A program made the position numbers and the translations under genes. Shown here piece after piece: positions 1 through 64,000 of a DNA stretch of 64,000 nucleotides; within the stretch, counting starts at the first letter, position 1, and the number at the start of each line of letters is the position of its first letter. Where the stretch lies: the NCBI GenBank assembly GCA_964578605.1, contig CAZODO010000017.1, forward strand, positions 3,994 to 67,993, given 5' to 3'. This stretch comes from an uncultured Verrucomicrobiota bacterium (GTDB lineage Bacteria; Verrucomicrobiota; Verrucomicrobiia; Limisphaerales; SIBE01). The notes beneath the pieces are model-generated. The model saw only the letters and a list, made by a program, of their open reading frames with translations. It was not told the DNA's origin and searched no databases.

Positions 1-595
1 CGCTGACCAGTCCGAGCCGGGTGCCCTCAGCATCCCAGCCGTAGGCGCGCGGCGTCACGTAATGCGCGGCCCGCGGCAGCCAGGCGCCATCCTGCATTCC
101 CCAGTGGACTTCCTGGACGCTCAGCCCTTTGCCCATGGCGTCGAGGGCATGGTAGAGCGCGTCTTCAAAGCTGTACTCCAGTGTCCCGATCTCCGGCTGC
201 CAATTCTTCAACGCGCGCTGGACCAGGTCGGCTTTGGCCTGAGCCGTCGAGGTCGGTTGATTCTCGCCCTCGGTGTAGGGCGTCACATTCCACGTCAGCC
301 GTTTGACGGCGTTCTTGACCTCGTTCAGGCACTTGGTCAACCGATCCCAATTGTCCTCCATCGTGCAGAACAGATCGTACTGGGCCTGGAGATCGCCGTA
401 GAGCGCCCCCATCAGGACCTGCTTCGCCCGCTCGGGCGTCACGGGCGAATAGATCAGGCCAAGCGAATGGTCTGACACACGAGCCTGGGTGAGCACAGGC
501 AGCGCAGAGATCGGCGCGGCCGCCCTGGGCTTAGCCGCCGTAAGCGGTTCCGGCCAGGTCCTTCGGGTTCCGAGAATGGGGTGAATCAATTCCAT
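1..595 (-). CDS. Portal protein (DUF935 / Mu gp29-like), truncated by window edge
   Basis: Not in the ORF track. Manual translation from ATG at 595 (AAAGGA SD): MELIHPILG...LMGALYGDLQAQYDLFCTMEDNWDRLTKCLNEVKNAV...DAMGKGLSVQEVHW; open to the window edge; directly after TerL. Confidence 0.85.
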   Translation of the reverse strand, partial: MELIHPILGTRRTWPEPLTAAKPRAAAPISALPVLTQARVSDHSLGLIYSPVTPERAKQVLMGALYGDLQAQYDLFCTMEDNWDRLTKCLNEVKNAVKRLTWNVTPYTEGENQPTSTAQAKADLVQRALKNWQPEIGTLEYSFEDALYHALDAMGKGLSVQEVHWGMQDGAWLPRAAHYVTPRAYGWDAEGTRLGLVS

Positions 596-605
596 GGTTT
601 CCTTT

Positions 606-2438
606 CTATGCCAGTTGCAGCCTCCCTCTGAGCCGCCAGGGATCGCGGCCGCGTTGACCTTGCCAGTGGCTTTGCGCCAGGGTCTCGGCCGTAAAGGCGC
701 CGCCCGCGGATCTCAGCGCGTGCAGGGCAAGCTTGGTGGAATCAAACGTGTCTCCATGCCGGCCGTCCGCGTCTGGCTCGCAAACGAATTGGCCTTTCTC
801 CTTCTTGACCAGTCGCCAGTCCTCGCGGACGTACCGCTCAGGCGGCAGCCAGAGATGATTGTCATCGAGCTCCGCCACCAGCAGGCCGCCGAGGAACTGC
901 TTGCTGGTGATCTTCTCCTCCTGCCCAGGCCGCTCAATCGTCTCGCTTCCGATCACCAGCTCCACTGGCAGATCGGCTGCAAGCTCCTTGCGCGCGGTCT
1001 GCGCGAAGTAGCGCTCGTTGGTGGCGTCAATGCTCAACCGCCTGGCTGGGCCTCCAGCAGGGCGGGCCCGCACCACCTGCGCGATCCGCCTGGCTCGCTC
1101 GAGCGCGACATCCGGATCGGCCGTTTTCCAATGGAAGATGGCCCGGCTGATCAGCTCGACGCCATACTCCTCGAGCACCGTGAAGCTGCTCGGGTTGCTC
1201 GTCTCCTTCGTCGTTGTGGCCAGGTCCCACCCCAGCCCGACACGGCCAGCGCCCAGGTGGTCCACTAACCACCGGAGCGCCTGGTCAAACTCTAGATCGT
1301 TCCCGATCTGGAATAGCTGACACTGGCCCACACCACGCCGCTGCGCGGTGTCGATCTGCTGCAGGCCGCAAGCTGAGGTCCCGCCTAGCACAAACTTGCA
1401 GCCATAATTGCGGTCCCAAGCATCCTTGTCCGGCGCGCGCCGGCGTGATTCCTCGGGCGTGATCGGTGCGCCGGTATCGTCGTCATAGAGCGGTATGCCA
1501 TCGGCCGCGGCGTCCCAGGCCGTGATCCGCAGGACCCAGACGCCCAGCTCGCTCCGATACCAGTTGCCCTTAGGATTGACCGGAAGCTCCGTCCCGATCG
1601 GCGGCGCTAAAAGCTCAAAGCTCGGGTGGGAATCGTCCGGCGGTGGGGTGGTAGTATATATACAGCGGAATTCCGGGTTGGCACTGATGATCGGCATGAC
1701 CGCCTCGAGCACCGCCCGGAAGTTCGGCACCCGGCCGACTTCATCCAGGATCAGGTCGCCCGTCTCGCCGACGGCCGCCGGGGTCAGGGCCACGACCTTT
1801 GTCCGGGAGTAGATCGACTGGGAATGATACAGCCTGAACTCGAGCCGGCTGTGCTCGTAAAGGTCGCTCCAATCGTCCAGGCTGATCCCCGCCACGCTCT
1901 TGCCCTTCTGATCGTCGACCACGTCCAGCTTGGTCGCTGCCGCCGCGGCCTGGCTGGCCATGAGGTTAAAGGCTTTCTGCAGCGCCTCAGCCTCTTTCCG
2001 GACGATCTCACGACCCAGGTCCAACTTCACGGACCCGAACACGACGGAGTGCCCAGCCCGCTTCATCATCTTCTTAAGCGCGATCCGGGCGGCCGTTGTG
2101 GTCTTGCCATACTGCCTGCGAGCCAGGAGCCCGCACACGCGGTGCAGCTCCACTCCGCGCTCGAATTCCCGTTGGCCCGCGCGGACGCGGACCTTGGGCA
2201 AAGAGTTGCCACCATCGCCCCGATTAGCCGGTTGAATCGCCTCAACCCCTGCCGGCTGTGCATCGGAGCTTGCGACCTGGTGGCCGGCCGTTGTCATGCG
2301 CAGGGGCGAAAAGGAGCTGCCGGATGCGCCCCTCGAGCTCTTGCCCGAGTCGCCAGCGCTTTGTGCAGCAGCCGCGGCCGCCGCAGGGCCGTCCGGCACG
2401 GCCGATCGCTTCCTGTTTTTTGTAGAAGCCTTCTTCAC
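606..2438 (-). CDS. Terminase large subunit (Mu gp28-like)
   Basis: Walker A-like RRQYGKTT, Walker B LILDEVG, RNase H-like nuclease motifs GWDLAT and HGDTFDS; lies between TerS and portal. Confidence 0.9.
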   Translation of the reverse strand: MKKASTKNRKRSAVPDGPAAAAAAAQSAGDSGKSSRGASGSSFSPLRMTTAGHQVASSDAQPAGVEAIQPANRGDGGNSLPKVRVRAGQREFERGVELHRVCGLLARRQYGKTTTAARIALKKMMKRAGHSVVFGSVKLDLGREIVRKEAEALQKAFNLMASQAAAAATKLDVVDDQKGKSVAGISLDDWSDLYEHSRLEFRLYHSQSIYSRTKVVALTPAAVGETGDLILDEVGRVPNFRAVLEAVMPIISANPEFRCIYTTTPPPDDSHPSFELLAPPIGTELPVNPKGNWYRSELGVWVLRITAWDAAADGIPLYDDDTGAPITPEESRRRAPDKDAWDRNYGCKFVLGGTSACGLQQIDTAQRRGVGQCQLFQIGNDLEFDQALRWLVDHLGAGRVGLGWDLATTTKETSNPSSFTVLEEYGVELISRAIFHWKTADPDVALERARRIAQVVRARPAGGPARRLSIDATNERYFAQTARKELAADLPVELVIGSETIERPGQEEKITSKQFLGGLLVAELDDNHLWLPPERYVREDWRLVKKEKGQFVCEPDADGRHGDTFDSTKLALHALRSAGGAFTAETLAQSHWQGQRGRDPWRLRGRLQLA

Positions 2439-2995
2439 TGCTGCCAGTCCTCCCCGAACATGAGCTGCCCAAGCCGCTCGATCTTCTCGGCGTTGGACTG
2501 GCTGCCGGTGGCGATGGCCTTGGCCTGCTCATCCGCCACCCACTTGATGAAAGTCTCGCAGGTCTCCCGCTGGTACTTGGCTTGCGCCAGCGCCAGCTCG
2601 GCCTGGTCGATCTCCTGGTCCCGCGATTTCAGGACCAGCATGAACAGGCTCTTGACGTCTTTCGGATTCGCGTGCGGGCTGATCGCAAGCTCGAACGCAC
2701 GCTGCTTGAGCGCGTCAATCGTGGCCTGGTCGAATCTCCCAGCTTGGGCCGTGGCGGCCTCGGCAAGGGCGTCCGCCGTCTCCACCGCCTGGCTCCGGCG
2801 CCGCAGGTAATGCGGCACACACACCTGGTCCCAGAAAGCTGTGAACGATCCAAGCGGCACCCGGACGCCGAACTCTTTCTCGACCAGCTCCCGCGCGTCG
2901 GCGTAGCTCATACCGCTCAAGAGCCAGTCCGCCAGCTTGGCCTGGTGCTCTTCGCGCAGGCTCATCAGCTTCGAATCTGAGCGCGGCTTTCTCAC
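2435..2995 (-). CDS. Terminase small subunit-like (DUF3486 / Mu gp27-like)
   Basis: N-terminal HTH-like segment then helical region; overlaps the TerL start; Mu synteny. Confidence 0.75.
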   Translation of the reverse strand: MRKPRSDSKLMSLREEHQAKLADWLLSGMSYADARELVEKEFGVRVPLGSFTAFWDQVCVPHYLRRRSQAVETADALAEAATAQAGRFDQATIDALKQRAFELAISPHANPKDVKSLFMLVLKSRDQEIDQAELALAQAKYQRETCETFIKWVADEQAKAIATGSQSNAEKIERLGQLMFGEDWQQ

Positions 2996-3153
2996 AAGGC
3001 GGGGCCTTGACCCTGATATTGGTTATGGCTTCGTCGCATGCGGCGCTTGGCTGTGGTCTTTGGCCTGGACGGCTTTGGCTCAGGCGGACGCAGTCCCAGG
3101 AGCCCATTACGGAACCCCCACGCCACAGGTTTCTTGGCTTTCTCCGGCGTCAT
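2992..3153 (-). CDS. Small basic hypothetical protein (53 aa)
   Basis: ATG overlaps the gp26-like stop (ATGA) and its TGA overlaps the TerS GTG (GTGA); MTPEKAKKPVAWGFRNG...QGPAL. Confidence 0.55.
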   Translation of the reverse strand: MTPEKAKKPVAWGFRNGLLGLRPPEPKPSRPKTTAKRRMRRSHNQYQGQGPAL

Positions 3154-3413
3154 GCTTCGGCGAACGCGGCTTTGCCTTTGTCGGTGAGCTTCCACTTCAC
3201 TGGTCCCCCCAGGGCTGGCCGGATCCCGGCGACGTGCCCTATGGCCTCCTGGTGCCGGAGCGCCTCTTGGAATTCGCTCTCCAGCAGCACAGGCCGGACG
3301 GTCAGGCGGCACTGGTTGAGCAGCGCGTCTTCCGGGAGCAGGAACCCCTGGCAATCGCTCAGGACCCTGAGGATCTCCACCGTGACGACCATCTGTCGGC
3401 GATTGGGTGTCAT
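3150..3413 (-). CDS. Mu gp26-like winged-helix protein
   Basis: 87 aa, EILRVL...LTDKG pattern, position upstream of TerS as in Mu. Confidence 0.6.
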   Translation of the reverse strand: MTPNRRQMVVTVEILRVLSDCQGFLLPEDALLNQCRLTVRPVLLESEFQEALRHQEAIGHVAGIRPALGGPVKWKLTDKGKAAFAEA

Positions 3414-3751
3414 CGTTTGATCCTTTCGAGCTGCCCCTCGAGCCGCGACACAGCCGAGAGGACATCGTTGACTCGGTTATGCAACGCCACAGCCCGCTGC
3501 TCATCCGCTTCCAGGATGTCCTCCTTATCCGCCTTGGCTTCCCGTCGCATCATCTCCATCGAATCCCCCAGACGCCGCACATCCTGCCGGACCGTCTCGA
3601 CTTCCGCCTTGGTGGCGTAGGTGTCGGCAAAGCTGATCTCCCGCTTCTGCGTCCGGTTGCCGCGCGTAAGGGTTACGAACGCCACTGCAAGGTTGCTGAG
3701 CGTGAGCAACGTCAGGACTACCGTCCACGCAATGCTCGGGTCGGGGGTCAT
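3410..3751 (-). CDS. Mu gp25-like (DUF2730) membrane/coiled-coil protein
   Basis: N-terminal TM helix then coiled coil ending RLEGQLERIKR; upstream of the gp26-like gene. Confidence 0.6.
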   Translation of the reverse strand: MTPDPSIAWTVVLTLLTLSNLAVAFVTLTRGNRTQKREISFADTYATKAEVETVRQDVRRLGDSMEMMRREAKADKEDILEADEQRAVALHNRVNDVLSAVSRLEGQLERIKR

Positions 3752-3759
3752 AGGGGGCG

Positions 3760-4005
3760 TTACTTACGCGGCGCGATCCTTTGAAGTCGGCTGAAGGCCA
3801 GGTTGGCCTGCTTTGGCGTGTAGGCCGCAACACCAAGGGTCCCGAAGAAAGCGCCCAATCCCGCGTAGAATACGTCCGTATCGGACATGCTCTCATTGCC
3901 CAGCGCCTGCACGAAATTCAGGGCCATCGCTTTGGCCTGCTCTTCGTTCAACGCTGTCAGGTCGCCTGCCACCGATGTTGAGTTCGTTCCGTTCGATGCG
4001 TTCAT
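3760..4005 (-). CDS. Hypothetical phage protein
   Basis: 81-aa ORF tightly packed in the late operon; hydrophobic C-terminal half. Confidence 0.6.
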   Translation of the reverse strand: MNASNGTNSTSVAGDLTALNEEQAKAMALNFVQALGNESMSDTDVFYAGLGAFFGTLGVAAYTPKQANLAFSRLQRIAPRK

Positions 4006-4018
4006 AGATTCCTTGTGG

Positions 4019-4693
4019 TTATGGGACGCTGATCTTTTCCAGCATCCGGTTGATTTCCCGCAGGGCTTCGACGGCGTTCGTCGCGCCGTGCTGGTTCACG
4101 CCCTCGCTCCCAAACGACTGCGTCTTGTCGGTCTGGAGCGCCTTGAGACGCGCGAGGCTCTGGGAAGACGAGAAGAGCGCGATGCCCTTGAGGTCCGTGG
4201 TGATCGACCGTTCGATGGTCGTCCCGTCGATTTTGATTTCTTTGGAGGTGTCATGCAGTGCGGCCGAAAATCGCGCGCATCCTGTCAGCCCCAGGCTCAG
4301 CCCAGCCGCCAGCAGGAGGACATAAATGGGTTCGCCAAGCTTCTTGACCTGGTCAACGGCCTCGCGCAGGGCCACGCCAGCGGCCCCAAGGACCATCCCT
4401 GTGAGCGTGTCCGCGTCGGTCATGCCGGCGTAATTGAGCACGATCTGCAAAGCTGCACCGATCAGCGGCGCCGCCACGGGCAAAGCCACGCGCGGTATTT
4501 TCGGGATCAGCTGTTTGAACGCCGCGATCAAGATCGGCGTGGTGATGGGGATCAAGAGTGCAGCCCAGCCCATCGCTGTCGTGACCGGGGCCTCCGGAGC
4601 CACAGGCGAATCGCCCGGCACCGCGCCCAGCAACCAGGCCATCGACATCGCCATCCCGGACGTCAGCAGGAAAAGAGGCCGGAAGATTTTCAT
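4019..4693 (-). CDS. Holin-like membrane protein fused to a lipobox-containing C-terminal domain
   Basis: Likely start MKIFRPL at 4693; several hydrophobic helices, then VLLLAAGLSLGLTGC and a soluble tail; first gene of the late operon (lysis position). Confidence 0.55.
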   Translation of the reverse strand: MKIFRPLFLLTSGMAMSMAWLLGAVPGDSPVAPEAPVTTAMGWAALLIPITTPILIAAFKQLIPKIPRVALPVAAPLIGAALQIVLNYAGMTDADTLTGMVLGAAGVALREAVDQVKKLGEPIYVLLLAAGLSLGLTGCARFSAALHDTSKEIKIDGTTIERSITTDLKGIALFSSSQSLARLKALQTDKTQSFGSEGVNQHGATNAVEALREINRMLEKISVP

Positions 4694-4893
4694 ACCCGGA
4701 AAAGAAATGGCAGCGCGCAGGCGAAAGGAGTCCGTGGGTGGAAACCACGGAGAGGAAACCCCCTGCGCGCCGCCGAAATTGCGTGAGCTTGTGGCTGCCT
4801 TTCGTTTCATCCGGGCGGCAGCCTAGAGGATGCCCGGATCAATGTATTGCCGACCGCAGGGAAAGGGCGGGGTGCTATGCTGAAGGATTTTAG

Positions 4894-5376
4894 CTAGAGC
4901 CGACGTAGTTCATTAATAAGAGCGTTAATGCGGCCTGCCACGATGAACAAGCCTCCAAGTAGCCCTAGCGATGTCCACGCGATCCCGCCGAACAGCCTGT
5001 CGTTGAGGAGCCCGGTGTTATAAACATCCTCGATCGTAGTCGGCCTCGACCAAGCGTAGCCAATACCAAAAGTCGCAAGAATGATCAGAAATCCTCCAAT
5101 CGCGCCTAAGGAGTCAAACAACCATGATCCTCTCCGATCATGAATAATCTCCACTGGGAGTGGCGATGGCTTCGGTTCAGGTGGGAGTGGCGCTGGCTTC
5201 GGGTCCGGTTGATGAAGTACTGTCTGTGGCGGCTGTGGGACGGAGTAGAGCACCGTTTCCATCCCGCAGTGTGGACAAACCGTTGTCTCTCCAGAGCGGG
5301 ACCGCTGGAAACTTATCTCCTCGTTACAGACGTTACACCGGCAGCGCGCATCAATGAGTATGCCTTCCGAGTTCAT
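4894..5376 (-). CDS. Zinc-ribbon membrane protein (moron-like)
   Basis: CNVC...CPHC, Pro-rich linker, two TM helices flanking VYNTGLLNDR; visibly AT-richer than the phage core. Confidence 0.75.
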   Translation of the reverse strand: MNSEGILIDARCRCNVCNEEISFQRSRSGETTVCPHCGMETVLYSVPQPPQTVLHQPDPKPAPLPPEPKPSPLPVEIIHDRRGSWLFDSLGAIGGFLIILATFGIGYAWSRPTTIEDVYNTGLLNDRLFGGIAWTSLGLLGGLFIVAGRINALINELRRL

Positions 5377-5412
5377 GGTTCAACGGCCAAAAAAGCTTGG
5401 CAAAAAGGTTGC

Positions 5413-5427
5413 TTTTTTTTTTTTTTT
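5413..5427 (+). repeat. Homopolymer T15 tract
   Basis: gc-TTTTTTTTTTTTTTT-cca read directly from the sequence. Confidence 0.95.
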
Positions 5428-5472
5428 CCACTGAAGAATGCTTGGTCGAACCCAGCGTTTGAGGAAAGAGAG

Positions 5473-5670
5473 ATGAGTCCAGCACCTGCGAGTGAAACCC
5501 TTACCTTTGATCCGATTTTGTTTTCCCACGTCGCTTCATGGCCTGTTGAGAAGAAGCTAGAATTGGCTCGCCAGATGGAGATCTGGGCAAAGCAACTTCG
5601 CCAGGCTTGTGCTCTTTCGGTAGAAGGTCATCAAGAAGATCATTCTTCGCGGCAGCTGAGAGCGAATTAG
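5473..5670 (+). CDS. Putative 65-aa ORF antisense to the repressor 3' end
   Basis: GAGGAAAG SD before ATG 5473; MSPAPASETLTFDPILF...; overlaps the repressor on the opposite strand, so uncertain. Confidence 0.35.
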   Translation: MSPAPASETLTFDPILFSHVASWPVEKKLELARQMEIWAKQLRQACALSVEGHQEDHSSRQLRAN

Positions 5671-6028
5671 TATCTGGGTTTTCTGCCTTGGGGATGAAGC
5701 CGAGAATTCGGCGGATTCCCTGAATCACTGGAACCTTGACCTGCGGATTCAGTTGCCGCACTTCGTTCAGGAGCTTTTCCTCTTCGGACACTCTCTTCGT
5801 CTTAGGTGGCTCCTCTCTCTTTCCGGTAATTGGGTTCGTGTCATTTAGGAGCGACTTCAATGCAAGCAGCGTCTGCAATGGCACGTTCGCCTTGCCGGTA
5901 TCATAACGGCTGATCGTCGATTGCTTTATCGCAAGCCGGTCCGCTGTCTCCGTCTGAGTCCAGCCAGATCGTGATCGTAAACGAATGAACTCGGCGTTCA
6001 AGGGATTCATAGGCGCATTAAATTTCAC
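5501..6028 (-). CDS. Prophage repressor (XRE HTH)
   Basis: LRSRSGWTQTETADRLAIKQSTISRYDTG; divergent from the early operon; no S24 autocleavage domain visible. Confidence 0.85.
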   Translation of the reverse strand: MKFNAPMNPLNAEFIRLRSRSGWTQTETADRLAIKQSTISRYDTGKANVPLQTLLALKSLLNDTNPITGKREEPPKTKRVSEEEKLLNEVRQLNPQVKVPVIQGIRRILGFIPKAENPDTNSLSAAAKNDLLDDLLPKEHKPGEVALPRSPSGEPILASSQQAMKRRGKTKSDQR

Positions 6029-6039
6029 ATCTACTTTCC

Positions 6040-6133
6040 GTAGCTATACCTGACGCATAACCCCGTCAATCTTGAAAAATTATACCGCACGCATATTCGT
6101 TGTTGACATGTATGCGCTACGCATAGTAGCTAT
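6040..6133. promoter_or_regulatory. Divergent lysis/lysogeny control region with operator-like repeats
   Basis: TTGACA at 6103-6108 (+) and TTGACG at 6069-6064 (-); palindrome TATGCG-CTA-CGCATA at 6111-6125; ACGCATA x3; GTAGCTAT x2. Confidence 0.7.
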
Positions 6134-6144
6134 TTGGGAGAACC

Positions 6145-6333
6145 ATGAAGCTCACGACGGCGACTTTCCGAAAAATCTGCGGCCTTAACGGGCTCACGGT
6201 CGCAGAACCGTGTGATCGTATCGACCGCCACAAGACCACCGTCTATCGGGCCCTGAAGAATCCTCAGCGGTTCCACCCCACCCTTGACCTGATCAATGAT
6301 GCCCTACCAATCCGACAGACCTATGCAAAGTGA
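6145..6333 (+). CDS. Ner/Cro-like small HTH protein
   Basis: 62 aa, LTVAEPCDRIDRHKTTVYRALK; first gene divergent from the repressor; GGGAG SD. Confidence 0.7.
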   Translation: MKLTTATFRKICGLNGLTVAEPCDRIDRHKTTVYRALKNPQRFHPTLDLINDALPIRQTYAK

Positions 6334-6562
6334 TCGTCGCACCGAAGCATTCGACCGTATCGCCGCTCGCGAACTTAAGACGCTTCCTGAGGACTACAGT
6401 GAGCGAAAGCAGGTATTGGATGATTTGATCCACCTGATGCCGAACGATCATCGCATGGCCAGCGAACTCCGTGATCTGGTCTCGCTGCTTTACCAGCATG
6501 ACCTACTCCAGCGCGAACTGCCGCTCAGGTTCGTGCAAGAGCGCAAAAGCCCCCAAGCCTGA
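6323..6562 (+). CDS. Hypothetical early protein
   Basis: ATG 6323 overlaps the Ner-like 3' end; 79 aa, helical. Confidence 0.65.
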   Translation: MQSDRRTEAFDRIAARELKTLPEDYSERKQVLDDLIHLMPNDHRMASELRDLVSLLYQHDLLQRELPLRFVQERKSPQA

Positions 6563-6566
6563 TCCC

Positions 6567-6800
6567 ATGACCCCCAATCACCCCGATCTTCATCCCCGGT
6601 TCAAGACAGCCTTTGGGAACGACTGTTCTGAGGAGCTGCGTTCCGGGCATCTCGCGGCGTTTTCCGGCCTTTGCCGATTCCAGGACCGGACATGGGGAAT
6701 CACTGTGTGGGCTCGGGATATCCAGGATGCCAAGGCATGGTGCAAATACCACGGGCTCACATTCGACGGCCGCATCATCGGCACCGTGCCATGGGATTAG
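6567..6800 (+). CDS. Hypothetical early protein
   Basis: ATG 6567, 77 aa, packed between neighbours. Confidence 0.6.
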   Translation: MTPNHPDLHPRFKTAFGNDCSEELRSGHLAAFSGLCRFQDRTWGITVWARDIQDAKAWCKYHGLTFDGRIIGTVPWD

Positions 6801-6801
6801 C

Positions 6802-7263
6802 ATGACCTCCTGCCCCCTCCAGCTCAACCTCAATATCCAGCTGCCGGTCAGCCGTCCGTTGGTTCCGATCGAGGCGGCCATGGTGATGCTGGACCGGGAC
6901 GAGGACCAGGTGCTTTGCCTGATCGAGGCTGGCGGGCTCACCTACGCCTGGGACATCCGATCCCAAAATGCCGAGCGGCGCGAGGTCCGGATCTGGCGTG
7001 ATTGCCTGCTGGCGAGTATCAACGGTAGCCCGCAGCCCGAGCACCCCGAGGATACCGTCCTTAACTCCCTCGTGCCGCACACCGCGGAGATCCGGTCGAC
7101 CCAGCTCCGCCGCATCTTCACCGCCAGCCAGGGGCACATCCAGAACCTGATCAACCAGGGCCTGCTCCACGGGCTCAACGAAGCCTGCACCGGCCCGAAC
7201 GGTTACGTGCGCGTGCAGCGCGCGTCCGTCGTCAATTTCCTCCGCAACCGGAGGATTATCTAA
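6802..7263 (+). CDS. Putative tandem winged-helix (excisionase/MerR-like) DNA-binding protein
   Basis: ATG 6802; IEAAMVMLDRDEDQVLCLIEAGGL and STQLRRIFTASQGHIQNLINQGLL...RASVVNFL. Confidence 0.55.
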   Translation: MTSCPLQLNLNIQLPVSRPLVPIEAAMVMLDRDEDQVLCLIEAGGLTYAWDIRSQNAERREVRIWRDCLLASINGSPQPEHPEDTVLNSLVPHTAEIRSTQLRRIFTASQGHIQNLINQGLLHGLNEACTGPNGYVRVQRASVVNFLRNRRII

Positions 7264-7275
7264 CCGAGGAAACCA

Positions 7276-8217
7276 ATGCAAAAGAGCACCTATATCGACC
7301 CCAAGAAACTTGCCGAACACGAACTGCTCAAGCGCCTGCCGCCCCTGGCTCCCGATGACCCCGACGTGATGAAGATCGCCGAGAGCATCTCCAGCCTCGG
7401 GAGAATCACTGACCCGCTCAAGATTACCGAAGACGGCCGAATCGTCGACGGCCGTCGGCGCCGCGCCGCGGCAATGCGGCTGAAGATGGCAGAGGTCCCT
7501 GTTGTTTATGTCCCCGACACGGAGGCCCCCTTCCTGGTCGTCAGCAGCCTCGAGCACCGGGCCCACTTCACCAAGAGCCAGCGCGCATACCTGGTTGCGC
7601 CATTCCTCCAGGAGGCGTTCGACTATGCTCGAGAGCGCAAGATTGCCTCTCTCAAACAAGGAGATTCTCCCGTGGCGAACGCAGTTCGTATGGGTATCAA
7701 AAGGGTGGATGAATGGGCTGAGGGGATGGGTCTCACTGTCCGTCTTCTTCAACAGGCGCAAGAACTTAGGAAGTTCTTTGAAGACCACACCCCGCGCACC
7801 ATCACCGACACCGACGACGTAACCGAAGAAGGCGTCTCATTCCAGGAATTCTTCGAACCTCGCATCCTGCGCGAGGAGAAACCCTACGGTCTCGGGGCGG
7901 CGCTGGCCGGCATCAAAGCCAAGCTCGCAATGGAAGCTTCAACCGCTCGCGGCCGACCCCACACCGGAGGCAAGCCGAAGGCAGTCGAGCAGCAGCTCAA
8001 GCTTTTCGGCCGCCTGATCACCGACGAACTCACCCGCTGGGAGTACTGGCAAGCCTGGGATGAGGAGACCCGTGCCGAGCATTGGCAAGCCGTGCGGGAG
8101 CGCATCGCAGATGTTCCCAAGACCCAGGCCGATCTCATGAGCCAGTATCACGCCAAGCTCGCGGGCGAATTCCGGCGCGCGGCCAAGGCACAGGAGAATC
8201 AATATGCTAACACATGA
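7276..8217 (+). CDS. ParB/Srx N-terminal domain protein
   Basis: PLKITEDGRIVDGRRRRAAA motif followed by an HTH region; directly before the transposase. Confidence 0.8.
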   Translation: MQKSTYIDPKKLAEHELLKRLPPLAPDDPDVMKIAESISSLGRITDPLKITEDGRIVDGRRRRAAAMRLKMAEVPVVYVPDTEAPFLVVSSLEHRAHFTKSQRAYLVAPFLQEAFDYARERKIASLKQGDSPVANAVRMGIKRVDEWAEGMGLTVRLLQQAQELRKFFEDHTPRTITDTDDVTEEGVSFQEFFEPRILREEKPYGLGAALAGIKAKLAMEASTARGRPHTGGKPKAVEQQLKLFGRLITDELTRWEYWQAWDEETRAEHWQAVRERIADVPKTQADLMSQYHAKLAGEFRRAAKAQENQYANT

Positions 8218-17054: not shown

Positions 17055-17374
17055 GAAAATCTTTAGTCGGACGGATCGGCAAGCAGAGGCCCTCTCACGA
17101 TTGGGAGTCCCGCGACTACGCTCTGCCGGTGATCCCGTGCTCAATGACGGTCTGCCCGGTCAACCGACATGGAAAATGCGCCTCCCCGGCCGCCATAAAG
17201 GTCGGAGCTGATGGGCGCTGTACGACGGGCCAAGACTTCAAGGCAAACCCTGTAGTCCAGTCCAATCAGCCCCCGCGGTGTAAGTGGTGTGGCGGCCTTA
17301 TCCGCCCGAACCCGGCAAACCTTTCCTGGGAGCATATCGGAGAGAAGCTGAGTCACGCCGCTGAACCGAGATGA
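17051..17374 (+). CDS. Cys-rich hypothetical protein
   Basis: ATGA-coupled to MuF; CSMTVC...C...C and CKWC. Confidence 0.6.
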   Translation: MRKSLVGRIGKQRPSHDWESRDYALPVIPCSMTVCPVNRHGKCASPAAIKVGADGRCTTGQDFKANPVVQSNQPPRCKWCGGLIRPNPANLSWEHIGEKLSHAAEPR

Positions 17375-17904
17375 GCCTCCCCCTCGCCACCGCTGAGCGG
17401 ATCGGCGCCAAGATCGCTGGCGAGCTCACACCCTTTTGCGACCAGATCCAGGTCGCGGGATCCATCCGCCGGCGCCGCCCGACCGTCAATGACATCGACC
17501 TGGTCGTCCTCCCTAAGCCCGGCCGAGCCGAGGCCGTGCGCGAGCGCTGCATGCGCAATGCAATCCGCGTGCAGACCGAAGGCGAGATGACCCTCGTCGT
17601 TTACCTGCGGTACCCTCCTGCCGGGCCGGACGGCCTCCAGCTCGACGTCTGGATTGCCACACCCGCGGTCGCCGACCTTTTCGGTGGCACCCCCACCAAC
17701 TTTGGGACCCTCTTGCTCTGCCGGACCGGCAGCCGGGAGCACAACATCCGCCTGGTGGTCCGGGCGGAGAAAATGGGCTATCGCTGGAACCCCTACCATG
17801 GTGTCTACGACGGCCACGGTCGATGCCTCGCCAGGGCCACCGAGGAGGACGTCTTCAAAGTCCTGGGCCTCGACTTCGTCCGCCCCGAGGACCGCGAAGT
17901 CTGA
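17371..17904 (+). CDS. Minimal family X DNA polymerase / nucleotidyltransferase (palm + thumb only)
   Basis: AGSIRR, NDIDLVV, QLDV, RTGSREHN, EEDVFKVLGLDFVRPEDR; 177 aa, no lyase, fingers or PHP domain. Confidence 0.88.
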   Translation: MSLPLATAERIGAKIAGELTPFCDQIQVAGSIRRRRPTVNDIDLVVLPKPGRAEAVRERCMRNAIRVQTEGEMTLVVYLRYPPAGPDGLQLDVWIATPAVADLFGGTPTNFGTLLLCRTGSREHNIRLVVRAEKMGYRWNPYHGVYDGHGRCLARATEEDVFKVLGLDFVRPEDREV

Positions 17905-17941
17905 CCCTTCTGAACCGGCCCGATCCGGCCAGGCCGCCGAC

Positions 17942-18105
17942 CCTTTTCAAACTTTCTGCGGGGAGTGTCCGGCCGGCGGCCTTTTCAAACTTTAACTCCG
18001 GCCATCAAAACCGAGGTAAGTCGCGCTCCTTCTGGATGTTCCATCGAAAATCACGGTTTTTCAAACTATCTGCGGGTAAGCTGCCTGCCTTTTGGAAATG
18101 GAGCA
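17942..18105. repeat. Prophage right end: transposase-binding-like repeats and terminal CA
   Basis: CCTTTTCAAACTTT at 17942 and 17980, TTTTTCAAACTAT at 18057, degenerate CCTTTTGGAAATG at 18088-18100, CA at 18104-18105. Confidence 0.7.
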
Positions 18106-18180
18106 TGGTGCGCGCTGCAGGATTTGAACCTGCGACCCCCAGTGTGTGATACTGATGCTCTACCGCTGAGCTAAGCGCGC
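18106..18180 (-). tRNA. tRNA-Val(CAC)
   Basis: 75 nt; GCGCGCT/AGCGCGC acceptor stem, GCTC/GAGC D stem, anticodon loop ATCACAC, GCAGG-TTCAAAT-CCTGC T arm, encoded CCA. Confidence 0.95.
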
Positions 18181-18230
18181 AGTGGTGGACAAGCTACCGG
18201 CCTTCAGAAACAATTCAAGAATTTCCTGCG

Positions 18231-19187
18231 ATGACAATGTTGCGACCAGAAATTCTCGCCTTTGGCGAACTGCTCTGGGATCTGCTGCCCTCCGGTCCTG
18301 TCCTGGGAGGCGCGCCCGCGAATTTCGCCTTCCGAATGAACACCTTGGGCGCCCCAACGCGGCTGGTCTCGCGCCTCGGGCGTGATGCGCTCGGTCAAGA
18401 GGCCTTCGCGCAATTAACCGCGCTGGGAATGGACACCTCCCAGATCCAGTGGGATGACGCGCTTCCGACCGGGACCGTGCCGGTGCGGCTCGATATTCGA
18501 GGCAACCCTGAGTTCACGATTGTGCCAAACGTGGCCTATGACCAAATCGAATGCACCGACGCTCTGGCGGAGTTGGCGGGCCAGGTCAAGTGCATCTGCT
18601 TTGGCACGCTGGTGCAACGGACCAAGTGCAGCCGCCGAACGCTGCGAACGCTTCTCTCAAAGGCACCGAGTGCTTTGAAGCTGCTCGATCTGAACTTGCG
18701 GAAGGAGTGTTACACCGAGCAAACGATCGCGGAATCGCTCGAACGGGCGAACATCCTCAAGCTGAACGAGGCCGAGATGAACCATTTGGCCGCCCTTTTT
18801 GGTCTTCCAACGGGTTCTCTCGAGGGTTTCGCGCGGGCGGCAATTGAGCAATGGAATCTTACGCATTGCCTGGTGACGCTCGGCGAATGGGGCGCCTTTG
18901 CCGCGTCGGCCCAAGGGGAAGCGGCCTATTCGCCCGGATACGAGGTGGAACTCGCGGATACGTGCGGATCCGGGGACGCGTTTTCGGCCGGGTTCCTTTA
19001 CGAGCTTCTCCGGGGGCAAACCACCGTGCGCTGCGTTGAAGCGGGCAATGCCCTCGGCGCGATAGTGGCTACTCAGCATGGGGCCACGCAGCCCATTTCA
19101 GCAGCGGACCTGGCGGGCTTTCAGAAGCGCAAGATCCCACGGCGATCCAAGCCGGACTTGGAGCGGCTTCACGCAGCGGGAAGTTGA
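18231..19187 (+). CDS. PfkB-family carbohydrate kinase (fructokinase-like)
   Basis: GGAPANFA and DTCGSGDAF signatures. Confidence 0.92.
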   Translation: MTMLRPEILAFGELLWDLLPSGPVLGGAPANFAFRMNTLGAPTRLVSRLGRDALGQEAFAQLTALGMDTSQIQWDDALPTGTVPVRLDIRGNPEFTIVPNVAYDQIECTDALAELAGQVKCICFGTLVQRTKCSRRTLRTLLSKAPSALKLLDLNLRKECYTEQTIAESLERANILKLNEAEMNHLAALFGLPTGSLEGFARAAIEQWNLTHCLVTLGEWGAFAASAQGEAAYSPGYEVELADTCGSGDAFSAGFLYELLRGQTTVRCVEAGNALGAIVATQHGATQPISAADLAGFQKRKIPRRSKPDLERLHAAGS

Positions 19188-19262
19188 GAAGCCTTGCCGA
19201 GCCTGTCCGCGCGAGGCTAAGCTCGCCGCCAATGATGTCGCGAATAACCGTCTGATGCTCGC

Positions 19263-20615
19263 ATGGCAACCCAGACGTATCTTACTGCCCCGGTGAAGAC
19301 GGACAAAGTGCCGCCGGGGATTCCCTATATCATAGGAAACGAAGCTGCCGAACGGTTCAGTTATTACGGCATGAATTCGATCCTGGTGATCTTCATGACC
19401 CACTTCCTGCTGAATGCGAGCGGGCAGCCGGATTACATGTCGAAGGAGCAGGCCAGTGCCTGGTACCACACGTTCGTGTCGGCGGTCTACTTCCTGCCGC
19501 TGATGGGTGCGTTGCTGGCCGATGCGATCATTGGGAAGTACTGGACGATCATGTCGCTCTCGATCGTTTATTGCCTGGGACACCTCGCGCTCGCCATCGA
19601 CCACACGCGCATTGGGCTGGCCATTGGGTTGGCGCTCATCGCGCTCGGCGCGGGCGGAATCAAGCCGTGCGTGTCCGCCAATGTTGGCGACCAATTTGGA
19701 AAGGGAAACGAGCACCTGCTGACCCGGGTGTTTAGCTGGTTTTATTTCGCGATCAATGTCGGTTCGATGTTCTCGACCATCCTGATTCCGGCGCTTCTGG
19801 AAACGCGAGGCCCGAGCATCGCGTTTGGCATTCCGGGGGTGCTCATGCTGATCGCGACCATCATCTTCTGGATGGGACGCAAAAAGTTCGTCCATATTCC
19901 TCCGGCAGGATTGCGCAACTACGCCCGGGAGATTTTCACTTGGGACACGCTCAAGATTGCGGTGAATTTGCTTATCCCGGTTCCGTTCGTGGCGATTTTC
20001 TGGGGGCTCTGGCAGCAGAACTTTTCGTCCTGGGTCCTTCAAGCGGAGCAGATGGACCGGCATCTGTTTGGGCGCGAATGGCTTCCCGCCCAGATCCAGA
20101 CGGTCAATCCGGGATTTATTCTCCTGTTGCTGCCGGTGTTTTCGTATGTGATCTATCCGGCGGTCAACCGCGTTTTCCGACTGACACCGCTGCGCAAGAT
20201 TGGCTGTGGCTTGTTTGCGTCGACGATCGCCTTCCTGATCGTGGCCGCCATCCAGGGGCGCATCGATGCCGGGGCGAGGCCGCATATCTGGTGGCAAATT
20301 CTCGCGTTTCTGTTCCTCACGGCGTCGGAGATTATGGTCTCTGTGACGCACCTGGAATTTGCCTACACACAAGCTCCCAAGAAGCTGAAATCGCTGGTGA
20401 TGTGCACTTACTTGGGCGCGATCTCGCTGGGCAATGTCTTCACCGCCCTGGTCAACTTCTGGATCCAGAACCCGGACGGTTCCGCCAAGCTTGCCGGGGC
20501 AGCTTATTTCTACTTCTTCGTGAAGGTGATGCTTGTCACGGCTGTCCTGTTTGTGATCGTCTCGCCGTTCTACCGGGGAAGAACCTATACCCAGGACGAA
20601 GCCGAGCCAGCCTGA
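19263..20615 (+). CDS. POT/PTR2 proton-dependent oligopeptide transporter
   Basis: EAAERFSYYG, GGIKPCVSANVGDQF, FYFAINVGS. Confidence 0.93.
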   Translation: MATQTYLTAPVKTDKVPPGIPYIIGNEAAERFSYYGMNSILVIFMTHFLLNASGQPDYMSKEQASAWYHTFVSAVYFLPLMGALLADAIIGKYWTIMSLSIVYCLGHLALAIDHTRIGLAIGLALIALGAGGIKPCVSANVGDQFGKGNEHLLTRVFSWFYFAINVGSMFSTILIPALLETRGPSIAFGIPGVLMLIATIIFWMGRKKFVHIPPAGLRNYAREIFTWDTLKIAVNLLIPVPFVAIFWGLWQQNFSSWVLQAEQMDRHLFGREWLPAQIQTVNPGFILLLLPVFSYVIYPAVNRVFRLTPLRKIGCGLFASTIAFLIVAAIQGRIDAGARPHIWWQILAFLFLTASEIMVSVTHLEFAYTQAPKKLKSLVMCTYLGAISLGNVFTALVNFWIQNPDGSAKLAGAAYFYFFVKVMLVTAVLFVIVSPFYRGRTYTQDEAEPA

Positions 20616-20633
20616 CTCGGTTTTCTGCGAGCC

Positions 20634-21782
20634 ATGAGCCTGCTCTTTCGACTCCGGCGCCGCCTGGCTGAACTCGTCCTGCGGGGCCGGTTGCTTGATC
20701 TGTGGGTCCGGCGCAAGATTCGCCGCCTGGAGCGTCATTACCAGCGCGAGTTGGTCGCCCGATCTCAAGCCGCACCCGCTCGGCCGGCGCCGCGCCCGCA
20801 TCTGAGACGGCATCCCCGGCGCATCCTGCTCATCAGCGATTTTCAGTGGGAAGGCAAGGAACTGGTGCCGGAACTCGAGAAAATCTGCCCGGTCGATGCG
20901 CTCAATCTGCATCCGGCGTTGACGGCCGCCGAAGACAGGCGGGTCGCGCCTCCGGAGGTGGTCGTTGCGGAACTGCGCAACTGGGTCGCAACGCATCATG
21001 CCTCGCACCCGGACGTAATTCTCTTCTATGTCCGCCCTGCGCTGCTCTCGAACGAGGCTTTTCATGTGATCCGGATGGCTTTCGCCTGTCCGGTCCTGGG
21101 GATGAACCTGGACGACAAGATTCAGTACCTGGACTACGGGACTTTCTCGGAGCGGAACGATCATTACGAGCAATGGACGCCTTCGTTCGATCTAAACCTG
21201 ACCAACGTGCGCGCCGTCACGGACTGGTACAAGGCGTCGGGTTCCGCCGTGTATTACATGCCCGAAGGATACCATGCGAAGACGGAGCCGCCGGAGGGGC
21301 AGCCAGCTTACCGTCACGAAATGGCTTTTGTGGGCAGTTGGCGTGCGGAACGGGCCGAGCTCTACCGGCGGTTGCGCCGCCTCAACGTGCCCTTGGAAGT
21401 GTTTGGATGGGGATGGCCCAACGCCCAGGAAGGCTCTGCGCCGGAGAAGATCTACCGTTCCAGCATGCTGACCCTCGGCATAGGCTTTGCATCTCCGTCG
21501 ACGGTTTTGACGACGCTGAAGACGCGCGATTTCGAGTGCCCCGGGGCGGGGGCCTGTTACCTCACGACCTATAATTGGGAATTGGCCCTCCATTACGAGC
21601 TGGGAAAAGAAATTCTCTGCTACCGTTCCGTGGAGGAGATCGTTGAGCTGTTCGCGTTTTACAGGCGCCGGCCCGAAGCGTGTTGGAAGATCGCGCAAGC
21701 GGCCTACCGCCGATGCCTGAGGGAACACACCTGGGAGAAGCGCTTCCGCAAGCTTTTCGAAGAGACCGGCATTGCGGGGTGA
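20634..21782 (+). CDS. CgeB-like glycosyltransferase
   Basis: AFVGS...RDFECPGAGACYLT...YELGKEILCY...IAQAAYRRCLREHTWEKR. Confidence 0.8.
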   Translation: MSLLFRLRRRLAELVLRGRLLDLWVRRKIRRLERHYQRELVARSQAAPARPAPRPHLRRHPRRILLISDFQWEGKELVPELEKICPVDALNLHPALTAAEDRRVAPPEVVVAELRNWVATHHASHPDVILFYVRPALLSNEAFHVIRMAFACPVLGMNLDDKIQYLDYGTFSERNDHYEQWTPSFDLNLTNVRAVTDWYKASGSAVYYMPEGYHAKTEPPEGQPAYRHEMAFVGSWRAERAELYRRLRRLNVPLEVFGWGWPNAQEGSAPEKIYRSSMLTLGIGFASPSTVLTTLKTRDFECPGAGACYLTTYNWELALHYELGKEILCYRSVEEIVELFAFYRRRPEACWKIAQAAYRRCLREHTWEKRFRKLFEETGIAG

Positions 21783-21815
21783 GCCGGCTGGACCGCCGGG
21801 TCGCTGCGATCTGAT

Positions 21816-21844
21816 TTGACCAAGGCATTCCCGATTCCTATGCT
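21816..21844 (+). promoter_or_regulatory. Sigma70-type promoter
   Basis: TTGACC-N17-TATGCT, about 40 nt before the ACT-domain gene. Confidence 0.55.
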
Positions 21845-21885
21845 CAGCCGCAATTGGATAACGGAAGTGACCCGGGAGGAAAACT

Positions 21886-22314
21886 ATGCTGCTGAAAGCC
21901 AATCGAGTCGATACGTGGGCTGCGTCAGTTGAGGACTGTCCTGGCAGCCTGGCCGAGAAGTTAAACGCGCTCGCCGGAGCGGGCGTGAACCTGGAAGTCG
22001 TCATCGCGCGGCGCGCGCCCGAGAAGCCGGGAACGGGAGTCGTGTTTGCTGCCCCGATCGAGGGAGCCCCGCAGATCCGGGTCGCGAAGGAAGTCGGCTT
22101 CGCGAAAACCACCACGCTCTACTCGGTGCGGGTCGAAGGACCCAACAAACCAGGACACGGCGTGAACATTGTCCAGGCGGTCGCAGCGAAAGGCATCAAC
22201 TTGCGCGGTTTCACAGCGGCGGCGATCGGCACGAAGTTCGTCGCTTACCTTTCGCTCGATTCTGCCGCCGATGCGGCGAAAGCGCTGCGCGTGTTGAAAA
22301 ACCTGTACCGCTGA
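21886..22314 (+). CDS. ACT-domain protein
   Basis: EDCPGSLAEKLNALAGAGVNLEVVIARR and a second ACT-like repeat. Confidence 0.8.
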   Translation: MLLKANRVDTWAASVEDCPGSLAEKLNALAGAGVNLEVVIARRAPEKPGTGVVFAAPIEGAPQIRVAKEVGFAKTTTLYSVRVEGPNKPGHGVNIVQAVAAKGINLRGFTAAAIGTKFVAYLSLDSAADAAKALRVLKNLYR

Positions 22315-22430
22315 GGCTCGCCGCGCCAATGCCGGCTGGGCAGGGGAGGCGGCTCGGCCCGCTGCGGGCCGATTTGTGATTTGCGAGTGGCCGGCTCCGG
22401 CCGGGCGGCCCGGCCTCACTGGATCGCCCT

Positions 22431-22459
22431 TTGACAAGGGTCCAGGCTGGGTGCATAAA
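22431..22459 (+). promoter_or_regulatory. Sigma70-type promoter
   Basis: TTGACA-N17-CATAAA just before the MBL hydrolase. Confidence 0.5.
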
Positions 22460-22470
22460 GCAAGGGCCCA

Positions 22471-23256
22471 ATGGCCTTTCAATTTGTCTTTTTAGGATCA
22501 GGAACGTCGCAGGGAGTGCCGGTGATCGGCAAAGAGTACCCCGCGGCGTTTTTGGCCAACCCGAAAAACCACCGGACCCGGCCCTCCATTTACCTCGAGA
22601 CGGACCATTTGAAGCTGGTCGTGGATACAACTCCGGAGTTCCGTCTCCAATGCCTCCGCGAGAAGATCACCTGGCTCGATGCCGTGATTTTCACCCATTC
22701 GCATGCGGACCACGTCATGGGGCTCGATGATTGCCGCCGCTTTTGCGATCTGCGCAACGGTCCGCTGCCGATTTACGCGAGCGCGGCCACGCTGACCGAT
22801 CTGGAGCGCATTTTCATTTATGCTTTCAAGAACGGGCCCATCCCGAAGGGCTACTTTATCCCGGAGCCGCACGTGATCGACGGTCCGTTCGAGTTGAAAG
22901 ACCTCACCATCACCCCCCTGTCGCTCCCGCACGGGTCCATTCGCGTCAATGGCTACCTTTTTTGCCAGGACGGGAGAAAAAGGCTTGCCTACATGAGTGA
23001 CTGCAAAGAAGTACCTAACGACGTCGTGGACAAGGTTCGCGGATCGGAAATCGTGGTGTTGGACGCGCTCCGGCGGGAGCCGCACTGGACCCATATGTGC
23101 CTGGATGAGGCGTTGACGACGGCGCGGCGGATTGGGGCGCCTCAGACGTATTTAACCCACCTCACCCACGAGTACGACCACGATGTGGACCAGGCCGAAA
23201 TGCCTCCGGGAGTCGCCCTGGCTCACGACGGGCTGAGGGTCCGCTTGAGGGCGTGA
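22471..23256 (+). CDS. MBL-fold metallohydrolase (PhnP-like)
   Basis: [29 protein letters not shown]. Confidence 0.9.
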
Positions 23257-23286
23257 TCCGCGCGAAACGTTTCGAGGAGATTGCCA

Positions 23287-24954
23287 ATGAGAACCGGTGT
23301 CGAATGGATCTTGGCTTGCTGTGTTCTGGCTTCGGCGTGGTGTGCCCACGGTGCCATGCCAGGGGACGAAGTGGTGGTGGTGTACAACCGGAACCTGCCC
23401 GAATCCAGAAGCCTTGCAGAGTATTATGCCAAGCGCAGGCAGGTCCCCAGCAGCCGCCTGTTCGGGTTTGATCTTCCCAGCACCGAGACGATCTCTCGGG
23501 CTGAATTCAACGAACGTTTGGCGCAGCCGCTCCTCAAACGGCTTCGCGACGAGAAGCTCTTCCTTTACGATTCAAACGGAGGGTCAACCGCAGCAGGGAC
23601 GACGAACCTGCCACGGCAGGCGCGAATTCGCTACGCCACCCTCTGCTACGGTGTGCCACTGAAGATCGTCCATGACCCGAGCGTGATGGAGGAGGGAACG
23701 GATAAGATCCGCCCCGAGCTGCGACGGAACGACGCTTCGGTAGACAGCGAGTTATCGGTGCTGCCTGTTCTTTCGCCGAAGCCGATGATCACAGGGGTGA
23801 TTGTGAACCGCGCCTTTTGCGCGACCAACGCGGCTTTTCTGAGTCCTACCAACGGCCTGTTGCTGGTCGGGCGACTCGATGGTCCCACGGCTGAGGTTGC
23901 GCGCGGGCTGGTCGATAAGGCCATCCAGGCGGAGATCGATGGACTCTGGGGACGCGCTTATTTCGACAGTCGCGGCCTGACCAACACGAGCTACAAGATT
24001 GGCGACGACTGGATTCGAGGCGGTGCCGACGTGGCGAGGCGGCTCGGCTTCGAAACGATCCTGGACCAGGAGGGGGCCACGTTCTCCGCCGGATTCCCGT
24101 TGAGCCACGTTGCCCTGTATGTCGGGTGGTATGACGGCGCGGTCTCCGGGCCATTCACGCGGCCCAATGTGGAGTTCATGCCGGGTGCTTTCGCGTATCA
24201 TTTGCACTCCTTTAGTGCGAACACGATCCGGTCCGCGACGGCCCACTGGGTCGGGCCGCTCCTGGCCAAGGGGGCTACCGCCACCCTGGGCTGCGTGAAC
24301 GAACCGTACCTCGAGGGCACCCCGGATATGATGACCTTCCTGGTGCGCTTCGCTTATTTCGGATTCAGCTTTGGCGAGGCCGCCTATGCATCGCAGAACT
24401 CCCTGTCTTGGCAAACAACGGTGGTGGGCGATCCGCTCTATCGGCCGTTTGGAAAACAGGCGCTCCAGGTGCATAACGACTTGATTCGGCGAGGCAGTTC
24501 GCTGGTGGAGTGGTCCCATTTAAAGGTGGTGAACATGAGTCTTGCGACGGGCCTGCCGCCGGACAAACTGATTCAGTACCTGGAGACGACCCCGGGCACG
24601 CGCACCAGTGCTGTGCTCCTCGAGAAACTCGCAGATCTTTATTTTCTCAAAGCGCGGTGGGTTGAAGCGGCGCCGATTTACCGGCAGGCCTTGCTGCAAA
24701 AGCCCTCCCCTCAGCAGAAGGTGCGGCTCATGTTTTCGCTGGCCCGGGCTTTGGACTTTGCGGGGAAGGGCGAGGACGCCTTCGGGGTATACCAGGAGTT
24801 TGTCAGAGTGTTCCCCGATTACCCGGAACTTCTGGGCATTTATCAACGGCTCTCTCCCATGGCTGAGAGTCTGGGCAAGCCCACTGAGAAGCAGCGGTAC
24901 GACCAGGAAATCCAGCGCCTGACCCAGCCTCCGCCCGCCGTTCCCGCGGGCTGA
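23287..24954 (+). CDS. TIGR03790-family protein with C-terminal TPR
   Basis: Signal peptide, VVVVYN..YYAKRR, SVDSEL, RLDGPT, YHLHSFSA, VGDPLYRPF. Confidence 0.85.
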   Translation: MRTGVEWILACCVLASAWCAHGAMPGDEVVVVYNRNLPESRSLAEYYAKRRQVPSSRLFGFDLPSTETISRAEFNERLAQPLLKRLRDEKLFLYDSNGGSTAAGTTNLPRQARIRYATLCYGVPLKIVHDPSVMEEGTDKIRPELRRNDASVDSELSVLPVLSPKPMITGVIVNRAFCATNAAFLSPTNGLLLVGRLDGPTAEVARGLVDKAIQAEIDGLWGRAYFDSRGLTNTSYKIGDDWIRGGADVARRLGFETILDQEGATFSAGFPLSHVALYVGWYDGAVSGPFTRPNVEFMPGAFAYHLHSFSANTIRSATAHWVGPLLAKGATATLGCVNEPYLEGTPDMMTFLVRFAYFGFSFGEAAYASQNSLSWQTTVVGDPLYRPFGKQALQVHNDLIRRGSSLVEWSHLKVVNMSLATGLPPDKLIQYLETTPGTRTSAVLLEKLADLYFLKARWVEAAPIYRQALLQKPSPQQKVRLMFSLARALDFAGKGEDAFGVYQEFVRVFPDYPELLGIYQRLSPMAESLGKPTEKQRYDQEIQRLTQPPPAVPAG

Positions 24955-25004
24955 AACAAGGGCCGGCGCCAGACCGCCGAAACACCGTTCGGCCGCGGGA
25001 GGCT

Positions 25005-27257
25005 TCATTCAAACCCGAGCAGGCGTCCGCCCTGGAAGGTGAGGAAAGCCAGTGTCCAGGCCAGAACGCCCATGTAAGCCCACTGGAAGAGCGGCCAGCG
25101 CCACGAATTCGTTTCGCGCCGGACGACCGCGACGGTGCTGACGCACTGCAAGGCAAACACGTAGAAGACCATCAAGGTCAGGGCCAGCAAAGGCGTGTAG
25201 AGAAACGTCCCATCCGGGCGCCTTTGGTCGCGCAAGGTTTGGGCCAGGCTGCGGGTGTCATCGGAGTCGGCGGAATCTCCAACGTTGTACACCGTGGACA
25301 TCGTGCTCACGAAGACTTCCCGGGCCGCGAAGGAAGCGACGATCCCGATGCAGATCTTCCAATCGAAGCCTAACGGAGCGAACGCGGGCTCGATCAGACG
25401 TCCAAGCCGGCCGGCGAAGCTCTGGCGCAACCTGGCCCCTTGCTCTTGCTGTTCCGACTCGGCCAGCGCGGCCTCCATCTGCGTCGCTGAACCCGGTTCC
25501 AGGGCAGGAGCGGCGGCCTCGATCGATTGCCGCTTGAGGGCGAACTCGCGCTCGACGGCTTCGCTCTGTGGATAGGTGGCAAGGAACCAGAGCAGGATGC
25601 TGATCCCGAGGATGACCGTCCCGGCGCGGCGAAGGAAGATCTTGGAGCGGTCCCACATATGGTGGATAACGACTTTCAACACGGGCTTCTTGTAAGGAGG
25701 CAGCTCCATGATGAGCAGGGGGGTCTCGCTCTTGAGGAGTGTCTTCTTGAACAACCAGGCCATCAATAACGCCGCCACGATGCCCAAGAGATACATGCCG
25801 AGCATCGTCAGCCCCTGAAGCCTGACAAAGCCAAAGACCGGCAGGTTCGGAATGCATGCCCCAATCAGCAGGGTATAGACCGGCAGGCGCGCCGAGCAGC
25901 TCATCAGCGGCGCGACGAGGATGGTGACGAGCCGGTCCTTGGGGCTTTCGATGGTTCGGGTGGCCATAATGCCCGGGATCGCGCACGCGAAGGAGCTCAG
26001 CATGGGAATGAAACTCTTTCCGTGCAGACCCACCTTGCTCATGAGACGGTCCATCAGAAAGGCCGCTCTCGCCATATAGCCGGTGTCTTCAAGGAGCCCA
26101 ATAAACAGAAAGAGCAAAAGAATCTGGGGCAAGAACACCACCACAGCGCCGACGCCGGCGACGACGCCGTTCACCAACAAACTGTTGAGAGCGCCCGGAC
26201 CCAAAAGACTGCCCACGACCCCGCCCACCCAGTCCACCCCCGACTGAATGGCGTCCATAGGAAGGCGCGCCAAGCTGAAGATGCTCTGGAACATCAGGCC
26301 CATGACCGCGACAAAGATGAGCATTCCCCAGACTTTGTGGGTCAGAATCCGGTCGAGCTTGTCGCTGATCGTTTCCTGATACTCGAACCGTTCCTGAACC
26401 GCTTCCCGGTAGATCGCCGCGATGCGTCCGTACCGCGACTCGATCGCCCCGGTGCGCCAGTCTTCGCCGGCGGATTCGAGACGGGCTCTCGCGTCGGTAA
26501 CGGCACGCTGCACGGCGGCGGGGTAAAGGCTCGCGCCTTTTGCCAGGACGCGTTCATCGCTGAGCAGGAGCAAGGACTCCGCCAACCGGACCGGGGGAAT
26601 CTTTGAACCGGGCTCCAGGAGCGCGGCCAAGCGCTTGACCTCTTCGGAAAAGGTCTCCGAGAGATTGCCGAAGAACTTTGCCGCCGCCGTTATCGGAGCC
26701 TGGCCGGTGCTATGGTGAAGGATGGCCTGCCGGAGGGCTGCGACCCCTTCGCCCGTGCTCGCCACCATCGGGAAGACAGGCACGCCCAGAGCCGCGGCGA
26801 GTTTCTGCGGATCGATCTCGTGTCCGTTTTGCGTCGCCACATCGAGCATGTTCAAGGCGATCAGGGCAGGGTAGCCGAGTTCGATGACCTGGGTGGCGTA
26901 ATAGAGGTTCCGCTCGAGGTTGGACGCATCGGCCACGATCACCACCAGGCTTGGGGACGGGAGCTCAGGAAGCCTGTGGAAAAGCGCGTCCCGGGCGATC
27001 TGCTCGTCCAGGGATTGCGGGCTGAGGCTGTAGGTCCCCGGGAGATCCAGGATGGTCACCGGCCTTTCGCGCGGGCTTCCCTGCAACCGGCCTTCTTTGC
27101 GTTCGACAGTGACCCCAGCGTAATTCCCCACCTTGGCCCGGAGCCCCGTGAGGTGGTTGAACAGGGTGGTCTTGCCGCAATTAGGGTTGCCCGTGAGAAC
27201 GACAAATGCGGTGGCCGGTTCGACGCCCCGGGGAGCTTGCTCTGCGGCGGCCAGCAT
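25005..27257 (-). CDS. feoB: Ferrous iron transporter B
   Basis: GNPNCGKTT, NYAGVTVE, DLPG, NMLD GTPase motifs plus gate TM domains. Confidence 0.96.
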   Translation of the reverse strand: MLAAAEQAPRGVEPATAFVVLTGNPNCGKTTLFNHLTGLRAKVGNYAGVTVERKEGRLQGSPRERPVTILDLPGTYSLSPQSLDEQIARDALFHRLPELPSPSLVVIVADASNLERNLYYATQVIELGYPALIALNMLDVATQNGHEIDPQKLAAALGVPVFPMVASTGEGVAALRQAILHHSTGQAPITAAAKFFGNLSETFSEEVKRLAALLEPGSKIPPVRLAESLLLLSDERVLAKGASLYPAAVQRAVTDARARLESAGEDWRTGAIESRYGRIAAIYREAVQERFEYQETISDKLDRILTHKVWGMLIFVAVMGLMFQSIFSLARLPMDAIQSGVDWVGGVVGSLLGPGALNSLLVNGVVAGVGAVVVFLPQILLLFLFIGLLEDTGYMARAAFLMDRLMSKVGLHGKSFIPMLSSFACAIPGIMATRTIESPKDRLVTILVAPLMSCSARLPVYTLLIGACIPNLPVFGFVRLQGLTMLGMYLLGIVAALLMAWLFKKTLLKSETPLLIMELPPYKKPVLKVVIHHMWDRSKIFLRRAGTVILGISILLWFLATYPQSEAVEREFALKRQSIEAAAPALEPGSATQMEAALAESEQQEQGARLRQSFAGRLGRLIEPAFAPLGFDWKICIGIVASFAAREVFVSTMSTVYNVGDSADSDDTRSLAQTLRDQRRPDGTFLYTPLLALTLMVFYVFALQCVSTVAVVRRETNSWRWPLFQWAYMGVLAWTLAFLTFQGGRLLGFE

Positions 27258-27271
27258 CGAGTACCTCCAAC

Positions 27272-27523
27272 TCAGTCGACGGGTGCACAGCGCACCCAGA
27301 TCTGCTCGGCTTCGTGCTTGCGCAAGGTCAGGTGATATCCGCGCACTTTGATCTCTACGGGATCGCCCAGAGGCGCGAAGCGGATCAGTTCAACGGGGGT
27401 GCCAATCAGCAGCCCCATTTCCATGAGACGCGCACGCTTGTCCGCGGGGACCTTGAACTCAGCAACCGTTGCCGCCTGCCCCAGGGCCAGCGAACTCAGA
27501 GGCTGCATGGCCGGTGGGGTCAT
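27272..27523 (-). CDS. feoA: FeoA protein
   Basis: RLMEMGLLIGT..APLGDPVEIKVRGYHLTLRK; start inferred from the ATGA overlap at 27523. Confidence 0.9.
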   Translation of the reverse strand: MTPPAMQPLSSLALGQAATVAEFKVPADKRARLMEMGLLIGTPVELIRFAPLGDPVEIKVRGYHLTLRKHEAEQIWVRCAPVD

Positions 27524-27813
27524 GAGGCCTTCGCCGGCACCGGTTCCACCATGATCGAATCCGCCAATTGAGAACTGATTCCGAGCCGGACATTGCAAAT
27601 CTGGCAAATCACATTCGATTGCTGGCTGAGCAGGCGGATCTGTTGGTCTTCGCAGAACCCGAGCTCGCGCAGCCGATGGCTCACTTCCGGCGGAGCGGCA
27701 AGACGCTTGATGCGAACTGCCATACCCGCGCGGATTTTGCTAAGAGGGCATACTTCCGGATTGGGACAGCCAACGAAGGCGGTCGGAGTTGGAAGCATCG
27801 GTCGGCTGCTCAT
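27520..27813 (-). CDS. feoA: Second FeoA-family protein
   Basis: PLSKIRAG...HRLRELGF...RLGIS...IMVEP. Confidence 0.8.
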   Translation of the reverse strand: MSSRPMLPTPTAFVGCPNPEVCPLSKIRAGMAVRIKRLAAPPEVSHRLRELGFCEDQQIRLLSQQSNVICQICNVRLGISSQLADSIMVEPVPAKAS

Positions 27814-27946
27814 GGTGCCGGAACGTAGGGTAATCAGGCCGGGGTTGCAAGAGCCAAACTGATCCGAGCATGACCTGCGTCAAATTACTTGACAGGGCAG
27901 ATTGAACCGCTACCAAGGGTAGGTACCGACCACACCGCACTCCTCG

Positions 27947-28780
27947 ATGACTATGAATCCGAAAGAAAACCAACTCACCAAACTCAGACTGGGCCAAGGC
28001 TTCACGCTGATCGAACTCCTCGTCGTGATTGCCATCATCGCCATCCTTGCCGGAATGCTCCTTCCCGCGCTGTCCAAAGCCAAATCCAAGACGAAGGGCA
28101 TCACGTGCATGAACAACACCCGCCAATTGATGCTGGGCTGGCGGCTTTATGCCGAAGATTACGACGACGTCCTCCTGGCCTCGCTAAGCATGAGCCCTAA
28201 TCCTTACAACCGAGTCATTTGGGTGACGGGCAGCCTGGATTACACCTCGGCCCGGAGCAATTGGGACATCAACCAGGACGTGGCCAAGAGCCCTCTCATG
28301 CCCTACATCGGCAACAACTTCTCCATTTGGAAATGCCCCTCTGACATGGGCTTGGTCAAAGACAACCAAGGCCGGAAGGTGCCCCGGGTCCGCAGCAATT
28401 CGATGAGCCAGGTCTTTGACAATGGCGGCTGGCTGCCGGCCTCCAGTTGGCGGATCTACGAGAAGATGAGCCATATCGTCATCCCGAGCAAGACCTGGGT
28501 CCTGATCGATGAGCATCCGGATAGCATTAACGACGCGGCTTGCGCCGTGCAAATGGTCAAACCCGACGCCAAAACAGCGCAAATCATCGACTTTCCTGCC
28601 AGCTACCATAACGGCGCGGCCGGGATGGCCTTCGCTGACGGACATTCGGAAATCCACAAGTGGCTGGGCACCAAGATTAAGGCGCCTGTGAAGTACACCC
28701 TGATGTCTCTGAACGTGCCTGCGGGCGATTCCCTGCGGGACATCATTTGGTGGTCAGAGAACACGACGGTCGCCAAATAG
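27947..28780 (+). CDS. Prepilin-type N-terminal methylation domain protein (PVC-type pseudopilin)
   Basis: [22 protein letters not shown]-terminal [13 protein letters not shown]. Confidence 0.92.
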
Positions 28781-28842
28781 CTCGCCAAACCAGTCTTGCA
28801 AGTGCTTGCGGTCCGGTTATGTTGTGCGTCCGCACAGCAAGT

Positions 28843-29565
28843 ATGCCTTATCGTATTTTGGACCGCGAAGAAGCGGCCCGTTATCTGAACCTGGATCCTT
28901 GCGAGTTGGAGGACCTGATTGCCGGACGGGATATTCCCTTCGAGATCCGAGGGGACCGGACGGTTTTTCGGCGCCAGGACTTGGATGACTGGGCGTCGCA
29001 ACGCATTCTCAAGTTCAATGTCAAGCACCTCGCCGCCTATCATTCCCGGGGCGCGAACAGGGGCGAGGGTCATGCTCCCGACGAACCTTTGATGCCCGAA
29101 CTGGTGAGATTGCCCCAGGTCCACGCCGCGTTGAAATCGAAGACGAAAGCTTCGGTCATCCGGGACATGGTGCGGTTGGCGGCGCGCACGGACTGGATTT
29201 GCGATCCCGCGGATCTTATCGAAAGCCTCGAAGCCCGGGAGAGCCTGTGCCCGACGGCTCTTCCCGGAGGCGTGGCTTTTCTGCATCCGAGGACGCGCCA
29301 GCCTTATCAGTTCGAGGCTTCGTTTCTGGCTCTTGGCAGGACGATTCAACCCATTCACTTTTCCGCCCCGGACGGCCAGCCCACGGACCTGTTCTTCCTG
29401 CTTTGCGTGGAAAACGACCGCCTGCACCTGCGAACCTTGGCCCGCCTGTGTTACCTGGCGCAAAAAACGGATCTGCTCGTGGATCTGCGCGAGGCGCCGG
29501 ATGCCGCGGCAATGTTCGAGGCCCTTCTCGCTTCCGAGCGGCTGGTGATCGAGGCCAAGAGTTAG
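28843..29565 (+). CDS. HTH-fused PTS EIIA (PtsN-like) protein
   Basis: N-terminal EAARYLNL HTH; REsLCPTALPGGVAFLHPR EIIA motif; start at ATG 28843. Confidence 0.85.
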   Translation: MPYRILDREEAARYLNLDPCELEDLIAGRDIPFEIRGDRTVFRRQDLDDWASQRILKFNVKHLAAYHSRGANRGEGHAPDEPLMPELVRLPQVHAALKSKTKASVIRDMVRLAARTDWICDPADLIESLEARESLCPTALPGGVAFLHPRTRQPYQFEASFLALGRTIQPIHFSAPDGQPTDLFFLLCVENDRLHLRTLARLCYLAQKTDLLVDLREAPDAAAMFEALLASERLVIEAKS

Positions 29566-30386
29566 GCGAAGAAAGGATTGTTCGCCTTTTCCGTCTCGAC
29601 TGTGGTGAGCGGGCCGTGCCCCGGACAGATAAGCGTTGCCGGGGGCAGCGAGAAGATCTGATCGCGAATCTTCTGTTTTGCGAGATCGGCATGCTCTCGC
29701 GGCCCGCCAATGGAGCCTGCGAAGATGGCATCGCCAACCACCGCGACGTTCGGCGCGTCGTCGGGCCAGTTTCCAATCACGTAAGTGACGCCATCGTCAG
29801 CGTGGCCCGGGGTATCCCGGTGGGTGATCCGAAGGCTTCCCAGATGAATGAAGTCATTCGGGCGATTCCGTTGATCGGGGGGCGCGCCCTTGATGCTGGA
29901 GTGGAGTTTGGCTTTCGGGAACCGGTCACGGAACACCGCGAGGGCGGCCATGTGGTCGTGATGCGAGTGGGTGATGAAAAGGTGCTTAAGCTGCAGAGCT
30001 TCGCGGTCGATCCACTCGAGAACCGGTTCCGCGCTGAACCCGGTGTCAAACAGGGCCGCTTCCTTGGTCACCTCGTCCCAGCACAAGTAGCAATTGACGT
30101 CCATGCCTGAACCCCGGGTGGTCACGACCCTTAGTTCACGCCACGCACCAAGATCAATGGCCGGCGGCAACCAACCGCTCGCAACCCGCCTCAGCTTGGG
30201 TCCGTCCAAGCCGAGCAATTTGGCCAGCGCCTCGTAATCCGGGCTGCCTGCAGCTCGCCCTGAATCCTCCAGTTGCGCGAAATCCCGCATCTCAAGGCCC
30301 GCTGCGCGCGCGGCAACTTCCGGTGAGATGTTGGCTGACTGGCGCGCCTTTCGAATGATGTCGCCTACGGAATCTTCGAGCGTCAT
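29562..30386 (-). CDS. XRE-HTH-fused MBL-fold hydrolase (glyoxalase II-like)
   Basis: N-terminal HTH; THSHHDH, TPGH, GDAIF, PGHGP. Confidence 0.85.
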   Translation of the reverse strand: MTLEDSVGDIIRKARQSANISPEVAARAAGLEMRDFAQLEDSGRAAGSPDYEALAKLLGLDGPKLRRVASGWLPPAIDLGAWRELRVVTTRGSGMDVNCYLCWDEVTKEAALFDTGFSAEPVLEWIDREALQLKHLFITHSHHDHMAALAVFRDRFPKAKLHSSIKGAPPDQRNRPNDFIHLGSLRITHRDTPGHADDGVTYVIGNWPDDAPNVAVVGDAIFAGSIGGPREHADLAKQKIRDQIFSLPPATLICPGHGPLTTVETEKANNPFFA

Positions 30387-30577
30387 GGCTCAAGGCTAAA
30401 GGGCGGCCGCCGCTCACGCAACCCGGACTTGGGCGCGGAGCAGCCATTCTCGTTTCAGGCAGGGCGACTCGCTCCGTCGCGCGCCGTGGCTAACTTCCGC
30501 CTGACCGTGATTGTCTCCGCACAGAATTCTTTCCGCCCAGTCTGCAGAATGTTTGAGAGAAAGAGAAAGCAAGAGCA

Positions 30578-30605
30578 TTGACGAAGAAGTGAACTCTGCT
30601 AATCT
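30578..30605 (+). promoter_or_regulatory. Promoter of the aroF leader
   Basis: TTGACG-N16-TAATCT with extended -10 TG. Confidence 0.6.
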
Positions 30606-30613
30606 GAGCGGGC

Positions 30614-30700
30614 ATGACAAACCGCAGCCAGCGCTTTAGCAACTGGTTTGGCTGGGCGTTCTACTTTAGCCCGCTGAACCTGCGCGTCGGGCTGCATTAA
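30614..30700 (+). CDS. Attenuator leader peptide (28 aa, Phe/Trp/Tyr-rich)
   Basis: MTNRSQRFSNWFGWAFYFSPLNLRVGLH: 4 Phe, 2 Trp and 1 Tyr within 11 codons. Confidence 0.85.
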   Translation: MTNRSQRFSNWFGWAFYFSPLNLRVGLH

Positions 30701-30717
30701 GCGCAAACTTTAACCCG

Positions 30718-30751
30718 AGCCGCAGGTCGTCACCCCTGCGGCTTTTTATTT
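30718..30751 (+). terminator. Attenuator terminator hairpin
   Basis: AGCCGCAGG-loop-CCTGCGGCT followed by TTTTATTT. Confidence 0.88.
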
Positions 30752-30782
30752 GCCCAGCTGTGGCGCCCCGCCCAAAAAACCT

Positions 30783-31796
30783 ATGATAGTCGTCTTACGA
30801 CCCGAGATTACCAAGAAAGAAGAAAGCGCCGTCCTGAGCGAGATCCGCAAACTGGGATACAAACCCCACATCATCCGGGGCGTTGAGCGCACGGTGATCG
30901 GCGCCATCGGCGACGAGCGCACGCATCACACGCTCGAGACGCTTGCCGTATGGCCCCAGGTGGAAAAGGTCATGCCCGTGCAGAAGCGGTACAAGCTCGT
31001 CAGCCGCGAGGGCCAAAGAGAGAATTCGATTGTCGATGCCCGTGGCGTAGCGATCGGAGGCAAGAAATTCCAGGTCATGGCAGGCCCATGTTCCGTGGAA
31101 AACGAGCATCAACTCATGACGACCGCTGAGGCGGTCCGGAAAGCGGGGGCGACCGTTCTCCGCGGGGGCGCCTTCAAACCCCGCACGTCGCCTTACGAAT
31201 TCCAGGGGTTGGGCCCGCGCGGATTGAAATTGCTGGCCAAAGCGCGGCGCGCCACCGGTTTGGCCGTGATTACGGAGCTTCTCTCCGAAGATCACGCAGA
31301 GTTGGTGGCCGAATACGCGGACATCCTCCAAATTGGTGCGCGCAACGCCCAGAATTTCCAACTGCTCATCGCCGCCGCCAAGACGGGCAAGCCGGTTCTG
31401 CTCAAACGCGGCCTGTCGATGAAGATCGACGAATGGCTGCTGGCCGGTGAGTACGTCATGGCCAATGGCAATCCCAACTTGCTCTTCTGCGAACGGGGCA
31501 TCCGCACATTTGAAACCTACACCCGTAACACGCTGGATCTGAGCACGATCCCGATCATCAAGAACGAGTCCCACCTCCCAATCGTCATCGATCCAAGCCA
31601 GGGATGCGGCCGCGCGGATCTCGTGCTCGCGATGTGCAAAGGCGCCGTCGCGATAGGTGCGGACGCGCTGCTCATCGAGGTGCACCCGGATCCGTCGACG
31701 GCCATGAGCGACGGGGCCCAGCAGCTCAACCTCCAAGGCTTCGAACGGCTCATGGAAGAACTCAAGCCATTCATCGCCGCCGCCGGGCGGGAGTGA
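30783..31796 (+). CDS. aroF: DAHP synthase (type I-beta with N-terminal regulatory domain)
   Basis: AGPCSVE, GGAFKPRTSPY, GARN, ERGIRTFE, DPS, IEVHPDP. Confidence 0.95.
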   Translation: MIVVLRPEITKKEESAVLSEIRKLGYKPHIIRGVERTVIGAIGDERTHHTLETLAVWPQVEKVMPVQKRYKLVSREGQRENSIVDARGVAIGGKKFQVMAGPCSVENEHQLMTTAEAVRKAGATVLRGGAFKPRTSPYEFQGLGPRGLKLLAKARRATGLAVITELLSEDHAELVAEYADILQIGARNAQNFQLLIAAAKTGKPVLLKRGLSMKIDEWLLAGEYVMANGNPNLLFCERGIRTFETYTRNTLDLSTIPIIKNESHLPIVIDPSQGCGRADLVLAMCKGAVAIGADALLIEVHPDPSTAMSDGAQQLNLQGFERLMEELKPFIAAAGRE

Positions 31797-32056
31797 AGCG
31801 CTTCGAAGCGAACCAAAGCCAGCAAGGATTGAACAAGGCCATAAAGCCGTTCGCAAACCGGCGCTCCGCCCGAGGGACAACAAGAGTCAAGTGCATCACC
31901 CAAATTGAGAGGGGCTGAAGCCAAGGCGCCGGTCGCAGGGGAGTCTGCGTCATCCGGTCAGGCTGCCGGGTCGGTAAAGACTTGGGGACAGGTTCGGGTC
32001 GATAGCCATACACCCTATTTGTTACAATTTCATGCCTTATTCATGATATATTCCTC

Positions 32057-32094
32057 AGTATAGCACGAGTATAGCACGACTAAAGCACCAGTAT
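32057..32094 (+). repeat. Tandem 11-bp repeats
   Basis: AGTATAGCACG x2, ACTAAAGCACC, partial AGTAT, in an AT-rich intergenic patch. Confidence 0.75.
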
Positions 32095-32298
32095 GTCATT
32101 AGCGGACGCAAAGTGTTGGCGGACAAGGTTTTGGGCAGGTGCGGTCCCCGAACCCGCCCGCCTGATCTCAGGCTGGCAAACAAACCCGTTCCAGCCGACA
32201 ATCAGGTCCGATGCGGGTCAGCGAGCGTCAATTTAAGGTGTGTTTCCGGCACCAGGTGCTCTTTACGCGCGGAGTGTTCGATCCGGGGAACCCCTTGC

Positions 32299-33696
32299 AT
32301 GAAGCGCACCGCTGTCATTGATGTTGTTGGGCTCGCTCAATCGTTGATAGGCGATGCGACGCCCCGGATCAGAGCGCTTGCGGCGGGGGGCGCGATGGCC
32401 ACGATTCGCCCCGCCTTCCCCGCGGTGACCTGCACGGCGCAGTCGAATTACCTGACGGGACGTTTGCCGAGCGAGCACGGGATTGTCGGGAACGGCTGGT
32501 ACAATCGTTCTCTGGCCGAGGTTCAGTTCTGGAAACAATCGAACCACCTCGTCCAGGGCCGCAAGCTCTGGGAGGACCTGCGCGACAAGAACCCGGGCTT
32601 CACGTGCGCCAAGATCTTCTGGTGGTACAATATGTATTCCACCGCGGACTACTCCATCACGCCCCGGCCGCTTTACCCGGCGGACGGGCGCAAGGTTTTC
32701 GACGTCTACACCTGGCCGTTCTCCATCCGCAACGAGATCAAAGCCAACCTGGGCGCGTTTCCGTTTCCGGCCTTTTGGGGACCGGCGGCGGGTGTGCGGT
32801 CAGCGCAGTTCGCCCCGGATGCCGTTTCGCAATGGATTGCCCGTGCCGCCATGTGGTTCGAGCGGAAATACAAGCCGGCACTTTCGCTGGTTTACCTGCC
32901 TCACCTTGATTACAGCCTGCAACGGCTTGGGCCACGACACCCATCCATCCCGGAGGATCTAAAGCGGATCGACGACGTTGTCGGGAGCCTGATCACCTTT
33001 TACCAGGACCATTCCGTGCAAGTGGTGCTGCTGTCCGAATATGCCATCGGTCCGGTCGACACTCCGGTGCATCTGAACCGGCTTTTCAGGGAGCGCGGCT
33101 GGATCGCGATCAAGGACGAGCTCGGGCTGGAAATGCTCGATTGCGGTGCGAGCAAGGTGTTCGCGGTTGCCGATCACCAGGTGGCGCACGTTTACTTGAA
33201 CGATCGCTCGCTCGAACCGGCCGTGCGCGACCTGCTTGCCGCAACGCCCGGCGTCGAACGCGTCCTCGGCCCAGCGGATCGGGCCGCTTTCGGGATTGAC
33301 CACGAACGCGCTGGCGACCTGATTGCCATCGCCAGCGAAAACGCCTGGTTCACTTATTACTACTGGAAAGACGACCGCATGGCGCCGGACTTCGCTCGAA
33401 CCGTTGATATCCATCGGAAGCCCGGATATGACCCGGTCGAACTCTTCCTGGACCCTGCGCAGCGGTGGATGAAGGCGAAGATCGCGTTGAAGCTGCTGAA
33501 GAAGAAACTCGGCTTCCGCATGCTCATGGACGTGATACCCCTCGAGGCCCGCCTTGTGAAAGGCTCGCACGGGCGCATTCCAAGCGATCCAGCGCAGTTC
33601 CCGGTGTTGATTGCCGAAAAACCGTCGGTTCTAAAGAAGGACACCCTGGACTCGACGGAAGTCTGCGGCGTTCTTCGGGACGCCCTAATCAGCTGA
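32299..33696 (+). CDS. Alkaline phosphatase / nucleotide pyrophosphatase family protein (EboF-like)
   Basis: VIDVVGL, FPAVTCTAQS, YLPHLDYSLQR, SEY, DHQVAHVY, HRKPGYDPVELF, KGSHG. Confidence 0.85.
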   Translation: MKRTAVIDVVGLAQSLIGDATPRIRALAAGGAMATIRPAFPAVTCTAQSNYLTGRLPSEHGIVGNGWYNRSLAEVQFWKQSNHLVQGRKLWEDLRDKNPGFTCAKIFWWYNMYSTADYSITPRPLYPADGRKVFDVYTWPFSIRNEIKANLGAFPFPAFWGPAAGVRSAQFAPDAVSQWIARAAMWFERKYKPALSLVYLPHLDYSLQRLGPRHPSIPEDLKRIDDVVGSLITFYQDHSVQVVLLSEYAIGPVDTPVHLNRLFRERGWIAIKDELGLEMLDCGASKVFAVADHQVAHVYLNDRSLEPAVRDLLAATPGVERVLGPADRAAFGIDHERAGDLIAIASENAWFTYYYWKDDRMAPDFARTVDIHRKPGYDPVELFLDPAQRWMKAKIALKLLKKKLGFRMLMDVIPLEARLVKGSHGRIPSDPAQFPVLIAEKPSVLKKDTLDSTEVCGVLRDALIS

Positions 33697-33748
33697 CGGA
33701 GGCGTTCCGTGGTCCTTTCCGCCACGCAGGCAACGGCCTCCGAACGCG

Positions 33749-35173
33749 TCAACGGGCGCGAACGTCAAAGCAGAAGAGCGTGTCGTGATACCGCAAGTAA
33801 AGGCGGCCTTGATAAATCACGGGATGCGTCCAAGCATCACTCTTGCGGCCAGGCACGAGGCGGAACCGTCCCGCCACTGCAAACTGATCGGGCCCGGGTT
33901 TGAGCAAGACGGCTTCCCCTTCCTGGCTCACGCAATAGAGCCGCTGATCGGCGTAGAGCACCGGGCCTTGATCAAGCCCGGTGATTTCGTAGCGCACAGC
34001 GCCCGTTGCGGCATCGACGGCAGCCCAGCCCCTTCGTTTGCGGTACCACGAGCCGAACAAGGTGCCTTCAAGATGAACCAGCCCGCCATGGCAGGTGTCG
34101 AGCGGGGTGGTCCATCCCACGTCGACGCCGCTTTCCGGTTCCGGCGGAATCCGGAACCACTTGCCCCCTTGCTTCGTGTCGGGAGCTGTGATGAAAACAC
34201 CGTTGCCAACGATCACAGGCGTGGTGGCAATGACGGAGTACTGCGTTGGGTAAGGCTGCGTCCAGAGCAGCTTCCCCGTATCCGCGTCCACACCGAACAC
34301 ATGGCGAAGCGAGCAGTTAACGATCTGCCGGCGGCCATGGAACGAGAAGAGGATGGGCGAGGAATAACTGCACGAGTCGATGGCGCCTTCGGGTTGCGAG
34401 AGCCTTTGCTGGGCGGGGTTGGAAGACTGGCCCAACCGGAGGGGCTCGGTCATCCAAACCGTGGCGCCGGTTCGTTTGTCCACCGCCGCCATGAGCGCGC
34501 GCGAGCCTCCTGGCGTCAGGATCAACCTTGGTCCATCGACAAGAAGGTTCTCGCTGGTGGCCCATGTAATGTTCTTGCCTCCGAACCGCTCGAACATGTT
34601 GAACGACCACACCTCGCGCCCGGTGTCCGCATCGAAGCAGGCAACCCGGCCATGGGCGTTCATATGGTAGAGATAGCCCTCGCTGAGGGTGCAACTGGCG
34701 CGCGCTCCCGGGTAAGGCCCCTTCCACGATTGCCCGTGGGTGGCAGTCCACAGCTTGCGACCTTGAAGATCGAGGGCCAGGATCCGGAGATCCTCGTCGA
34801 ACTCGCCCGCGAGAAACATCCGTCCATTGGAAAGGATCGGGGCGGAGTAGCCTTGGCCTGCACCGTTGGTCTTCCAGAGCAAGGGCGGTCCTGACTCCGG
34901 CCACGATGGCAGGAGACCGGTTTCATCGCAGATGGCGTCCCGCCTGGGTCCGCGCCACTGGGCCCAGCCGGGTTCGGGAGACGCGATCAGCTCTGGGCCC
35001 GTGATGGATGGCGGTGTGTCGCCGCCCTGCACCAGGCGAGGCGCTGGAGCGGCCACGAAACTCACGATGAGCACCGCCGGCGTCCACCACCTGTCGCGGA
35101 ACGTGCAGCGTCGGGCGCTCCTCCGTCCTGTTCGTCGCGGTGAGTCGCTTGCCTTCGGGATGAGCGCGTCCAT
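33749..35173 (-). CDS. PQQ-like beta-propeller protein (PVC-expanded family)
   Basis: WAQWRGPRRD, GYSAP, YSSP repeats, WTHPVIYQGRLYLR; start uncertain. Confidence 0.85.
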   Translation of the reverse strand: MDALIPKASDSPRRTGRRSARRCTFRDRWWTPAVLIVSFVAAPAPRLVQGGDTPPSITGPELIASPEPGWAQWRGPRRDAICDETGLLPSWPESGPPLLWKTNGAGQGYSAPILSNGRMFLAGEFDEDLRILALDLQGRKLWTATHGQSWKGPYPGARASCTLSEGYLYHMNAHGRVACFDADTGREVWSFNMFERFGGKNITWATSENLLVDGPRLILTPGGSRALMAAVDKRTGATVWMTEPLRLGQSSNPAQQRLSQPEGAIDSCSYSSPILFSFHGRRQIVNCSLRHVFGVDADTGKLLWTQPYPTQYSVIATTPVIVGNGVFITAPDTKQGGKWFRIPPEPESGVDVGWTTPLDTCHGGLVHLEGTLFGSWYRKRRGWAAVDAATGAVRYEITGLDQGPVLYADQRLYCVSQEGEAVLLKPGPDQFAVAGRFRLVPGRKSDAWTHPVIYQGRLYLRYHDTLFCFDVRAR

Positions 35174-35219
35174 GCTTGGCAGACAAAAGAAGCCACGGTG
35201 GAACGTCAATCCAAATGAT

Positions 35220-35519
35220 CTACGCCGGGCCGCCCGCAACGAAACGCAAGAGAAGCGCCGCGGCCGTCAACAGGATCAACAGGCCGGCGGGCATGAACTT
35301 CCTGGTCTTGGCATAGCGGATGATAAAGACGACCAGGAGGATTCCCAGGAGCAGGTTGGCGCCGAGCGGCCAGGCAACGACGCCCGCAGCGAACAAAGCC
35401 AGCGCCAGCGCGAACAGCACCGACGTGATCAAGGAAACCTTGCTTCCCGCTTTGAGGAATCCCGCCACGCCGCCAGCAATCAGGAGAACGATATAAATCC
35501 AGAGAATGGTATTTGCCAT
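35220..35519 (-). CDS. TMEM14-family small membrane protein
   Basis: GGVAGFLKAGSKVSLITS, RYAKTRKFMPAG. Confidence 0.85.
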   Translation of the reverse strand: MANTILWIYIVLLIAGGVAGFLKAGSKVSLITSVLFALALALFAAGVVAWPLGANLLLGILLVVFIIRYAKTRKFMPAGLLILLTAAALLLRFVAGGPA

Positions 35520-35610
35520 AAGAACCGGGGCAACCTTACCCGCGAACTCCGCGCAATGACACCAGGAAATCGCGGCGCGGCATGGGAGCGATCCTCCCGG
35601 CGGCGGACCC

Positions 35611-36000
35611 TCACCGTCTCGGGTGTTTCCAAATGGGAACGACGCGTTTCATCTGATCGATCAGATGCTGGCAAGCCTCGAAGGCCTCGCCTCGGTGCGG
35701 CGCCAGGACCTCGACCCAGAGAGAAGGCGCGCCATGAGGAACAAACCCGATCCGATGCACCAACCGAATCGAGCGAATGGGCCAGCGCCGTTCCAGTTCG
35801 TCAAACAGCTGTTCGAATTGGTGTTCGGCCATTTTGACGAACGCTTCGTACTCGATTCCTTGAATGGCGTGACCGCCCTCGGTTCCCCGCACGACACCGA
35901 GAAAGGTGATGACGGCGCCGATGTCCGGCGCCCGGCTGCGTCCTTGCCGCAACTGCGTTTCGTCAATCGGGTCGCTTGTGATCTTGATTTCGCGAAGCAT
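35611..36000 (-). CDS. moaE: Molybdopterin synthase catalytic subunit
   Basis: GAVITFLGVVR, YEAF, HRIG, APHRGEAF, PIWK. Confidence 0.92.
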   Translation of the reverse strand: MLREIKITSDPIDETQLRQGRSRAPDIGAVITFLGVVRGTEGGHAIQGIEYEAFVKMAEHQFEQLFDELERRWPIRSIRLVHRIGFVPHGAPSLWVEVLAPHRGEAFEACQHLIDQMKRVVPIWKHPRR

Positions 36001-36017
36001 GCGCCTACTCTTGACTT

Positions 36018-36263
36018 CTAGCCGCCCTGAACGGGGGGGAACAGCGAGACGTGGTCGTCTTCCTGAAGTCTGTACTTGCGGTCCTGGTACTCGACCCCCA
36101 CAGCCGTCAGGGTGGATTTTGCCATGGGCGCCAGGCGTGGGAAGCGCTCGTAAAGGCGGCTCAGCAGGTCGCCCAGGGTGCTCCCGGGAGCGACTTCCGC
36201 CGCAGTCTCCGCGCAGCCTGCCAGGTCTTTGAAATACGAGTAAAAGGTCACCTGCACCTTCAT
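36018..36263 (-). CDS. moaD: Sulfur carrier protein MoaD/ThiS
   Basis: Ubiquitin-like, ends LFPPVQGG; start 36263 or 36290. Confidence 0.9.
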   Translation of the reverse strand: MKVQVTFYSYFKDLAGCAETAAEVAPGSTLGDLLSRLYERFPRLAPMAKSTLTAVGVEYQDRKYRLQEDDHVSLFPPVQGG

Positions 36264-36276
36264 GGCATCCACCTTG

Positions 36277-36882
36277 TCATTCTTCGGCACTGGACTTGAA
36301 GACCTCCGGCTTCAGCACACCGATAAACGGGAGGTTGCGATACCGCTCGGCGTAATCCAATCCGTACCCCACGACGAAGAGGTCAGGAATCTCGAAGCCC
36401 ACGTAATCCGCTTCAATCGGTTCCGTCCGGCGCGACGCTTTATTCAGCAACACGCAGGACTTGATCGCACGCGGCTGCAACTGGCGCAAACGAGCCAGAA
36501 CCGAACCCAGCGTCCGGCCAGTGTCCAAGATATCGTCCACCAGGAGAACATCCCGCCCACGGATATCCAAGCGCAGTTCTTTCGTGAAAACGAGGTCCCG
36601 CGACACCGTTCCCTGCCTGTAGCTGGACACCCCGATAAAATCGAGTCCGAGCGGCAGCGAGAGGCGGCGGATGAGGTCTGCCAGGAACATCACGGTGCCG
36701 TTGAGGAGCGCCACAACCACAAGGTCGCTGCCCTTAAAGTCAGCCGTGATCAACTGCGCCAGTTCGCGCACCCTCTGTCTCAATTGCGGCTCCGAGATCA
36801 GGACCCGCTCGACCTGCCCCCGCAATCGGGGCGGCACGCGGGAAGCCCCCTCGGAACGCGCGGGTTGGATGCCGCTCTTCAT
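36277..36882 (-). CDS. hpt: Hypoxanthine phosphoribosyltransferase
   Basis: VLLVDDILDTGRTL, FVVGYGLDYAERYRNLP. Confidence 0.95.
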   Translation of the reverse strand: MKSGIQPARSEGASRVPPRLRGQVERVLISEPQLRQRVRELAQLITADFKGSDLVVVALLNGTVMFLADLIRRLSLPLGLDFIGVSSYRQGTVSRDLVFTKELRLDIRGRDVLLVDDILDTGRTLGSVLARLRQLQPRAIKSCVLLNKASRRTEPIEADYVGFEIPDLFVVGYGLDYAERYRNLPFIGVLKPEVFKSSAEE

Positions 36883-36921
36883 TCGCTCGCCACGTCTGAC
36901 CGATTGGGCCCGCGCCGCCGA

Positions 36922-37302
36922 TCAGATATGCTTGGAATCCAGTTCGTCCTTGGCCACATACCCGCTTTCCTGGCGCTGGAAATTGACAGCGTTCTTCTTG
37001 ACGTAGGCATTGAACACATCGTCCGCGCTCATCCCGAGGACCTGAGCCGCGCTGATCAGGAAATGGAACAGGTCGACCACTTCGACCCGGGCGTTCTGTT
37101 CGTCGAACTTCTGGTATTTGGCCCACCATTTCCAGGGCACACTATCCGTGAGTTCGGCGATCTCTTGCGTCATTGCCCGGCAATAGTTCAGAAGCCACCG
37201 AATGCGCTCGTCGTGATCCATGCCGTCCGTCTTGACCCCAATGCGTTCGTTCAGGGCCTTCTGCATTCGAAATAACTCCCGCAACTGATCAGGCGTTTCC
37301 AT
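36922..37302 (-). CDS. Dimeric all-alpha dUTPase
   Basis: EIAELTDSVPWKWW, EVVDLFHFLIS, Y..KN..N..RQ..GY. Confidence 0.88.
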   Translation of the reverse strand: METPDQLRELFRMQKALNERIGVKTDGMDHDERIRWLLNYCRAMTQEIAELTDSVPWKWWAKYQKFDEQNARVEVVDLFHFLISAAQVLGMSADDVFNAYVKKNAVNFQRQESGYVAKDELDSKHI

Positions 37303-37360
37303 GGGTTCGAAGCTTTCCTGCTCCCGTTGCGGAAGCAAGGAGAAAGCTCAACTCCGCCGC

Positions 37361-38434
37361 TTAAACCAGCCAGCTTGCCAGCCCCTCGGCAACGAACGTG
37401 TCGTCGTTCAGTTCAGGGTAACTGGAATAGACCCGGTCGATCTCGCGCTTTTGGCCCGGCGACAGCCCCTGGTTGGGGTCAAGGCACGTGGTGCCAGTCA
37501 TCAAACCCTGCCGGCGGAGCACTTCGTGGATTCCCGCAATGCATCCCGCAAATCCGTTCGCGGCATCAAAGAACGCCGCGTTGCAGTCCGTCACCTTTGC
37601 CGCGAGGGTGAGCAATTCGGCAGGCAACGATTTCTTGCCGCGATGACGCTTGCACAGATCCAGCACTCGAACAGCCGATTGCGTCCAGCACGCCCAATGT
37701 CCAAGCAAACCGCCCGGAATCCCCAGCCGCACCGTTCGCCCGCGCACCGTGAATTCGTGTTCTGTCAGGAGGTCCAGGACAATGTGATCGTCATTGCCTG
37801 TGTAAAGCGCAATCTCCCCTGCCCTGCCCGATTCCGCAATGGCCCGGACCACCTCCAGCGTCTGGTACCGGTTGAACGGGGCAATCTTGATCGCTGCAAG
37901 GTTCGGGATTTCCGCCAGCTTCCGCCAAAATTCCAGACCCAGGACGCGCCCGCCCACCGCCGGCTGAAGGTAAAACCCGATGATGGGGATCTCCCGGGCC
38001 ACCGTGGCGCAGTGCTGCAGAAGGGCGCGGTTCTCTTCATGCGCCAGAGCCGCCAACGACAAAAGGCCGGCGTGGTAACCGCATTCTCTCGAGAAAACCG
38101 CCTCGGCAACAGCTTGCCGGGTGCGCCCGCAAATCCCGGCAATGCGGACCGTTTGGCGCCGTATAGCCTTGTCGCACTGCTCGACAACCGACGCCGCCAG
38201 TTCAAGCACCGGTTTGAACAAGCCGATCTTGGGATCGCGGATTTCAAACTGGGTCGTATGCACTCCCACGGCAATGCCTCCCGCTCCCGCCGCATGGTAA
38301 TAGCGGGTCAAGGCGCGCTGGCGCCGCTCGTCGAACTCCCTAGCGCGGGTCAAGGCCAGCGGGTGCGCCGGGATGACCACGCCATCCTGCAGAACATTCG
38401 AGACCCAGGCGGGAACAGTGGGATAGACAGCCAT
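37361..38434 (-). CDS. Dihydrodipicolinate synthase-family aldolase
   Basis: VIPAHPLAL, GIAVGVHTTQF, FYLQ, IKIAPF, YTGNDD. Confidence 0.85.
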   Translation of the reverse strand: MAVYPTVPAWVSNVLQDGVVIPAHPLALTRAREFDERRQRALTRYYHAAGAGGIAVGVHTTQFEIRDPKIGLFKPVLELAASVVEQCDKAIRRQTVRIAGICGRTRQAVAEAVFSRECGYHAGLLSLAALAHEENRALLQHCATVAREIPIIGFYLQPAVGGRVLGLEFWRKLAEIPNLAAIKIAPFNRYQTLEVVRAIAESGRAGEIALYTGNDDHIVLDLLTEHEFTVRGRTVRLGIPGGLLGHWACWTQSAVRVLDLCKRHRGKKSLPAELLTLAAKVTDCNAAFFDAANGFAGCIAGIHEVLRRQGLMTGTTCLDPNQGLSPGQKREIDRVYSSYPELNDDTFVAEGLASWLV

Positions 38435-38450
38435 AGACGACGCTGGAAGG

Positions 38451-39509
38451 TTAAAACTGGCCGCTGCGCACTTCGAAATGGGTCGGTTTCCCCAAGGTCG
38501 CCCCGCCGCGCTTGATCCAATCGGCAATCCACTCGAGCACCCGATCGACGGGAGTGGCGGGCGGTCCCAGGGCGGTGAAGAGCCTCGACGCGTTGCTGAG
38601 CAGCGCGGTGTCCGCTTCGGCGCCTGCAAAGAGCGGCTCCCGTCCCATCCCTTGGCCAAAGCGGAGCGCCAGATCACGGACCTTGAGCCTCTCCAACCCG
38701 GTCAGATTGAAGACCGCCGATGGACTCGACGCCAGGGCGAAGGCTCGCAGAATTGCATCATTGGCGTCGCCTTGCCAAAGGCAATTGAGATAGCCGGTGC
38801 TCAGATCGATCGGCTGGCGGTTCCAGACCTTTTGCGCGATGTCCACCAGCACGCCGTAGCGCAGCTCAACAGCGTAATTCAGCCGCAAGATAGCGAAACG
38901 CGTGTTCCGTGTGCGTGAGTAGTATTCGAAAATTCTCTCGCGAGCCAATGCGGCGGAACCGTACTCCCCAACCGGCGACGGAGGATCGTCCTCGTTGCAT
39001 CCTCCACATTGCACCGGGACCAACGGGTAAACGTTGCCGGTAGAAAGCGCCACGATTCGCGAGGATGGATACCGTTCCGCAACGTGGGCAGGGACCAGGG
39101 TGTTGACGGCCCAGGTCTGCCAGGGGTTCTGCTGCGTCCCGAACTTCATCCCAACCAGGTAGACCACGTCCTGAGCCTCGGGCAACCGCATGGTATCGTC
39201 CCGGTTGAGCAGATCACACGGGATCGTCTCGATCTCACATTCCTCGAGCCAGCGCCGGCTGCGAGGATCGGTAAACCGGCTGACCGCGACAATGCGGAGC
39301 GTTCGGCCGGCCGCCATGGCCGCGCGGCGCGCCAAAAGGCAGAGCGAAGGTCCCATCTTTCCGCTGGCGCCCAGGACCAGGAGCGGACTCTTGATCTGCG
39401 AGGTGAAATCGACCAGTTGCGGCGACGGGCGGGTGAGGATTGCGTTCAGTTCATCCTCTGAACGGATCCTCGCGGGCAGCGGCCCTTGGGTGGCAATTTC
39501 GTTTTCCAT
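38451..39509 (-). CDS. NAD-dependent epimerase/dehydratase
   Basis: GASGKMG Rossmann motif, STGNVY, RLNYA. Confidence 0.88.
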   Translation of the reverse strand: MENEIATQGPLPARIRSEDELNAILTRPSPQLVDFTSQIKSPLLVLGASGKMGPSLCLLARRAAMAAGRTLRIVAVSRFTDPRSRRWLEECEIETIPCDLLNRDDTMRLPEAQDVVYLVGMKFGTQQNPWQTWAVNTLVPAHVAERYPSSRIVALSTGNVYPLVPVQCGGCNEDDPPSPVGEYGSAALARERIFEYYSRTRNTRFAILRLNYAVELRYGVLVDIAQKVWNRQPIDLSTGYLNCLWQGDANDAILRAFALASSPSAVFNLTGLERLKVRDLALRFGQGMGREPLFAGAEADTALLSNASRLFTALGPPATPVDRVLEWIADWIKRGGATLGKPTHFEVRSGQF

Positions 39510-39613
39510 GAAGAGCTCTCGGAAGGATCATGCCAGAACCGCGCGCAAAAAGCCAAGCGCCGGACCGCCTGGACAGGACCGCTTGCCGGTTTCCACCAAA
39601 AGAGGGGTGGCCG

Positions 39614-40933
39614 TCACCGAAAGATGAAGTGCGCCAGGAACACAGCGGTCAGCGCCCAGCCCATCCATGGAATGCGGCCTGCCCTTCCGGTCCCGAGCAT
39701 GAATCCGGCATAGACCACGTAACCGATGGCCAGGCCTTCGCTGATGCTGAAGGTAAGGGGCATCAGGATCAGGATCATTACGGCGGGGACGGCGGTCCCG
39801 AAATCGCGCAGATCAATCTTGGCCATGCCCTGCATCATCAAAACTCCCACAATCACCAAGGCGGGAGCCGTGGCCACGAGCGGCACGATCCGGATGATGG
39901 GATGGAAGATCAGCGCCAGCAGAAAACACGCGGCCACCACCCACGATGTCAGGCCCGTCCGGCCGCCTTCCTCAACGCCCGCAGCCGACTCGATATAGCT
40001 GGTCACGGTCGACGTCCCCAAGGTGGCCCCCACCATCGCCGCCGTGGCGTCGGCCGCCAGAGCCCGCTCGATCCGGGGCAGGTTTCCTTGCGCATCAAGA
40101 AACCCCGCCCGCTCGCACACGCCGATCAACGTCCCCATGTTATCGAACAGGTCCACAAACAGCAGTGCGAGAATCACCGGGATCAGCTCAATGAAATGCG
40201 CGAACACATAACCGAAATCGAGCGCCAGAAACGTGGGTGCGAGCGATGCGGGCGCATCGATCAGCGTTTCCGGGAGCGCCGTGAGCGTCCCTTTGCCGTC
40301 CGGGCCTGGCAGGAAGAACCCCAGCACCGTCAGAAGGGCGATGGAAAGAATCATGGCGCCGCGAAACTTCCGCCACATGAGCACCGAGGTCAGGAGAATG
40401 CCAAAAACCACCAGCAGCGCGGAAGGTTTGGACAGGGCGCCTGCTTTCACAAACGTCACCGGGTCCGCGGCGATGATTCCGCCGTTCTTCAGTCCAATAA
40501 AGGCGATGAAAAGGCCAATCCCGCAACTGATCGCGATCTTGATCTCGGAGGGGATCGATTCGATCAGCTTTTGCCGCAGCCCGGTCAACGTCAGGATCAG
40601 GAAGAGCATGCCGCTCAGAAAGACCATTGCCAGCGCCGCTTGCCAGGGAATGTTCATGCCCAGGCAGACGGTATAAGTGAAGAACGCGTTGATGCCCATC
40701 CCCGGCGCAAGGGCAATCGGGTAATTGGTCGCCAAGCCCATTACCGCCGTCATGATCGCCGAACCCAGAGCGGTCGCGCTGATCACTGCCCCGGCGTCCA
40801 TTCCCGTCTCCGACAGAATCGCCGGATTCACCGCCAGGATGTAGGCCATGGCGGCAAACGTGGTCAAACCCGCGGTGATCTCGGTCCGAAGATTGGTGCC
40901 CTGCGCTCGCAGTTGGAAGAATCTCTCAAGCAT
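39614..40933 (-). CDS. NCS2/AzgA-family nucleobase permease
   Basis: AGLTTF..MAYI..VNP, APGMGINAFF, YIESAAGV..GGRTG. Confidence 0.92.
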   Translation of the reverse strand: MLERFFQLRAQGTNLRTEITAGLTTFAAMAYILAVNPAILSETGMDAGAVISATALGSAIMTAVMGLATNYPIALAPGMGINAFFTYTVCLGMNIPWQAALAMVFLSGMLFLILTLTGLRQKLIESIPSEIKIAISCGIGLFIAFIGLKNGGIIAADPVTFVKAGALSKPSALLVVFGILLTSVLMWRKFRGAMILSIALLTVLGFFLPGPDGKGTLTALPETLIDAPASLAPTFLALDFGYVFAHFIELIPVILALLFVDLFDNMGTLIGVCERAGFLDAQGNLPRIERALAADATAAMVGATLGTSTVTSYIESAAGVEEGGRTGLTSWVVAACFLLALIFHPIIRIVPLVATAPALVIVGVLMMQGMAKIDLRDFGTAVPAVMILILMPLTFSISEGLAIGYVVYAGFMLGTGRAGRIPWMGWALTAVFLAHFIFR

Positions 40934-41089
40934 GCGCCCGCATTCTTACCGCCGCCAGGCCGGTCCAAACAAGCCTGAGATCACGGCGACGGCCGTTTGG
41001 ATAAGGCAGGCCGGTTCGGAGCGCCGGTGGCAATTGATGACTTTCAAGGGCCGGCCCGGCGGTCCGGCCCTGCCTTTCCTGCCGCTGGT

Positions 41090-42241
41090 TCAAGCAGTCC
41101 CGGTGTCCCCGCCTGCCTTCCCTTGGGCTAGGATCCGCTTCGATGGGACATATTTCGACACAAACTCCCGCCGAAACTCGGAGAACGTTCCCGCCGCAAG
41201 GTGCTCTCGAACGTCGGCCATGAGCTTCAAATACATGTGGGAGTTATGGACGCTCACCATGCGCAATCCCAGGATCTCTTCCACATTCAAGAGATGCCGC
41301 AGATAGGCCCGCGAAAAGTTCCGGCACGCGTAGCATTCGCACCCTTCTTCAATCGGGTGGAAATCGGCCTTGTTAAATCCCGCTTTGACGCTGACAGCGC
41401 CCTTCCGTGTGAAGGCCGTCCCGTTCCGCGCCACCCGCGTGGGCAACACGCAATCGAACATATCAACGCCGCGCGCGACCAATTCGACCATTTGGGCCGG
41501 GGTGCCCAGCCCCATGGCATATCGCGGTTGGTCCTGCGGAAGGAACGGTTCGGTCATTTCCACCGCTCGCATGATTTCCGCCTCGGGTTCCCCCACGCTC
41601 AAGCCGCCGATGGCGTAACCGTCGAATCCAAGCGTCACCAACTCCCGGGCGCAATGTTCGCGCAGGGCGGCATGGGTTCCGCCTTGCACAATTCCGAACA
41701 CGCACTGTCCTGGCGCGTGCGGTTGCCCCCGGCATTCTGCCGCCCAACGCAAGGTTCGCTCGACGGCGTCTTTGCAGGCCTTCAAGGTAGCCGTGTGCGG
41801 AGGGCACTCGTCGAACACCATCGCTATGTCGGACCCCAAGTCGCGCTGGACCTGCATCGCCTCTTGCGGTCCGAGAAACAGGAGCGAACCGTCAAGATGC
41901 GAGCGAAACTCGACCCCGTGCGCTTTGATCTTGCGAATCTTGGCGAGGCTGAAGACCTGGAAACCGCCGCTGTCCGTCAGGATAGGATGCGGCCAACTCA
42001 TGAACCGATGCAGGCCGCCCGCTTGCCGGATGATTTCCATGCCTGGACGGATGCTCAGGTGATAGGTGTTGCCCAGCAGGATCTGGGTGCCCATTTCCCG
42101 CAACTCGCGCGGATCAAGCGCCTTGACGCTGCCTTGGGTGCCCACGGGCATGAACACGGGCGTTTCGATTTCTCCATGGTTGGTATGGAGCCGGCCCAAG
42201 CGTGCTTTTGACCCTGAATCTGTCCTAAAGAGCTCAAACAT
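41090..42241 (-). CDS. tgt: tRNA-guanine transglycosylase
   Basis: FMPVGTQG, DSGGFQ, FDEC, GGLSVGE, DMFDCVLPTR, CECYAC...H. Confidence 0.96.
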   Translation of the reverse strand: MFELFRTDSGSKARLGRLHTNHGEIETPVFMPVGTQGSVKALDPRELREMGTQILLGNTYHLSIRPGMEIIRQAGGLHRFMSWPHPILTDSGGFQVFSLAKIRKIKAHGVEFRSHLDGSLLFLGPQEAMQVQRDLGSDIAMVFDECPPHTATLKACKDAVERTLRWAAECRGQPHAPGQCVFGIVQGGTHAALREHCARELVTLGFDGYAIGGLSVGEPEAEIMRAVEMTEPFLPQDQPRYAMGLGTPAQMVELVARGVDMFDCVLPTRVARNGTAFTRKGAVSVKAGFNKADFHPIEEGCECYACRNFSRAYLRHLLNVEEILGLRMVSVHNSHMYLKLMADVREHLAAGTFSEFRREFVSKYVPSKRILAQGKAGGDTGTA

Positions 42242-42337
42242 GCGTCATGGCCATCCTTGCCATGGTCAAGACAAGGTCCCAAGCAAATAAAACCAGATTA
42301 CGGTCCAGGGTCGGCCCAACGGTCCGGCCCTGCATGA

Positions 42338-42374
42338 GAAAAAGCCGCGGCCGCTCATTGCAAGCAGCCGCGGC
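42338..42374 (-). terminator. Rho-independent terminator
   Basis: On the minus strand GCCGCGGC...GCCGCGGC hairpin then TTTTTCT, downstream of the metalloprotease gene. Confidence 0.75.
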
Positions 42375-42397
42375 ATGAGAGGCAAGGTTTGCCGGGG

Positions 42398-45325
42398 TTA
42401 CAATTCGCTGGCGGTGTAAGTGGAATCGAGCGTTTTGCTGATCCGCTGTTTGCATTCCACCAGGTGGGCGCGGGTGGTGTCGTCCAAGGTGTCGGCCTTG
42501 GTTTGCAGCACCTTATCGATGCGGGTGCCAAGGTCGCTCAGGTGCAAGCGCGCCAGGCTTCGGGCGTCGGCGGGGACGCTGCTCGCGCCCAGGACAACCA
42601 CATAGCCATAAACATCTTCGACACTGCTCCGGCGGGTGCCAACGACCATGGCCATCAACCGTCTGAGATGCTCGCGCTGGAGGTTTCTGCGAATGGTCGT
42701 ATAGGAACTCGTGCCCCCGTTGAGTTCGGACCAGATATTCTCGGTCAGGGTTGAGAAGATCTCTTCCATTTTGAGCGGCTTGGCGTCCGGCTCTGATTGA
42801 AGCTCCTGGTTCTGGATGCGCGACAGGATGTTGGGAGAGAAGCACTGATTGAGAACGATTCTCTGGATCGCCAGCACGCGGCTGTAGATTGGGTAATCGA
42901 TGCTGCCGCCCACAGCGATGGAATCACTGCCCCAATGCAGCCAGTTCTGTGTTGCCAACCTCCGGAGGAGAGCCGGCGAGAACTGAAACGCGTCGTCGTT
43001 CAAAAGGTGCTCCACGGCGAATTGAAGCGCCTCGCGCTGTTTCTTCCCGGGGACGGGCACGATCGGGTCGCGGCTATTGGCTCCGCCTTTGAAATCGCGG
43101 GAAACGTACTGCCCGCCGATAAAGGCGGTCGCGATATAGGCGGCATTGCCATATTGATTGAACAGCACCGAGAACGCGGAGCGCAAGCGGGCCCACGATT
43201 CCCCGTCTTTGACGACGCGCTGATCGAGGTCTTTCAGGAGATCGGAGGCCAGCTGCATTCGGTTCTTTCCGAATTCCATGGGATCGGAACCGAGGTCATA
43301 GACGTTCACCAGCGGATCGTCATTGAGATACATGTCTTCGTCGGTGGCAAACATCATTTCGGGCTCAGGGGACCGGGCCGCAATCTTGGCCAACTCGACA
43401 GCTTCGTCGCCTTCGATCGGCCTGTAAGCGTATTCGATCGCCCAGTAATCATACGGGCCAAGGGTCACGCTGGCGTAGTCGCCCTGTTTCTGGCCTTGGG
43501 GTGCGATGTTGATGGGGTTGTAATCCATCACGCTCCCGCTCATGCCTTTGACGCGAGTGATGCTCGTGTCGTTGACCTCGTCGTAATCCAGCATGGTGCT
43601 CGCCTTGAAGTTGTGGCGCAGCCCGAGCGAATGGCCCACCTCGTGCATTACGACTTCCTTAATCGCCTGGCCCAGGAACTCCTCCGGAAGCTTCGCGGCG
43701 CCGTCGCCGCCGGGCCCGGGTTGGGCGAGAGCCATGGCGGCCAAGCTGTACTCGTGCAGGCGCATGGAACTGAGCTGGCAAGTATGGAACCTCCCGGCCG
43801 CAAACCGCCGGTGCAATGCCCGTTGCAGCGGGGTCCATTCGGAAGGAACAAGCTCGAGCTTGAGCCCCTCTTCTGTGACCAGGTTGTGCCCCGCGTTCCG
43901 GCGCGCGGAAGGAAGGGGGAACGGCAGGCCATAACCATTCTTCGCCGCCAACATGGGGCTGATGATCTCGGCCATTCCGAGGATGGCTGGCGGGCCAGCG
44001 GAGGCCTGTGCTCCGGGGACCGGGGTGCCCACAAGGTAAGCGTGCTGCGTCTTCCAATAGCGAATCCAGCTCGCGTCGAAGATCACGTCGCCATCGATCA
44101 TTTCGCCGGTCAACGGGTTCGAACGGAGCGCCGACATCGCAAAGGTGGAGCTGGTCGTGATCCAGCGGAAGGTGCAGTAATTGATATCTTCGGGATCGAA
44201 TTCATCGCGGTCGTTCTGCCAGCGCACCGCGATGGCATTGCGGAAACCGACTTTCTCGAACGCCTTGTTCCACTCGAGGATGCCGTCCTCCACATAGGGC
44301 CGGAACTCCTGCGGGACGTTGTCTTCCACCCACCAGACGATCTGCTTTTTCTGGGGAGAGACTTTCGCCTTGGGATCGGCCTTTTCAAGTCGCCAACGGT
44401 TGATAGTGCGGACGAACTCGGTTGAAGGATCGGCCGAACCGAAATCCTTGGTGGCATTCAGGAAATGGCCAACGCGGTGATCCGCCAAACGCGGTTTGTA
44501 ACCGGGCTCCGGCAGCTTCGAGAGGCTATAATGGATCACAAGAGTGATGCCCCGGGAATCGACCACTCCGTCGTCTTCGGAAGCTGAGCCTGACAGCGAA
44601 CGCCCCGAGAAGGTGGCTTCCACCTGCAGCTCGATGTTGTTCGGGAAAGTCTTGATCTTCGCCCACGTGCTGCGGTTGCGATCCATCGGACCAATGCCAA
44701 GCTGCGCGAAATCGGTGAGGAAAATCTGGCTCAGGTCGATCAGGATGCCTTGCCCGGCCGGGTTGATCGAGATGATGGGGAGCGCCATCAACACCGAATC
44801 GGCGTAGTTCTGCTGCACAGCCTTGAGCAGCGGCGTGTTGTCCGGAGCTCGGTAATGGATATTTCGGCGCAAGAGCTGGATCTTGTCGCCGGTCTGCCGG
44901 AACAGGACGATCCACTCGTCGCCAAAATTGAGAGGTTGCCCCGCCGAAGCCAGCCCGCGAGCGATCGCGATCGGCGCCAGAAGGGGCTGATTCAACTGGG
45001 GCGGTTTGATCTCGGCGTAAAGCGTCTCGTTGGTGCGATACAGGGTGAACAAACCGTCGAAACGCTCCGTCCCGCGGGTTACCTCGCTGAAATCCTTATA
45101 CTTGGAAGGAGGGCGTTGCGGCGCGGCCGGCGCACTGGCGGGAGGCGCGGCAGGGGTTTGTGCGTTTAATTGAACCGACTGCAGGCAGACGGCGGCAAGT
45201 GCCAGAGCCGCCAACCCGACTCCGAGAGGTCCCCGGATCGCATGGCGAGGACCTGATCGCCCGTGGGGGAATTCACGACGATCCCACACTGTTTTTTGCT
45301 CAGACCAAATTGAGGGATTTTCCAT
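42398..45325 (-). CDS. Secreted zinc-dependent metalloprotease (DUF5117/DUF5118/EcxA-like)
   Basis: Signal peptide, HEVGHSLGLRHNF, SVMDY Met-turn. Confidence 0.9.
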   Translation of the reverse strand: MENPSIWSEQKTVWDRREFPHGRSGPRHAIRGPLGVGLAALALAAVCLQSVQLNAQTPAAPPASAPAAPQRPPSKYKDFSEVTRGTERFDGLFTLYRTNETLYAEIKPPQLNQPLLAPIAIARGLASAGQPLNFGDEWIVLFRQTGDKIQLLRRNIHYRAPDNTPLLKAVQQNYADSVLMALPIISINPAGQGILIDLSQIFLTDFAQLGIGPMDRNRSTWAKIKTFPNNIELQVEATFSGRSLSGSASEDDGVVDSRGITLVIHYSLSKLPEPGYKPRLADHRVGHFLNATKDFGSADPSTEFVRTINRWRLEKADPKAKVSPQKKQIVWWVEDNVPQEFRPYVEDGILEWNKAFEKVGFRNAIAVRWQNDRDEFDPEDINYCTFRWITTSSTFAMSALRSNPLTGEMIDGDVIFDASWIRYWKTQHAYLVGTPVPGAQASAGPPAILGMAEIISPMLAAKNGYGLPFPLPSARRNAGHNLVTEEGLKLELVPSEWTPLQRALHRRFAAGRFHTCQLSSMRLHEYSLAAMALAQPGPGGDGAAKLPEEFLGQAIKEVVMHEVGHSLGLRHNFKASTMLDYDEVNDTSITRVKGMSGSVMDYNPINIAPQGQKQGDYASVTLGPYDYWAIEYAYRPIEGDEAVELAKIAARSPEPEMMFATDEDMYLNDDPLVNVYDLGSDPMEFGKNRMQLASDLLKDLDQRVVKDGESWARLRSAFSVLFNQYGNAAYIATAFIGGQYVSRDFKGGANSRDPIVPVPGKKQREALQFAVEHLLNDDAFQFSPALLRRLATQNWLHWGSDSIAVGGSIDYPIYSRVLAIQRIVLNQCFSPNILSRIQNQELQSEPDAKPLKMEEIFSTLTENIWSELNGGTSSYTTIRRNLQREHLRRLMAMVVGTRRSSVEDVYGYVVVLGASSVPADARSLARLHLSDLGTRIDKVLQTKADTLDDTTRAHLVECKQRISKTLDSTYTASEL

Positions 45326-45403
45326 GCCACGATTTGGACCAAACGAAGGCGGATTTCAAGTGAAATGCGCGCCTGCGACGGGTGCCACCAAGAAAGCGCA
45401 GGC

Positions 45404-47236
45404 TCACAGCGCGGCGCGTTCCAGGGCCTGCGTCAGTTGCTCTACCGTATAGGCATCGCTGGCGAAAACCTCTTTGCCAGTCCGAGAGTAGACAACCAGG
45501 TACGGGATGGTGCGCCGCCCCACCTCCAGAAGTTTTCGGTTTCCCTCAACATTGTTGCCGGTGATATCGACTTTGATGGGCACAACGCCCTCCGAATTCA
45601 GGAGCGAAACCACCTTCGGATGATGCAGGACCGTCTGTTCGAGCGCGTGGCAATTCAGGCACCAGGCCGCGGTGAATTCAAGGACCACAACTTGGTTCCC
45701 CTGCTGCGCCTTCGCCATACGTTCCGGGGTGTAGTAAACCCACTTCACGGGGCTGCTCTGGGTAAACCGGATGCCCAGCCCAAGGGCAAGCACGACAAAA
45801 ACCACGCCCAAACCTCCGAACAGAACGCGCTTTGCGAGACTCCGGGTTAACTGAAAGGTGCGCCATGCCAGCCAGACTCCCGCCGCGGCAATGAACAGCG
45901 CCACCACCCACCAATAGGCCTGCGTGGGCGGATCCGGCGGTTCAGCCACCCATCCGGCAAGCCCGGTCCCGAGGAAGTAGGCGCCCGCGGCCAGCATTAG
46001 CAAGCCCATGACTTGTTTGATCAGTTCGCTGGCAGGGCCCGTTCGAGGCATGCGCTTGACCAGGCCAGGGAACGCCGAGAGCACAAGGTAAGGCAAGGCC
46101 ATCCCGATCCCGATCGCCGCGAACGTGCTCAAAGTCACAACCGCATGCTGGGTGGCCGCCCACGCCGCCGCCGCCCCCATAAACGGCGCCGTGCACGGCG
46201 TCGAAAGCACCGCGGTCATAATTCCAAAGAGAAAGGAGCCTCCCGCAGATTCCTGGGAGGGGTTTACGCGATAGACCCATTGAGGCAGGCTGATCGCAAA
46301 GACCCCGCACATCCCGATGGCCATGGCGCAGATGATCCCCCCAACGCCGATCGTGAATGCCGGGTACTGAAAGAGCTTGTTCGTGGCGTCGAAACCGCTG
46401 ATCGAACTGACCGCCAACGCCAGCGCCAGCCAAAAAGCCACCACCCCCAGCGCCAGCATCACCCCGAGCGCAAAGCACCGCCGCCGATTGCCCGCAGCTT
46501 GTGAAAGCCCCATGATCTTGATCGGAATCAGCGGCAGGACGCACGGCGTGAAGTTCAGGAGCATTCCGCCAATCGCCGCCACAATGAGCAATAGCCACAA
46601 CCGCGAAGGCTCAATCTCGAAGTCCCATCCGAAAAAAGGCATCTTCAGCCGTTCCTTAAGCTCCTGCATCCCGGCGAAAATCTCCGGATTGGTCTTCGTG
46701 ACTTCCATTCCAGGCGCGGCGATAGTCAGTTTGACCGGCGCGCTGGCGTCGGTCGGGAACAGGCATTGTTTATCGTCGCACGCCTGGTAACTCACCTTGA
46801 ATTCCAGCTCCAAATCCCCAGGCTGCGCCGCCGGCGTGACGGACACCGGAATGTAAATGATCGTCCGCCCGGAAAAGACCTGGATTCGCTCCTTGCTCTC
46901 GCCGAATCCGAATTCGATCTCGTGAGGCGGCGGGAAGATGGGGGTGCTGCTCTGGACCGTGGGCGGCGCCTTCGCCAGTTCAATCTGGGTCGGGATGAAC
47001 GGGTCTTTGGCGGTGTTGGCATTGACATGGTACGGCTCACGAATATCCAACGCGATCGCCACCACCGTCTGGCCACCGGGTCGCACCGCGCTGTCGGAGA
47101 CGTAATGCGAAACCTGCACAACCGGCGCCCCCCCGCCGAAGAACCCGCCCGCGCCGCCCATTTGCGGCCATGCACGAACCCCACTCACCAGGCACGCCAG
47201 GACGGCCAACATCAGGCAACGGCAAACGTTTCTCAT
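45404..47236 (-). CDS. DsbD-like thiol:disulfide interchange protein
   Basis: YQACDDKQC, NFTPCVLP, STPCTAP, WCLNC thioredoxin motif. Confidence 0.9.
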   Translation of the reverse strand: MRNVCRCLMLAVLACLVSGVRAWPQMGGAGGFFGGGAPVVQVSHYVSDSAVRPGGQTVVAIALDIREPYHVNANTAKDPFIPTQIELAKAPPTVQSSTPIFPPPHEIEFGFGESKERIQVFSGRTIIYIPVSVTPAAQPGDLELEFKVSYQACDDKQCLFPTDASAPVKLTIAAPGMEVTKTNPEIFAGMQELKERLKMPFFGWDFEIEPSRLWLLLIVAAIGGMLLNFTPCVLPLIPIKIMGLSQAAGNRRRCFALGVMLALGVVAFWLALALAVSSISGFDATNKLFQYPAFTIGVGGIICAMAIGMCGVFAISLPQWVYRVNPSQESAGGSFLFGIMTAVLSTPCTAPFMGAAAAWAATQHAVVTLSTFAAIGIGMALPYLVLSAFPGLVKRMPRTGPASELIKQVMGLLMLAAGAYFLGTGLAGWVAEPPDPPTQAYWWVVALFIAAAGVWLAWRTFQLTRSLAKRVLFGGLGVVFVVLALGLGIRFTQSSPVKWVYYTPERMAKAQQGNQVVVLEFTAAWCLNCHALEQTVLHHPKVVSLLNSEGVVPIKVDITGNNVEGNRKLLEVGRRTIPYLVVYSRTGKEVFASDAYTVEQLTQALERAAL

Positions 47237-47365
47237 GATAAACGTCTTGATCATACATCGGGGCGGCAGCTTCGCCAAACGCTTGTGCCCTGGAACAACC
47301 TCCACAATCGGCCGAAGCAAACCAGGCGGCGCGACAACGGTCGCCTCTGCCATACGGGGCCGTCG

Positions 47366-48460
47366 TCAGGAATCTGAGACGTGCTCCAGCGCCGCTCGAA
47401 GGGCAGCACCGGGCACCGGTTGTCCGTGCTCGACCTCCCCAATCCGCTTCGCAAGCACGAATCGGACTTCGCCTTCGCTCACCTTTTTATCCAAGCGCAT
47501 GGCCGCCAGGAGCTTCTCCACCTGCGACCGGCCAAGACGGACCGTTGTGGGGAGGCCCGCACGCGCCAGCAGCGTGCCGATTCGTTCGACGTGACTTTGG
47601 GCCAGGCCCAGTTGCGACGCGGAAACATGTGCGGCCGCCACTTGCCCGATGGAAATCGCTTCCCCATGCAGGAACCGGCCGTACCCGGACACGGCCTCCA
47701 ACGCATGCCCAATCGTGTGCCCGAAGTTCAGGATCGCCCGCAGACCCGACTCTTTCTCGTCATGCGCCACGACGTGCGCCTTGATGGCGCAACATCGGCT
47801 CACTATGGCAGCCAGAACCCCCTCTTCGCGCGCCATCAAACTCTCCAGGTCCTTTTCCAGGCGGCGGAAAAAGGCGGCGTCAAAGATGATCCCATACTTG
47901 ATGACCTCACCCAGGCCCGCGCAGAACTCGCGCTTGGGCAGGGTGTCAAGGGTGGACAGGTCGCAGAAGACGAAGCTCGGCTGGTAAAAGGCCCCAACCA
48001 GGTTCTTGCCCGCGGGAAGATTGACTCCAACCTTGCCGCCCACCGAGCTATCTACTTGTGCCAGCAAAGTCGTGGGAACTTGCACGAACGGAATACCGCG
48101 GAGGTAAGCGGCCGCAACAAACCCGGCGAGGTCGCCAATCACGCCACCCCCCAGGGCCACCACAAAGGATTTGCGCTCCAATCGGGCGGCGGCCAATCGT
48201 TCGAAGCATCGGCTGGCCATTTCGAGGCTTTTGGAGGTCTCTCCGGCCGGCACCGTGATCAGAACGGGATCGAACCCGGCGCTCACGAGCGATTTCAATG
48301 CCGCATCGGCATAGAACTTCGCCACATTTCGGTCCGTAATCACCGCGCAGCGCGATCCCAGGGCGTGTTTGGCGCATTCAGCCCCCAACTGCGGGAGCAA
48401 ACCCCGCCCGATCAGAATTCGATAAGTTCGGTCCGCCAACGGGACCTTGACGACGCGCAT
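47366..48460 (-). CDS. aroB: 3-dehydroquinate synthase
   Basis: GGGVIGD, PTTLLAQVDSSVGGK, LNFGHTIGHA, HGEA. Confidence 0.96.
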   Translation of the reverse strand: MRVVKVPLADRTYRILIGRGLLPQLGAECAKHALGSRCAVITDRNVAKFYADAALKSLVSAGFDPVLITVPAGETSKSLEMASRCFERLAAARLERKSFVVALGGGVIGDLAGFVAAAYLRGIPFVQVPTTLLAQVDSSVGGKVGVNLPAGKNLVGAFYQPSFVFCDLSTLDTLPKREFCAGLGEVIKYGIIFDAAFFRRLEKDLESLMAREEGVLAAIVSRCCAIKAHVVAHDEKESGLRAILNFGHTIGHALEAVSGYGRFLHGEAISIGQVAAAHVSASQLGLAQSHVERIGTLLARAGLPTTVRLGRSQVEKLLAAMRLDKKVSEGEVRFVLAKRIGEVEHGQPVPGAALRAALEHVSDS

Positions 48461-48580
48461 GGAGGCAGAATACGGGTCGGCGGGGAGGTGTCAAAGGCTG
48501 CCTGGCCCCTGAGAACGGTGTTGGGGCCTGCGAGATCAGGCGCAAGTCACCGGTTCTCCCGCCCTCCTTTTGGGCTTCTT

Positions 48581-48660
48581 CCGGGGTTCACCCGTAGATC
48601 ACCCGTAGTTCACCCGTAGTTCACCCGTTGGCGGACGGGTGATCTACGGGCCAACCCCGG
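48581..48660. repeat. Four tandem 11-bp repeats with an inverted copy (large hairpin)
   Basis: G(T/A)TCACCCGT(A/T) x4 at 48586-48629; 48635-48650 is the exact reverse complement of 48591-48606; flanked by CCGGGGTT/AACCCCGG. Confidence 0.85.
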
Positions 48661-48843
48661 GTCATCAACGCGGCATCCCCGAATCCAGCGGCAATTGACG
48701 TCTCAAAGGACCGAAAGCGCGTTTCAACCCCGGATTGGGCGCCGGAAAGCTGGCACTTGCCGGACGCGAAACGTCGCACAGTCTGGTGACAAAAAGTCAT
48801 CAACGAGATGAAACGCGGGACGACGGGCACGGTCAAATGAGCG

Positions 48844-50127
48844 ATGGAAACGTCTCGGAGTCCAAGCTGGGGCACTGAATCGCGTTTGGACAAATCTCGA
48901 TGCTGGATCTTGTTGGGTTCGCTTGTGTTGAACGGCGGGCTGGCAGTGTGGCTGATCGGCAGTTTGGCGAATGGACCTCAGTTGGCATCGACGCCCCCTC
49001 CAGACCATACGAAGGTTTCCCCTGGTCCGGGGCAGATCGCCCCAGCGCGTATCAATCGGGCCGGACCTCGACTGGAGAACGATGGCCCTGCCCCGCCGTT
49101 TCACTGGAGCGAACTCGAGTCCTCGAGCTACCCGGATTACATCGCAAAGCTGCGCGCAGCCGGCTGCCCGGAATCGGTGATTCGTGACGTTATCACCGCC
49201 GACCTGGCGCAGGTTTACGCGGCGCGCGCCCGCCAGATTTGGACACCAACCCCGCGCGAGTACTGGCGAAAACCGAGGCAATCCGACGCCGATCGGCCCA
49301 ATCCCAGCCAGATGAAACAGTTGATGGCCCTCGACCGAGAACGACAGGACGTCCAACGAACCCTCCTTGGGACGACCGTTCGACAGCAGGAGTTGATCGA
49401 TCTTGTATTCCTGCAGCTTCACGGCGCCGAACGCAGCCTAGCTTGGCTTCCGGAAGATCGACGCAGTGTCGCTTTGAACACTTTGGAAAAGGCCGGCTAT
49501 TTCGCCGAAGAGGAAGAACAACAGTCCAAGGCGCCCGTCGGAAAGACCCGCGCAAGCATCGAGGAAGGCTGGAAGGTGCAGGCGCGCCTTCTCCAAGGGG
49601 TTCTCACCCCGGCCGAACTTCAAGAGTTCACGATGCGTTCTTCTATGAAAGCGAGCATACTCCGCAGTGAGCTATCGTTCTTTGACGCGACGCAGGCCGA
49701 GTTCGATGCCATCCTGGCGATGCGCGAGAAGCATGACGCCGACAGTTCACTCCCAGTCGATGTTTACGCGCGCAAGGCAGCCGAATGTGCGGCTGTGCGA
49801 GAGGTCCTCAGCGAGCAGCGGGCTCAGGAGTATGAACGAGCCACCGACCTGTTCTACATCTGGGCGCGACACGCCGGAGAGCGGTTCGGGCTGCCCGAGG
49901 AAACCGCGTCGCAGGCCTGGGCTGTGAAACGAGAGACCATGGCGGCGGCCGATCAGGTTCGCCGTGACCCAGCCCTCAGTGACGCGGACAAGCGGCAGCG
50001 GTTGACTGGACTAAAGCAATCGGCCGGCGCGCAATTGGACGAGATGCTCGGAACAGCCGCATCCCAATACGCCCGCCAAGGCGACGGCGCCTGGCTGCAA
50101 ATCCTTGATCAACGCACCCAGCCATGA
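48844..50127 (+). CDS. Membrane-anchored helical hypothetical protein (paralog 1)
   Basis: TM anchor, Pro-rich linker, YIAKLRAAGCPESVIRDVI, LTPAELQEF. Confidence 0.85.
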   Translation: METSRSPSWGTESRLDKSRCWILLGSLVLNGGLAVWLIGSLANGPQLASTPPPDHTKVSPGPGQIAPARINRAGPRLENDGPAPPFHWSELESSSYPDYIAKLRAAGCPESVIRDVITADLAQVYAARARQIWTPTPREYWRKPRQSDADRPNPSQMKQLMALDRERQDVQRTLLGTTVRQQELIDLVFLQLHGAERSLAWLPEDRRSVALNTLEKAGYFAEEEEQQSKAPVGKTRASIEEGWKVQARLLQGVLTPAELQEFTMRSSMKASILRSELSFFDATQAEFDAILAMREKHDADSSLPVDVYARKAAECAAVREVLSEQRAQEYERATDLFYIWARHAGERFGLPEETASQAWAVKRETMAAADQVRRDPALSDADKRQRLTGLKQSAGAQLDEMLGTAASQYARQGDGAWLQILDQRTQP

Positions 50128-51395
50128 ACCTGATTTTGCGATCGAGCCTGGTGCTGAACGCGGTCTTGCTGGTGATCGCAATGGCAAGGTTGCTCTCGAG
50201 TCGGCCCAACCCGATTCCCACGACGACCCCGGCGCGTCCCGACGCTGTCACAGCGCCATTTGTTCCGAATGCCGAACCGCCCACACAAGTCCCCGGCGTG
50301 GCGAATACCCGGAAAGGCTGGGATTGGGTTGAGAGTTCGGATCCCCGGCGTCTTATCGCGAATCTCCGCGAGGTGGGGTGCCCAGAGGAGACAATCCAGG
50401 ATATGGTTTGGCTGCGGCTTGTCCGCGCCATGCGCCAACGCCTGCTGGAGCAGACAGGCCAACAACAGCGATCCGTCCCCTACTGGAAAGCGCCTTCCGC
50501 TGAACAAACGCGAGCTCAGTTCTCATTGCGACGCAGTCTTCTGGACGAAGCCGCAGAGACTCTGGAAGGACTGTTTGGTGGAGATGAACTCGCCATTCGG
50601 ATGCGCGTCGCCGGTTTGCCACAGAGGGAGCAGCCTTACGCTTACCTTTCGCCGGAAAAGGCGTTAGCCGTTCGACAGATCACACGCCGCTTCACGGCTC
50701 TGGAAGAGGAACTGCGCGATTCCAATGTCCCAGGCGGTTTTATGGATCCTGATAGCCGCGCCAGGCAGAAGGCACTTGAGTTGGACAAACTGGTTGCCAT
50801 AAGCCAGGTGCTTACACCGGCCGAATACGACCTTTACCTTTACCGCAGTTCCTCCACCGCCGATTACGTTCGAAGAACCCTGCCGGAAGCCCAGTCGGAA
50901 GAGGACTTCAAGCGCATGGTTAAGGTCGCTTTGGAATTCGAGAAGGGTCACCTCGATGCGAGCTTAGGGGTGCGCTACGCGCTCCAAGATCCCGATGGCC
51001 CTGCAACCAAGGCGCAGAAAGAAGAGGAGCAAGCGTTTCGCCAGCGACTGGGCGAAGAACTGGGCGGCAACCGCCTCGCAGAACAGGAGGAACTCGAGGC
51101 GTCCCGGGAACGCCAGCAAAGAGAAGCCGAGGGGCGTGCTCGATCCATCGCCGAAATCACCGAAATTGGCGCGACGGAAGAAGAAGCCGGAAAACTCTTG
51201 GACCGCCTCATGGCTCTTCAACCGAAAATGGACGCGCGCGCCAAAGAGATGCTGCCCGAGAATCCTGCCCCCGAACAGCGCCAGGCGTTTGAGGCGGTCA
51301 TCAAAGCTGAACTGGAGCAGGCCGCCACCGAAATCATGGGTGAGGCCAAGGCCAAGAAATTGATCAAGAAGTTCGAGCGCGAAGCGAGACGGTAA
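50124..51395 (+). CDS. Membrane-anchored helical hypothetical protein (paralog 2)
   Basis: ATGA overlap; LIANLREVGCPEETIQDMV, LTPAEYDLY. Confidence 0.85.
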   Translation: MNLILRSSLVLNAVLLVIAMARLLSSRPNPIPTTTPARPDAVTAPFVPNAEPPTQVPGVANTRKGWDWVESSDPRRLIANLREVGCPEETIQDMVWLRLVRAMRQRLLEQTGQQQRSVPYWKAPSAEQTRAQFSLRRSLLDEAAETLEGLFGGDELAIRMRVAGLPQREQPYAYLSPEKALAVRQITRRFTALEEELRDSNVPGGFMDPDSRARQKALELDKLVAISQVLTPAEYDLYLYRSSSTADYVRRTLPEAQSEEDFKRMVKVALEFEKGHLDASLGVRYALQDPDGPATKAQKEEEQAFRQRLGEELGGNRLAEQEELEASRERQQREAEGRARSIAEITEIGATEEEAGKLLDRLMALQPKMDARAKEMLPENPAPEQRQAFEAVIKAELEQAATEIMGEAKAKKLIKKFEREARR

Positions 51396-51471
51396 GAGCC
51401 GCTCGAACATCCGCAAGGGAGCGCAAGGCTCTTGTTGCCGAACCGGTCCGCCTTATCAAAGGAGATTCCAG

Positions 51472-51510
51472 TTATGACTTGGGACATGAATAGATGTCCC
51501 ACTGGGTCAT
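51472..51510 (-). pseudogene. 12-codon stub of a probable toxin gene
   Basis: ATGA-coupled to the antitoxin stop; MTQWDIYSCPKS-stop; embedded in an inverted repeat. Confidence 0.45.
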
Positions 51511-51788
51511 AAATCCTCGAACGTGCCGGTCTTCTCCCTTAGTCTTCGCTTTCGGGACTGCTGGGTCGCGAGCACGAGCGCATGCTCCCGGACTCCTTCC
51601 GAAGATCCAGAGCCGTAGCACTCCTTGATCTCAGCCGGGGTCAACGGTGGCGGGTTGAGATAGCCGTTCTCTTCACGTTCCATCCTTCGCAGCGCCTCCC
51701 TTACGACCTCGCTCTGGTTGTTGAACCGGCCCTGGCTAATCATCCTCGCGATAAACCTTTCATTCTCCTTAGCCAACGCAAATGCCAT
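51507..51788 (-). CDS. RHH antitoxin (ParD/CopG-like)
   Basis: GRFNNQSEVVREALRRME. Confidence 0.85.
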   Translation of the reverse strand: MAFALAKENERFIARMISQGRFNNQSEVVREALRRMEREENGYLNPPPLTPAEIKECYGSGSSEGVREHALVLATQQSRKRRLREKTGTFEDL

Positions 51789-52077
51789 GTTACGAGTCAG
51801 CCAACTAATGGCAGCTCAGTCAAGAACCGCTGACGAGCGCACCCACGCGCGTCAGGGATGCAATGCACCGCTTCCTGCTTGCCAGAGCGGGGAATTGGAG
51901 GCGCCAGACGGATCATGTCAAAATGGGAACAAATTGTTCTCATTCACATAAAGGGTTCATCCGCAACCTTTTCTATCATCGTACGATAAGCCCAGTTCAT
52001 AGTGAGGAATGGGATTCTGTTGAGGAACGCGCCAGCCGTCGCAAGCTCGCAGTCTGAGCCCTGCGAACCTCGCGGGT

Positions 52078-53016
52078 TTACCCCTTTACCTCCGGCGTGC
52101 GCAGGCGCCAGATGGCCGCCAGCATGCTGCCCATCACCGAATGGAACACAGCCGAAATCGCGCAAGGGACCGGAGCGGTGGGCAATTGGGGAAAGTTGTT
52201 CTGCGCCAGCGCCGCGCCCAACCCTGAGTTCTGCATCCCCACCTCGATGGAGATGGTGCGATTGACGATCGTGCCGTAGCCGAGCATCCACGAGAAGAGG
52301 TAGCCGAACCCAAAGCCGCCCGCGTGCAAGAGGAACACGGCCAACAGCAAAACGCCGCCTGACTCTTTCACATCACGGGCGCTTTGGCCGATGATGCTGG
52401 ACACGATCAGCACGATGGCGATGACCGAAACCAGTGGGGCCACGGGCAGAACGGCGTTCACGAACCGCGGAGTGGCGTGGTGCAAAAGCAGCCCGATCAT
52501 GACCGGCAGCAACACGATTTGCACGGTGTCGAGAAAGAGCTTCCAGGCATCAACGGGGACATACGTTCCTGCCAGCCACTTCGTGAGCAACGGGGTCATG
52601 AATATCGCCGCAAACGTGGACGCGGTCGTCATGAGCACCGACAGCGCCACGTCGGCCCGCGCGATATAACTCACGACGTTCGACGCGGTCCCGCCCGGAC
52701 AACATGAAACCAGGATGAGCCCCACCGCGTAGGGGGTGGGTAGTTGCAGCAATCGCGCCACTGACCAGCCGAGAAGTGGCATGATCAGGTATTGCGCCAC
52801 CAGGCCGGCCGCAACGGTCGCCGGCATCCGCAAGACACGCTTGAAATCCTGAAAGGCAAGCGTCATGCCCATTCCCAGCATGATGACCGCCAACCCCCAC
52901 ACGATGGCCTTGCCGCGGAACCAGGTGAAAACCGGGGGATGGATCAGCGCGATGACGCCTCCAAGGACAACCCATAGAGGGAATAGGTTGGTGGTCAGGT
53001 TTAGCCAGCGTCTCAT
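52078..53016 (-). CDS. Bile acid:sodium symporter family protein
   Basis: MLGMGMTL, CCPGGTASNV, EVGMQNSGL. Confidence 0.93.
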   Translation of the reverse strand: MRRWLNLTTNLFPLWVVLGGVIALIHPPVFTWFRGKAIVWGLAVIMLGMGMTLAFQDFKRVLRMPATVAAGLVAQYLIMPLLGWSVARLLQLPTPYAVGLILVSCCPGGTASNVVSYIARADVALSVLMTTASTFAAIFMTPLLTKWLAGTYVPVDAWKLFLDTVQIVLLPVMIGLLLHHATPRFVNAVLPVAPLVSVIAIVLIVSSIIGQSARDVKESGGVLLLAVFLLHAGGFGFGYLFSWMLGYGTIVNRTISIEVGMQNSGLGAALAQNNFPQLPTAPVPCAISAVFHSVMGSMLAAIWRLRTPEVKG

Positions 53017-53048
53017 GATCGGCCGGGCGGGAGTGAATTCGTGGCGGT

Positions 53049-55148
53049 TTAACGTCGCAGACCCATTTCCTCAAAGGGCACCGGTTTGAAGCCGGGCAGG
53101 CGCTTGAACACGGGCGCATCGGGGCGCAGGCGGTAGTCGGGCTTGGCGGCGTCCACGAAACCAGGGTCGTCGCTGGTGGACCAGTTCTCGCCCGGCTCAA
53201 GCTGCCAATTGCCGCCGGAAACTTCGCCGCACCGGACAAAGAGATTCGAGCGTGCGCGGTTTACCCTGGCGACGGTCGCGGGAGGGTCCAGGTAGCCGAT
53301 CAACTCCGGGTATCGGACCGTATAAGGCGGCTTGGTGATGTCCACCTCTTGCAGAAGCTTCTCCACGAAGAAGCAATCCTGCCCGCCTTTCAGCGCGTCC
53401 CTCCAGCGGGCGTCGTCCCAAGGCGCGGACCCCAGGGCGCGTTTGCAGTCGACGAAAATATTGTTCTCCGCCTTGTTGTCATGCCCCCCATGGGAAAAGA
53501 CGGTGCCGAAAGATCCCTTGCCAGGCTCGCCGCACCGCACGAACACATTGCCGAAGACCAGGTCCCCGCCATCTCCGTCATCGAAGTAAACAGCGGCATT
53601 GCCGTGGCCCATGGGACTGCCGATATCGTGCCAGTAATTGAACTGGATGCGGTTCCCGCGGCAGGAAGGATTGCGGCCCTTGTAAAGAGCGCCGCAGTCG
53701 TCGGTCTCGGTGCAGACATGGTGGACTTCGTTGAATTCGAACAGGTGGTCATTGCCGCCTACGAAGACAGCCTGGTGGGGCGCGTCATGGATCAGGTTAT
53801 GGGCGGCACGGTTGCCGACGCCTTGAAAAGAAAGCCCGTAGGCCGCGGTGAGTTGGTGTTCGGAAAAGCGCCAGATGTGATTGTTGCTGGCCTCATGACC
53901 GGCAGGCGTCAGCGTTCTGCGATCGCCGCCTCCGAGCACCAGGCCGCCTTGGCCGGTATGATGAATGTCGCACGACAACACACGATGCTTGGAACCCCCG
54001 TTCACCCGGATGCCCAATCGGCGCATGTTCCGCACCTCGCACGCCGCAATTTCGCATCCCATCCCGTCCACCACCTCGATCCCGTTATCCAACCCGCACT
54101 CGAGCGTGAAACCGCGAAACACGACATGAGAAGCGTTCCGGAAGGCCACCACCGGCTCGTCGAGCATGGCCAGGGTCACCCGCGCGCCATTCCACTCGCC
54201 GGGCGGCCACAGATACATGCAGCCCGATTTGCGGTCGACGTAGAACTCGCCCGGCTGGTCAAGTTCCTCCAGCAGATTCAAAGCCCGGTAACGGCGCGGT
54301 GACGGGTTACCCTGCATAAGGCTATAGAGGTGCGGCGCGGCCAGGTCGATGCGGCGCGAAGCGGGATTGATTCCGGCCACCCGGATCGCCTCGTCGTACC
54401 AATCGTAACACCAGTAGCCCTGGAGCCAAACGCCTTCACGCACGATCCACCGGGCCGGCCGTTCGCCGGCGTACTCAAAGCTCCCCGCGAGCCCGCGTTT
54501 GTCACCATCCCGCGGGCGAGAGCCCGAATCCAGAATCCGCGCAACGGTTGCCCAACCCGCGTTCGGCCAGCGGGCAAGAGCCATCCGGCTTTCGTTGAAG
54601 AAGAGTTCGGGACCAGGCGGCACGCCGTGGTAAGCGACAGGAAACGGCGGCAGATTCGTCGCGCCCAGGCTCGCGAGATCGACCTTCATAACCCGCCCGC
54701 GCGCCGCGGGATCAAGGCGCTCGATAATCGCCGGCTCCGTCACCGATTGCCAAGCCGACGCGGATACCGACACCCCTCCGACCAGCCTCACCGGCTCACC
54801 GGGCGCAACCTCCCAGACGACAGGCCGGATCGCTGTGCCCGAGTCCTCCAGACCGAGCGTGAACGTCGAGCGAACCTCATAAACGCCCCCGTGGACGATG
54901 ACCCTGCGCGTTTCTCGCGCGTCGGCCGCCCGCACCGCCTGACGCGCCCTTTCCAAAGTGGCAAAGGGTTTGTCCCGATCTCCGGAATTCTTGTCGTTCC
55001 CGGTCACGGCGACATGGAAGACCGTCTCCGCCGCCGTCAAACCAGTGACGGCCAAGAGCAGAGCTACGCCCCAGGTCCATGGGAACACGCGGTCCCTGTT
55101 CGCGATGCCGCCTCTTCTCCGTTTGAGCTTGCGCATAGCCGGCAGCAT
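53049..55148 (-). CDS. Secreted right-handed parallel beta-helix protein
   Basis: GNDKNSG..DKPFATLERA, ARWPN, Asn-ladder repeats, DCGALY; start may be 55136. Confidence 0.85.
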   Translation of the reverse strand: MLPAMRKLKRRRGGIANRDRVFPWTWGVALLLAVTGLTAAETVFHVAVTGNDKNSGDRDKPFATLERARQAVRAADARETRRVIVHGGVYEVRSTFTLGLEDSGTAIRPVVWEVAPGEPVRLVGGVSVSASAWQSVTEPAIIERLDPAARGRVMKVDLASLGATNLPPFPVAYHGVPPGPELFFNESRMALARWPNAGWATVARILDSGSRPRDGDKRGLAGSFEYAGERPARWIVREGVWLQGYWCYDWYDEAIRVAGINPASRRIDLAAPHLYSLMQGNPSPRRYRALNLLEELDQPGEFYVDRKSGCMYLWPPGEWNGARVTLAMLDEPVVAFRNASHVVFRGFTLECGLDNGIEVVDGMGCEIAACEVRNMRRLGIRVNGGSKHRVLSCDIHHTGQGGLVLGGGDRRTLTPAGHEASNNHIWRFSEHQLTAAYGLSFQGVGNRAAHNLIHDAPHQAVFVGGNDHLFEFNEVHHVCTETDDCGALYKGRNPSCRGNRIQFNYWHDIGSPMGHGNAAVYFDDGDGGDLVFGNVFVRCGEPGKGSFGTVFSHGGHDNKAENNIFVDCKRALGSAPWDDARWRDALKGGQDCFFVEKLLQEVDITKPPYTVRYPELIGYLDPPATVARVNRARSNLFVRCGEVSGGNWQLEPGENWSTSDDPGFVDAAKPDYRLRPDAPVFKRLPGFKPVPFEEMGLRR

Positions 55149-55246
55149 ATCCCGTCAAGCAGCTTTGCCAAGCGATTCGCCCTCCGGCCTCGAAGGAAAC
55201 AGCGTGACCTGGCGGCGCCCCGGCGCAATGATAGGTCCACTCTGCG

Positions 55247-57418
55247 ATGAACCACGACCTTGATCCCGCGCGCGGCCTTCCGGCACTCCAGCGAATTCTT
55301 CCTCCCGCGTCTTCGCGAAAACCGCAACCCGCAACCCTCACACGCCGGCATTTTCTGTTCACGGCCGGCGGAAGCCTCGGCGCGATCGCTGCCGGCACCT
55401 TGGCCAGTCCTGGCTCTCTCTTCGGGGCCGCGAACGCATCCGGCAGCGCGGCATCCCCGCCGGCTCTGGAGCCGCTCAACCGTTTTCCCAGGATGGTCCA
55501 GGAATACTTCGTGGAGCGGCTTCGCGAAACCGAGGCGCTAAACCGAAAGGCGAAGTCGCTTCTCCAGAACAGAGCCGACGCCGAAAGGTACGTCGCGACG
55601 GTGCGCGAGAAGATCCGCGCGTGCTTCGGCCCGTTTCCCGAGAAGACGCCGCTCAACCCGCGCATTACCGGGACGGTGGAGCGTGACGTTTACCGGATCG
55701 AGAAGGTGATCTTCGAGAGTCGTCCCGGCTTCCTGGTCGTGGGTAACCTCTACCTCCCGAAAGCCCAGACGGCTCCGTTGCCCGGGGTGGTCGGCGTTTG
55801 TGGCCACTCGGACGCGGGCAAAGCGATCGATGCTTACCAGTCGTTCGCGCAGGGCCTGGCCCGGCTGGGATATGTCGTCCTCATCATTGACCCAATCGGC
55901 CAGGGCGAACGCTTGCAGTATCCCGACGCGCAATTGAAGTCGCGCATTGGCGTGGGGGTCCGCGAGCATCTCTACGCGGGCAACCAGCAGTTTCTGGTCG
56001 GCGAATTCTTTGGCGCCTGGCGCGCTTGGGATGGGATTCGCGCGCTCGATTACCTCCTCACCCGTCCGGAGGTGGATCCACGCCATATCGGCGTGACCGG
56101 CAATTCCGGCGGCGGCACGTTGACGACCTGGTTGTGCGGGCTCGAATCGCGCTGGACCATGGCGGCGCCGAGCTGTTTCGTAACCACCTTCCGCCGCAAC
56201 CTCGAGAACGAATTACCGGCCGATACCGAACAGTGCCCACCGCGCGCGCTTTCCCTGGGACTCGACCACGAGGACTTCATCGCCGCGATGGCGCCCAAAC
56301 CGGTCATCCTCCTGGCCAAAGAACGTGATTTTTTCGATATCCGCGGCACCGAGGGCGCCTTCGCCCGGCTTCAGCGCCTTTACCGGCTGCTCGGCGCGGA
56401 AGACAACATCGCGATGTTTACCGGCCCCACCACCCATGGTTTCTCGCAGGAGAACCGGGAAGCCATGTATCGTTGGTTCAACCGCGTCACGGGCCTCTCC
56501 GATGCCGAGACCGAACCCGCCCTGGTCCTCGACAAGCCCGAAACGCTGCGGTGCACTCCGCGCGGCCAGGTGATCGATCTGGAATCCCGTTCGGTGTTCC
56601 ATTTCACGGCGGAACTCTCCCAGGCTCTGGAAGAACGGCGGCCGAAACTCGAGCGCACCGAACTGGTCCGGGCCGTTTCGGAAGTGCTCAAGCTTCCGCC
56701 CCGGTCCGGAGCTCCCGATTACCGGATTCCGCGGCCGGTGTCGTCCCGGCGCTACCCGCAGCCTCATGCCACCGTGTACGCCGTGTGCACTGAGCCCGGC
56801 ATTCATGCGCTGGTCTATCGCTTGAGCGCGGAACAGCATGATGCCCGCCCGCCGCGGGAACCGGCCCGCGCCGTGTTGTACGTGGCGCATCAATCCAGCG
56901 ACGCCGAACTTCGGGACGAACCGCTCATCAGGCAACTCGTGTCGGAAGAGCCGGCCGCCGCGTTTTACGCCTGCGATGTCCGGGGCATCGGGGAATCGCG
57001 CCCGGACACCTGCGGGCACAACAGCTTTCTCGATCCCTACGGGAGCGATTACTTCTACGCCATTCACTCTCTCATGTTGGATCGTCCGTACGTAGGGCAG
57101 AAGACGCACGATCTTCTGCGTGTCCTGGACTGGCTCGAAAGCTGCGGTCACACCGAGGTGCATCTGGCGGCCCTGGGCTGGGGCGCCATTCCAGCCACGT
57201 TTGCCGCCCTGCTCTCGAGTCCGGTGAAGCGGGTCACCCTGAAGCATGCCCTGACCTCCTACGCTGACGTTGCGGAATCGGAAGAGTACGCCTGGCCCCT
57301 GTCGTCTTTTCTCCCCGGGGTGCTCCATCGGTTTGACCTGCCCGATTGCTACCGCGAACTCCAGGCAAAGGCCCTGCGCCAGATCGAACCTTGGGGCCCA
57401 AAAGCGCGAACCGCCTGA
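55247..57418 (+). CDS. Tat-exported alpha/beta hydrolase (acetylxylan esterase-like)
   Basis: LTRRHFL Tat motif; CGH, DPIGQGER, GNSGGG nucleophile elbow; second degenerate hydrolase domain. Confidence 0.85.
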   Translation: MNHDLDPARGLPALQRILPPASSRKPQPATLTRRHFLFTAGGSLGAIAAGTLASPGSLFGAANASGSAASPPALEPLNRFPRMVQEYFVERLRETEALNRKAKSLLQNRADAERYVATVREKIRACFGPFPEKTPLNPRITGTVERDVYRIEKVIFESRPGFLVVGNLYLPKAQTAPLPGVVGVCGHSDAGKAIDAYQSFAQGLARLGYVVLIIDPIGQGERLQYPDAQLKSRIGVGVREHLYAGNQQFLVGEFFGAWRAWDGIRALDYLLTRPEVDPRHIGVTGNSGGGTLTTWLCGLESRWTMAAPSCFVTTFRRNLENELPADTEQCPPRALSLGLDHEDFIAAMAPKPVILLAKERDFFDIRGTEGAFARLQRLYRLLGAEDNIAMFTGPTTHGFSQENREAMYRWFNRVTGLSDAETEPALVLDKPETLRCTPRGQVIDLESRSVFHFTAELSQALEERRPKLERTELVRAVSEVLKLPPRSGAPDYRIPRPVSSRRYPQPHATVYAVCTEPGIHALVYRLSAEQHDARPPREPARAVLYVAHQSSDAELRDEPLIRQLVSEEPAAAFYACDVRGIGESRPDTCGHNSFLDPYGSDYFYAIHSLMLDRPYVGQKTHDLLRVLDWLESCGHTEVHLAALGWGAIPATFAALLSSPVKRVTLKHALTSYADVAESEEYAWPLSSFLPGVLHRFDLPDCYRELQAKALRQIEPWGPKARTA

Positions 57419-57624
57419 TCTGGTTCTATTGGCCCACGGCTCGACTCGGTGGCGGCGGAGCGTCTCGGCCCGCCCAAACGATGGGCCTCCAGGTGGCTGA
57501 TCCGCCAGTTTGCAGCCGAGTTCGTGGTCCAGGTCCGATTGCTGACTTCTGGATCATTCACCCACGGCATCGAACGATCGTTGATCGCGAGACGGGCAAG
57601 GTCGTTGCGAATTTACCGGCCACG

Positions 57625-59727
57625 CTATTGCTGGGCTTTGAAGAACATCGGGCCGTTCGTGGCCGTCACCGTATGGGGGCTCGAGGCACCCCCGACCAGA
57701 TGCCACGGGGCTGTCACGGAGGGTGCCGACAATAAGCTTCCCTCGTAGGTGATGATCATTCCTTTCGCCGTCCTTTGGAAGCTCAACCGCGGCGATGGCG
57801 GAAAGTATCCGAGTTGAGTGAGTGCACTGATGTTATCGAAGTAAACCCTTTCCGCACAAATCAGACCCTGGTTATCCACCTGATTCAGAAGCGCCGCGCG
57901 CACTTCCACGGCCCGACCGGTGGCCGGCAGACCCAAGTACGGGCCGCTGTTGGTCCCCCGATACACCCCCTCCGTCAACACCCAGCCCTCCCCTAAATCC
58001 AAATGCCGGGCAACGTCGAATTTCAGGTCACCAAAGCCCTGGTAAAACAGTTCCATCATCGCGATGGCGGACGGACGATCCAACGGCGCGCCCAACAGGG
58101 CGAACAACACTTGCGCGTCGCCGCGCAAGATCTTGGCAAACTCGGCCAGGTTATGCGCATTCCATCGAGACAGGCCTTCATCGACCGCGGCCACAGGACT
58201 CAGTCCGGTCGGCGCGGGATCTGCCATTGGTGTGACGGGTTGGAGCACTGGCAACTGAGGCGCCGGCATGAGGCCAGTCACAACCATCAGGCTTTGCAGG
58301 TCCATGTAAGTGGTAATCCGTTGAAGCTTGTCGTCTTGGTACTCCCAAACATCCAAATGCATGTGGTCTCCGCCCTTGCCCGTGGCAGGCATGCCCATCC
58401 AGGGATTCCGCAGCGTGCCCGAGGTCGTGTGCGCCGTCACGACGGCGTTGCCGGACAACCAGCGTTGCTCCGAGGTGGTATTGTAGTCAGGAAACCCGTG
58501 GAACAAACCGGAAAAGAAGCCGCCGATGGCGGTCGGGCCAACCAGCATGGGGGGCACCGGCGCAAAGTCGAACACCGCATCCGGCGCCATGAAGCTGACG
58601 ATGGCATCGACGTCATGAGCAGAGATCGCCTGGCCGACCGCAGTGTTAAGAGCAAGAATCGATGTGGCAGGGGGGAAAAGCACTCCACCCGCTCGGTACA
58701 CAGCGACGCCATCATTGCTCGTGGCAATCCACTTATTGCCCCAAACATCCTCCGAAAGGGAATAGAGAATATCGCTGGGCAGCATGGAGTTCTTTGTGTT
58801 GTAGAGCGTCCATTCACTACCGTCATACTTGACCAAGCCGCTCGCACCGGTACAAATCCAGACGTTGTCCTTGGAATCAATTGCGATGAACCACGACGAA
58901 GTAATCGGCATTTTCGTGTTGCTAGCGGTGTAAAAGGTCAAATCATTGCCGGAGATTTTGAGTGCGCCCGCATTCTCGGATCCGACCCACACATTGTCCT
59001 TGGAGTCAATCGCGATCGAGCTCGCCATGGTACTCTGAACCGAGAAGCGTTTCCAGTTCACTCCGTCGAACCTGGCAAGGCCGCCGTCTCCCCACGTCAG
59101 CATCCACACGTTACCGGCCGAATCAAAGGCGATGCCGGACACCGTGTTACCCGGAAGCCCTGAATTCTGGGTATTGTACACTGTCCAATCCTCGCCATCG
59201 AACTTCGCCACGCCTCCACCAAAGGTCGCGATCCAGAGATTTCCTTTGGCATCAAACTTGAGACTCAGAATGTTGTTATTGGGAAGCGGGGAGTTTCCAG
59301 TGTGGTAGGTGGTCCACGTCTTGCCGTCGAATTTGGCCAGGCCACCGCCCGTGTTTTGTGTGCTCCCCGTCCCGATCCAAGTGTTTCCCTTAGGGTCGAA
59401 GGCGAAACCAAAGACATTGTTGTGCGGTAGCCCGGAGTTCCTCGTGTTGTAGACTGTCCAATGGACACCGTCGAACTTCGAGAAGCCACCTCCGTTTGGG
59501 TCGCAGCAATGGCTGTGACCGACCAACAAGCAGCCCTGAGGATCCAGCATCGCGACCGGGGCACGATTGTCGGCGAGACCGGAATTGGACTTGTTGTAAA
59601 CGATCCATTCCGGATTTTGCGATGAGGCCGTGTCCGGCAACAGCAAGGCGGCAATCAGAATCAGCCAGGTGTGCGACTCGGCAGACTTAAAGGGACAGCT
59701 CCGGTGGTGTTGCGTTTCGGTTTTCAT
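57625..59727 (-). CDS. Secreted 7-bladed beta-propeller + tandem SnoaL-like domains + C-terminal putative sorting domain
   Basis: Signal peptide; seven W..YN..NS.LP repeats; two SnoaL/ester-cyclase repeats (AI.GFF..LF.GFPD, ATGRAVEV); C-terminal LLSAPSVTAPW...SP..V...MFFKA. Confidence 0.82.
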   Translation of the reverse strand: MKTETQHHRSCPFKSAESHTWLILIAALLLPDTASSQNPEWIVYNKSNSGLADNRAPVAMLDPQGCLLVGHSHCCDPNGGGFSKFDGVHWTVYNTRNSGLPHNNVFGFAFDPKGNTWIGTGSTQNTGGGLAKFDGKTWTTYHTGNSPLPNNNILSLKFDAKGNLWIATFGGGVAKFDGEDWTVYNTQNSGLPGNTVSGIAFDSAGNVWMLTWGDGGLARFDGVNWKRFSVQSTMASSIAIDSKDNVWVGSENAGALKISGNDLTFYTASNTKMPITSSWFIAIDSKDNVWICTGASGLVKYDGSEWTLYNTKNSMLPSDILYSLSEDVWGNKWIATSNDGVAVYRAGGVLFPPATSILALNTAVGQAISAHDVDAIVSFMAPDAVFDFAPVPPMLVGPTAIGGFFSGLFHGFPDYNTTSEQRWLSGNAVVTAHTTSGTLRNPWMGMPATGKGGDHMHLDVWEYQDDKLQRITTYMDLQSLMVVTGLMPAPQLPVLQPVTPMADPAPTGLSPVAAVDEGLSRWNAHNLAEFAKILRGDAQVLFALLGAPLDRPSAIAMMELFYQGFGDLKFDVARHLDLGEGWVLTEGVYRGTNSGPYLGLPATGRAVEVRAALLNQVDNQGLICAERVYFDNISALTQLGYFPPSPRLSFQRTAKGMIITYEGSLLSAPSVTAPWHLVGGASSPHTVTATNGPMFFKAQQ

Positions 59728-59757
59728 GGCTTTGTAAGTATTGAGCTCGTCAAAAGC

Positions 59758-59785
59758 AATGAGGCAAAAGGGGTAAGTTGTTACA
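59758..59785 (-). promoter_or_regulatory. Candidate ECF promoter TGTAAC-N15-CCTCATT
   Basis: Same motif and spacing as 63108-63135; 30 nt upstream of ATG 59727. Confidence 0.6.
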
Positions 59786-59868
59786 CACGCTCGTTTCGTT
59801 GGCCCCGTGTTTGCACGCTCTTCGGACGAAGGCACGGGGAGCATCGTGCGGCGATGCGGCTTGGAGTC

Positions 59869-62800
59869 TTACGGAAGCGAAGGGGCCTTGAGCGATGACA
59901 CGCCCTTGCTCGTCGCGTAAGCGAGCGTGTCTCCGTCGGCCAGAAACTCGAGCCACTCTATTCTGTCTGCCGGACGCACCACCCCCGCGTTTCTTCCGAT
60001 ATCGATGCGCCAGAAGTAAATGTAACCTTGGGTATCCCCAGCCGCCAGCATACGCCCGTCGATCGAAAATGCGACCGTTGTCGCGCGCTCGCCCATGACT
60101 TCGAACTGCGCGACCTCGGTCAGCGAGCCAAGGTTCCAGAGGCGAACTGTCCCGTCTCCGCCAGCACTGGCGATGGACTTCCCGTCAGGCGAGAACCTCG
60201 CATCCCTCACGCCGACCCGGTGTCCTCGGAGAACAGCCAAGGTCTGCCTACCCGGGATGTGGAGCAGGGTGATCCCGCCTGCCCAGTGCGCAGCCGCTAT
60301 CAGTTTGCCATCGGCCGAGAAGTCCAGCGTTTGGATTGTTCCACCCTCCGATGTCTCCAACAGCAGTGGCTTCGACGGATGCCTGAGGTCCCAGATCTCG
60401 ACGAAACGAGCCGAATTAGCTCTCGCGAACAGGTTGCCGTCCGGCGAAAATCCAAGAACACAGCTCCAATTGGTGCCGCTTGAGAGGAGTCTCCCAATCT
60501 CCCTCAAGTCGCCGGCCCGCAAGAGGTGTATCAGGCCTTCCTCAGTAGCAAGAGCCAGCACGTCCGCTGTGGGGGAGATTGTGCCTGCCTGGAGATGGTC
60601 GATAGGAAGGCGCCCCGCAACAGTCTGGCGCAGCGACAACTTGTCAAACACCTCGAAAGTCAGGTTGCTGCGGACGAGCATAAAAGCCCTTCCATATCGC
60701 GCCGGGTAGGCTCGCCGGAATAAATGCGGGACCAGGTCGTCAGGGTATGAAATGGTGGCTTTGTTGCCGCTTCTAGCCGCATCACAACGCCACAACTTGA
60801 CTGAACCGTAAGAATCGGCGCTCGCCAGGAACTTGCCGTCGGCAGAGAACTTGACGGTCCAGATCGTCCGGGTATGTCCCTTTAGCACGCCCACCGTTCG
60901 CCAATCTTCGGTGCTCCAGAGAGTGATGTTCTGGCCCTGTCCACAGGTTGCCAGAATCCTGCCGTCAGGGGAAAAAGCCAATCCCGTGACGGATGCTGTA
61001 TCAGCCGCCAGTCCTGCGACTTTTCTCAATTCCGCTGTGGTCCAGACCGTTACCCCGCCGGTCAGGTCGCCTAAAGCAAGGAGATCCCCGTTTGGGCAGA
61101 AACTCAAACAAGAGCAGGTGTCGTTCTTGATCTCTTTGTCGTTTCCCGTGGCGCCAATGAGCTTGAGCCCAACGGCGCCCCGTCCGATATAGGCCAGCAA
61201 ATGCCCGTCAGGCGAAAAAGCTACTGCCCCGTCACGCTCCGAGGCGCCCCCCAGCGCAACCCGTGTGACTTCCTGCGTTCCAGTGAGTTCCCAGAGGGTG
61301 GCAAAGGCATTACCAGACAGAGCTACCTTGCGCCCATCTGGAGACAGCGCCAGTGAGAACACGAATTCTGGTGCCTCGACGGTGCGCGTCTTTCGCCATG
61401 TCTGAGTTTCCAGGATTTCCAGGCCGTCAGACCACGTGCCCGTCAGCAGTTGACGCCCATCCGGAGTAAAAGCAATGGATGCAACTGGTGACTGGCAGAC
61501 GATATTTGTAACGACAGTTCGTGAAGCCAGATCAAAGACCTGCAATCGCGCGTCCCATCCTCCTGAGACAAGCAGCTTCCCATCAGGGGAAAACGCGAGT
61601 GTAGGGACACCATCCGTGTGGCCACGAATCGTCAGCGATTCGTCGCCCCGACACTGGCCCCATAGGTACCGCCATTCCCATCCCCGGAGTTGTTGCACAC
61701 TCGACGGACCAGTCATGTACTGTTCAACCAGCCTTGACGCGATTCCCAGGTTGTTGTCGGCCAACGCGCGGTAGGCCAGGCTCAGGTCGGCGGCATAGAG
61801 GTTCTGAACGTTCCTGAAGGCTTCGGCTTCCGCGCGCTGCCGTTCGCGTTCGATCCGCGCGACCGCGATGGGCGACCCGACCAGGATCAGCATTGCCGCC
61901 AAAGCAAAAGCCGCACCAAGGCTGGCCAGGGCGGGTCTCCGCCGGCACCAGCGCCAAGTCCACCCCAAAGGGCCCAAGGGCCTGGCCCGAATCGGTTCGC
62001 CACGGAGAAATCGCCCCAATTCATCGGCCACCTCCCGCGCGCTGCCGTATCGCCTCCGAGGTTCTTTCTCGAGACATTTCAGGCAGATCGTTTCCAGGTC
62101 CACGGGCACACTTGAGTTGAGAAGCCGCGGCGATCCTGGCTCGCTGTTGACAAGTTGTTCAAGCGTGTCCGTAACCGTGGCGGCACGGAAAGGCGCCCGC
62201 GCCGTCAACAAATAGTAGAACAGAGCGCCTAGACCATAAACATCGCTTCGAGGTCCGACGGAGCCCCACCGGGCCGACGCTTGTTCGGGTGGCATGAAGC
62301 CCGGCGAACCCAGCACCTCCCCGCTCAGGGTTAACGGGTGAGTCATTCCGGTTTGGTCTCCGGCGCCGTCTTCTCCTCCCGCCGGAGCGATAAAGGAACG
62401 CATGGGCTCAATGGGTTGGTCCGTGCCTTGAACTCCAAACTGCTTGGCCAGGCCAAAGTCGCTCACCCTGGGTTCGTCCGCCTCGTCGATGATCACATTG
62501 CTCGGCTTGAGGTCGCGGTGAAGAATCCCTTTCGAGTGGGCGTAATGAACGGCCGCTGCGACCTTCTGCGTATAGCGTGCCGCATGGAGGGGCGTCAACG
62601 GCGTTTCCCGAACCACGCTGGCCAGCGTCCGTCCTTCCACGAAATCCATGGAAAAGTAGGGGCGTCCGTCGTGCTCCCCGGCTTCGTGAATGCTCACGAT
62701 ATTGGGATGGTGCAAGCGCGCGGCTGATTCAGCCTCGATCCGGAACCGGAGCATAGCTGCCTGGCTGGCGAATTCCCCGCCCAGCAGCATTTTCACGGCG

Positions 62801-63087
62801 ACGATCCGGTTCAGGCTGATTTGCCGCGCCTTATAGACCACGCCCATACCGCCCTGGCCGATCTGCTCTAGAAGCTCGTAGTCCTCAAGGCGAAGGCGAA
62901 AGGGCGACGAAAGGGCCTCGGCACTCTCTTGCTGAGCCACCGTCCCCCCGCCGCCGCTCAGCCCGGCATCCGATCGGCTGGCGTCGGCGAGCTTGACACC
63001 CGTATCCAGCAAGCAGCACGGACAAAGCCCCAGCGCCGCCTCTGTCCCGAAGCGAGCACCACACTTTCCACAGATCATGTCTGCCAT
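59869..63087 (-). CDS. Ser/Thr protein kinase with WD40 repeats
   Basis: GQGGMGVVY, VAVK, HRDLKPSN, DFGLAK, TM helix, many GH...WD-type repeats; start at 63087 inferred. Confidence 0.93.
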   Translation of the reverse strand: MADMICGKCGARFGTEAALGLCPCCLLDTGVKLADASRSDAGLSGGGGTVAQQESAEALSSPFRLRLEDYELLEQIGQGGMGVVYKARQISLNRIVAVKMLLGGEFASQAAMLRFRIEAESAARLHHPNIVSIHEAGEHDGRPYFSMDFVEGRTLASVVRETPLTPLHAARYTQKVAAAVHYAHSKGILHRDLKPSNVIIDEADEPRVSDFGLAKQFGVQGTDQPIEPMRSFIAPAGGEDGAGDQTGMTHPLTLSGEVLGSPGFMPPEQASARWGSVGPRSDVYGLGALFYYLLTARAPFRAATVTDTLEQLVNSEPGSPRLLNSSVPVDLETICLKCLEKEPRRRYGSAREVADELGRFLRGEPIRARPLGPLGWTWRWCRRRPALASLGAAFALAAMLILVGSPIAVARIERERQRAEAEAFRNVQNLYAADLSLAYRALADNNLGIASRLVEQYMTGPSSVQQLRGWEWRYLWGQCRGDESLTIRGHTDGVPTLAFSPDGKLLVSGGWDARLQVFDLASRTVVTNIVCQSPVASIAFTPDGRQLLTGTWSDGLEILETQTWRKTRTVEAPEFVFSLALSPDGRKVALSGNAFATLWELTGTQEVTRVALGGASERDGAVAFSPDGHLLAYIGRGAVGLKLIGATGNDKEIKNDTCSCLSFCPNGDLLALGDLTGGVTVWTTAELRKVAGLAADTASVTGLAFSPDGRILATCGQGQNITLWSTEDWRTVGVLKGHTRTIWTVKFSADGKFLASADSYGSVKLWRCDAARSGNKATISYPDDLVPHLFRRAYPARYGRAFMLVRSNLTFEVFDKLSLRQTVAGRLPIDHLQAGTISPTADVLALATEEGLIHLLRAGDLREIGRLLSSGTNWSCVLGFSPDGNLFARANSARFVEIWDLRHPSKPLLLETSEGGTIQTLDFSADGKLIAAAHWAGGITLLHIPGRQTLAVLRGHRVGVRDARFSPDGKSIASAGGDGTVRLWNLGSLTEVAQFEVMGERATTVAFSIDGRMLAAGDTQGYIYFWRIDIGRNAGVVRPADRIEWLEFLADGDTLAYATSKGVSSLKAPSLP

Positions 63088-63107
63088 GGCGCAACTCCAT
63101 GCTCCAG

Positions 63108-63135
63108 AGTGAGGCAAGAGGACGGTTCCGTTACA
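63108..63135 (-). promoter_or_regulatory. Candidate ECF promoter TGTAAC-N15-CCTCACT
   Basis: Between the sigma stop and the kinase start; matches 59758-59785. Confidence 0.6.
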
Positions 63136-63142
63136 GGCCGTC

Positions 63143-63892
63143 CTACTGGCGCAGCACTTCCCGCAGATGGCGCATCTCCTCTCCGACGTCGTCCGGGCAG
63201 GCAACCGTGTGCGCAATCTCCAGTCGCAGCAGCTCGCCGTAGCGTCGGCGGAGTCGGTGCACGGCCACACGAACGGCCCCCTCGCTCATTCTTAGGTCTC
63301 GAGCCGCGTCCCGGTAAGCTCCGCTCTCGTCATCCGTAAGAAATCCTATAAGTCGCTCAAAGACCGCGCCTTTCCCCGCCAACCGGCACTCCTTGCCCAA
63401 ACGGGTCAACACCTGTTCCAGCAACGTCAACGCCCACCGCCGCTCGAACAACCGGTCCGGACTCGACTCGTCCTTTGGCTCCAGCCGGTAGCGCGCGTCG
63501 CCCGCCTGCGTATCAAGGGATACGGGGCGCTGGCCACCCCCGCGTTTCAAACGCCGTTCCCGGTCCCATACATCCGAAAGGAAATGTTTAAGCGCCCCAA
63601 GCAGGTAAAAGCGGAACCGGCCTTTATCGGGGCTGGCCCGGGCGACATGGTTCCCAGCCAAAAAGCGGGCGAGGAACTCCTGGGTCACATCCTCGGCGTC
63701 GTGACTCTCCAGACCACACCCGCGCACGTAGGCGTATAGCGGATACCAGTACTTCCGGCAGAGTCTCTCCAGCGCCTGGATGGAGCCCGGCGACTGGCCT
63801 TCACCCGCCGCGAGAACCGTGCTCCAGTGGGTCGTATCGAACCATGCTTGCCTGCAATGCTGTCTTTCCGCCGTGGACCCTAAGATTCCCAT
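63143..63892 (-). CDS. ECF sigma factor (kinase-associated PVC type)
   Basis: TTHWSTVLAA, YWYPLYAYVR, DAEDVTQEF, GRFRFYL, AVRVAVHRLRRRY. Confidence 0.92.
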   Translation of the reverse strand: MGILGSTAERQHCRQAWFDTTHWSTVLAAGEGQSPGSIQALERLCRKYWYPLYAYVRGCGLESHDAEDVTQEFLARFLAGNHVARASPDKGRFRFYLLGALKHFLSDVWDRERRLKRGGGQRPVSLDTQAGDARYRLEPKDESSPDRLFERRWALTLLEQVLTRLGKECRLAGKGAVFERLIGFLTDDESGAYRDAARDLRMSEGAVRVAVHRLRRRYGELLRLEIAHTVACPDDVGEEMRHLREVLRQ

Positions 63893-64000
63893 AGCATGCT
63901 CTGATCAAGGATAAGCCTGCAGGTGAGGCTAGCGCCAGCTCGCAATCGTGGCAACGCTCCCCCCGGGCCAGTCGGCGCCTGGCTTCCGAGGTCCGGGGGC

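What the first reader, a model, noticed from the sequence alone, without database searches (positions are those of the whole stretch)
4019..4693. Holin-like protein fused to an internal lipoprotein module, with no endolysin beside it
Seen: one ORF has holin-like helices (LPVAAPLIGAAL...MVLGAAGVALREAV) followed by a second signal-like stretch ending LGLTGC and a soluble tail. I found no in-frame ATG/GTG/TTG just before the lipobox segment. Established: holin and o-spanin are normally separate, and u-spanins carry the lipobox at the N-terminus. Inference: an unusual single-polypeptide lysis component. No recognisable endolysin lies at the lysis position within the window.
Basis: partly seen in the sequence, partly recalled or inferred. 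Interest (0 to 1): 0.6.

Follow-up and report, generated by a model that had tools for sequence, protein, structure and literature searches.

The report
Phage holin fused to a lipoprotein
A prophage gene joins a hole-forming lysis protein (holin) to a small lipid-anchored protein through a lipoprotein export signal in mid-chain; the join is real and recurs in many uncultured phages, and it suggests that the host's lipoprotein signal peptidase cuts one polypeptide into two lysis proteins.

Summary
Window 4019-4693 (-) encodes a 224-aa protein made of four parts: a signal-like N-terminus, a three-helix holin module, an internal lipoprotein signal (KK, a hydrophobic stretch, then LTGC) and an 85-aa tail. 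No ATG/GTG/TTG lies in frame between codon 107 and Cys139. The fusion is not an error. G138-C139 is invariant in 22 fused homologs of 28-57% identity. Of 156 representative relatives, 61 are fused with a lipobox-like Cys, 69 are holin only and 24 are tail only. The holin module belongs to the Hol118 family (PF06946, phrog_1129). That holin is fused to at least 18 unrelated lipoprotein tails. This tail is also fused to a second holin family (PF23987) and to two unclassified membrane modules. In unfused relatives the same lipoproteins are separate genes directly downstream of the holin. The closest phage has an overlapped Rz/Rz1-like pair in that slot. Most likely the protein is a lysis polyprotein cut by host Lgt/LspA into a holin and an outer-membrane lipoprotein; this step is inferred. 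The tail fails the o-spanin and u-spanin definitions. No recognisable endolysin was found in the window or in a 90%-complete relative. The scan noted a similar internal-lipobox holin fusion in another genome (e1-5873197).

The parts
4019..4693 (-). Whole gene: holin-lipoprotein fusion, 224 aa plus stop (P0001)
   Evidence: Translation. Fused homologs. The start at 4693 is supported by homolog N-termini.
4616..4693 (-). N-terminal signal-like hydrophobic segment (residues 1-26). It is either a cleavable Sec signal or an extra helix. Some family members lack it.
   Evidence: Hydropathy. AF2 helix 4-21. Short members start directly at the first holin helix.
4340..4576 (-). Holin module (residues 40-118). 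It has three helices (45-62, 70-88, 96-118) and ends in the basic tail REAVDQVKK.
   Evidence: phrog_1129 holin, E 0.007, for P0001 itself. Among 52 stand-alone homologs, 36 hit phrog_1129 and 18 hit PF06946; P0062 scores 27.4 bits against a cut-off of 22.4. AF2 pLDDT 87-95.
4277..4345 (-). Internal lipoprotein signal peptide (residues 117-139): KK n-region, hydrophobic h-region IYVLLLAAGLSLG, and lipobox L-T-G-C with Cys139 at 4277-4279
   Evidence: G138 and C139 invariant. 61 of 63 fused representatives keep the motif. There is no in-frame start codon here.
4022..4279 (-). Predicted mature lipoprotein ('type-a' tail, residues 139-224): a long beta hairpin, the conserved motif KALQTDKTQSFG, and a C-terminal amphipathic helix
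   Evidence: The same module exists as stand-alone lipoprotein genes of about 100 aa. AF2 models. No Pfam, PHROG or NCBIfam family.
4894..5376 (-). First gene of the late arm: a zinc-ribbon protein with two C-terminal membrane helices
   Evidence: Weak Zn-ribbon hits. Hydropathy. A homolog holds the same position in the closest phage, L016 (E 5e-12).
3760..4005 (-). 81-aa single-pass membrane protein (acidic N-terminus, basic C-terminus). It is the positional counterpart of the small membrane proteins found in relatives.
   Evidence: Hydropathy. No homolog in 42 loci. Small unrelated membrane ORFs occupy the same slot in L001, L016 and L048.
3410..3751 (-). 113-aa N-out/C-in membrane protein with a cytoplasmic coiled coil. 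It resembles the Mu gp25 releasin in topology and position.
   Evidence: Hydropathy and charge. Homologs in L016, L018 and L026. Description of gp25 in PMC9239132. No DUF2730 hit.
3150..3413 (-). 87-aa conserved small protein between the releasin-like gene and the terminase small subunit
   Evidence: Homologs in L001, L016 and L040.
2435..2995 (-). Terminase small subunit-like gene
   Evidence: Homologs sit before TerL in L001, L016, L018 and L023. Phage_Mu_Gp27 hits occur among the neighbour ORFs of relatives.
606..2438 (-). Terminase large subunit
   Evidence: phrog_2, E 4e-14. L016 homolog, E 4.7e-256.

Best explanation
The gene is a natural fusion of two neighbouring lysis-cassette genes of a Mu-like prophage. 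One is a Hol118-family holin (N-out, three membrane helices, basic cytoplasmic tail). The other is the lipoprotein gene that follows the holin in unfused relatives. The lipoprotein's signal peptide has been kept and now sits in mid-chain, and the holin's basic C-terminal tail (DQVKK) serves as its n-region. Helix parity puts Cys139 on the periplasmic face. Inferred mechanism: the whole protein inserts into the inner membrane. Host Lgt lipidates Cys139 and host LspA cuts before it. This gives, in 1:1 ratio, a holin that keeps the signal peptide as a fourth helix and a free 86-aa lipoprotein. With Ala at +2, that lipoprotein would go to the outer membrane. It then acts in the envelope-disruption step that Rz/Rz1-type spanin pairs perform in sister phages. 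Shown: the fusion is real, conserved and recurrent; the N module is homologous to holins; the lipobox is conserved; the split and fused forms correspond; the host encodes Lgt and LspA. Inferred: lipidation and cleavage, outer-membrane sorting, and the lytic role of the tail.
For: The fusion is conserved. G138 and C139 are invariant in 22 fused homologs at 28-57% identity. Of 156 representatives, 61 are fused with a lipobox-like Cys, 2 are fused without one, 69 are holin only and 24 are tail only. None of the 61 has Asp at +2.

Holin identity: PF06946 and phrog_1129/1299 hits in stand-alone homologs.

Modularity: the 61 tails fall into 18 unrelated families. The same type-a tail is fused to PF23987 Pam3-gp28 holins; the L015 ORF scores 64 bits, P0055 40.6 and P0145 27.8, against a cut-off of 27. 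It is also fused to two further membrane modules.

The split form is the same gene pair. Directly downstream of stand-alone holins lie separate lipoprotein genes homologous to fused tails: type a in L021 (E 2e-17), type b in L010 (3e-17) and type c in L026 (6e-27).

Slot: in the closest phage L016 (TerL E 4.7e-256), and in L013 and G184, the holin is followed by an i-spanin-like gene with an overlapped lipoprotein gene.

Lysis context: an M15 endolysin (62.3 bits) lies directly upstream of a fused holin in L019.

The host has LspA and two Lgt genes. There is no internal start codon before the lipobox.
Against: P0001 itself does not reach the Pfam holin threshold. The link runs through homologs. 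The third holin helix is only weakly hydrophobic, and the topology argument depends on it spanning the membrane. Cleavage by LspA at an internal site is not demonstrated here, and I found no paper describing it. The tail lacks the o-spanin hallmarks and has no i-spanin partner in the window. Its fold matched nothing and its monomer model is weak (pLDDT 63.6). No endolysin was found for this prophage, so a complete lysis pathway is not established.
Confidence: 0.6

Rival explanations
1. The protein is an uncut four- or five-helix holin with a periplasmic C-terminal domain. On this reading the extra helix is a permanent anchor, and the tail is a periplasmic sensor or regulator of hole formation, as the periplasmic domain of T4 holin T is for lysis inhibition.
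For: The segment is internal, where LspA processing is undocumented. Two fused representatives (P0082, P0119) lack the Cys. The tail families are very diverse, as sensor domains can be.
Against: 61 of 63 fused forms keep [GAS]-C exactly at the end of a short hydrophobic stretch, whatever the tail. A plain anchor would not need that. The same tails exist as ordinary N-terminal-signal lipoproteins encoded just after stand-alone holins, so their working form is a free lipoprotein.
Confidence: 0.15
2. The fusion is real and is cut, but the lipoprotein is not a lysis effector. Instead it is a late-expressed outer-membrane lipoprotein that masks the phage receptor or excludes superinfection (like T5 Llp or Cor), and so protects progeny from being inactivated on cell debris.
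For: There are at least 18 unrelated tail families on one holin, a diversity expected of receptor-specific proteins. The tail has no i-spanin partner and no spanin hallmarks. It has no known fold.
Against: The tail gene sits in the slot that spanin pairs fill in the nearest relatives, and the two seem mutually exclusive there. The type-a lipoprotein follows, or is fused to, holins of four different kinds in unrelated phage backbones. This ties it to the holin rather than to tail-fibre or receptor genes.
Confidence: 0.15
3. Two proteins are made from one ORF by internal translation initiation (GTG107 or ATG100), so the lipoprotein has its own N-terminal signal and no processing of a fusion is needed.
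For: ATG100 and GTG107 lie upstream of the lipobox. In split relatives such as L039 the lipoprotein start overlaps the end of the holin gene.
Against: Both candidate starts lie inside the third holin helix, 32-39 residues before the Cys. That would give an atypically long signal of mixed charge. No canonical start lies in the last 31 codons. Ribosomes translating the holin would still read through and make the fusion.
Confidence: 0.07
4. The fusion is an artefact: a lost stop codon, a frameshift or an assembly error joined two genes in this draft genome only.
For: Many relatives do have two genes. The genome is a 178-contig draft.
Against: Fused forms appear in 61 independent 50%-identity clusters from different sources, down to 28% identity, all in frame and with the lipobox kept. 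The closest fused homologs (55-60% identical, P0003 and P0004) align over the junction without a gap.
Confidence: 0.02

Closest known systems
Hol118, holin of Listeria phage A118 (Pfam PF06946 Phage_holin_5_1; phrog_1129)
   Same: The core is about 80 aa with three hydrophobic helices and a basic C-terminal tail. Stand-alone homologs of the N module hit this family, one of them above the curated cut-off.
   Different: Here the holin is followed in the same polypeptide by a lipoprotein signal and an 85-aa tail. Many members also carry an N-terminal signal-like segment. The host is a diderm of the Verrucomicrobia, not a Gram-positive. The topology of Hol118 is from my own memory of the literature and was not checked here.
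Two-component spanins (lambda Rz/Rz1; SpaninDB survey, PMC6139136)
   Same: Both are lipobox-bearing small proteins encoded just after the holin in the lysis cassette. The nearest relatives carry an overlapped Rz/Rz1-like pair in the same slot.
   Different: The window has no i-spanin gene. The tail has no periplasmic Cys, only one Pro, and a predicted hairpin plus helix rather than a proline-rich coil. The lipoprotein signal is internal. The survey lists embedded, overlapped, separated and unimolecular architectures, and the passages of it that I searched for 'holin', 'fused' and 'internal' show none fused to a holin.
Unimolecular spanin T1 gp11
   Same: One gene carries both a lipobox and a membrane anchor, and the periplasmic part is beta-rich.
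   Different: The order is reversed. Here the membrane helices are N-terminal and are a holin, the lipobox is internal, and there is no C-terminal transmembrane domain. After cleavage the lipoprotein would have no inner-membrane anchor.
Phage Mu lysis cassette (gp22 SAR endolysin, gp23/23.1 spanins, gp25 releasin; PMC9239132)
   Same: Both are transposable phages with the lysis genes just before the terminase genes. The window's 113-aa gene (3410-3751) matches gp25 in size, in N-out/C-in topology with an Arg/Lys-rich junction, and in position.
   Different: Mu has no holin and does have a recognisable endolysin and spanin pair. This prophage has a holin-lipoprotein fusion, no recognisable endolysin and no spanin pair. 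The 113-aa protein has no DUF2730 hit.
T4 holin T
   Same: A holin with a sizeable periplasmic C-terminal domain in one polypeptide.
   Different: T has one helix and no lipobox, and its domain binds the antiholin RI. Here a conserved lipobox separates the modules, and the tail also exists as a free lipoprotein.
Earlier scan note e1-5873197 (another genome)
   Same: It describes a holin-like membrane module joined to a lipoprotein whose signal sits in mid-protein, among lysis genes.
   Different: That note describes a two-helix module in other DNA. I did not compare the sequences.

Membership tests
Hol118-type holins (PF06946 / phrog_1129) | Sequence match to the family model | tested here: inconclusive
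   P0001 itself gives only phrog_1129 at E 0.007 and no PF06946 hit at E<=0.1. Its stand-alone homologs (phmmer E 1e-13 to 1e-16 to P0001) do match: 36/52 hit phrog_1129 (best 2.9e-9) and 18/52 hit PF06946, with P0062 at 27.4 bits against a cut-off of 22.4.
Hol118-type holins (PF06946 / phrog_1129) | Small protein with three membrane helices and a charged cytoplasmic C-terminus | tested here: met
   AF2 helices at 45-62, 70-88 and 96-118, pLDDT 87-95. Hydropathy is clear for two helices and weak for the third. There is a basic loop KQLIPKIPR and a basic tail DQVKK. This is prediction only.
Hol118-type holins (PF06946 / phrog_1129) | Encoded in a lysis cassette with an endolysin | tested here: inconclusive
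   The position before the terminase genes is conserved. An M15 endolysin lies next to a fused member in L019 and near a stand-alone member in L042. None was recognised in the window, in G001 or in most loci.
Hol118-type holins (PF06946 / phrog_1129) | Timed, lethal hole formation in the inner membrane | not testable with these tools
   Needs expression and complementation assays.
Bacterial lipoproteins (Lgt/LspA substrates) | Lipobox [LVI][ASTVI][GAS]C after a hydrophobic h-region and a basic n-region | tested here: met
   The sequence is KK-LGEP-IYVLLLAAGLSLG-LTG-C139. G and C are invariant. 61/63 fused representatives have the motif.
Bacterial lipoproteins (Lgt/LspA substrates) | Signal peptide at the N-terminus of the precursor | tested here: not met
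   The signal occupies residues 117-139, behind 116 residues of holin, and no in-frame start codon lies just before it.
Bacterial lipoproteins (Lgt/LspA substrates) | Host has the modification and cleavage enzymes | tested here: met
   LspA (PF01252, 117 bits) and two Lgt genes (PF01790, 237 and 223 bits) are in the window's own genome.
Bacterial lipoproteins (Lgt/LspA substrates) | Actual diacylglyceryl modification and cleavage before the Cys | not testable with these tools
   Needs globomycin, Cys-mutant and lipid-labelling experiments.
o-spanins (outer-membrane subunit of two-component spanins) | Paired with an i-spanin gene (N-in/C-out inner-membrane protein with a long periplasmic coiled coil), embedded in, overlapping or adjacent to it | tested here: not met
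   The window has no such gene. The only coiled-coil membrane protein nearby (3410-3751) is predicted N-out/C-in, and it co-occurs with true spanin-like pairs in L016, L013 and L048. No embedded membrane ORF lies in the other frames.
o-spanins (outer-membrane subunit of two-component spanins) | Short, proline-rich mature part with periplasmic Cys for intermolecular disulfides | tested here: not met
   The mature tail has 86 aa, one Pro (the last residue) and no Cys other than the lipobox Cys. It is predicted as a beta hairpin plus a helix.
o-spanins (outer-membrane subunit of two-component spanins) | Occupies the spanin position of the lysis cassette | tested here: met
   It takes the slot of the overlapped Rz/Rz1-like pairs of L016, L013 and G184.
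u-spanins (T1 gp11 type) | N-terminal lipobox plus a C-terminal transmembrane domain | tested here: not met
   There is no hydrophobic segment after residue 140. The C-terminal helix 205-221 is amphipathic and charged.
Mu gp25 releasin / DUF2730 (for the neighbour gene 3410-3751) | About 100 aa, N-out/C-in single helix with a basic junction, cytoplasmic domain, encoded in a transposable phage shortly before the terminase genes | tested here: met
   Four to six periplasmic residues, a helix at 7-29, the junction TRGNRTQKR, and a position two genes before TerS. Compared with PMC9239132.
Mu gp25 releasin / DUF2730 (for the neighbour gene 3410-3751) | Sequence match to DUF2730 | tested here: not met
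   No DUF2730 hit at E<=0.1 in Pfam and nothing in NCBIfam.

The most novel reading that the evidence does not exclude
Holin-lipoprotein fusions are a distinct lysis strategy in which the host signal peptidase II is part of the lysis clock. The uncut precursor would be an inactive, antiholin-like form. LspA cleavage would at the same moment arm the holin and release a new class of outer-membrane lipoprotein. That lipoprotein would breach the envelope without an i-spanin partner, and in this phage group perhaps without a dedicated phage endolysin, for example by recruiting host wall hydrolases or by assembling its long beta hairpins in the outer membrane.
Probability: 0.12. Interest if true: 0.85.

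Novelty: new variant of a known kind. Interest (0 to 1): 0.62.

Why it matters
Phage lysis of diderm bacteria is taught as three or four separate gene products: holin, endolysin, and one or two spanin subunits. A recurrent architecture in which a holin and an outer-membrane lipoprotein are made as one chain would add a new genetic layout to that scheme. The conserved internal lipobox would be the presumed cutting site. This would also be a rare natural case of signal peptidase II acting at an internal site of a polytopic protein. It makes directly testable whether host lipoprotein processing can set lysis stoichiometry or timing.

The 'type-a' lipoprotein is tied to at least four kinds of small membrane module: two recognised holin families and two unclassified ones. 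It has no i-spanin partner, no known fold, no match by tblastn in 50,697 deposited phage records, and no PHROG match. That makes it a good candidate for a new envelope-disrupting or envelope-modifying factor of uncultured phages.

For annotation, such genes should not be 'repaired' into two genes, and lipoprotein predictors that look only at N-termini will miss them.

Tried and rejected
- **Deposited phage records.** tblastn of P0001 against 50,697 records gave no match.
- **Fold searches.** Searches of the full model against PDB and BFVD with Foldseek, and against 48,161 chains with VIA-align, gave nothing above background. The best Z was 6.5, on the generic helical part. The tail model alone was too weak to search (pLDDT 63.6).
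- **ESM Atlas on the tail.** It returned only unnamed viral clusters of 94-112 aa at 0.89, most likely the stand-alone form.
- **Complex prediction with four copies of the tail.** It gave no answer (score 0.02). This is neither support nor evidence against self-assembly.
- **Family scans.** Pfam on ten other fused tails found no domain. NCBIfam on ten proteins of the cassette found nothing. PHROGs did not name the alternative N-terminal modules; Pfam named one kind.
- **Endolysin hunt.** PF00959, PF01464, PF08291, PF01510, PF13539 and PF05838 were searched in the own genome and in related records. The only hits were on unrelated contigs (C5, C81) or in L019. The PF05838 control rang nowhere, so that search says nothing. 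A 232-aa protein of L016 with a SAR-like N-terminus was considered as a hidden endolysin. It has no homolog in this genome or in the other loci.
- **Rest of the prophage.** Only the tail-fibre end was found, on contig C94, with host genes right after it. The capsid-to-tail part was not located.
- **Candidate i-spanins.** The 113-aa gene was considered and rejected on topology and on its co-occurrence with spanin pairs. The 81-aa gene was considered and rejected because it is not conserved.
- **Literature.** Phrases such as 'internal lipobox' and 'holin-lipoprotein' gave 0 papers. The Hol118 and Pam3 gp28 papers are not in the library.
Full report
**Setting.** The window is contig C17:3994-67993 of a 5.9-Mb, 178-contig genome. 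The closest named relative of the target protein comes from a 'Verrucomicrobiia bacterium'. Bases 1 to about 17,200 belong to a Mu-like prophage.
- An HTH repressor lies at 5501-6028 (-).
- The early arm reads rightwards: a ParB-like gene, the transposase (8204-10294), a MuB-like ATPase, Gam and a weak GemA match.
- The late arm reads leftwards: a zinc-ribbon membrane protein (4894-5376), the target gene (4019-4693), small genes of 81, 113 and 87 aa, a terminase small subunit-like gene, the large terminase (606-2438) and the portal.

The prophage continues off the contig. Only its tail-fibre end was found, on contig C94.

**The observation.** The ORF gives a 224-aa protein. Hydropathy and an AlphaFold2 model built on 149 relatives (mean pLDDT 79.6) agree on the layout:
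- a signal-like helix at 4-21;
- three helices at 45-62, 70-88 and 96-118 (pLDDT 87-95);
- a short helix at 122-136 ending in L-T-G-C139;
- a 14-residue-per-strand beta hairpin (140-153/159-172), two short strands and a C-terminal helix (205-221).

No ATG, GTG or TTG lies in frame between GTG107 and Cys139. The start at 4693 fits the N-termini of homologs. A public gene call starts 39 codons earlier (P0002).

**Not an artefact.** A search of 1.84 billion representatives found 648 relatives at E<=0.001. I mapped the N part (residues 40-122) and the C part (140-224) separately onto the 156 sequences in hand.

| Class | Count |
|---|---|
| N module alone (ends a few residues after the motif RE..DQ.KK) | 69 |
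| N module + hydrophobic stretch + [G/A/S]-Cys + tail (Cys 13-31 residues after the holin end) | 61 |
| Fused without such a Cys | 2 |
| C module alone | 24 |

In an alignment of 22 fused proteins with the same tail (28-57% identical to the query), G138 and C139 are invariant. The residue after the Cys is never Asp. A lost stop codon in one draft assembly cannot produce this pattern.

**What the N module is.** P0001 itself gives only a weak hit to phrog_1129 (holin, E 0.007) and none to Pfam. Of 52 stand-alone homologs, 36 match phrog_1129 (best 2.9e-9), 28 match phrog_1299 (holin) and 18 match Pfam PF06946 (Hol118-like holin). One of these exceeds the curated cut-off (27.4 against 22.4 bits). 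The module has the size, helix count and basic tail of a class I holin.

Counting helices from an N-out start, the basic tail DQVKK lies in the cytoplasm. The next hydrophobic stretch therefore runs from inside to outside and puts Cys139 at the periplasmic face. That is the geometry of a lipoprotein signal peptide, with the holin's own tail acting as its n-region. This rests on the weakly hydrophobic third helix truly spanning the membrane, and it is a prediction only.

**The fusion recurs, and the split form is the same gene pair.**
- The 61 fused tails fall into 18 families with no detectable similarity to one another. The window's 'type a' has 29 members; the others have 10, 3, 3, 2 and 2, and 12 are singletons.
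- The type-a tail is also fused, again through a lipobox, to a different holin family, PF23987 (Pam3 gp28). The L015 ORF scores 64 bits, P0055 40.6 and P0145 27.8, against a cut-off of 27.
- It is fused as well to two further unclassified two-helix modules (P0156/L029/L040, and P0138).
- In IMG/VR loci with a stand-alone holin, the next gene is a lipoprotein with an ordinary N-terminal signal. In three loci it is a homolog of a fused tail family: type a in L021 (E 2e-17), type b in L010 (3e-17) and type c in L026 (6e-27). In L039 a stand-alone Pam3-type holin gene overlaps the start of a type-a lipoprotein gene.
- On a tree of the N module, the fused/alone state needs at least 27 changes, against a mean of 43 for shuffled labels. 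Only 48 of 130 branches are well supported, so I read this only as 'many events'.

The simplest history is repeated joining of two adjacent genes, holin then lipoprotein, with the lipoprotein's signal peptide retained.

**What the tail replaces.** The closest phage is L016, a 38-kb record rated 90% complete, with TerL at E 4.7e-256 to the window's. It has the same gene order, but its holin stops after DQLKKIKPAP. It is followed by a 103-aa protein with an N-terminal helix and, overlapping it in another frame, a lipoprotein ORF (lipobox LCVGGC). This is an Rz/Rz1-like overlapped pair. L013 and the complete genome G184 show the same arrangement.

The window has none of this. The fused type-a lipoprotein sits in that slot. 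L001, another Mu-like phage with a fused type-a tail, also lacks an i-spanin-like gene.

The 113-aa neighbour (3410-3751) is not the missing i-spanin. It is predicted N-out/C-in, and its homologs co-occur with the spanin-like pairs. In size, topology, basic junction and position it resembles the Mu gp25 releasin described in PMC9239132, though it has no DUF2730 match.

**Mechanism proposed.** The precursor inserts into the inner membrane. Lgt lipidates Cys139 and LspA cleaves before it. The holin keeps the signal peptide as a fourth helix. The 86-aa lipoprotein (Ala at +2) is sorted to the outer membrane and acts in the last, outer-membrane step of lysis.

The argument for cleavage is indirect but strong. 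The same mature proteins are made from ordinary prolipoproteins in sister phages, so their working form starts at the lipidated Cys. The lipobox is kept in 61 of 63 fusions regardless of tail. The host encodes LspA and two Lgt genes. From memory, engineered internalised prolipoprotein signals were reported in the 1980s to be processed in E. coli. I could not check this here, and the library holds no paper on natural internal lipoboxes. The lytic role of the tail rests on position and on apparent exclusivity with spanin pairs in a handful of loci, so it is the weakest step.

**Comparison with known classes.** The tail fails the definitions of both spanin lipoprotein types. It has no i-spanin partner, no periplasmic Cys, a single Pro and no C-terminal transmembrane domain. 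The spanin survey (PMC6139136) lists embedded, overlapped, separated and unimolecular layouts; the passages I searched for 'holin', 'fused' and 'internal' show none fused to a holin. The type-a module has no Pfam, PHROG or NCBIfam family and no tblastn match in deposited phage genomes. Its predicted shape matched nothing solved or in BFVD. That shape is a long hairpin, a disordered but highly conserved KALQTDKTQSFG motif and an amphipathic helix. It suggests a protein that works by binding a partner or by assembling. A four-copy complex prediction gave no answer.

**The missing endolysin.** No flanking gene of the window's prophage matches a muralytic family. Neither do 38 ORFs pooled from the 90%-complete relative, the window's unexplained ORFs and the left end of the contig (Pfam and PHROGs). 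Targeted searches for six lysin families found hits only on unrelated contigs.

The family does occur with endolysins elsewhere. An M15 peptidase (62.3 bits) lies directly upstream of a fused holin in L019, and another lies near a stand-alone holin in L042. GH108 and NlpC/P60 each appear once among 136 neighbour ORFs of 30 loci. So about 4 of 30 loci show a recognised lysin nearby.

For the window, 'no recognisable endolysin at the lysis position' is confirmed. Absence from the whole prophage cannot be claimed, because its capsid-to-tail segment was not located. An unrecognised enzyme remains the default explanation. An earlier scan note (e1-5376109) reports the same gap for other putative Verrucomicrobia phages.

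**Verdict.** The window holds one member of a recurrent holin-lipoprotein fusion architecture with a conserved internal lipobox. It lies in a Mu-like prophage whose sister phages carry a separate holin plus a spanin-like pair. I rate it a new variant of a known kind: known components in a new covalent arrangement, with an implied processing step. The lipoprotein family itself is uncharacterised. Another agent of this scan described a similar internal-lipobox holin fusion in different DNA (e1-5873197). That agrees with this report but is not independent proof.

Noticed in passing
window 1-17200, with G000 contigs C17:1-3993 and C94:18378-22058: The Mu-like prophage has a central repressor and divergent arms: early genes read right and late genes read left. 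It is split over at least two contigs. The tail-fibre gene (48.5% identical to that of the 38-kb relative) is on C94, with host genes right after it. The capsid-to-tail segment was not found.
   Followed up: partly
window 3410-3751 (-): A 113-aa N-out/C-in membrane protein with a cytoplasmic coiled coil lies two genes before the small terminase. It resembles the Mu gp25 releasin in size, topology and position but has no DUF2730 match. Homologs occur in L016, L018 and L026. A releasin-like gene without a recognisable (SAR) endolysin is odd.
   Followed up: partly
window 4894-5376 (-): The first late gene encodes a CxxC...CxxC zinc ribbon, a proline-rich linker and two C-terminal membrane helices. 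It is conserved at the same place in the closest phage (L016 7051-7521, E 5e-12). Its function is unknown. It could be a regulator of the holin.
   Followed up: no
L016 6356-7054 (= L044 12588-13283): A 232-aa protein with a SAR-like, weakly hydrophobic N-terminal segment is encoded just upstream of the zinc-ribbon gene in the closest phage. It has no family hit and no homolog in the window's genome. It is a candidate for an unrecognised endolysin in that phage.
   Followed up: partly
L016 8290-8913, L013 8343-8757, L048 1772-2242, L009 8238-8565: Overlapped Rz/Rz1-like pairs follow stand-alone Hol118-type holins. Each pair is a short N-terminal-helix protein with a lipoprotein ORF in another frame. 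The lipoproteins of L013, L023, L024 and L048 share a LYQPPVL...VWHS motif.
   Followed up: partly
window 15609-17054 (+): The last prophage gene on the right (481 aa) shares its first 274 residues (69% identity) with a 901-aa protein of the 38-kb relative that hits phrog_220 'minor head protein and DNA pilot'. A virion-protein-like gene thus sits at the end of the early arm.
   Followed up: partly
window 4694-4810 (-): The public gene call for the target (263 aa) starts 39 codons upstream of the start supported by homologs. The extension is rich in Arg, Ser and Pro and has no counterpart in relatives.
   Followed up: yes
window 13710-14171 (+): A 153-aa early-arm protein has weak hits to C-terminal domains of ricin-type lectins and agglutinins (E 4e-4, below the cut-off). 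A distant homolog is in L040.
   Followed up: no
L003 7469-7699, L029 7477-7806, L030 7256-7732, L032 2720-3079: In several unrelated phages that carry the stand-alone or fused type-a lipoprotein, the gene before the holin encodes a coiled-coil protein with a C-terminal membrane helix. This is the mirror image of the releasin-like layout.
   Followed up: no

Follow-up and report, generated by a model that had tools for sequence, protein, structure and literature searches.

The trpL, pheL, and hisL leaders of Escherichia coli are classical four-segment attenuators. To our knowledge, almost no gene regulation has been characterized in the Verrucomicrobiota. In Corynebacterium glutamicum, the aroR leader precedes aroF, which encodes a DAHP synthase, and acts by ribosome-mediated attenuation; its peptide contains Phe-Tyr-Phe, and in experiments it responded to limitation of Phe, not of Tyr (PMC4046766; review PMC11802643). 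In Acholeplasma, the predicted upstream ORF uORFC-13-1, which contains one or more Phe codons, is located upstream of aroF and directly before an intrinsic terminator (PMC8632094). Regulatory short ORFs at the very 5′ end of the transcript, starting with AUG or GUG, are reported for the leaderless polycysteine ORFs of mycobacteria (bioRxiv 10.1101/834739).

We analyzed the region upstream of a DAHP synthase gene in a 64,000-nucleotide stretch of DNA from an uncultured Verrucomicrobiota bacterium (the whole of this 64-kb stretch is referred to as the window). On the basis of sequence and structure comparisons, we consider it highly probable that a classical leader-peptide transcription attenuator controls this gene. 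As in aroR, a short mixed-aromatic leader ORF stands before the DAHP synthase gene, and the Phe-Tyr-Phe of aroR corresponds to F16-Y17-F18 here. Compared with the published description of the actinobacterial leader, for which no Trp codons are reported, the verrucomicrobial leader has seven aromatic codons representing all three amino acids, and the enzyme behind it is of type I-beta and includes a ferredoxin-like domain. As the two leaders come from different phyla, their likeness is likely functional and convergent; in that case, Corynebacterium and this lineage would have evolved the arrangement independently, each with Phe-Tyr-Phe in a leader of mixed aromatic codons before DAHP synthase. 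The features shared with trpL, pheL, and hisL are regulatory codons in segment 1, masking of segment 2 once the ribosome reaches the stop codon, 2:3 and 3:4 pairings that exclude each other, and a terminator with a U tract. In contrast to these leaders, the verrucomicrobial one is predicted to be leaderless and without a Shine-Dalgarno sequence, encodes three amino acids rather than a run of a single residue, carries key codons in the loop that caps the 1:2 hairpin, and gives no match to an Rfam Trp, Phe, or His leader (positions 30300-31000, E up to 10). The arrangement of a Phe-containing upstream ORF followed by a terminator and then DAHP synthase is common to uORFC-13-1, which according to its description differs by a ribosome-binding site and by a U-run that codes for at least one Phe. 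A regulatory ORF that starts at the 5′ end is likewise reported for the mycobacterial polycysteine system, which concerns another amino acid in another phylum and a mechanism described for operonic expression.

Leader-peptide attenuation of DAHP synthase is thus already known from aroR and, as a prediction, from Acholeplasma; a case from the PVC superphylum is apparently unreported. The initial annotation of this DNA, made from the sequence without database searches, knew of no such report in PVC bacteria, and our full-text literature search that combined Verrucomicrobia with leader peptide and attenuation gave no relevant report, the precedents lying outside this superphylum. What sets the element apart from the known systems is its predicted leaderless state, the joint presence of Phe, Tyr, and Trp codons in almost all members, and the predicted location of Tyr-Phe codons in the 1:2 loop.

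Leader architecture at the DAHP synthase locus

The gene on the forward strand at 30783-31796 (ATG 30783) encodes a 3-deoxy-7-phosphoheptulonate synthase of type I-beta (DAHP synthase), the entry enzyme of aromatic amino-acid synthesis, that scored 467 bits against NF006421 and matched PF00793 and the ferredoxin-like PF18152, the latter domain being N-terminal. On the same strand, a promoter is situated at 30578-30605 and comprises a −35 element (TTGACG, 30578-83), a 16-nt spacer whose final TGC includes the extended −10 TG (30597-98), and the −10 hexamer TAATCT (30600-05). The leader ORF (30614-30700) begins with ATG 30614, 8 nt past the −10 hexamer, and ends with TAA 30698-700 after 28 codons, giving the product MTNRSQRFSNWFGWAFYFSPLNLRVGLH. 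Because there is no space for a Shine-Dalgarno sequence between the −10 hexamer and the ATG, we predict a leaderless or nearly leaderless mRNA. Seven of the 28 codons are aromatic and form a regulatory cluster at 30635-30667, with F8 at 30635, W11 at 30644, F12 at 30647, W14 at 30653, F16 at 30659, Y17 at 30662, and F18 at 30665.

The 3′ part of the ORF contains segment 2, the 5′ arm of the antiterminator (30678-30691, ACCTGCGcgTCGGG), which lies within codons 22-26 and includes the conserved core ACCTGCG (30678-84). It is complementary at 12 of 14 positions to segment 3 (30714-30727, CCCGAgcCGCAGGT), whose partner is either segment 2, in the antiterminator, or segment 4, in the terminator. 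The intrinsic terminator (30717-30751) consists of GAGCCGCAGG at 30717-26, an 8-nt loop, CCTGCGGCTT at 30735-44, and TTTATTT at 30745-51; its stem of 10 bp includes 7 G-C pairs, and the calculated energy is −18.4 kcal/mol. This is the sole strong forward-strand terminator between 29500 and 32500, and the hairpin occurs once in the 64-kb window. The terminator is not that of the upstream neighbor gene (29562-30386), since that gene is on the opposite strand. Predicted minimum-energy structures placed positions 30624-30695 in a long 1:2 hairpin, formed by arms 30624-57 and 30669-95 and closed by an apical loop (30658-68) that contains the F16-Y17-F18 codons. We assign this hairpin the role of anti-antiterminator on the basis of the predicted fold, and it is possibly also a pause hairpin. 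The entire 150-nt leader folds with z = −2.9 relative to shuffles. The initial annotation had described many of these elements, and each one it listed is present where it was placed; the promoter, the near-leaderless aromatic peptide of 28 residues, the 3:4 terminator with its U tract, and the DAHP synthase downstream all held up at this locus and, as reported below, in its relatives.

Several further observations were made in the window. A strict scan for a hairpin plus a T-run over the 64 kb gave three sites on the forward strand and nine on the reverse strand, mostly weak, and the attenuator terminator ranks among the strongest terminator-like sites. The heptamer CCGCAGG is not over-represented as a repeat within the window, and no second attenuator-like leader was found there. 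A forward-strand ORF at 27947-28780 has an N-terminus with a prepilin-type cleavage/methylation motif; by eye, we take it to be typical of large DUF1559-like families of Verrucomicrobia and Planctomycetes, which fits a PVC origin of the window.

Occurrence and coding character of the leader in relatives

An enzyme-based scan that took one genome per species yielded 80 related loci, all from Verrucomicrobiota-type MAGs (Limisphaerales, Pedosphaera), with protein identities of 75-89%. In 69 of these 80 species-level relatives the leader is kept upstream of DAHP synthase as a unit composed of promoter, start codon, a Phe/Tyr/Trp-rich ORF of 20-32 codons, terminator, and a type I-beta enzyme gene; 66 of the units are complete and 3 are clipped by contig ends. 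The small aromatic-rich ORF stops 60-108 nt upstream of the enzyme ATG in the 69 loci. Ten loci are without the attenuator, and one more (L047) has it in part.

The window and 62 orthologous loci were combined into an aligned set of 63 leader regions. The motifs TTGAC, TG, and TAnnnT were each at least 90% conserved in this set. A consensus promoter scan left the leader promoter below its threshold and unlisted because TAATCT fits the consensus at only 3 of 6 positions; we accept the promoter on account of its phylogenetic conservation despite this result. The start codon is ATG in 32 of the regions and GTG in 31, mostly 6-9 nt past the −10 element, and, as this spacing leaves no room for a Shine-Dalgarno sequence, leaderless mRNAs are predicted family-wide. 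The 31 GTG starts on predicted leaderless mRNA are counted against attenuation.

The ORF has the properties of a coding sequence. Over the 63 leaders, the leader frame averages 6.9 aromatic residues with no internal stops, whereas the other two frames average 1.6 and 2.3 aromatic residues and have more than one stop each. Despite many indels, the ORF length is held at 20-32 codons and the start keeps its position with respect to the promoter. Phe, Tyr, and Trp account for 13.9%, 7.0%, and 5.5% of the leader residues compared with 2.5%, 1.7%, and 0.7% of those in the DAHP synthases, for totals of 26% and 4.9%, an enrichment that is partly built in because the leaders were initially chosen by aromatic density. 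A structure-based covariance model independently retrieves the same loci as the choice by aromatic density. Phe and Tyr are present in all 63 leaders and Trp in 62; outside this set, leaders L001, L005, and L032 are without Trp. Codon usage is skewed as well, with TTT accounting for 80% of Phe codons in the leaders versus 21% in the DAHP synthase genes, and TAT for 56% versus 19% of Tyr codons. The preference for U-ending codons may be due to selection, either for regulatory codons that wobble decoding makes slower to read or for hairpin loops rich in A and U.

The covariance model, built on the predicted structure of the window, gave one match per locus, including one in the window. Every strong match (at least 30 bits) has a DAHP synthase gene downstream; the 64 full-length family matches (at least 28.8 bits) and two strong matches from metagenomes all directly precede the start of such a gene. 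This arrangement bears on the idea that the promoter, ORF, and terminator serve mainly to produce a short, stable transcript with a trans-acting role as an sRNA or small peptide, with control of DAHP synthase being secondary or constitutive. Attenuator-derived products of this kind, an sRNA and a peptide with trans functions, are described for Sinorhizobium rnTrpL/peTrpL, and L047 retains the promoter and terminator in the absence of the ORF hairpin. A trans function would nevertheless supplement a cis mechanism, not supplant it, and the invariable position before the DAHP synthase start argues for cis control; we judge a mainly trans-acting role to be very improbable.

Metagenomes were also scanned with the pattern CCTGCG-N(20-50)-CCGCAGG-N(3-12)-CCTGCGG. 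As a family detector the pattern was rejected as unspecific, since 3 of its 120 matches precede DAHP synthase. When the covariance model was applied to the pattern matches, it was strong only for the copies linked to DAHP synthase, and the metagenome scan gave no sign of the leader family controlling other genes.

The loci that deviate from the family take several forms, and the attenuator was apparently lost several times among the relatives, as judged from their upstream regions. L009, L017, L022, L028, and L052 have no attenuator and carry a TTGACG-type promoter immediately 5′ of the enzyme gene; in two of them, L009 and L017, the enzyme ATG is ∼8-10 nt past the apparent −10, such that the DAHP synthase mRNA itself may be leaderless. 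In L047, the interval from ∼116 to 40 nt before the DAHP synthase ATG retains the promoter and a terminator (CCGCCGG/CCGGCGG), the aromatic ORF and 1:2 hairpin are deleted, and a residual GTG-started frame runs through the terminator; the attenuator here may have decayed or may terminate constitutively. In L032, the interval from ∼180 to 40 nt before the ATG encodes the leader MTHFARFYFTSLSASRLTLL followed by a wholly different terminator (GCCCCGAC/GTCGGGGC), and a search of this locus for an antiterminator found no convincing candidate. Eleven loci (L001, L029, L047, L048, L056, L064, L079, L006, L017, L034, and L055) come from records with odd names, which include Akkermansia muciniphila, Bifidobacterium, Klebsiella, Methylomirabilota, Acidoferrum, and Haliangiales; on Limisphaerales-type contigs, such names are likely to be binning or labeling errors in public MAGs.

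Alternative pairings of the leader RNA

When each leader ORF was folded alone, it formed a long hairpin with Tyr-Phe codons in the apical loop and an outer helix that joins GCAGCC (near codons 4-6) to GGCTGC (near the stop codon). Over the 63 leaders, this 1:2 hairpin has a median z-score of −3.3 relative to dinucleotide shuffles and of −2.4 relative to random synonymous recoding. Aromatic codons occur in the apical loop of 62 of the 63 leaders, and 53 have two or more there. Pairing is possible for 76.4% of cells in the model-fitted alignment, which comprises 64 sequences, compared with 35-50% for slid partners, compensatory changes on both sides are seen in 29 of the 35 pairs, and none of 500 shuffles reached the observed value on any of five measures; these pairing figures are inflated because the alignment was fitted to that structure, whereas the z-scores are alignment-free. 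RNAalifold applied to plain MAFFT alignments (62 and 18 sequences) recovered the terminator alone, the ORF hairpin being missed because its register shifts between lineages. A gapless codon alignment of the 19 leaders with 28 codons supports the outer GCAGCC/GGCTGC helix only.

A different 1:2 pairing had been proposed in the initial annotation, namely a 6-bp helix between AGCCCG (30668-73) and CGGGCT (30688-93). Both strands exist, but in the family alignment 239 of 500 shuffles pair equally well, and on the strength of the z-scores and covariation we replace this helix as the anti-antiterminator with the long hairpin 30624-57/30669-95.

The terminator was found in 62 of the 63 leaders, with a nearly invariant core CCGCAGG/CCTGCGG, 93% of cells paired in the model alignment, and compensatory changes at the base and top of the stem. 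The antiterminator was examined by folding RNA that was masked to 13 nt past the stalled A-site codon and from which segment 4 was omitted. In this masked fold, a median of 80% of the bases in the terminator 5′ arm pair with the 3′ end of the ORF. The antiterminator energy was below that of shuffled segment 2 in 59 of 63 leaders with a modest median z of −1.8, the shuffled segment being a weak control because any G+C-rich segment partly pairs with the G+C-rich terminator arm. On a structure-blind MAFFT alignment, 70.6% of antiterminator cells pair compared with 31-46% for slid controls. On the alignment fitted to the competing structure, the proportion of paired cells is again 70%, with the 7-bp core 77-89% paired and the TCGGG/CCCGA extension 46-55%. 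The 12-of-14 complementarity that had been noted between segments 2 and 3 is therefore real at this locus and its core is conserved, but the extension is lineage-specific, and we no longer count it as a conserved part of the antiterminator.

Two relatives are informative about the core. L043 has the terminator core CCGCCGG/CCGGCGG and segment 2 GCCGGCTGGCG (in full, GCCGGCUGGCG), and L029 has CCGCGGG/CCCGCGG and segment 2 ACTCGCGG (in full, ACUCGCGG), with a Leu-to-Ser change in its peptide. In both, all three strands are altered together and pairing is preserved. True covariation of the antiterminator amounts to these two lineages plus G-U changes because the core is nearly invariant. The preservation of pairing in L029 while Leu becomes Ser indicates that the constraint is on the RNA, not on the peptide, and this result is also pertinent to the possibility of a functional or nascent-chain arrest peptide, with which regulation would depend on the peptide sequence and not on tRNA charging. 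The motifs RFS, YFS(P), and LR.GL/LRLR do recur in many leaders, and Arg-Leu-Arg is known from drug-dependent arrest leaders (PMC8632094). The L-R codons, however, fall exactly on the antiterminator core C-YUG-CGS, the peptides diverge freely in sequence and length beyond the aromatic cluster, and codon choice favors RNA structure in comparison with random synonymous recoding. A functional or arrest peptide is accordingly assigned a very low probability.

The near invariance of CCGCAGG/CCTGCGG over 63 species could also be read as a sequence-specific binding site, and the well-supported hairpins would suit a switch controlled by a ligand or protein (a riboswitch, T-box, or TRAP- or PyrR-like target) for which the ORF is incidental and untranslated. 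The invariance is explained, however, by the two pairings that the core has to make, one of them with a stretch that codes for peptide as well. An Rfam cmscan of 30300-31000 with E up to 10 revealed no leader family, T-box, or riboswitch, and returned just two chance-level matches (SraC_RyeA and GHRLOS). An incidental ORF is also difficult to reconcile with a frame that stays open, keeps its start fixed to the promoter and its 20-32 codons despite indels, and is alone in its aromatic enrichment. The most variable nucleotides are in covarying stems, and a conserved unpaired pocket was not seen. We consider such a switch improbable.

Ribosome position and proposed mechanism

The ribosome footprint extends ∼12-14 nt 3′ of the A-site codon. 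In the leaders, the median distances are 14 nt between the first base of the final aromatic codon and the segment 2 core, 12 nt from the end of that core to the stop codon, and 21 nt from the stop codon to the segment 3 core. These spacings combined with the known footprint mean that a ribosome starved at the last aromatic codon would leave segment 2 just free, and one at the stop codon would cover it. In the window, the 1:2 hairpin holds all seven aromatic codons in its 5′ arm or its loop, so a stall at any of them should free segment 2. The reading of the locus as a ribosome-mediated attenuator, with which the initial annotation began, is thereby supported by conservation, structure statistics, compensatory changes, and footprint geometry over ∼70 species.

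In the mechanism that we propose, transcription would start at the leader ATG or within ∼3 nt of it, and a ribosome would translate the 28-codon ORF right behind RNA polymerase. With ample charged tRNA-Phe, tRNA-Tyr, and tRNA-Trp, the ribosome would reach the stop codon at 30698 and cover segment 2 (30678-91), which upon release of the ribosome would rejoin the long 1:2 hairpin (30624-95). Segment 3 would then pair with segment 4, the terminator (30717-44) with its U tract would form, and most transcripts would end early. If an aromatic aminoacyl-tRNA were scarce, the ribosome would stall at the codons of 30635-67 and melt the 1:2 hairpin, its footprint ending ∼13 nt downstream, right before segment 2. 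Segment 2 would capture segment 3 as the latter is transcribed, no terminator would form, and RNA polymerase would read through into the DAHP synthase gene. With both folds allowed, the terminator is the minimum-energy fold in ∼50 of the 63 leaders; as it is favored thermodynamically, read-through must rest on kinetics, as in trp. This scheme implies that leaderless translation in this group is quick enough for coupling to transcription.

The most likely effect of the leader, given its sequence features, is to raise DAHP synthase when Phe, Tyr, or Trp is scarce. From the codon content we infer that all three amino acids are sensed; codon presence is nevertheless no proof of sensing, because the Phe-Tyr-Phe leader of C. 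glutamicum answers to Phe and not to Tyr. A broader version of attenuation, to which we give some credence while leaning against it, is that a single leaderless attenuator integrates the three aromatic aminoacyl-tRNA pools at the shikimate entry in graded fashion and is the main control throughout the clade. Under this broader version, the gradation would stem from the placement of Trp and Phe codons in the 5′ arm and of Tyr-Phe codons in the loop at the apex, and the choice of TTT and TAT, which are decoded by wobble, would sharpen the sensitivity. If true, the integrating attenuator would govern most of the transcriptional control of aromatic biosynthesis in an entire verrucomicrobial order, and the PVC superphylum would have its first demonstrated case of classical attenuation.

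Attenuation of DAHP synthase by the leader, in its plainer form, would extend the classical leader-peptide mechanism to the Verrucomicrobiota, with ∼70 natural sequence variants as a ready family for testing the attenuation model. The element can serve as an annotation marker for a small ORF and regulatory 5′ region that gene callers overlook, and it is a candidate aromatic-amino-acid sensor for engineering.

A separate attenuator was noticed on the reverse strand of L157, a metagenome contig with a weak covariance-model match. Its leader (∼2649-2767) has a Shine-Dalgarno sequence, encodes the peptide MSNMSRYYYYASSLCFTCGLKVG with four consecutive Tyr codons, and has a CCGCAGG/CCTGCGG terminator with a 9-U tract. 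Downstream of the leader are a tRNA-Tyr(GUA) at 2561-2646 and then an ORF of >400 aa, which by eye we take to be tyrosyl-tRNA synthetase-like (HLGH in the HIGH position, and KMSKS). Judged by these features, the L157 leader would be a Tyr-sensing counterpart of the pheST leader.

Follow-up and report, generated by a model that had tools for sequence, protein, structure and literature searches.

A conserved bipartite motif beside a kinase-linked ECF sigma factor gene of Verrucomicrobiota and its predicted promoter role

We identified a bipartite motif, TGTAAC-N12-TTGCCTCAYT, at exactly two sites in the 64-kb stretch of DNA analyzed here (hereafter, the window). One copy lies between an ECF-type sigma factor gene and a Ser/Thr protein kinase gene, the other precedes a gene for a propeller-SnoaL protein, and both are on the minus strand. 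The motif is conserved, is linked to the 5′ ends of the kinase and propeller-SnoaL genes as well as to one clade of sigma factors, and shows a strong strand bias. It is very probably an ECF-type promoter belonging to an uncharacterized kinase-linked clade. Judging from the sequence comparisons described below, we consider it likely that both copies are read by RNA polymerase carrying the adjacent sigma factor, or a sigma factor of the same narrow clade.

Genes of the locus and the two motif copies

The locus consists of the following three genes.

63143–63892, minus strand: ECF-type sigma factor gene (249 aa), divergent, with DAED kept in region 2.2 and an N-terminal TTHWS segment
59869–63087, minus strand: Ser/Thr protein kinase gene (1072 aa; ATG at 63087, stop at 59869)
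57625–59727, minus strand: propeller-SnoaL gene, predicted target (700 aa; ATG at 59727)

Domain searches agreed with the gene identities given in the initial annotation, namely a divergent ECF-type sigma factor, a kinase with Pkinase and WD40 domains, and a Reg_prop propeller with two SnoaL domains. The sigma protein itself scored 21.2 bits against Sigma70_r2 in Pfam (cut-off 24) and 35.8 bits against TIGR02937 in NCBIfam (cut-off 42.9), and a direct sequence search against solved structures gave nothing meaningful. Among 36 relatives, however, 32 matched Sigma70_r2, 14 matched r4_2, and 10 matched Sigma70_ECF. The family profile matched solved ECF SigE chains at positions 46–223, covering sigma2–sigma4 (E 5e-4). 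The top PDB fold matches of an AF2 model (pLDDT 80) were all ECF sigma factors, with probabilities of 0.9–0.96 and weak E values of 0.03–0.4. By profile, and weakly by the fold search, the window protein is assigned to the ECF (group 4) sigma factors. Its region 2.2 reads HDAEDVTQEF, in which the family alignment shows no variation at A66 and almost none at D68; the family also has an extra, invariant N-terminal segment, TTHWS.

A Hanks-type kinase gene lies directly downstream of the sigma gene (Pfam search: Pkinase, 1.8e-43, plus WD40 families). The kinase protein begins with a CxxC zinc ribbon, followed by a Hanks domain with intact VAVK, HRD, and DFG motifs. After this domain come one hydrophobic segment, probably a membrane span, and two WD40 propellers, which are presumed to act as an outside sensor; periplasmic WD40 arrays have been described in PVC kinases (PMC11032199). 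The propeller-SnoaL protein has a signal-peptide-like N-terminus, a Reg_prop β-propeller (2.7e-23), and two SnoaL-like domains (1.2e-27), and is predicted to be exported. Its SnoaL module was 38% identical (E 2e-47) to that of the target protein in one orthologous locus (L015). The window sequence was present in DNA metagenomes only, from sludge, wastewater, and sediment; no RNA run gave a match.

The motif copies and their predicted parts, together with a look-alike found in a looser scan, are as follows.

63135–63108, minus strand: motif copy A, TGTAACGGAACCGTCCTCTTGCCTCACT, predicted sigma-dependent promoter of the kinase gene
63135–63130, minus strand: predicted −35 element of copy A, TGTAAC
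63117–63108, minus strand: second block of copy A, TTGCCTCACT
63112–63109, minus strand: candidate −10 element of copy A, TCAC
about 63103–63100, minus strand: putative transcription start from copy A
59785–59758, minus strand: motif copy B, TGTAACAACTTACCCCTTTTGCCTCATT, predicted sigma-dependent promoter of the propeller-SnoaL gene
59785–59780, minus strand: predicted −35 element of copy B, TGTAAC
59767–59758, minus strand: second block of copy B, TTGCCTCATT
59762–59759, minus strand: candidate −10 element of copy B, TCAT
about 59753–59750, minus strand: putative transcription start from copy B
42376–42402, minus strand: look-alike with an 11-nt spacer, TGTAAC-N11-TTGCCTCTCA

The pattern scan reproduced the arrangement reported in the initial annotation: two copies with identical spacing, both downstream of the sigma gene. 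Copy A follows the sigma stop codon (gene end at 63143) after a gap of 7 nt and lies 20 nt ahead of the kinase ATG (63087), and copy B begins 83 nt past the kinase stop (59869) and lies 30 nt ahead of the propeller-SnoaL ATG (59727). Two matches to the full pattern were observed against 0.03 expected by chance, and none of 100 shuffles reached two. Even when up to two mismatches were allowed, copies A and B remained the sole matches in the window. A pattern restricted to the invariant bases, GTAAC-N14-GnCnCA, also returned these two copies alone (0.13 expected). Single halves of the motif were not enriched; for example, TTGCCTCAYT with one mismatch occurred at 6 sites in the window against 6.3 expected. 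Since neither half is enriched alone, the signal resides in the bipartite arrangement.

The regulon scan within the window gave no sites beyond copies A and B. The look-alike at 42376–42402 shares bases with the stop codon of a Met-zincin gene, and a strong terminator hairpin follows directly (z = −3.8). We rejected it as a regulon member: its spacing is wrong, it lacks the invariant CA, it fails GTAAC-N14-GnCnCA, and it runs into the terminator. With 0.16 sites expected by chance for the relaxed pattern, it is compatible with chance and probably lies outside the system. A sigma-54 reading of TTGC was likewise discarded, as it would need GG 10 nt away; the spacing in copy A is GG-N12-GC, and copy B lacks GG. 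A scan of both sites detected no sigma-70-like promoter or terminator near copy A or copy B, and between the kinase stop and copy B no significant hairpin or terminator was found (z = 0.38).

Conservation in orthologous loci and across the family

A cross-species scan near orthologous ECF-kinase loci, the check suggested with the initial annotation, found the motif again before the same two gene types at fixed spacing. GTAAC-N14-GnC(T/G)CA was kept in all six loci whose sigma factor is 58–75% identical to that of the window, against 1 of 146 more distant loci (Fisher p = 4.5e-10, for a clade pattern written after the orthologous sites had been seen). Because only six orthologous loci exist, shared descent and co-evolution are not fully separable. 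A metagenome scan with the sigma factor alone returned relatives only at ≤54% identity. Eleven sites from seven genomes or contigs were aligned without gaps: GTAAC and G.C.CA were invariant and the flanking T's nearly so, and the 12-nt spacer and both flanks were unconserved.

Orthologous copies were located ahead of the kinase genes in L149, L151, L152, L153, L015, and L001, and ahead of SnoaL-repeat genes in L015, L152 (on the opposite strand), and L001 (divergent). The gene order of L015 is the same as in the window. L149 has an additional DUF4058 gene behind the sigma gene, and the motif stays before the kinase gene. The propeller/SnoaL genes of L152 are convergent with the kinase gene and have the motif upstream of them on the other strand, and in L001 the motif precedes a divergent SnoaL-repeat gene of 1508 aa. 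The element keeps to the 5′ end of its own gene and does not track where the preceding gene ends. In every orthologous locus, the clade variant GnC(T/G)CA adjoins a narrow-clade sigma gene.

The sigma gene itself does not show the layout of an autoregulated ECF operon. The 227 nt upstream of it (L155) lacked GTAAC-N14-GnCnCA and contained only GCTAAC-N12-GCCTCTA, a degenerate form whose spacing is wrong, and in the six orthologous loci no copy was found upstream of the sigma gene on the sigma strand. In the wider family, a motif upstream of the sigma gene was seen in a few loci only (L076, L106, L112, and L132).

A related motif, TGTAACCTTT-N8-TTTnCCTnnGTA, was found between sigma and kinase genes across this wider, mainly Verrucomicrobiota, family, which has >8000 relatives. 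Its position weight matrix (PWM) gave 79 matches above 18 bits in 1.66 Mb, all but two of them (77/79) on the sigma strand. A sigma gene immediately preceded the match in 49 cases and a kinase gene immediately followed it in 47; in 12 the match lay past a kinase gene and ahead of another gene. On metagenome loci outside the training set, 28 matches were obtained, of which 25 had the strand of the sigma gene and 17 lay no more than 350 nt from the sigma stop. The genome MFD03726.bin.2.170 alone contributed four loci (L007, L018, L036, and L038) with near-identical motifs.

The window copies scored poorly against the family PWM (copy B, 16 bits; copy A, <10 bits), because they lack the best-conserved downstream bases of the family (GTA, positions 27–29); the −10 assignment is therefore uncertain. 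The window promoters may be weak or read differently. Given these low scores, we recognized a clade-specific variant instead of rejecting the sites. In the wider family, the −35 hexamer TGTAAC was often followed by C and T's.

Promoter model and alternative readings

Both copies have the layout of an ECF-type promoter: the −35 contains AAC, the spacer is constant in length but free in sequence, and each copy lies close to the downstream gene and in its orientation. We infer promoter function, and with it the −10 bases, the start sites, the adjacent sigma as the reader, and an action of the kinase on the sigma, in the following model. Sigma region 4 would bind TGTAAC as the −35 element, and TTGCCTCAyT would hold the −10 element after the spacer. 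By analogy with ECF16 promoters, the most likely −10 element is TCAy, which lies 17 nt past TGTAAC. The predicted start, approximately 6–9 nt beyond the −10, would give short leaders of roughly 15 nt for the kinase gene and 25 nt for the propeller-SnoaL gene. If copies A and B are promoters, the local regulon would consist of the partner kinase of the sigma factor and the adjacent exported SnoaL-repeat protein. Since the sigma gene has no motif copy, the sigma factor would be expressed from another signal and the loop would close via the kinase. Through its WD40 domain, the kinase would presumably respond to an extracytoplasmic signal, and it would modify sigma activity. The earlier proposal that this is the recognition motif of the kinase-linked ECF factor is thus supported by the conservation of the blocks, their linkage to gene 5′ ends, the clade tracking, the family motif, and the ECF16 geometry; the loop from the sigma factor to the kinase gene is likewise supported, as wiring.

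A real ECF-type promoter could also be read by a paralogous sigma factor of the same family, in cross-regulation or a cascade. The size of the family, the presence of several loci with near-identical motifs in single genomes, and the lack of a motif upstream of the window sigma gene are in line with such a reader. However, the variant GnC(T/G)CA without GTA is almost confined to the narrow clade (6/6 against 1/146 loci) and stands directly beside a narrow-clade sigma gene in every case, and we regard a paralogous reader as unlikely. As the genome probably contains many paralogous sigma/kinase pairs with similar motifs, the adjacent sigma factor is the likeliest reader among several candidates. 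It is also improbable that a conventional activator or repressor uses the motif as its operator, with the true promoter elsewhere. Conserved bipartite sites close upstream of start codons are also seen with some regulators, but the two blocks here are neither direct nor inverted repeats of one another, and in both family scans the motif lay almost exclusively on one strand relative to the downstream gene. In addition, the first block has the classic AAC-type form of an ECF −35 and is spaced as in ECF16 (PMC8315932), neither site showed a sigma-70-like promoter as an alternative, and the sigma factor is the sole DNA-binding protein conserved in the locus.

The closeness of the sites to the start codons (20 and 30 nt), and a CCT...AGG pairing near the start codon that is conceivable in some family members, would fit an RNA-level 5′-leader or translation-control element of the downstream genes. 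RNAalifold, however, gave zero consensus pairs in the 11-site alignment, the spacer showed no covariation, and the distance from motif to start codon varies in the family from roughly <10 to >200 nt, which makes this reading very unlikely. That the window holds only two copies sharing 16 letters could suggest that they resemble each other by chance or are neutral leftovers of a local duplication. Against this stand the shuffling result, the conservation of the blocks in orthologous loci whose spacers and flanks are unrelated, and the recurrence before the same two gene types in differing gene arrangements; we give this explanation almost no weight. An ECF-type promoter read by the adjacent or a narrow-clade sigma factor remains our preferred reading.

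More tentatively, the arrangement might exemplify a design shared throughout the family in Verrucomicrobiota and Planctomycetota, with the sigma-dependent promoter between the sigma and kinase genes. The kinase and not the sigma factor would be the feedback node, and each module would drive one adjacent exported protein. The downstream block, which reads TCAyT here and GTA in most relatives, would have diversified with the sigma clades, possibly insulating dozens of paralogous modules per genome, and signalling would be of a DAED-retaining, non-ECF43 kind. If this holds, promoters are in hand for testing DAED-retaining kinase-sigma signalling.

Kinase-linked ECF sigma factors outside ECF43 have no characterized member (PMC8999054), and the present clade has thousands of relatives in environmental Verrucomicrobiota. 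A conserved candidate promoter with defined target genes is the read-out that the field is missing; it could serve for the effect of the kinase on the sigma factor (on or off), the phosphorylated residues, and the stimulus of the WD40 sensor. Sites of this class would escape motif searches that cover just the sequence ahead of the sigma gene. The general understanding of ECF promoter function is unchanged, and the regulatory prediction is solid and useful, if unsurprising.

Comparison with known ECF systems

The closest promoter geometry is that of ECF16. Promoters of this group with mapped start sites, from Brucella melitensis BcrS, Bradyrhizobium EcfF, and the Caulobacter SigF group, read (T/C)GTAAC-N17-CGAA or tGTAACc-N16-CGAA, with transcription starting approximately 6 bp past the −10 and small local regulons beside the sigma gene (PMC8315932, PMC3420878). 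The window motif shares the −35 hexamer TGTAAC and the distance to the second block, its spacing falls inside the 15–18 bp range used for ECFs (PMC7776599), and a small local regulon beside the sigma gene is predicted here as well. In contrast, the −10 is CGAA in ECF16 and the candidate here is TCAy (within GCCTCAyT). ECF16 factors are also autoregulated with a multi-pass membrane anti-sigma partner, whereas the partner here is a Ser/Thr kinase and the sigma gene has no motif. The window system falls outside ECF16.

In the ECF43 pairs, EcfP-PknT of Vibrio parahaemolyticus and EcfK-PknS of Xanthomonas citri, which have a small specific regulon, the acidic DAED motif of region 2.2 is lost and a phospho-acceptor Thr (STTA/QTTA) is needed (PMC8999054, PMC13147305); the absence of DAED underlies activation by the kinase (PMC8999054). 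The window locus is similar in that the ECF gene adjoins that of a Hanks-type kinase with a probable membrane span and a presumed outside sensor, and that no anti-sigma was seen in a non-exhaustive search. Unlike ECF43, the window sigma keeps DAED and has the extra N-terminal TTHWS. It is therefore not of the ECF43 type, and its phosphorylation logic, if any, must differ from that of ECF43.

The PVC groups ECF59, ECF61, ECF62, and ECF217 have co-encoded Ser/Thr kinases, retain DAED-like motifs, and include no characterized member (Casas-Pastor et al. 2021, PMC7826278; PMC8999054). The window system likewise has a Planctomycetota/Verrucomicrobiota-type ECF factor with a DAED-like motif beside a Ser/Thr kinase. 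The window sigma is most probably a member of one of these four groups. With its sigma gene beside a Hanks-type kinase gene, a pairing that recurs in the related loci, the system is of the kinase-associated ECF type, which comprises ECF43, ECF59, ECF61, ECF62, ECF217, and ECF283. Kinase-associated ECF groups of PVC bacteria were reportedly also treated by Jogler et al. in 2012. Published promoter predictions assumed autoregulation, with motifs upstream of the sigma operon (PMC7826278). The window motif, in contrast, lies downstream of the sigma gene.

In Escherichia coli RpoE-RseA and Bacillus subtilis SigW-RsiW, the promoter precedes the sigma gene, sigma and anti-sigma factors rise together, and the regulator is inhibitory. 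The window system resembles them in its bipartite AAC-type element and in the predicted feedback by which the sigma factor controls its own regulator. Unlike in these systems, the predicted promoter is carried here by the regulator (kinase) gene and the target gene alone.

Motif copies at the sigma-kinase locus

Three genes in the same orientation and two copies, A and B, of the motif TGTAAC-N12-TTGCCTCAYT lie in the final 6.4 kb of the window.

Genes and motif copies in the final 6.4 kb of the window
63892..63143, minus: sigma factor gene (249 aa)
63135..63108, minus: motif copy A, ending 20 nt 5' of the kinase ATG
63087..59869, minus: Ser/Thr kinase gene (1072 aa; N-terminal zinc ribbon, intact Hanks kinase domain, one hydrophobic segment, two WD40 propellers)
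59785..59758, minus: motif copy B, ending 30 nt 5' of the propeller-SnoaL ATG
59727..57625, minus: propeller-SnoaL gene (700 aa; signal-peptide-like N-terminus, Reg_prop propeller, two SnoaL-like domains)

The two-copy observation of the initial annotation was borne out as stated, in its coordinates and its distances to the start codons: 0.03 sites were expected by chance, two copies occurred in none of the shuffles, and a search of the whole 64 kb allowing up to two mismatches gave no match beyond copies A and B. The motif halves taken singly were not enriched in the window. Copy A begins after a gap of 7 nt from the sigma stop codon, and GGAG is located 7 nt 5' of the kinase ATG. No terminator was detected in the 55-nt sigma-kinase gap, and therefore partial read-through from the sigma gene into the kinase gene is likely.

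The region upstream of the sigma gene was available from a short public contig (L155), which is identical to the window's sigma gene and provides a 227-nt intergenic region; no motif copy was found there. Likewise, the motif was located 5' of sigma on the sigma strand in none of six orthologous loci. Past the window end, approximately 150 nt 5' of the sigma start (L155:250-290), lies a degenerate look-alike, GCTAAC-N12-GCCTCTATT (reading GCTAAC-N12-GCCTCTA), with CTAAC in place of GTAAC and spacing two bases short. This look-alike may be relictual, or may serve as a weak alternative site.

The motif in the wider sigma family

Eighty genome loci encoding sigma relatives (48-60% identity) were fetched, and a longer motif was evident on reading the stretches 3' of the sigma stop codons. 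An iterated 35-nt weight matrix (family PWM) identified TGTAACCTTT-N8-TTTnCCTnnGTA in 48 of 79 post-sigma regions. The family PWM was then scanned over all 1.66 Mb of the loci on both strands at a threshold of 18 bits, giving 79 matches, 77 of which were on the sigma strand; the opposite strand, a composition-matched control, gave 2. Forty-nine matches were immediately 3' of a sigma gene, 47 immediately 5' of a kinase-domain gene, and 12 immediately 3' of a kinase gene and 5' of some other gene. The family arrangement is the same as that of the window: sigma, motif, kinase, motif, next gene. Products of these other genes were mostly exported or surface-type (e.g. N_methyl/DUF1559, Calx-beta, SdrD_B/lysyl-oxidase), and the motif preceded the sigma gene itself in few wider-family loci only. 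In a replication set of 68 metagenome loci outside training, 28 matches were obtained (25 on the sigma strand; 17 within 350 nt past the sigma stop).

Several further features were observed in these loci. In most of the related loci (L001-L148; e.g. L053:6793, L013:6727, L066:6800), the family motif occupies the sigma-kinase interval, often less than 10 nt (from position 28) from the kinase start codon, which predicts leaderless or near-leaderless transcripts. In several hand-picked loci, the stretch from sigma stop to motif forms a long hairpin with arms of ~7-nt tandem repeats: L025:2642-2790 (z = -10.1), L053:6700-6792 (-5.6), L074:6742-6833 (-3.2), L066:6709-6799 (-2.6), L060:6703-6767 (-2.2), and L067:5139-5264 (-2.0). 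In three further loci such a hairpin was not significant. The hairpins may act as terminators or insulators between sigma and the kinase promoter. No comparable hairpin occurs in the window, where the gap is only 7 nt. Family motifs placed back to back ~70 nt apart, 3' of the kinase gene (L112:6778(-)/6846(+), L130:7779(-)/7855(+)), suggest divergent sigma-dependent promoters. The sigma TAA stop codon falls inside the TGTAAC box at L152:6743-6748 and also in L034, L037, L040, and L022, where the motif begins 4-5 nt before the sigma gene end; coding sequence thus overlaps the predicted -35.

Clade-specific form and association with downstream genes

The family motif and the window variant differ at positions 27-29. 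As the family's GTA is absent there, the window copies had low family PWM scores (16 bits and less than 10 bits). The closest available orthologues showed this variant to be clade-specific rather than decayed.

Motif sites at orthologous loci (identity to the window sigma)
L149, 75%: TGTAAC-N12-TTGCCTCATT
L151, 65%: TGTAAC-N12-TTGCCTCAAT
L153, 65%: CGTAAC-N12-TTGCCTCATT
L152, 64-67%: TGTAAC-N12-TCGTCTCATC and TGTAAC-N12-TTGACTCATT
L015, 60%: TGTAAC-N12-CCGCCTCATT and GGTAAC-N12-TTGCCTCAGT
L001, 59%: two copies with GCCGCA

Eleven sites aligned without gaps; GTAAC and G.C.CA were invariant and the adjoining T's nearly so, while the 12-nt spacer and both flanks showed no conservation. Such a pattern is the footprint expected for a two-block promoter. 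In the cross-species check proposed in the initial annotation, GTAAC-N14-GnC(T/G)CA was present in 6/6 non-redundant loci with a sigma at least 58% identical vs 1/146 others (p = 4.5e-10, for a pattern written post hoc after the orthologous sites had been seen). In L151, the kinase zinc-ribbon N-terminus lies ~600 nt 5' of the called kinase start (L151:1230-1830), separated from it by a stretch that contains CAACG(T/C)T repeats in tandem as well as their complement; the cause may be an insertion, a frameshift or faulty assembly.

Three natural rearrangements discriminate the end of the upstream gene from the start of the downstream gene. L149 has an inserted DUF4058 gene separating the sigma gene from the kinase gene; its motif is 5' of the kinase, not 3' of sigma. 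The L152 propeller and SnoaL genes run towards the kinase gene in convergent orientation, with the motif 5' of them on the opposite strand. In L001, the gene for a 1508-aa exported SnoaL-repeat protein is divergent from the sigma gene and has the motif in front. Gene order in L015 is as in the window, the target's SnoaL module being 38% identical (E 2e-47). Genes for the sigma, the kinase, and a SnoaL-repeat protein thus occur together in four genomes, and the motif precedes the latter two across three different layouts. Judged by the rearranged loci, the motif belongs to the downstream genes.

Regulon prediction, also anticipated initially, recovered both known sites and yielded no additional target: the invariant pattern had no site beyond copies A and B across the 64-kb window, so the regulon predicted locally is small and adjacent. 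A look-alike at 42402..42376 (minus, TGTAAC-N11-TTGCCTCTCA) has an 11-nt spacer and no invariant CA, and was discounted because chance alone would give 0.16 such sites. It extends over the stop of a DUF4953 Met-zincin gene, and a strong terminator hairpin (stem of 13 bp, T-run, z = -3.8) follows directly, upstream of tgt.

The sigma factor and the predicted promoters

The window sigma alone scored slightly under curated family thresholds, and no close relative was found among solved structures by sequence. It has >8000 relatives, the majority labelled Verrucomicrobiota. A profile from 36 relatives matched solved M. tuberculosis ECF SigE chains from sigma2 to sigma4; Sigma70_r2 matched 32/36 relatives, and Sigma70_r4_2 or Sigma70_ECF matched some. 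The best PDB matches of its AlphaFold model (pLDDT 80) were all ECF sigmas, with weak E-values (0.03-0.4). We concluded that it is a divergent ECF. In ECF43, loss of DAED accounts for activation via phosphorylation (PMC8999054, PMC13147305); the window sigma retains this acidic motif in region 2.2 (HDAEDVTQEF), and the ECF43 type was therefore ruled out. Most probably it belongs to an uncharacterised PVC kinase-linked group, ECF59/61/62/217 (PMC7826278). Before region 2, an N-terminal F-x-T-T-H-W-S-x-V-L segment (residues 18-30; gene 63143-63892) is invariant in 36/36 aligned relatives (alignment A1), including T20, T21, and W23. In this DAED-keeping sigma, the segment may act as a phospho-acceptor or as a regulatory extension. 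Residues 1-17 had low modelling confidence.

Chance resemblance is excluded by the number of sites expected, the orthologue conservation, and the restriction to close-sigma loci. An operator of a conventional regulator is unlikely: the two blocks are not repeats of each other, the strand bias is near-absolute, the first block has the classic form of an ECF -35, and the sites show no other promoter. An RNA element is also unlikely, as no consensus structure was found and the distance to the start codon is highly variable. That a paralogous sigma reads the motif seems improbable, since the clade-specific variant favours the neighbouring sigma.

With the neighbouring sigma as reader, the sigma gene would be expressed independently, and active sigma would raise the levels of its partner kinase and the exported SnoaL-repeat protein. 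Feedback on sigma would come from the kinase, whose WD40 domain presumably lies outside the cytoplasm (PMC11032199). Of the positive feedback proposed initially, the loop wiring is supported; its positive sign is not, because a sigma that retains DAED may be active even when unphosphorylated.

Comparative sequence evidence, on which all these functional claims rest, predicts a conventionally built ECF-type promoter for a kinase-linked clade that is still uncharacterised; the sequencing runs queried yielded no transcripts from this organism. Less conventional are its predicted position, 3' of the sigma gene and 5' of the kinase, and the variation of the second block between sigma clades. Motif searches assuming autoregulation (PMC7826278) would overlook promoters behind the sigma gene; a comparable motif may already be tabulated in the literature. 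The ECF norm is a 15-18 bp spacer, a 7-bp -35, and a 5-bp -10 (PMC7776599), and ECF16 sigmas recognise (T/C)GTAAC-N17-CGAA, with the start ~6 bp past the -10 (PMC8315932, PMC3420878). The window layout matches that of these ECF promoters with mapped starts: at ECF16 spacing its sites read TGTAAC-N17-TCAC and TGTAAC-N17-TCAT. Hence, the -10 would be placed at TCAy (63112..63109 and 59762..59759), with transcription starts probably near 63103-63100 and 59753-59750 and a kinase leader that would include GGAG.
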